Positions 1 to 64,000 of a stretch of DNA of 64,000 nucleotides are shown piece after piece. Both the position numbers and the translations under genes were made by a program. The stretch is from contig OZ024742.1 of the NCBI GenBank assembly GCA_964016885.1, positions 25,544,001-25,608,000 on the forward strand, written 5' to 3'. Origin of the DNA: Eledone cirrhosa. Its lineage: Eukaryota. Numbering within the stretch: the first letter of the stretch is position 1; the number at the start of each line of letters is the position of its first letter. The notes beneath the pieces were generated by a model. That model was not told the DNA's origin, made no database searches, and saw nothing but the letters and a program-made list of their open reading frames with translations.

Positions 1-36100: not shown

Positions 36101-36790
36101 TGAACCCCGTCCCTTGAGATTTGAGGATTCATCATCATTCGATGCCTTTTTAGGTGCATTATGATCAGAAACAGGACCCGGGAAAGCAGGGGCTGGACCT
36201 ATATCAACAGGTATACTATATAGTGTGGTTCCCTGAAGAACAAGAACCCTGGTGCAGTTAGTTGCGAAATCCATCATCTTTTCAAATAGCTAATAATGTG
36301 TGTGGGCGCCACTATTACACACATGTGAAAGAATTTGACAGCCAAGTCTTGAAGAAGGTGCTTTCTCCTCCGTGTGGTGGGTTACCCGGCGCCAGATACC
36401 AACCTGGCATTTATACCCTCGCCCTAATTGTTCGTGTTGCAAGCACTAGAGTAGTCGCTAACCAAAGCTACGGACCCACTCTATCCGTCTGGAGATACGT
36501 TGTACTAGCTTACCAGCATACTAGGAAGTTGACTTTTCCGGCACTGCAGCGCCTTTCGGCAGGCCGTGCTGGTTTTGGATGGCCATTGACTCCAAGAGCT
36601 CTTAAGAGCTCCCAGGAGTTCCTTTACCCTTTGATAGGTTTTATTTTTAGTCCTGCAGGATGTCCAAAGTCACCCTCCTCACCAAGAAACCTTGGTGGGG
36701 TTGCCAGTTTAGTCGCCAACGACCCGACCATGAGACAGGTTGTACTGGGATACATGTTACCAGTAGCACCAACTGGTGACCTGACAATAG
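33147..36790 (-). mobile_element. Near full-length RTE-group LINE (APE + RT), disrupted by frameshifts/stops, with a short TGA-rich 3' tail
   Basis: IDILAVQEH, CVYSP, GDLNAQLG, VDYL (APE); GPDNIP, NYRGISL, QNGFRRGRST, FVDFSKAFDS, GILQGDTLAPYLF, FADD, YKYLGS (RT); FAGHCHR. Confidence 0.92.
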
Positions 36791-36984
36791 GTCAGATAGA
36801 ATTAAAGTGTTAGATATTTAGAGAGAGAGAGAGAGCGGGGGGGAGAGGGAGTGAGAGAGAGAGAGAGAGAAAGAGAGAGAGACGTCCCACAAAAGTATCA
36901 GTTGAAGTTTTAACAATATTACGTTATCTTTTATAAAGTTATTTTAGTCTTTGATTTTACAGAACAAAGAAAAAAGGATACTAT

Positions 36985-37215
36985 TTGAAATTAATCTGCG
37001 CTCCAGTTTTTATCCATATACTACTTACAGACTGTACTAACAGAGCTAAACACTTCAGAAGCAATGTTATGCGGTATATTGCTGCGTTTCAGATGATGTC
37101 CTTTGGAGCTGAAAAAGATCATACTGACTATGGTTATAACACATTTAAAATCCAAGGCCAAAGCTATCATTTAAACGGCGGTTTACTCCCCCAGCTTAAT
37201 AAGGAAGTTTTATGA
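36985..37215 (+). pseudogene. Helitron Rep/helicase N-terminal fragment
   Basis: AKHFRSNVMRYIAAFQMMSFGA...TFKIQGQSYHLNGGLLP matches the conserved HF..NIR.YN..FQMTSFG...FKIQGQVYH..GSLLP block of RepHel proteins. Confidence 0.8.
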
Positions 37216-37285
37216 TTGGTTTTTTATGTCTCTCTCACACACACACACATTACGGTCTCACCTCATAGCAGACAATACATCCATA

Positions 37286-37660
37286 CAAATATACCATACA
37301 TACATTCATGTATATATTGCTATATCAGAGCACCAATCCTAATACCTAATTTTTGCTGGACCGGCAATCGCTCTGTATAATAAGTTCCTGATTATGACTG
37401 GAATTCTATAAGAATCCAGCTTCTATAATTTTCGGCGGAAGCAGGGGAGTGCGTGGCTCTGATGGACGCCAACCAGCGTGAAACCGACTGTCAGCTTCTC
37501 TCACTTCTTTCGCCGAAAAGAAGTAAGTGACATAGTCACTACTTTAAAACTGATAGCGTATGGTCTTCTAAATGTTTTTAATTAAACATACGGTATATTG
37601 CCAAATATACCATACATATATTCATGTATACATCGCTATTTCAGAACACCAGTCCTAATA
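37286..37660 (+). mobile_element. Retrozyme-like element: 316-bp monomer with a 59-bp terminal direct repeat and one HHR-like motif
   Basis: 37286-37344 resembles 37602-37660; HHR-like motif at 37455-37496. Confidence 0.6.
37455..37496 (+). ncRNA. Hammerhead-like motif (CUGAUGG core variant)
   Basis: GGCT-CTGATGG-acgc caacca gcgt-GAAA-ccgactg-TC-AGCT, enclosed by TTTTCGGCGGAAG / CTTTCGCCGAAAA. Confidence 0.6.
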
Positions 37661-37859
37661 TATATATATATATACACACACAAACATTCATACCCATTCA
37701 TAGACTCTAACGTACACGCACGCATACACATATACCTATATAGAGATACTAATTGCTATATATAGAGTAATACATTGATTATCGTTCTTATTACGTTTCT
37801 AAATATGCAGCGCTAAACGAACTAGCGAGATACGTGGCCATTATAGTATACCATAGATA

Positions 37860-38232
37860 TCGGCTGAGCGTCGGCCAATGTATTTTGCGGCATAGACTTA
37901 CGTTCAGATTTCAAATCCTGCCGATGTAGTCTTTGCTTTTCATCCTTCGGGGTCGATGAAATAAAGTGCCACTAATGCGCTGGGGTCAATATAATCGACT
38001 CTCCCCTCTCCAAAAATTGTTGGCTTTGTGCCTCAATCAGAAACCATGGATTGGCAGTATCGGTAGAGATTCGGACACCATGCTATGCAGCAAAGATTTA
38101 CGGCCCATTATGGTCTGAGTTCAAATCCCGTCGAGGTTAGCTTTGCCTTTCATCCTTACAGGGTCGATAAAATAATGTACCAGTAATACACTGAGATAAT
38201 TACTGGCATTATGCCAAAAGTAGAAACAATTA
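37860..38232 (+). mobile_element. Two tandem SINE copies
   Basis: A/B boxes and the body ttttcatcctt(ac)..ggtcgat.aaat. Confidence 0.85.
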
Positions 38233-38983
38233 TATTATAGCATAAATAGATTTACCAGAGAAATAGGCTATTTTAACATTGATATAAATGTGAAAGGATT
38301 TTGACGTTTAAATGCGATTGTTGAAAATCTCTGTCGCTCCTTCCAAGTCATTCTGGATTCTAAATAATTTCACATGATGTGATATCACACTTTGTGAACG
38401 CAACATGACGGCAAGAAAACATCTATTTTTCAGATTATCTTGGTGACCGTTGACAATGGAATCGTCATGGCAGAAGTTATTATTTTGTTCAGCTTTTTCT
38501 AAACGTTGTATATCTACATATACATGACAATTGCCAGCTTCCATTTGCCCCGACGGCACTAAGAGTTATACAAGTAGTGTGATAGAATTTTCTGGACCTT
38601 AAAATAAATCACATCGCCTAAAGTTACTGCCCTTATTGAACTTATAGTGTGTAGAGAGTTATTTGACCCACAATTCTGGAGTAGGCAGGAACATGCATGA
38701 TTGAGAATTATAGGCTCTGTTATTCTAACATGTAACTACTGTAATAATGTTGTTATATCTATTTAAAATTTTACATCCTTTCAAAAGGAGAGCTATACCG
38801 TATCAGTGTCAGATGCTGTAAAACTCGTGGTACTACATTCGTTCTTAATCTCTGTCTGTATATATATATGTATATATATATATATTTATATACGTCTCTC
38901 TCCCTCTCTACCCCCCTCCTCTCTCTCTCTCCCTCTCTATCTCTATTATATATATATATATATATGTGTGTGTGTTTGTTTAC

Positions 38984-39014
<31 letters not shown>

Positions 39015-39570
39015 ATACAAGCAGAGCTATTGCCTCCAACCATCTTTATAAAATTTGCATAAAATTTCGGAGATGTCTGAACGAAGAGGGACAAAAACTT
39101 TAAAAATAAAAATATAACTTAAACTAAAGATATATGGAGAGAAATGCAAAAATAAAAACTTCTTTAAAACCCCCCCAAAATATCAGAGTACAATAAATGG
39201 TTCTTTGTTGACACGATAGCATATTTTATGGAATACTATGAGCAATTAGAAACCGAGCATGAATTAAAAAATATCATGTACGATGTAACAATAAGTTAGT
39301 ATGAATAAGCACAATTTAACCATTTTTAGTATTGTATGGAAAGAGTTTCAACAGCAATTTACCAAGAATGTGATATTCTGGTTTTAGATGGTTATTTTAA
39401 AGTTTTTTTTTCAGTTCTTTTCTTTTCTTGTTTCGGTCTTTTAAGATTTTTTTCTCTCTAAATATAAAATTTTTACTTTGTATAAAATTAACACTCGTGA
39501 ATAAAAGATAAATATAAACAAACTAAACGTGAAAACAAAACGAATGATACATACACACACGTACATATAG

Positions 39571-39610
<40 letters not shown>

Positions 39611-39683
39611 ATGTGTGTATGTATATATATATATATATATGTATGTATTTATAACACACACGCGCACACACACATACACTCAC

Positions 39684-39715
<32 letters not shown>

Positions 39716-39865
39716 GAATACATGTATATGCATGCATACATATGGGTATAATTTTATCCATATATGTGTATATATATATATATATATATACGTACATATA
39801 TGGATAGAATTATACACATATGTATGCATGCATATACCTGTATTCATATATATAAATGTATGTAA

Positions 39866-39896
<31 letters not shown>

Positions 39897-40140
39897 TGAA
39901 TGAGTGTGTGTACGTGTGTGTTATAAATTATAAGTTTCAGGCTGTTTGTTTTTTCATAATTTCTTTAAAATAGAAAACAGATATATCATACGTTCTCTCA
40001 TAATATGAAATAATACCAACTCTTTGAAATACTGGTTATGATGATGTCTGAAGGAGGAGAGGAAGGAAGAGAAGACTAATGAGGAGCAGGAGGAGGGGGA
40101 CTGTGGAGGAGGAAGAGAAAACGATGAATCAGACTGGGGG

Positions 40141-40173
<33 letters not shown>

Positions 40174-40176
<3 letters not shown>

Positions 40177-43100
40177 TCTTTATTAACCACAAGGTTTTAC
40201 ATAAAGTAGACATTAAGGACAGTACAGGACAATACAGGACGGTACAAATGGGCATTTCTGCGTGTAAAAAAACAAAAAAACAGATGATGTAATAATAAAA
40301 CAATGAAAACATTCCCCAATAGGGGTGGGGGGGGGGAGACTTCTGAGGGCCATCATGGAGAAAGCCCATTAAAAAACCACAGTGACCCTGACCACCAGGG
40401 CAAGTGCCCTCTCGCAGTTTTCTACATTTAATTTACAGACACATACTCAGAGTAGGCCCATTCACTCGGGCCATTCTTGCCTCTCTCACATATCTTTCAA
40501 CAAAATGCTGGGAAGAGAGCACTTCCCTCTCTACTCTGATTTTCCTTTTCAAATGAAATTTGAAAATGTTAATCAGGGCATCACCGAAGAAGTAAGTGCT
40601 AGTCTTCAGCCCTTTCAAACGAGTCCACCATACTATATATTTCGCCATGGCCACAAGACAGATGAAAACTGCCTGCCCTTCCCGGCTAAAGGAAGAGGGC
40701 GGCGAAATCCTCACGATGGACTCAGCTGATAGCTGGATCCGTCCTACACGCGACAGCAAGTGTTCGACATAAACCCACAAGTCAGCAATTTTCGGACATT
40801 GGACGAGTGCGTGCAGGACGGTTCGTCGCCCTGCGCGCATCTCGGACATGCCTGGTGATGGCACCTCCATGCCTGTAGCGTTTATCCCAAACTGGCAAAG
40901 TTCCTCGGTAGCACTGCCAGGCCAGGGATTTCTGGAAGTTGTCCATAGGCCCCGGCCCGAAAGTTCTTCCGAAGAGATTGGCTAGTTGATTTTCGTCGAC
41001 GCCTGGAGTTTCCCCAAGTACGTCGTCGCTCTTCCCCTCCACTAATCCTCTATAGAACGCTGAGGTGGAGTTTCCACCGATCACATTGCCCGATTGGTCG
41101 AGGGCTGTGAGCGCCTGAAGACATTCCAGTCTCCAAGCGCTCCCTCTCGGTCTTCGCTTGACCCAGGACTGCAGCACCGTCAAGGAGACGAGCTGGGGAA
41201 AGACGCGTCTAGCAAACGGCGACCACACCTGATCACCGCCGAGGAAGAGGTGGAGATGTCGTAGCATGAGCGCGGGTCTTCGCATCATCAGTCACAGCAT
41301 GCCCAGCCCCGCACGTAGCAGGTGTTGACAGCAGATGGATCGCCTGACCATCGGAGCGCATCCCTTCCACAAAAAGCGAAAGAGCAAACGCTCCAGCGCA
41401 GTCAGGATACGCTTAGGACAAGGTACAACGGTCAGGCGGTAGTAGATGACGGACGCGATGTACGCGTTAGCCACCTACGCTCAACCTTTGAGGGATAGCT
41501 TCCTCTCCGCCCAGCGAAGTGTCGCTGAAAAGCTTCACATATTTTCCCGGGATCAAGTAGCATGCGCCCGTCGTGGTCCACCAAAGACCGGATCGTGGCT
41601 TTGTTGCCACGACGTGCCTCCGCCACTCGGGCCCATTGAACGGCTTTAGTCCCCTCGTGTCTGAGAGCACGCACCCTAGCTCTGACAACGCAGCCTTCGT
41701 GCTTTGCTTTGAAGAATTGGTCAATGGCCAATTTCGCCGCAAGTACGTCGGTCGTGATGCCTTTGCTAAGGGCCTCGTCTAATTTTCTAACTACTTCTCC
41801 CTCTGCTCTATTTTTCTCTATAGCTAAAGCTTTACTAAACCTAATGGACTCTATTCTAATCGCTCTTTTCAGAGCAAACTACCACTTGTTGTTGACGATG
41901 GCCCCCGTCAACGCTTAACTAGTTCGCTAATCCGGTCTCTGTAGGTCTTGCGCGCTGGTAAGGACGCGTTTAGCTTCCAGTAGCCGGGTCCTCGTCTATG
42001 AAGCCTATCTAAGTAAAGCACACAGATCACGAATTTGTGGTCCGCGTAGCTGACTATCCTGAATTGTGGACAGCTTATGCTAGACCTATCTATTTCCCTA
42101 CAAAATACTCTATCTAGATATGATCTGGATGACCCGATACGATTTGTCCAAGTCCACATTGACACATTCGGGAAATCCAATCGGTACCTGTTAGACAGTT
42201 CAAAACGCCTGAGCAGGTTGGTGAGGCTCTTGCACTATCCTCTCCTATCCGCTAATCCCACACAGTCACAGCGTGCATCTAAGATCCCGTTCCAGTCGCC
42301 CACTAACACTAAAGAGCGGGACGTTCCTAGAGAGGTCGGAAGAAATCAGGACGCCGGAAGAAATCAGGCCGCCTTGCTCCTGTCGGGGCATAGACGGCCA
42401 CTAGCATGAAAGCTTGCCCTTCTCCGCTGGTCACGTCCAGCACCACCAACTTACCTTCTGGGTCCAGGAAGATGGCCCGTATGGCGAGATCCAAACCTCT
42501 CCGAAAAACACAGCAACTCGTCCCCCGATCCAGGACGGCTGGGTGATGCGTACACATCGTAGCCGCCGAAGATCGGTGCGAAGGCCCGTGCTTCGGAGAT
42601 TCTGGTCTGGCTGATGGCCACTACATCTATGTTTAGCAACCTGAGGTCGTTGAGCAGGTGGCCCTGCTTCCATGACGACCCCAAGCCACGCGCATTTATG
42701 CTTCCTATTCTGAGTGAGGTCATGTTGAAATGGAGTGGAAAAGATGGGAAAGACCACTTACCTTACTTCTCGTAGAGGAAGGTTGGTTTCTCCATCCTTT
42801 TCACTGCTTGTGGCCTCCTCCGGAAGGATATCCTTATAAATCCTCTTGGAGAATGCTTGTCGGAAGTCTCCGATGTCTTTGGTGAATTTTTGTTTTAGTG
42901 TCGTGTACGTTTTCTGTGTGATGCGTGTGATTTGTATGTGTGGAGGTGGTGTGAACATTTGGGTTGTTGTGTAGTCTTTTTCTGTGATGCTGGTGTTGTG
43001 TTGGATGTAGTGTAATAATTGGTTGTTGTTCAAATTTAATGCTGTATAGTGTGTATCGTTTTGGTTGTTTTGTTTTGTTTGCGTTTGTTGTGGGTTTGTA

Positions 43101-43600
43101 TCTGTTTCGCTTTTTGGTGACCTTTGTGGTGTTGGTGATGGTGGTGTTGGGGTTAATGATGGTGATGGTGTTGGTGTTTGTGGTGATGGGTTTGGTGATG
43201 CTGGTGTGGATGGTGGCATAGCTGTCCTAACTTTTTTGTATGATAGTTTATTTGTTTCCCTCTGTATTTTGTTTTTGGAGGGGGAAGGATGGGATTTTTT
43301 TCTTTTTTGGTTTCTTTTTCTTTTTTTCTGATACCGTTCCCCACTCCTCGTCGTCACAATCTGTCTCCAGTTGCGATAGGTCGGGGAGTGGAAAATCCTC
43401 CACAGGCGTTGGTTTTGGTTGTGGCGTGGTGGATGGTGTAGGCGCTGGTGCTAGTTCTGGCGCGTTGGGTGGCAGTGGTGTTGGTTTTGCTACTGTTGCT
43501 GGGGTTGTTGCTGTTACAGTTGCTTCTGTTGTTGCTGCTACAATTGTTGCTGCCATTTCTGACCCTGTACCCATCTTTCTTTACCATTCTTTTGGCTTCT
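40174..43600 (-). mobile_element. L1/Tx1-like LINE, degenerate: ORF1 remnant (42758-43574) and ORF2 (APE, RT core deleted, C-terminal domain), ending in AATAAA + (ATT)n
   Basis: LRIGSINARGL, VAVYAPTG, WTWTN..SRSYLDR, DH, GPGYWKLNASL; then RKLSLKG..VANAYIASVIYYRL, FLWKG, GLGM, AWQCYRGTLPV, TVLHALVQCP. Confidence 0.88.
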
Positions 43601-44223
43601 TCTAATTCCTCTTGAGTTACCTAGATTGCTTCGCAATTTTTTGCTACTCTGGCAAAAGACAGGGTGGTTTTCTTATTCTCATTGTTGTTGTTGCTGTTGT
43701 TGTTATCGTTATTTATGTTATTGTTAATCTTAGTTTCAGTTGTGGTGGCGTCAGTGGTGTTCGGTGTGGAAGAGTTCACGACATAATTTTTTTTTTTTTT
43801 TCTGTTGTCGCTGTGGTGGTGGTGGTGGAGGTGGCGGCTTCAACACCTGCAGTCATTGGTAATGGCGGGAAAGGAATGTGTGCATGAGACACATTTAAAA
43901 TATTGCTACTTGCCTATATTTTTAGTGTTGGCAAACGTAGTAATATTTACAATGATGGTGTCGGTGTGAGGTCTTAGTTTGTGAGGAAGCTGTGACTCTC
44001 AGTCGTCCATGATTTTTTTCAAAGAAAAATTTTTGTTTGATAATTATAATAGTTAAAATTTTGGGCTCAAGGCCCCAATCTTTTTGAGTGTCCTTTTCAG
44101 AAAACAATGTATGTTCACTTATATACAGTTAATAACATTTTTCCATAAATGGCAATTTTAAACAACTGAAAATAACAAACCTTTGCGGAGCTCACGATAA
44201 TACCATTTACTAGGTAGGTCGCC

Positions 44224-44273
<50 letters not shown>

Positions 44274-44277
<4 letters not shown>

Positions 44278-46878
44278 TAAAAATTGGTAAGTCAACAATA
44301 ACTGCTAAATCAATACCACCCAAGGAGGAAGTGCAAGAATTCTGGGAAAAGATCTGGGCCGAAGAAAAAGTTCATAACATACATGCCCCATGGATAGACA
44401 GACAAATGAAAGAAACAGCTCACCTTGAAGAACAAACATGGGAAAATATAACAGTTGAACAGCTGCGCTTGGCTCTAAGAAAAACCAGCAAATGGAAATC
44501 CCCAGGAAAAGACAAAATACAAAACTTTTGGATAAATGCCTTCACAGAGTCTCATGAGCTATTAGCCCAACTTTACAATGAAATAGTTAAGGAGCCAGAA
44601 AAGATACCATCATGGCTAGTTAACGGCATTACATTCCTGCTACCGAAGAATGATGAGACAAACAATCCCCAAAATTACAGACCGATAACCTGCTTGACCA
44701 CAATGTATAACATTTTAACATCAGTCCTAACTGAATACACATATGACCACCTGATAACAAATGACCTATTTCCCATTGAGCAGAAAGGGTGTAAACGAGG
44801 CTCATATGGCTGTAAGGATCAGCTTCTGGTTAACAAAATGATACTGGAAGATTGTCATAATAGACACAAAAATCTATCGATTGCTTGGATAGATTATAAA
44901 AAAGCATTCGATAGTTTGCCACACAGTTGGATTGAAAAATGTTTAGAGATTTTCAAAATATCCCCCGTTGTCAGGAGGTTTTTGTCATTCAGTATGAAGA
45001 CATGGAAAACGACACTCCTTTTGAATAGTGAAACAAAATCACTGGAAGCTGGAGAAGTTAACATTAATTGTGGAATTTTTCAGGGTGACTCTTTATCACC
45101 GCTTTTATTCTGCATCGCACTTATACCATTAAGTAAAATGCTCAATGAAACAAAGCATGGATATAGAGTCTATGACAAAAGCATTAATCACCTGTTCTAC
45201 ATGGATGACCTGAAACTATTTGCAAAAAATGATGAACAATTGCAAGGGCTATTGTCCACTGTGAAGCAGTTCAGTGATGACATTAAAATGGAGTTTGGAC
45301 TGTATAAATACGCCAAAGCAACGTTCACCAGAGGAAAGCTGCTGAAGAGTTCAGACATTAATCTTGATCGGGGGAACGTGATAAGAGAGCTTGATCAAGA
45401 AAAAACTTACAAATATCTAGGTGTTGGTGAAGGAGACGGAATCAAGCACTCGACAATGAGGGAAAGGATAAGGAAGGAATGTTACCGCAGAGTCAGAGCA
45501 ATCTTAAGAACGGAATTGAATGCAAGGAATAGGATCGATGCCATAAACACGCTTGCCATACCAGTAGTAACCTACAGTTACAATGTCATCAACTGGTCAA
45601 GCACAGAGATCCGTAGGCTCGATACAAAAATCCGAAAATTCTTAACCATGCACAGAATGCATCACCCTAAGGCAGACATAGATAGAATATATCTCCCTAG
45701 GAAAGAAGGAGGACGTGGGTTAATCCAGTTAGACATTGCGTTGAAAACTGCAACAATTGGATTATCCACATATCTAAGGGAATCATATGATTGGATGATC
45801 AAACTCGTTTTGAAACACGAAAGCACCAAAAGATCATATTCCATTACAAAAGATACAGTAATGGACTACAAATTTCAGAAGTCCCATTTACTGCTGAAAT
45901 GGAAAACACAGAAAAAGCAAAGCAGGTAAAAGTAACTGCAAAGAAAGAACTGCTACAGAAACTGGCTAAGAAATGGCAAGAAAAGCCTCTGTATGGAAAA
46001 TACCCAGAGCGAGCTAATAATCCTGATGTTGACAAAACTTTAACCCATCAGTGGTTGGCATCCTCTGGACTGAAATCGGAGACTGAAGGACTGATTATAT
46101 CGGCACAAGATCAGTGTCTGCCAACAAAAAATTACCAAGCCAACATAATAAAAAATGGGTGCAGCCCATTATGCCGTGTATGCAAAAAACAACCAGAGAC
46201 CATTGACCATATAATTTCAATGTGCAGTCCTATAGCTCCAACCGAATACCTAAACAGGCATGACAGAGCTGCACAATACATACATTGGATAATGTGTAAG
46301 CATTTTGACCTGCCCCATCAAAAGAATTGGTGGGAGCATCAACCACCTCCCATACTTGAAAAAGATCACATCTCAATCTTGTGGAACTTTAGCATCCAAA
46401 CAGACCGAAACATAGATGCAAATAGACCTGATATAATATTGAAGGACTTTCAAAGGAGGGTATGCCTGCTAATTGATATGTCTGTTCCAATAGACAAGAA
46501 TGTATCTATAAAAACATTTGAAAAATTGAGCAAGTATAAGGACCTGGAGATAGAAATTGGAAAAATGTGGAAATTGAGAACTAAAACAATACCAGTGGTT
46601 GTAGGCGCTCTGGGAATGATACCTAAGGGGTCTAACGACTACTTATCGCAAATCCCAGGAAACCCGCGTATAGGAGAAATACAAAAGATAGTACTAATGG
46701 GAACTGCCCATATACTAAGGAAGATCCTGTCAATATTAGTACATCACAAGTCTAAACACTAAGGATGCATGTGTGAATATGTATGTTCTTTCTTGAACAT
46801 GGCGGACCTTGTTGTCTCTTGAGGTCACTGGTTGTGACTTGGTGATAACTCGTATAAACATAAAGCAAGATAAATGCA
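44274..46878 (+). mobile_element. R4/Dong-like LINE (RT + CCHC + restriction-like endonuclease), 5'-truncated, one frameshift near 45856, inserted in (TAA)n
   Basis: KSPGKD, NYRPITCL, EQKGC, WIDYKKAFDS, GIFQGDSLSPLLF, FYMDDLKL, YKYLG, GGRGL; CRVC..PETIDHIISMC, RHD, RPDII, KY.DL; (TAA)n at 44224-44273 and 46879-46915. Confidence 0.95.
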
Positions 46879-46916
<38 letters not shown>

Positions 46917-47489
46917 GGGAAGATAAGGTGGATAGGGTATTATGGAATCAATCCCGTAAATTTTTGATTTTTTACATATTTAAAACAATTGTGATAGAAT
47001 AATTCTTATTACAAATGAAACGTAAGATATCAGTCTTTACTCTCTCAGTAAGTGGCAACGCATCAGATTGCGGCATATGTAATATTTAATGTAATATTTA
47101 ATTTATGTAATATTTAATTTAATATTTAATTTTGGTACCAGAAATTTTATAGTCAGAAAAGAAAATGACTAGTAAATAACAGCCAAATAACTTCACCACC
47201 AGCACCACCACCACCGCCGCCGTCACCATCACCATCACCACTACCACAAACAATTAAGCCAAATACAGACCAGCACCATCCCTATGGCGCTGCTGTCCCA
47301 ATACCACCGCCGCCGCTGCATCGTCGCTGCCGCCACTGTTCCCTCACTGCTTGAGAGTGGGGTGGTGATGCCGCTATGCATGAAGGGAAGCGAGCAAGGT
47401 ATCAAAAGATATAAATAGACTGGGTTAGTGACTTGGTCAAACAGCTAACAACAACAACAACAACACCACCAAAATAATTATGTTGTAGT

Positions 47490-50420
47490 ACCTCTAAACT
47501 CTCTCAAAATGTTTAGTTTAAACGCTGTCAAATCTAGTACCTAGTGCGCCTATGACAATCGGGACCACTTTGACTTCATGGCAGTTACAAAGCTTTTTAC
47601 CTCCCACTTTATGTCCTGGTATCGGTTAATTTTCTCCCTCTCCTTCTCTTGCACTCTCGCGTCGTATGGGCAGGCCACATCCACAATCAGGCACGATCTT
47701 TTTTCCTTGTCCAAAACCACCAGGTCAGGTCTATTGTGTTCCAGCTACTTGTCCGTCTGTATCCTAAAATCCCACAGCACCTTCATCTGATCATTTTCTA
47801 TCACCGACTCTGGCTTATGCTCATACTACTTCTCAGAATGTGGTAAATTGTTTACTTTGCACAGGTGCCAGTGGATCACCCTGCCCATCACACATGTCTC
47901 CAGCCTTTATAGTGAGTCTTGGCTAGGTGTTTACACTCGGATAAAATGTGAGCCACAGTCTCCTCTCTCTCTCCACAGATCCTGCACAGTGGGCTAGCCT
48001 CCTCCTTGTAAATATGGTGTTTCAACCACTTCGTTTTGAGGGCCTGCTCTTGCGCAGCCATTAACATTCCTTCTGTAGCCTTTTTAAGGTCAGCTCTTTT
48101 CAACCATTTCCATGTCTGTGGATCTCTGAATTCAGTTTTCTCAAAGAAGGTACTATGAAGGGATTTTTCCTGAAGGCTGCTCTTTCTCCATGTTGTTATT
48201 TCCTCCCTGGACATCCCCTGGTCTATTGTCCTCTCCTTCAGTACAGTTCTGAGCATTGGCTGCTTACTATCAGTCACGTATTTGTGTAGGTTGTTTTTCT
48301 TCATCTGAACACAGTCCTCTATGGTGATAAGACCTCTTCCACCTTCAGATCTCCTTAAGATCGTCCATGAAGAGGAGGTGAATGATGGTAAGCTCTCCCT
48401 TTCCCAACTTGTATCCTGCTCTCACTTTTCGCAGTATAATGGTAAGGGGCATCAGGGCAAGGACAAACAACAGAGGGGACAGACTATCTCCCTGGAAGAT
48501 ACCTCTCTTGATCTTCACGCCTCCCAAGGATTCTCCAGCTGATGCTAACTCTGTTTCCCAGGACTTCATACTTTTGCCCAACAACTGTCTGATGTTATCT
48601 GCCACCTTTAAGATCTCTAGGCTTTTGGTGATCCAAGAATAAGGCACCATGTCAAATGCCTTTTTGTTGTCTATCCATCCCATGGCAAGACCAGTGTGTC
48701 TCCTCTTGCAATTCCTCATTACCATCTTATCAATAAGTAACTGGTCCTTTGTACCACGGGACTTCTTTCGGCATCCTTTCTGTTCGTCCGCTAACAAGTT
48801 GTTTGTGTGGAGGTGATGGTAGATTTCCTCAGACATAATGCTTGTCAACAGTTTCCACATTACGGACAGGCATCTGGTAGGTCTAGAGTTGGTAACATCA
48901 TTACCCTTGATTCGGTCCTTCATTACCAGAACTGTGGTACCTTTTGTCAACCACTCTGGTACCCCACCTGACATCAAGCAGTCATTGAACATGGTTGTCA
49001 GTTTCGGGTGGAGGAATGTTATATTTTTAATCCAATACCCCTGCACACCATCTGGTGATTTCCAGTTGGTTTATTTTTTTGGCCTGCCCCTTAAGAGTTT
49101 CAACTGTTATACTCAAGTCAGTTTGTTGGTGTGCCTGTTCACTAATCTCCTTCTGTACTGTCTCAATCCACACTGCCTGGTCATTATGTTTAACATCCTG
49201 CTCCCATATTCCTCCCCAGAATGTTTTAGTTTGTTCCGCCTCAGGGATCAAGTCGTTGCCTCTTTCTTTCCCCTCAAGCTGTCCAAACAGCATGTTCTGG
49301 TTGTTGTCAAACATGCGGTTCTGTCTATACTGACTGACTCTGATCTCGTATCGCCTAATTTGTGTACTCTTTGCTACAATGCGTTGCTTCAGTTCCTCTA
49401 TGATAATATTTAGCTTTTTCCTCCTAGTTTTGTACTTTATTTCCAGTCTATTTTTAGTGTCTATGTTTTTTAGTGTCCCATTCAGTAGGGACTCAAGCTT
49501 TCCAATGTCAGTTCTCATTTCCCTGATTTGACCACTCAGTCGTTTCTTCCACCAAGGCTCTGCTCTTTCTTGTTTGCTGTTTCCTCTCGCTTTTATACCA
49601 AGTAATTTCCTCACCGCATATGTTGTTGCTTTGAGGATGTTGTTGCACTGGTGAAGGCTCCTCGCCTCAAGGTATGGGATGACTTTGTTTACCTTAGCTG
49701 TTGTTTCTTTTAACTTTTTCCTGTCTACAAATCTTAGGTTCATAGGTTTCACACTATCATTGTTCAATTCATCTACCACTAAGTTTAGGATATCAACCAA
49801 ATCTTGTCCTAGCCCGTCAGCATTCATCTCCTCAATGGCCGTATCTTTGTTCCAGGTATTATTTATTTCAGCATTCAGATCATTGTCTGCTTCGGATGGT
49901 TCCTCCGTTCTCTCACCCTCTTCACCTTCATTTCCCACTGGTTCGTTTGCCTGGCATACTCCACTCTCCATTTCCAAGCTAATCTCTCTGCTCAGTTCCT
50001 CCAGTTCCAGCTCGCTTATCCACCCATTAGTTCTTATTACCCGAGCCTGCCCGGCCAATTTTTGTTCATCTAATTTAAATCGACCAATCTCGTTCCAGAT
50101 GTTATGCATCCGTTTCCTATAGCCTTTCTCCTTGGGGTTGCTCTTCAGGTAACATTGCATAACAGTTCTATTCAATTCTTTCGTCCAGTTTGTTCTGGTC
50201 CCTTTCCTTCTTCTTCTTCCTCCGGCACCAGCAGTATTTGGTTGACAGCCAGGTCCCTGCTGCTGAGCCAGGGAGCACCTGCTGGGTGAGAGTCTGTCAC
50301 ATGACATTCTAGTCTCCACTTCACCGTTATTCGAACTGTTTAGGTTCGACATTTAAACACTCTTATCGAGGATTGTTGAATGTATGGTTACATAACCACC
50401 GGTGATTTCATCACTCCCGG
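47490..50420 (-). mobile_element. Second R4/Dong-like LINE with its N-terminus retained, frameshifts and an internal deletion
   Basis: WTKELNRTVMQCY..GYRKRMH; EQKGCRKKSRGTKDQL, GIFQGDSLSPLLF, FMDDLK; AAQEQAL, CRICGEREETVAHILSEC. Confidence 0.92.
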
Positions 50421-50741
50421 TGATTTTTGTGTGGCACCATCACGCTGTAGACGAACATAGATAAACAAACAAACAGGCAAAAAAAATCCCAAAAAGAATA
50501 AGCATAAGTTTCATTGTAATGTAATGTTTGACTGTCTGACTTAGTTTTTGCCTTCCCTTCTCTGTCCGTCTGTTTATTTTTCTCTTCATTTTTCTTTTCT
50601 TTACGTTTTTCGTTGTTGCTGTGCTGCTTTGATTTTGATTTTTGGTTTTTTGATTTTTTTGACCGGGTCATCAATTCGGTCTATTTATATATTTCGATGC
50701 CTTCCTCTTTTAGTGGGGACACTACGATGCATGTGTTAGCG

Positions 50742-50878
50742 GGAGGTAGTGGGAGAGAATAGCGGCGGTAGTGATAATGAGGCAGTGGTGGTGGTGGTGG
50801 TGCTGTGCTAGTAGTACTTAGCAGGAGGTAGTGGGAGAGAATAGCGGCGTAGCGATAATGAGGCAGTGGTGGTGGTGA
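50742..50878. repeat. Local tandem duplication of ~57 bp (purine/GGT-rich)
   Basis: ggaggtagtgggagagaatagcggcg..tag.gataatgaggcagtggtggtggt occurs twice. Confidence 0.85.
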
Positions 50879-50954
50879 TGTGATCGTAGCACTGTAGTGA
50901 TGGTGTTGAAGTTGAGGCAACTTGACCAGAGTTTTTAGCGTGGTAGTGGTGGTG

Positions 50955-50994
<40 letters not shown>

Positions 50995-51461
50995 GTAGTA
51001 GTAGTAGTAGTAGTAGTAAATATGATTTGTGCATATACCGCGGAAGAGATGGATTGAAAATAACATTTAATGTAGTTTGAAAATAAGAATAAAATTTAAA
51101 TTAATTATACATAAACTAAATTGGGAGAGGAAAGCGGTTTCTCCTTAAGTGAAATACAAAACATAATAAACTAGAAAATAAAGAAATTGCCAACTATTGA
51201 ATGGTATTGTGTGAATACTACTTTAAAGAGACAATATTGTAATCATTTGTGGCTAAACATTGATCCAAAACTTCGTTGCCAATGGCCAAACTAGACATTT
51301 GTACAATGATAAGAACAATACAGCAACAATCTTGCTAAATAATATTAATGTGTTTAACAGAACTATGACACTTTTAATTCAATGAGAGGAACAGTTTTGT
51401 TTTCAACTGAAGAAAACATATAATTGTTTTTGGACCTATAATTGTTTTGTATTGGGTATCT

Positions 51462-51795
51462 GCCAGTTCCGATGACGAGTGGTTTCTGTTGTGTAACGGA
51501 TCTGCTTGCTCGTGAGATTTACTCGCAAGTGGCTGAACATTCCACATATATGTGCATCCTTAAAAAAGTTCTTAGGGTGATTAAGTGTTAGATAGTATAT
51601 ACCAAAACCAGCCCTTTGAGTGACAAGTACAGTCCATCGGACAGGCTTCCACACAGTTTCCGTATACACAGATTCACTCATAAGGCAAGGGCTGACCTAA
51701 GGCTATGCTAAATGACAACTTCCCAAGATATCATATCAGTGGGATCGAACCCGGACCCTAAAGAGGGTGAAATAATCTTCTTAAACATTCAGACA
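51462..51795 (-). mobile_element. Second SINE family, degenerate; related fragments near 29400-29830
   Basis: Minus-strand B-box GGTTCGATCCC near 51741-51751; body motif ctgcttg..gtga.att.a...g...gtggctga shared with the 29470 region. Confidence 0.55.
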
Positions 51796-54127
51796 TGCTG
51801 CGTCATATTAGAATATCAAAAGATTACTGGCTACCAAGAATCGAAACGAAAGTCTTAATAAATCTGAGAAAGATTCACTTGAAAAGTAAATCAACAGGTC
51901 TGTTCTAAATAAGCATCTGTATTTTGTCGTGGGAGAAAATATTCGCTTCAGTAGTGAGAGCCCCGGATTACTGACTACTACGAATGGAAACAAAAATCTT
52001 TATAAACATGAGAAAAGTTTCAGAGTGGGGAATTCTAAAGATGTATATTGTGAATACGACAAAATCTCAAAGGTAGAAATGATTCAATATTTATTTATTG
52101 AGATATATTTCTATTTGATGTCGCGATAAGACACAAACATTTTGAAATATTATTTGAATATTTCCTTGTATGTATATGTCTAAATTTACTTCGTTGTCGG
52201 TGTTGTTGGTGGTGGTGGTATCTTTATATTGATATAAACAGGAAGGGCAATTCCAAAAACGATCTCTGTGAGAGTCTACCTAAGGAAGAGCTAGCAGAGG
52301 ACGAGAAGCCAAGGTCACATTTTTACGACATAAACTGCATTCCCTTTAACTGGCCAAACATGAGGAACAATAGAATTGTATGGTGACAGAGTGTCAAGTG
52401 AATCCATCCAAGCAGTGTGACGTATTGATTGATTGATTGAAGAGCAATATATTGTTAACTATCTCGCGGATATGGTGAAAGTGGTTCTGTTGTGTGCGTT
52501 ATTTAAAGGACAAAACACAGGTACTCTCCGCTTTGATTAAGCCCTCATAGACGGTCTTTTTACTTTCACTTGAAAAGTAAATTTTGGGTATCTGAGAGTG
52601 GTGAGCATGATCGAACTGAACGTGTCTGTTCTGAGTAAGCCCATGAAATTTAGAGCAGGACAACTGAAGAAAACAATCTGTTGCCTCAGTAATGAAAGTG
52701 TCAGTGGCATTTTGTAAGGTTTTCCACGATTGGATTTGGAAAGTCTCCCCATTATTTCGGAATTTTCTTTGTTTGATTTTATTATTACTCGTTTTATTTT
52801 TTGCTTTGTTAACTCACATTTTCACGTTTTCAAGTAAACACACATTGAACCGTCTTATACTCTCCCTAATCCTTTTGTAAACCCTTGTGCTAAAAGTAGA
52901 AATCATAATTTCGGTTTGGATAAAGCAAGTATGTATATGCTTGTTAAAGTAAAATTATTTTTATGATGCATGTCTTTACCTCGTTGTATGATTATGCTTG
53001 CGTGTGTGTATGTTTGTGTCAGTGTGTTGCGTTTATTTGTATAAAGATGTGTGAGAGTACCTTTGAGACTATATGTATGTGTTCGATATATGTTTGGGAT
53101 TTTTTCTTTAACGTTTGTTTATCAACCTATAGTAACATCCTTACTACATTTTTCTGACACCTTCTCCAAAACTGGAACATCTAATACGAAGTTAATGTTA
53201 AACGAGTTCAGCAATTCCAGGAAATCTTTTGAAGTACAAAGAGAAAAATAATACTGAGTTACTCTTTGAAAACAGGCACTCTAAGACAATTACTTTAATG
53301 TCTTATACACAAAGAGTTATCTTCCTAAAGACTTTTTATTCAACATGTTGTTTAAAAGTTTAACAAGCTTCTCTATCATTCTTTCAGGAAGGAAATGTTA
53401 GAAGATAGAACAGCTAAAATTTAAAACAACAACAACAATATTCCTCTGATATTATACATTGTATTTCATCAGAAAAAAAAACAAAAAAAAATCAAAAATA
53501 CATTTCCTGACCTTATTTGATTTTTAAAAATCTACAAGACATTTCCTGTTATTTGAAAGTAAAAATAGAAAATTCATAAAGTGAGAAATGACTTGTAGTA
53601 CGTTAGAAAATAATGTTTCTAGGCAGGAAACTATTGTGTGATCCTCTTTTGTTTCAGTACAACTGCAAGCTGTCTCCAGTTATATAGCCGTGTTAACTCA
53701 TGTTTCCAGGAAGTATGTTCCTGTTGACTTGACACAATCTTAAATAAAGCTGTCGTGTTTCCACTCCTACTCAACAACTAATACAAAGAAGAACACGAAA
53801 AGTTAAAACTAAAACAAGGAATAGCAGAGAGAATAAGGCGACCGACAGATATAGAGGTGAAATAAAAATGAAATTCTCAAAGAAACTAGGATTCTTTAAA
53901 ATATATATATTTAGAGGAATAAAAAAACAAACTAAAAAATCACGTATACATAACAAAAAGGAAAGAGGTTATGAAGGAAAGAAGAATTTTGTAACAATTT
54001 AACTCTGAGTATAGTACACACGATTATCTATCTATCAATCTATCACTATCTCTTTTCTTTCACCTTCTTCCCTCTTTACTTCGAACACTCTCAATGCTTC
54101 TCCCTCACCTCTTTGTCTTTCTATATA

Positions 54128-54486
54128 CTAGCTGACGTATCCAGCTTCGCCCGGGTAAACAGATGATGAGAGAAGACAGGTAAAAGAGAAAATGACTGTA
54201 TTGGATGTTTGTCTGGTTACAGTATGAGGCGAATCCGTGGTGTCTGTGAGATACAAAAAAAGAGTAAAAAACCTCTTCCAGATATACCACAACTTCGTTG
54301 TACCGTTTGCGCATAGTATATGAACAATTCTAGGTGCTCCCACCTAGAATAGTGACCTCTAGGAGATGGTTCATCTTCTGCCTGACTGTAAAATGTGTAT
54401 CATTGCATAGATGTGGTTGTTCCACGTTTCTCAAAAGGATGATGGAAGTTCCAATCTTTTATATTATATGTAGATATAGATATAGA
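54128..54486 (-). mobile_element. Non-autonomous Helitron
   Basis: Minus strand starts A|TCTATAT.. and ends with the GC hairpin ccgggcgaagctgg followed by ..CAGCTAG|T; A/T insertion site, no TSD. Confidence 0.75.
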
Positions 54487-55030
54487 TAATTAATATAAAA
54501 GATGTCCGTCAATGTAAAAAAGGTCCTTATTTACTCCCTTCACAACTCTGTGATAAACTGCGTGGTGATTGTAGGATGCCGCACGTACACACACATACAC
54601 GCATGGAAACGCGCACAAGCACGCAAACTTACACTCGTACCCGTGCACTTACACACACGCACACACTCACATGTTCATAGTTTTTACTCTCTGTGGAAGG
54701 CTGCACGCATGCACACACACATAAACACACGCACACGTACATACACACGCACACATGTTAATAGTTATTGCTTTCCTTCCCCTCTTATTTCCACACACAT
54801 CACACACGCACATGTCTCTACACTAACACATATACATAGTGTATCCAAACCCAGCGTTCACTTTGCCTCCCCCACCCCCCTCACTTTCTTATTGGCATTA
54901 TGCATATTAATTTAAGTTTGGCGTTGTTGAGGTGGGCGGAGTCGTTTGAAACCTATGAACCAATGATAATCGAGAATTATGACACACGGAATACTGACAT
55001 TGTTGAAATTAATATATAGATATATATATA

Positions 55031-55145
55031 TAACAAAGAAATTGTGGTAAGGAACCAGGTGGACCATACGCACCGGAATATTCGATACTTAGGGAGGTAG
55101 AGTAGGTAATAGGAAAAGTCGTCGGGGTCCCGACTCTTTTCCTAT
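55031..55145 (-). mobile_element. Hairpin+tail mini-element, family C (37-bp hairpin)
   Basis: Hairpin 55109-55145; tail homologous to 62124-62201; (TA)n on both flanks. Confidence 0.8.
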
Positions 55146-55450
55146 ATATGTATATATATATATAAAGGATAACAAAATATCGTTATAGGTAATCTAGTTA
55201 GAGGTTGTGAATACTTCTTATGGATAGTTTTAGCGTACGGCGTTGTTTGACTAAACAAGAGGTTTACGTAGATGACGAGTTTATGATTTCACTAGTATTC
55301 CTATGTAAGTTTATCTTGGAGTAATAAAATTGAACAAGTGGAGAATAACATGGTCAACAGTACAAAAAAGGGATTTATTTACAGTCTAACAATTGTTTCA
55401 CTGATAAAGATGTCTAAAAATTGCTGAACACTAGAAGCAGTGCCACTCAA

Positions 55451-55686
55451 CGACTCTCGTCAATAAAATCTGGCAACTCAAAGATGCAAACATGGAATAT
55501 ATAATCAGCTGGACGAAGCTATCAAAAACCACGGCCTATCAAATTGGTACGTCCCATTGCAGTCTCTGTAATATGGAATTTTTCCAAATTTTAAATTACA
55601 ACAAAATTCTTCTTAGTAAAATTGAAAGAACTATATTTTGTCGACATAAATCGACAACCAAATTTAAGAACTTTAGACCAGCTTAA
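55451..55686 (+). pseudogene. PLE GIY-YIG domain C-terminal remnant
   Basis: TLVNKIWQLKDANMEYIISW...CSLCNMEFFQIL...FCRH aligns to PLE1 [21 protein letters not shown]...[12 protein letters not shown]...CCPH. Confidence 0.85.
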
Positions 55687-56579
55687 TTCCGTCTTATCTC
55701 ATCCATAACCGAGATTGTACCACTTGGATCTATTATGATATCACATTATTAGCATCATCATCATTATGATTATGATTATAATTATAATTGTCACCATGTA
55801 TCAAAGAACAATATCAAAACCTCTTATATTTACATTCTTATTTTATATATCTATATCTTTCACTCTCTATCTTTATATTTCTCTCCCTAATTTTATTTCA
55901 TCTCTGTCATTCTATTTTATCATATAATATAACTTAAAGCTAATTAATTAATTTATTTATTAAAATAACCAATACACACATAAATATATTTAATATTATC
56001 ATATTTTTACCTTCATATCTCTCCATATATTCTAACAACTCTCAAAAACCACTCTCAATAATTTTAATATGTTTAAATATTTTTCGCAAATTTTTACTTC
56101 TCTTGCGTAGTTATTTTCTTTTTTCAATTTTCACATTTTATACCATTTTATATCACATTAGATGTAATTTATTTATTTATTTATTTATTTATCAATTTTT
56201 TATATATTTTTTATATAATTATTTTTAATTTTATTTACATTTATTCATATATTAACGTTTATTCATTTATTTTCCCCTCTATTCTTCTTTCTATCCTACG
56301 TTATTTTTACTTATGCTTGTCTCTCCTCCATCATCATTTTCTATATATTTTCTTCTCTATATATGTTTTTTCTCTATAATAATTTCTCCTTTATCTTCTT
56401 TTTTCTCTTTCTCTTTCTCTTTTTCTTTTTCCTTCTTTTTTTCTTTTTTCTTTCCTTTCTTTCTTTACTGTAACTATCTCCTTTTCTTCCTTCTTTTCTT
56501 TCTATATCTATATTATTTATATTACTATTGATGATGTAATTTGAATTTGTAAATTGGCCGGTTAGATATATTTTCAATA

Positions 56580-56691
56580 ACAGTTTCCGAAGATCTGATC
56601 GAGGTAACATCGTATTTAAAATTGAGTGGCACTGCTTCTAGTGTTCAGCAATTTTTAGACATCTTTATCAGTGAAACAATTGTTAGACTGT
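56580..56691 (+). ncRNA. Hammerhead-like motif with CCGAAGA core and ~80-nt stem II
   Basis: ACAGTTT-CCGAAGA-t ctgat...atcag t-GAAA-CAATTG-TT-AGACTGT. Confidence 0.65.
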
Positions 56692-57372
56692 AAATAAATC
56701 CCCTTTTTTGTACTGTTGACCATGTTAGTCACCACGTTTTCAATTTTATATATATATATAAAAATAGATGAAATATATGGAGAATAGAAATGGCTGTGTA
56801 GTTACTATTTAAGGTAACTTAAAATGCAGTGGGAATACGAAGAAAGCAAAATGAGGGGGGGGGGGGGGGCAGTTTTCCTCATCAGTTGTCTACTGGGGGT
56901 CTAGGATATTTCTACGCTTTAAAGACAAGATACCACTTCACCCCAGGGCGTCATTAAGTGGATAAGTTATTGGGAAAACGAAGGAAGGAGGGAAGGAAAG
57001 CAAAGGAGAAGAAAAGAGAAACAGTAACAAAACAGCGAAAAAAACACAAACCGAGTAATGTGCGACCAACTATAGGTAGGAAATCCAAGACCACACACAC
57101 ATATATACACACACACACACACACATCCCCCCCCCCCCACACATATATATATACAGTATGTCCACACATTACTAACATCCTACTTAGGAATTTCCGCAGA
57201 TACGAACAGTCTCACGATGAAAAAGTAATCGTTGCTTTGTTGTTTTATTCCGTAGTGGGTACGCTTTTGTGTATATAGTTTATATGAAACTTCATACGTG
57301 CAACATGTATGAGTGACGTTGGCGGTATTAAAAGTAGCCTCCCTCGTCAGGCGCATATATATATATATACAT

Positions 57373-57412
<40 letters not shown>

Positions 57413-57623
57413 AAAATGTATATTAGTTTCACGTTCAATATGGTAGGAAAGGTCTTAAAGTTTTGGACGTTACTCCTTCATGTGAAAATAGAATGAGAGA
57501 TTAAAGACGAAATATAAGTAGCGGGTGTAGGAACAAAAGAACACAAAACACTTTCTCAACGACAGGTCTCTTTATTTTGTCATCTTTACGAACGGCTATT
57601 GTGTAGGCAGTTCACAAGTGTTC

Positions 57624-57691
<68 letters not shown>

Positions 57692-57698
<7 letters not shown>

Positions 57699-57930
57699 TG
57701 TAAAGATTTTGCTTTCAATCCTCAGAATGAAAAAATCCTGTCTGTTTATTGAATTCAATAAACAGACCAGGATTTTTTCATTCTGAGGATTGAAAGCAAA
57801 ATCTTTTGCTTTAAAGAAACCACTGGTAAATGGAATAATTGCCTTACGTTGTTTATTACATAACTATTAAGTCTGTTACCTACATAGAGCACTCTTTTTT
57901 CCTGGACTTTTCCGACGGAATTACTTCATT
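57692..57930 (+). mobile_element. Family A fold-back mini-element in (TA)n
   Basis: Palindrome 57702-57806 centred on GAATTC (57751-57756); 57748-57862 is highly similar to the reverse complement of 1513-1623. Confidence 0.85.
57776..57835 (+). ncRNA. Type I hammerhead ribozyme (family A)
   Basis: TTTCATT-CTGAGGA-ttgaaagcaaaa tc ttttgctttaaa-GAAA-ccactgg-TA-AATGGAA. Confidence 0.87.
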
Positions 57931-57964
57931 TATATATATATATATATATACATATATATATTTA

Positions 57965-58008
<44 letters not shown>

Positions 58009-58186
58009 TATATTTATGTATGTGTGTGTATATATATATATATATATACAGAGAGAGAGAGGGAGAGAGAGGTAGAGAGGGAGAGAGAGGTAAAGAGGGA
58101 GAGAGAGAGTACGCTGAGATGCAACAAGCAGGGGAAACTTATGCTACTCCCATTAACCTCCTTTTATATGTATATGGGCGGTGGAT

Positions 58187-58339
58187 TGGCAGTATCGGTA
58201 GAGAGTCGGATGCCATGCTTTGACGCATAGAGTTACGGCCCTTGCCATTCTGAGTTCAAATCCCCCTACGGGGTCGATAAAATAAAGTACCAGTAATGCA
58301 CTGGCTATTTGCTGACCTTGTGCCAAATGTAGAAACAAT

Positions 58340-58341
<2 letters not shown>
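58187..58341 (+). mobile_element. SINE copy with an internal deletion
   Basis: TGGCAGTATCGGTAGAG, GAGTTCAAATCC, ggggtcgataaaataaagtaccagt. Confidence 0.88.
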
Positions 58342-58408
<67 letters not shown>

Positions 58409-58453
58409 CCAATGATATTAAATAAATGGAAACTATATTTATAAAAGCATATT

Positions 58454-58518
58454 TATTTTATTATATATATTTCAAAGGCAACCAAGACAATATTGGTATG
58501 CTTTCATCAGATAAAATA
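58454..58518 (-). ncRNA. Type I hammerhead ribozyme (family B)
   Basis: Minus: TATTTTAT-CTGATGA-aagcataccaa tattgtc ttggttgccttt-GAAA-TATATA-TA-ATAAAATA. Confidence 0.85.
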
Positions 58519-58600
58519 CAAAGTTTGTTTTATAAATAGAGACGTACCCATGAAAATCATACCTTATCGGTTGGAAATTCACTGGGTAGTAATATATATT

Positions 58601-58667
58601 GTATTTTATCTGATGAAAGCGTACCAATGGTCTCTTGGTTGCCCTTGAAATATATATAATAAAATAC
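58601..58667 (+). ncRNA. Type I hammerhead ribozyme (family B)
   Basis: GTATTTTAT-CTGATGA-aagcgtaccaa tggtctc ttggttgccctt-GAAA-TATATA-TA-ATAAAATAC: 9-bp stem I. Confidence 0.87.
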
Positions 58668-58798
58668 ATATGGTTTATAAATATAGTTTCCATTTATTTA
58701 ATATCATTGAATATTTACTCCAGTAACCGATGAGTGCTCTAAATCAGTTATAAACATTTATGTCTGTCGGACTTCCAACAAATTAAATACAACTTCTA

Positions 58799-58853
<55 letters not shown>

Positions 58854-58862
<9 letters not shown>

Positions 58863-59025
58863 TTTGGAACCCCAACAGCTGAGCTCCGGCATTTCAACAG
58901 CTAGATCCGAGCCCGGAGCTCAGCCGTTGGAGTCCCGAATATTTCATATTACCCACTCTAATACGCCAAGTATCGAGAACTCTGGTGAGTAATGGTCTAA
59001 CTGCTTTTTACAGCCTTTATTCTGA
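58854..59025 (+). mobile_element. Hairpin+tail mini-element, family C (96-bp hairpin)
   Basis: Hairpin 58854-58949; tail tacccactcta...caagtatcgag..ct.tggtg. Confidence 0.8.
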
Positions 59026-59336
59026 TATATATATAACTTTCAGGCCCTTGCAAGTGGATTTTGTTCGTTTCGGATTTACAGAAACCTAGCGGAGATATTG
59101 TATAATATCAATGCGATGATCCAGATCTGCCATATTTTTGCTGAGTCAGTTTTCTTTTCGTTGCTTTGGTCACCGCGGCTCGCTTATCGGTCGCTGTCTT
59201 CAATTTGTAAAGCTGTCTAAACGTAATGTTATAACTCTATGTTAAAATACCCTATTGAATGCTTAGCTGCACATCCCGACTACATTCGTTAGTTTAGCTG
59301 CAACCAGAGCTTTGATTATGCTGCACTTCCTTTTTG

Positions 59337-59398
<62 letters not shown>

Positions 59399-60206
59399 TA
59401 TTGAAGTTTGCTTGAAGCATTGTGGAATATATAAGGTAAATTTCTTTAAGTCGTTTGGAAGCCTCGACAATGCAGATGGGTAAATCTCCGGGTAACAAGA
59501 TCCGGTGGTGGAGAGAGAGATGTATTTATATATCTATACATATATATATTATATATATCTATATATATATATATTAGAAAGATCGAGTATCGAAAAATCG
59601 GCGCACGAGTTCACGATAAACAAAATTCGAAATGAGCGGCAGAGGGCTCAATAATTCAGATGAATCAGAGCTATAACTATCGTTAAAATACCGTCACATA
59701 TAGAACAAGTCTACAATCAACCATACGATAAAAAATCGATAATAGAAGATTCGGGACAAACAGATAAAAAATATCAATAAAACAATACATCAATAATTTA
59801 AATAAATGTAAAATCATACCCGGACCCGCTAGAAAGGTGTTAAATCTAGCTTCATGGGTTTCTGTAAATCCTTAGACTGTACTCTATCAGCTCACATATA
59901 AATATAAAAGCCTACTAGAGTAAGCGGAACGGAGTTTACTTTTTCAACGAGCTTTTTTCCTAGCGGAAAAGGGGCTAACTACGAGTGAAAAACGCACATG
60001 GCATTAGACAAGGGAGATAACCTCTATATCCGCGAAAACAATTCGAGGGAATGTGGAAATACACATATCGAATAAGAGTGCTCAATAGACATGTTAAAAT
60101 AAAACAAAAGCTATTCATCACTCAATAGAATCGACAAAAAATGAGCAATAAAATTAACTGGTGGATAGCTATGTCCAGAGCTAAAAATATTAGAAAGATC
60201 GATATA

Positions 60207-60261
<55 letters not shown>

Positions 60262-60323
60262 TATAACGAGCCAGATAATTAGATATCGCCTAGTATCGCC
60301 GTTTTCCACAGTCAATGATATGC

Positions 60324-60374
<51 letters not shown>

Positions 60375-60897
60375 CTATACGGCAATATTAGGCCTGGTAT
60401 TGTATATTCTATTTGGTCTGAGTGGTCGATCGATGAACATCATCATAATATTCGAATTTTATCTTTGAACCCAATATTGAATATTTTGGGTAAATTACGT
60501 ATAAACATACCTTTGTTATTTTATAAATATACCACAACTAGTATATTCATGTTTTTAACTTAGCTAAATGTATAAATATATATAGTTATACATACACAGT
60601 CAGAACACACCAATGCATATACGTATATGTCTATGTACACACACACACGCATACACACGCACACACACACATGTATATATATACATATAAGTATATATGC
60701 ATATAAACTTACAGGCATAGTTAAACACATACATAAATACATGCATGCTCACATAGATTCACGTCTACATACATTCACACCTATATACATATACATACAT
60801 ACATGCACACATTTATTGCTATACGCATATATGCATATTACATAACACATTCGCACATATGCACACATAGGTACATATACATAACATACACACATAA

Positions 60898-60946
<49 letters not shown>

Positions 60947-61060
60947 TAATTTAATATATCTACTAACATAAGCGCACAGATGTACGCTAATGCCAGCAAA
61001 TACACAGGTTATGTCATAGTACCTAGGTGGTTCAATGCAGGAGAATGCAGAACAATAATA

Positions 61061-61538
61061 TAAAAGACGTAAAATAAGAAAATTTCTTAAAAAAAAAAAA
61101 ATTAACTTACTTACTTAAATTTTCACTCCAACTAATTAGTTTCTGCAATGGGATAAAGACAGTTACGTAATGAACTGTTGAGAATTTCATTGCGTCATCA
61201 GGGAGGTCATTCTCAGCCGAGTCTCCAGGCGATGCGCGGACACTGGGGACTCATATAAAAATAATAATAATTCGGCAACTGGAACAGCTATCGAGGACTG
61301 GATTCCAGCCACTGAAAATTCTCACTGCCACTGATCATATGGCCGATTCTAAAGAATCAATCACGTGACACAGAGGCTAGTCAGTAGAATGGGACGGTAA
61401 GATGACAGACGCCTACTAACACCCCCCAAAAATTTAGAAGTGGTTTTTGCAGAAACTAATTAGTTGGAGTGAAAATTTAAGTAAGTTAATTTAAAAAAAA
61501 AAATTTTTTTTAAAGAAATATTCTTATTTTACGTCTTA
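61061..61538. mobile_element. Fold-back element with ~88-bp inverted arms and two different outward-facing HHR motifs
   Basis: 61061-61148 resembles the reverse complement of 61447-61538. Confidence 0.8.
61126..61205 (-). ncRNA. Type I hammerhead ribozyme
   Basis: Minus: CTCC-CTGATGA-c gcaatg...acagtt..aactgt...cattgc a-GAAA-CTAATTAG-TT-GGAG. Confidence 0.8.
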
Positions 61539-61579
61539 TATATATATATATATATGTATATGTATATATATATATTTAC

Positions 61580-61611
<32 letters not shown>

Positions 61612-61612
61612 T

Positions 61613-61652
<40 letters not shown>

Positions 61653-61663
61653 CATATGTATAT

Positions 61664-61743
<80 letters not shown>

Positions 61744-62006
61744 TTCACAAACTCCCGTAGGAGAGAAACAGATTTATATTTGTAGCATTCCATATTTTTT
61801 CAAGACATTGCAATTTACTTATTTACTCCCGTTATAATTATCATATAGATATTTACATAGCTCGAGGTTTTCGTTATTCTAAGAAAACCTCTCTTTATAT
61901 ATATGTGTGTGGGTGTGGGTGTGTACATGTATGTATATATGTATATATATGTATCTATACAAGTATGTATGTATATATATGTTTGTATATATATATATAT
62001 ATACAT

Positions 62007-62199
62007 ATAGGAACCAGTAAGACCCCGACAGCTGAGCTCAAGCCGCCTCGACGGCTAATTCAGGTCCAGAATTAGCCGTCGAAACGGCTTGAGCTCTGCC
62101 GTCTGGGTCTTACTGGTTCCTATTACCCACTCTACTACCTCAAGTATTGAGTACTTTGGTGCGTTATGGTCCACCTGGTTCCTTACCACATTTCCTTCG

Positions 62200-62202
<3 letters not shown>
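62007..62202 (+). mobile_element. Hairpin+tail mini-element, family C (117-bp hairpin)
   Basis: ataggaaccagtaagacc...gacggctaattc aggtcca gaattagccgtc...ggtcttactggttcctat, then tail 62124-62201. Confidence 0.85.
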
Positions 62203-62238
<36 letters not shown>

Positions 62239-62657
62239 TATATGTATATATGGTGGCTGCCAACTCGTTTTCGAGTACGGCCACTACTTTATATCCATGT
62301 AGGAGAACCCCTACCGATGCGCCAACGAGTGTGACTTTTTAGTCCAGCCAGCGACTTGAAAACTCTGGTACAAACACTACACTTGTGACAATTTTTCACA
62401 CATAGTGCTGTGCCCATGGTACCATGTGACGACAAGTGCAAAGAGATCTCCAGATATAAAGCAATGCCTGTGCCGTGAAGCTTTTATAGTGAGCAAAGGC
62501 ACTGCACAAAGCCAGTCCCACTCTCTTAACCAAGATGATATTTACCAAAAAGAAGAACAAGTCAACATCATTGGATACCATCAGGGTTGCAGGTGTTATA
62601 TCAGTTTTCCTTTTCCTAGAATTCTGCCTTGACAAAGGCTAAGGGGTCATCTCTCCC

Positions 62658-62696
<39 letters not shown>

Positions 62697-62775
62697 CGCA
62701 CATATTGCATTTCTTATAAATATATACGCACGAATACTCATACATACACGCACACACACACACACACACACACGA

Positions 62776-62814
<39 letters not shown>

Positions 62815-63031
62815 GATACGTGTAAGATTATGTGAGGATATACGTGCATCTATAATGCAAATAACATTATATAGCATATTAATGTAACATATATGGCAAT
62901 GCCATCCAGCCACCCGGACAGTTTTGCTTACCTTCACAAAATATCTATATATCTATATATATATATATATTATATAAATATATATATATATATATATACA
63001 CATGATTAGATATATGTATAAGTATAAACAC

Positions 63032-63213
63032 AATATTTGTTTCTAGTTTAGGCACAAGGCCAGCAATTATCCAGTGCATTACTGGTACTGTATTTTATCG
63101 ACCCCGTAAGGATGAAAGGCAAAGTCAACCTCGGCGGGATTTGAACTCAGATCGTAAAGGGACGTAACTATGCTGGAAAGCATGGCGTCCGAACATCTAC
63201 CGATACTGCCAAT
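63032..63213 (-). mobile_element. SINE copy
   Basis: Reverse complement of the family consensus. Confidence 0.9.
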
Positions 63214-63481
63214 CCACACATGCATATATGTGCGTACAACTGCATATTTATCTCTTCGCTATGTGTATAAATTTATATATATATATACACATACATAGTG
63301 ATATATTTATACGCTTCATATACTTGTTTGTATAACTAGGATTGTTCCAGTCACTTCCAATCCTCTAATTCATGTTACATTGTTAAAATTCCAGTGAAAC
63401 TCAACAAAAACTAACACTCTTTACTTTCTTTCAACTATTTTTCTTTTAATTATTCGTCTAATATATATATATATATATTGA

Positions 63482-63553
<72 letters not shown>

Positions 63554-63642
63554 TAATTATTTAACTAACACCGACAGAAAGACACATGTACACAAAAACA
63601 TACATTCACACACACATACACACACAACGCACGCACACACAC

Positions 63643-63859
<217 letters not shown>

Positions 63860-64000
63860 TGTTTGTTTCAATATCTCAATTACTTTTAATATTTAATCAA
63901 AAGCAACTTCGATTATGATCTCCTCTACTGGATTAATATCACATCATTGACATTTGTGTTTCGATTTTTCTTTAAATATTCTGAGCCTAACTTCTATTTC

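Follow-up and report, generated by a model that had tools for sequence, protein, structure and literature searches.

A 64,000-nucleotide stretch of Eledone cirrhosa DNA (GenBank assembly GCA_964016885.1, contig OZ024742.1, positions 25,544,001 to 25,608,000; hereafter the window) contains short repeats, here termed family C, in which a hairpin of variable length adjoins a tail of almost constant length, raising the question of what kind of element makes a hairpin with a fixed outer boundary and a variable centre. Three copies lie where a first-pass annotation of the letters alone had placed them, each between (TA)n-type runs: copy A at 55031–55145 (minus strand), copy B at 58854–59025 and copy C at 62007–62202. 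Their hairpins span 37, 96 and 117 nt, as that annotation had it, and close at a common point (AT|TACC), with the last hairpin base at 55109 (minus strand), 58949 and 62123, respectively. The tails delimited by alignment run from this boundary (site 1) to a second end (site 2), at 55031–55108 (minus) in copy A, 58950–59025 (plus) in copy B and 62124–62202 (plus) in copy C, where sequencing reads also show termination in (TA)n; their lengths are 78, 76 and 79 nt within the annotated limits and 76, 76 and 77 nt when measured to the TA run.

Repeats were sought by masked self-BLAST, a general repeat finder being flooded by microsatellites. Comparison of the tails within the window, in line with a check proposed with the annotation, matched copies A and C at 83.7% identity over 86 nt (E 6.5e-21), B and C at 81.3% over 64 nt (E 1.4e-12) and A and B at 75.4% over 65 nt (E 8.5e-7), all E-values being for the 64-kb window. 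This similarity exceeds chance, and no fourth tail copy scored within the window.

Short, non-coding, hairpin-forming repeats flanked by TA could be miniature inverted-repeat elements (MITEs) or fold-back DNA transposons inserted at TA. A DNA-transposon parent with true terminal inverted repeats had been named among the observations that would overturn the annotation's reading, but the ends of the whole units match at only 8, 3 and 5 of 20 positions in copies A, B and C. In addition, inversion affects one side only and to a varying extent, the 3′ end occurs in two alternative positions among reads, and a motif of Penelope-like elements (PLEs) and a probable hammerhead half are present (see below), so that a DNA transposon, already largely refuted, is very improbable. 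Target-site duplications are not discernible inside the (TA)n flanks. Insertion into (TA)n, seen in all three copies and in reads, is common to Hydra, Naiad and Neptune PLEs and is not diagnostic.

In all three copies, an inverted, 5′-truncated copy adjoins a direct copy, but the two arms are unequal. Copy A has an inverted arm of 28 nt (55118–55145, plus strand in element sense), terminated by (TA)n at site 1, and a direct arm of about 10 nt (55109–55118, minus), its apparent inner stem being contained within the inverted arm. In copy B, the inverted arm measures some 52–59 nt (58854–58912, minus in element sense; inner end approximate), the direct arm some 37 nt (58913–58949, plus). Only copy C approaches symmetry, with 57 nt inverted (62007–62063, minus in element sense; (TA)n-terminated at site 1, inner end approximate) against 60 nt direct (62064–62123, plus), and family sequence extends upstream of 62064 in other copies. 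A minority variant occurs in both arms of copy B, and at 62120 in 312 of 3,565 and 425 of 10,971 reads, which makes a single donor likely.

Reads and contigs from four runs were aligned to the family C stretch; among the runs listed, 14 of 24 contain part of it, none of them an RNA run, and six of these 14 were left out of the alignment because they matched fewer than 5 words or a small share of the stretch. Read ends in (TA)n fall on exactly two positions, the boundary (62123) and the tail end (~62200). Among 21,940 aligned reads of run X22, loose TA follows 62123 in 3,329 and 62190 and 62197 in 1,342 and 1,251, respectively; among 15,086 aligned contigs of run X1, 89 end at 62123 and 91 and 79 at 62190 and 62197. 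Summed contig depth was not taken as copy number. Twelve opposite-strand joints were found in reads of relatives, in five of which the direct copy begins inside the tail, and one joint of 13 is tandem-like; joints were called at likeness 80 and may stem from repeats, while positions 62064 and 62117 mark edges of the alignment. In run X22, 7,080 molecules end together at 62070; this was not accepted as a biological signal, since X22 is a RAD library, the position coincides with AATT and the pattern resembles a restriction cut, the identity of the enzyme being inferred.

These observations bear on a rival in which the same PLE enzyme makes a single cDNA: synthesis begins at the end of the tail and halts, after which the strand folds back and is extended until cut or re-joined at the boundary. 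The near symmetry of copy C, private variants common to both arms of a copy and local palindromes in the region all suit such a fold-back, and later deletion at the hairpin centre could imitate some of the asymmetry. Fold-back cannot, however, make an inverted arm reach further than the direct arm, as in copies A and B, nor start the direct copy inside the tail, and it leaves aside the site-1 ends found on direct copies too (56746 in the window and the relatives L020 and L022). The family C copies are not simple fold-backs, and we regard this route as unlikely. The annotation's defined two-step priming, on the other hand, agrees with reads carrying two (TA)n ends and with in vitro work on a PLE from an anole, in which two internal reverse-transcription starts bounding the tail were shown (PMC11167929).

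An assembly artefact or a miRNA-like hairpin gene is less credible still. The sequence is repeat-rich and draft-like, with a gap of 200 N, but the arms of copy C differ at 8 of 60 positions and so are not mirrored reads, and identical ends and strand switches appear in the raw reads of a different sample. Nor is there an Rfam match to support a miRNA-like gene: the window gave none at gathering score, a blank that says little because even its full hammerheads were missed. No tRNAs were found in 54000–64000.

The same layout recurs in ORF-bearing PLEs of the window. An element of a different family at 20077–23666 (plus), a Hydra-type PLE, has a frameshifted reverse transcriptase and endonuclease region (20703–21975) and consists of (TA)n, an inverted arm, a direct arm with a full hammerhead at 23482, the motif described below at 23589, an 81-nt tail and (TA)n. 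An ORF-less hairpin-plus-tail relative of this element lies at 58408–58800 (plus; hammerhead 58610, motif 58717, 83-nt tail), and a truncated Hydra-type PLE at 55165–56750 (plus), with an ORF fragment at 55447–55668 and its tail on the inverted copy, adjoins copy A. A 5′-truncated Hydra-type ORF of 566 aa at 3476–5173 (minus), in which CxCX5C, CxxC and CxH are present, served as the query for relatives, which carry the Hydra motifs RWK, DKT, CxCX5C, CxxC and CxH. Pfam recovered no family for two of three pieces of the Hydra-type ORFs and a weak RVT_1 for the other.

An inverted 5′-truncated copy with a tail has been described for PLEs, with a tail of 30–40 bp (PMC8557442). Hydra-clade PLEs (Craig et al., 2021; PMC8557442) share with family C the (TA)n target, the inverted 5′-truncated copy and the tail at one end, as well as, probably, a hammerhead near the 3′ end with a palindromic helix III. 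Family C differs in showing no ORF, in lacking the 5′ half of the hammerhead, in its longer helix III (5 bp, 9-nt loop) and in its tail of 76–77 nt; its hammerhead half also differs from that of Hydra-1_Obim. The fixed outer boundary, variable centre, two priming points and retroelement origin proposed in the annotation are supported, and the architecture is already known for PLEs; the family is new and the cis signal described below apparently undescribed.

In copy C, GAAA is preceded by a 12-bp stem that had been likened to hammerhead stem II. The stem exists but is not a natural stem II: its 5′ side is an inverted duplicate, so it was produced by inversion. Mean depth in run X22 is ~116 at 62058–62062 against ~12,000 at 62073–62077, and unaligned letters of that run that lie 5′ of 62064 differ from the 5′ side of the stem. 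The CUGANGA core is absent from all three copies; these loose upstream letters agree poorly (0.45) and hold no CUGANGA among the 30 displayed. The GAAA nevertheless probably derives from the 3′ half of a type I hammerhead (62081–62108, plus), because a palindromic helix III and GUC come next; judged from the layout in relatives and in PMC4209133, this half would comprise GAAA, a 5-bp helix III with a palindromic loop, GUC and the 3′ strand of helix I, with a putative cut after 62103. The inverted arm of copy B spans GAAA and a helix-III-like palindrome, with CpG decay. GAAA, helix III and GUC are present in copy C and decayed in that arm of copy B, and the copies end where CUGANGA would lie. 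Hammerhead cleavage was rejected as the cause of the boundary, which lies 20 nt beyond the putative cut, and 32–35 or 92–112 nt beyond in relatives. Poseidon_Ac likewise inserts without needing hammerhead cleavage (PMC11167929).

A better candidate is a bulged hairpin, RCUC-stem-UH-GAGY-ACU, which begins 5 nt past the family C boundary. It is intact in copy C (62129–62155, plus; ACTC-TACT-loop-AGTA-TT-GAGT-ACT), which passes a strict descriptor, and decayed in copies A (55077–55103, minus; ACTC-TACC-loop-AGTA-TC-GAAT-ATT) and B (58955–58981, plus; ACTC-TAAT-loop-AGTA-TC-GAGA-ACT), which fail it and fit a loose pattern only. Across the window, this strict form occurs at just two positions, 23589 and 62129 (shuffle mean 0.34), ACTC and GAGT having been let into it with the window sequence already known. 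Across 77 loci of Hydra-clade relatives, it occurs 123 times in sense and 10 times in antisense orientation (shuffle mean 7.2), after 24 of 26 hammerheads and doubled after 13 of the 26, at a spacing of 55–79 nt; tails of other elements in the window range more broadly, over 34–159 nt. Watson-Crick pairs occupy positions left free in the pattern in 73 of 79, 49 of 75 and 31 of 47 cases, against shuffle means of 41.5, 20.1 and 12.5, counting the 2-nt-bulge register only and ignoring relatedness of loci. On these counts, covariation in relatives is strong. Pairs were counted by register because a MAFFT alignment of 72 of the 79 motif regions misplaced the 5′ strand, for which reason no covariance model was built.

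An automatic scan placed the motif 6–11 nt beyond 7 of 10 resolvable (TA)n junctions. In the window, it did so at 2 of 7 resolved junctions and missed those of family C; window junctions were then aligned directly, resolving 8 of 9, with the element at 57695 unaligned. Of eight stretches from a hammerhead to a (TA)n end, two hold no motif, six exactly one and none two, and insertions of relatives stop just before hairpin 1 or just before hairpin 2. By eye, the Hydra-1_Ajap consensus starts 2 nt before motif 1 with both motifs ahead of the ATG, and Hydra-2_Amil and Hydra-2_Ajap each terminate with a tail containing one motif. Within family C, only hairpin 1 is visible, with no second motif behind 62190 among the 30 letters displayed for two X4 contigs, and A-U pairs stand where most relatives have G-C. 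Energy folding favours the motif fold for L066 and 23589 (z −1.9) and does not favour it in copies A, B and C (z 0.04, −0.60 and 1.11). A bulged hairpin of the RCUC/GAGY-ACU form, lying a few nucleotides 3′ of where the element ends, appears to be a Hydra-clade feature, found here and not a published criterion.

Taken together, family C copies are likely to be very short, 5′-truncated insertions of a (TA)n-targeting Hydra-type PLE. By analogy with its relatives, the donor RNA would carry a pLTR with a hammerhead, a 5′ UTR with hairpins 1 and 2, and then the ORF. An RT-GIY-YIG protein, probably a dimer, would bind the hairpins and nick both (TA)n strands, as reported in vitro for a Poseidon PLE (PMC11167929). 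Each nicked TA end would prime at a UA-rich spot a few nucleotides 5′ of a hairpin, at 62123 and ~62200; the two ends themselves are fixed in the reads, and a role for the hairpins in setting the starts is what their position suggests. Two cDNAs primed from opposite (TA)n strands would stop variably and presumably be joined head to head, giving (TA)n, inverted arm, direct arm, tail and (TA)n. The tail would then correspond to the stretch of RNA that separates the two starts, and the hairpin in the DNA would be no more than the overlap of the two cDNAs. More tentatively, with chances slightly below even, tandem 5′-UTR hairpins in Hydra-type PLEs may each load one subunit of an RT-endonuclease dimer and fix the start a few nucleotides upstream.

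In L1 twin priming, two target-strand primers yield direct and inverted truncated segments joined head to head; these segments are not known to overlap, nor is the second start known to be fixed. Family C, by contrast, has two fixed starts and overlapping segments, which produce the DNA hairpin. For Poseidon_Ac, a PLE of Anolis carolinensis, Frangieh et al. (2024; PMC11167929) describe an AT-rich target nicked and extended on both strands and, as in family C, two internal reverse-transcription starts bounding the tail. Poseidon_Ac belongs to another clade and starts within its ORF, inside an AC-rich stem-loop and at points a few tens of nucleotides apart, whereas family C starts 5′ of a bulged hairpin; the accessible part of that paper reports no repeated conserved hairpin.

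An ORF-bearing parent of family C was not found in the window, in viral or metagenome contigs (tail pattern scans gave no hit in either) or in the 77 relative loci. The best BLASTN match to these loci (E 0.026) is antisense within ORF regions and was judged chance; the only match over the motif, to L066 (81% over 31 nt, E 0.3), is not significant alone, and the hammerhead region of L066 reads the same as the Penelope-1_NV row. Two family C strings are absent from the PMC8557442 supplement, in which line breaks may hide matches. A Naiad parent is not favoured, since Naiad elements target TA but are without canonical hammerheads (PMC8557442).

With no parent found, family C might instead be a short non-autonomous element, SINE-like or retrozyme-like, with its own 5′ end slightly upstream of 62064, that relies on a Hydra-type protein acting in trans. 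The very high copy number (15,086 contigs aligned in X1), loose upstream letters that are AT-rich and agree for only ~15 nt, and earlier descriptions of such PLE derivatives all suit this reading; yet heavy 5′ truncation yields the same picture and the upstream agreement rests on 30 loose letters among the rows listed. Non-LTR retrozymes, thought to depend on PLEs, are likewise short, non-coding and hammerhead-related (PMC7229834; bioRxiv 10.64898/2026.07.22.740005), but form head-to-tail tandem units of 170–400 nt, each with a complete type I hammerhead, whereas family C comprises dispersed, inverted single units with half a hammerhead. We consider a separate non-autonomous element the less probable reading, though a serious one, and as its insertion mechanism would be identical to that of truncated Hydra-type PLE insertions, the two overlap. 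Family C may be a very abundant minimal passenger that has kept the signals but no longer has the ORF or one half of the ribozyme.

The origin of PLE inverted repeats and tails has been named an open problem (PMC8557442), and the in vitro PLE study, in its accessible part, shows two start sites and not how they are specified across a clade (PMC11167929). A covarying hairpin just 3′ of both ends offers a directly testable start signal. If confirmed, it would give internal initiation in PLEs its first defined cis signal; the hairpin pair would act as a ruler for tail length in a programmed twin priming that copies one RNA region twice; and, as a portable start signal of ~30 nt, it could let a PLE protein write a chosen RNA into (TA)n sites. 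The motif also gives annotators a means of recognizing hairpin-plus-tail repeats without an ORF, several families of which occur in this one window.

The three hairpin-plus-tail units claimed in the first-pass annotation, here called family C, were all present where and as described: 55031-55145 on the minus strand (copy A), 58854-59025 (copy B) and 62007-62202 (copy C), each flanked by (TA)n. Their hairpins, spanning 37, 96 and 117 nt, all end at the same nucleotide, AT|TACC (site 1; 62123 in copy C), and the tails running from there to site 2 (~62200) aligned pairwise with E values of 8.5e-7 to 6.5e-21. A tail search of the window, whose DNA is AT-rich, of animal type and ~30% microsatellite by masking, gave no scoring match to a fourth copy.

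These hairpins are two separate truncated copies in opposite sense, an inverted arm and a direct arm. In element sense, the inverted and direct arms measure 28 nt and ~10 nt in copy A and ~52–59 nt and 37 nt in copy B; near-symmetry is confined to copy C, whose arms differ at 8 of 60 positions and whose direct arm, GAAA included, is matched over its full length by the copy B inverted arm. Because both arms of copy B share a minority variant at 62120 (312 of 3,565 and 425 of 10,971 reads), they point to one donor. The copy C inverted arm (62007-62063), read in sense, has GAGGC against GAAAC in the direct arm, and a similar A-to-G run lies at the same place in the inverted arm of one contig from sequencing run X1; A-to-I editing of a double-stranded template could be responsible, a weak reading because the frequent read variants listed include no A>G change.

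The 12-bp stem ahead of GAAA in copy C had also been likened to a hammerhead stem II. Positions 62081-62103 hold GAAA, a 5-bp helix III whose loop is palindromic, and GUC; helices III are short and palindromic in the hammerheads of the relatives (77 loci encoding proteins of Hydra-type Penelope-like elements, PLEs), and PMC4209133 describes PLE hammerheads in this way. Judged by sequence, the GAAA is probably real hammerhead sequence, whereas the 12-bp stem is a product of inversion; a CUGANGA core was found in none of the three copies. Hammerhead cleavage was rejected as setting the boundary because AT|TACC lies 20 nt beyond the putative cut. In an anole PLE, cleavage is dispensable (PMC11167929).

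Related copies were sought in 4 of 24 listed sequencing runs at likeness 80, using copy C's direct arm and tail only (62058-62200), which matched 15,086 contigs in X1, 37 in X4, 2 in X8 and 21,940 raw reads in X22. Among the best-supported matches, loose (TA)n stood behind 62123 in at least 3,329 X22 reads, 89 X1 contigs and one X4 contig, and behind 62190 and 62197 in at least 1,342 and 1,251 X22 reads and 91 and 79 X1 contigs, respectively. The strand changed at 12 of the 13 joints listed, although at this likeness repeats can produce joints. A single fold-back is ruled out for five of them, since the direct copy starts within the tail (at 62127, 62134, 62145, 62153 and 62160) and the inverted arm reaches 62064-62073. 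Positions 62064 and 62117 mark where similarity to the query ends; upstream of 62064 the family sequence is AT-rich, agrees at only 0.45 and differs from the copy C stem. Twenty X22 reads, with two starts, join 62123 to 62200 on opposite strands, site-1 end directly to site-2 end and tail to tail, which may reflect a nested insertion or an end-joined intermediate.

One PLE-type ORF occurs in the window as four pieces, at 3476-5173 (−), 12135-12410 (−), 20703-21975 (+) and 55447-55668 (+). In an alignment of 30 rows, relatives of the first piece (2,658 matches among 8,000 scored) bear RWK, DKT, CxCX5C, CxxC and CxH, features that mark the Hydra clade of (TA)n-inserting, hammerhead-bearing PLEs (PMC8557442). 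The layout is complete in the element at 20077-23666, where (TA)n at both ends encloses, in this order, an inverted arm, the ORF, a hammerhead-bearing direct arm and an 81-nt tail; its ORF-less relative at 58408-58800 is, like family C, a hairpin plus tail (83 nt). At 55165-56750 the tail is borne by the inverted copy; therefore either end can use either site. Sequence comparison within the window revealed no family C parent among these neighbours.

A second hairpin-plus-tail family (57695-57930, 1508-1623, 2939-3090) carries a complete hammerhead with its core at 57783; a related copy sits in the 3′ region of the 3476-5173 ORF, which is likely its parent type. Hammerhead cores and/or inverted arms mark further TA-flanked elements at ~8680-8800, 16033-16220, 17608-17960, 25949-26700, 59040-59334 and 60945-61536, and TA-targeting PLE remnants are dense across the window, several adjoining within shared (TA)n. 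The 5′ end of a Hydra-type ORF fragment at 12135-12448 (−) becomes a short inverted repeat (12384-12448), a hairpin in coding sequence. Inverted or hairpin arrangements beside Hydra-type ORFs, of the same architecture, occur in other hosts (loci L029, L037, L053 and L072).

In the relatives, a conserved bulged RNA hairpin, RCUC/GAGY-ACU, marks both element ends. The pattern RCTC-N4-30-GAGYRCT occurred 123 times in sense and 10 times in antisense across the 77 loci (shuffle mean 7.2, maximum 15) and was present in 60 of them. Of 26 distinct hammerheads that had 100 nt or more of downstream sequence, 24 were followed by the motif, in 23 cases at 33–56 nt; two motifs, 55–79 nt apart (hairpins 1 and 2), followed 13 of the 26. 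Motif copies also lay upstream of the start of the longest ORF in the 11 loci checked. Among 79 non-redundant motifs, Watson-Crick pairing at non-fixed positions in the 2-nt-bulge register reached 73/79, 49/75, 31/47 and 20/37 (shuffle means 41.5, 20.1, 12.5 and 9.7; maxima 56, 35, 24 and 20), counts that ignore relatedness among loci; in registers 0, 1 and 3 pairing was within the shuffle range or lower, and is thus specific to the 2-nt bulge.

A read-through template was available for 10 of 73 (TA)n junctions, seven of which sit 6–11 nt before a motif. Eight ends could be followed from hammerhead to (TA)n: two lay 32–35 nt past the cut, with no motif, and six at 92–112 nt, with exactly one motif each. 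By eye, the consensi published in PMC8557442 are in agreement: Hydra-1_Ajap starts 2 nt ahead of motif 1 and contains both motifs, and Hydra-2_Amil and Hydra-2_Ajap have a terminal tail with one. In the supplement of that paper, the Chlamys-9_cRei consensus has a GCTC...GAGCACT string near its 5′ end; should this be more than coincidence, the motif may extend outside the Hydra clade.

The motif begins 5 nt past the boundary in all three family C copies, with A-U replacing the usual G-C. A strict structural descriptor matched the window twice, at 23589, at the start of the tail in the ORF-bearing element, and at 62129 in copy C, against 0.34 matches on average and at most 4 in 200 shuffles; copies A and B match only a looser pattern. 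In eight of the nine window elements with an alignable boundary, RCTC or GTTC starts −1 to +5 nt from that boundary. Counting against the fit, the descriptor had been widened with the window already in view, hairpin 2 cannot be seen in family C, other tails in the window span 34–159 nt, and energy folding of the three copies did not choose the motif fold. As far as sequence can indicate, family C fits the end-marking pattern. A compensatory variant of the motif, GTTC/GAAC, occurs in the element at 60945. At 8345, GCTC...GAGCGCT with a paired upper stem lies just past a TA run (~8260-8275) and is possibly another Hydra-type end.

We observed two fixed 3′ ends, unequal arms, a (TA)n target, a set motif position and covariation. 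In a PLE of another clade, both target strands are nicked and extended, two internal starts bound the tail, and a dimer is predicted (PMC11167929). By our model, each hairpin would be bound by PLE protein, the nicked TA end would anneal with a UA-rich patch immediately 5′ of the hairpin, and two cDNAs would abort independently and then be joined; the (TA)n end and template share 0–4 letters at junctions, TAT in family C. We hold a PLE twin-start origin of family C to be quite probable; a causal role for the hairpins as the signal in this model is a more tentative proposal, falling slightly short of an even chance. Family C is real and represents a new family within a known kind of element, provisionally filed as Hydra-clade-PLE-like in its working. 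PMC8557442 already describes both the Hydra clade and the layout of an inverted copy plus tail; new here is the end-marking hairpin, apparently undescribed, with no description found in the literature searched, PMC8557442 included, a search that did not extend to most subscription papers, Repbase or Dfam. RNA folding in Fig. S2C of PMC11167929 may bear on its novelty.

Other repeats in the window include a dispersed SINE-like repeat of ~180 nt in many copies, with identity up to 93% (12455-14740, 15757-15938, 30131-30265, 37898-38240, 58184-58339, 63032-63214), and LINE-type ORF pieces at 33454-35903, 40433-42409, 44274-46762 and 47888-50352; the three LINE-type pieces tested scored above the curated cut-off for Pfam RVT_1.
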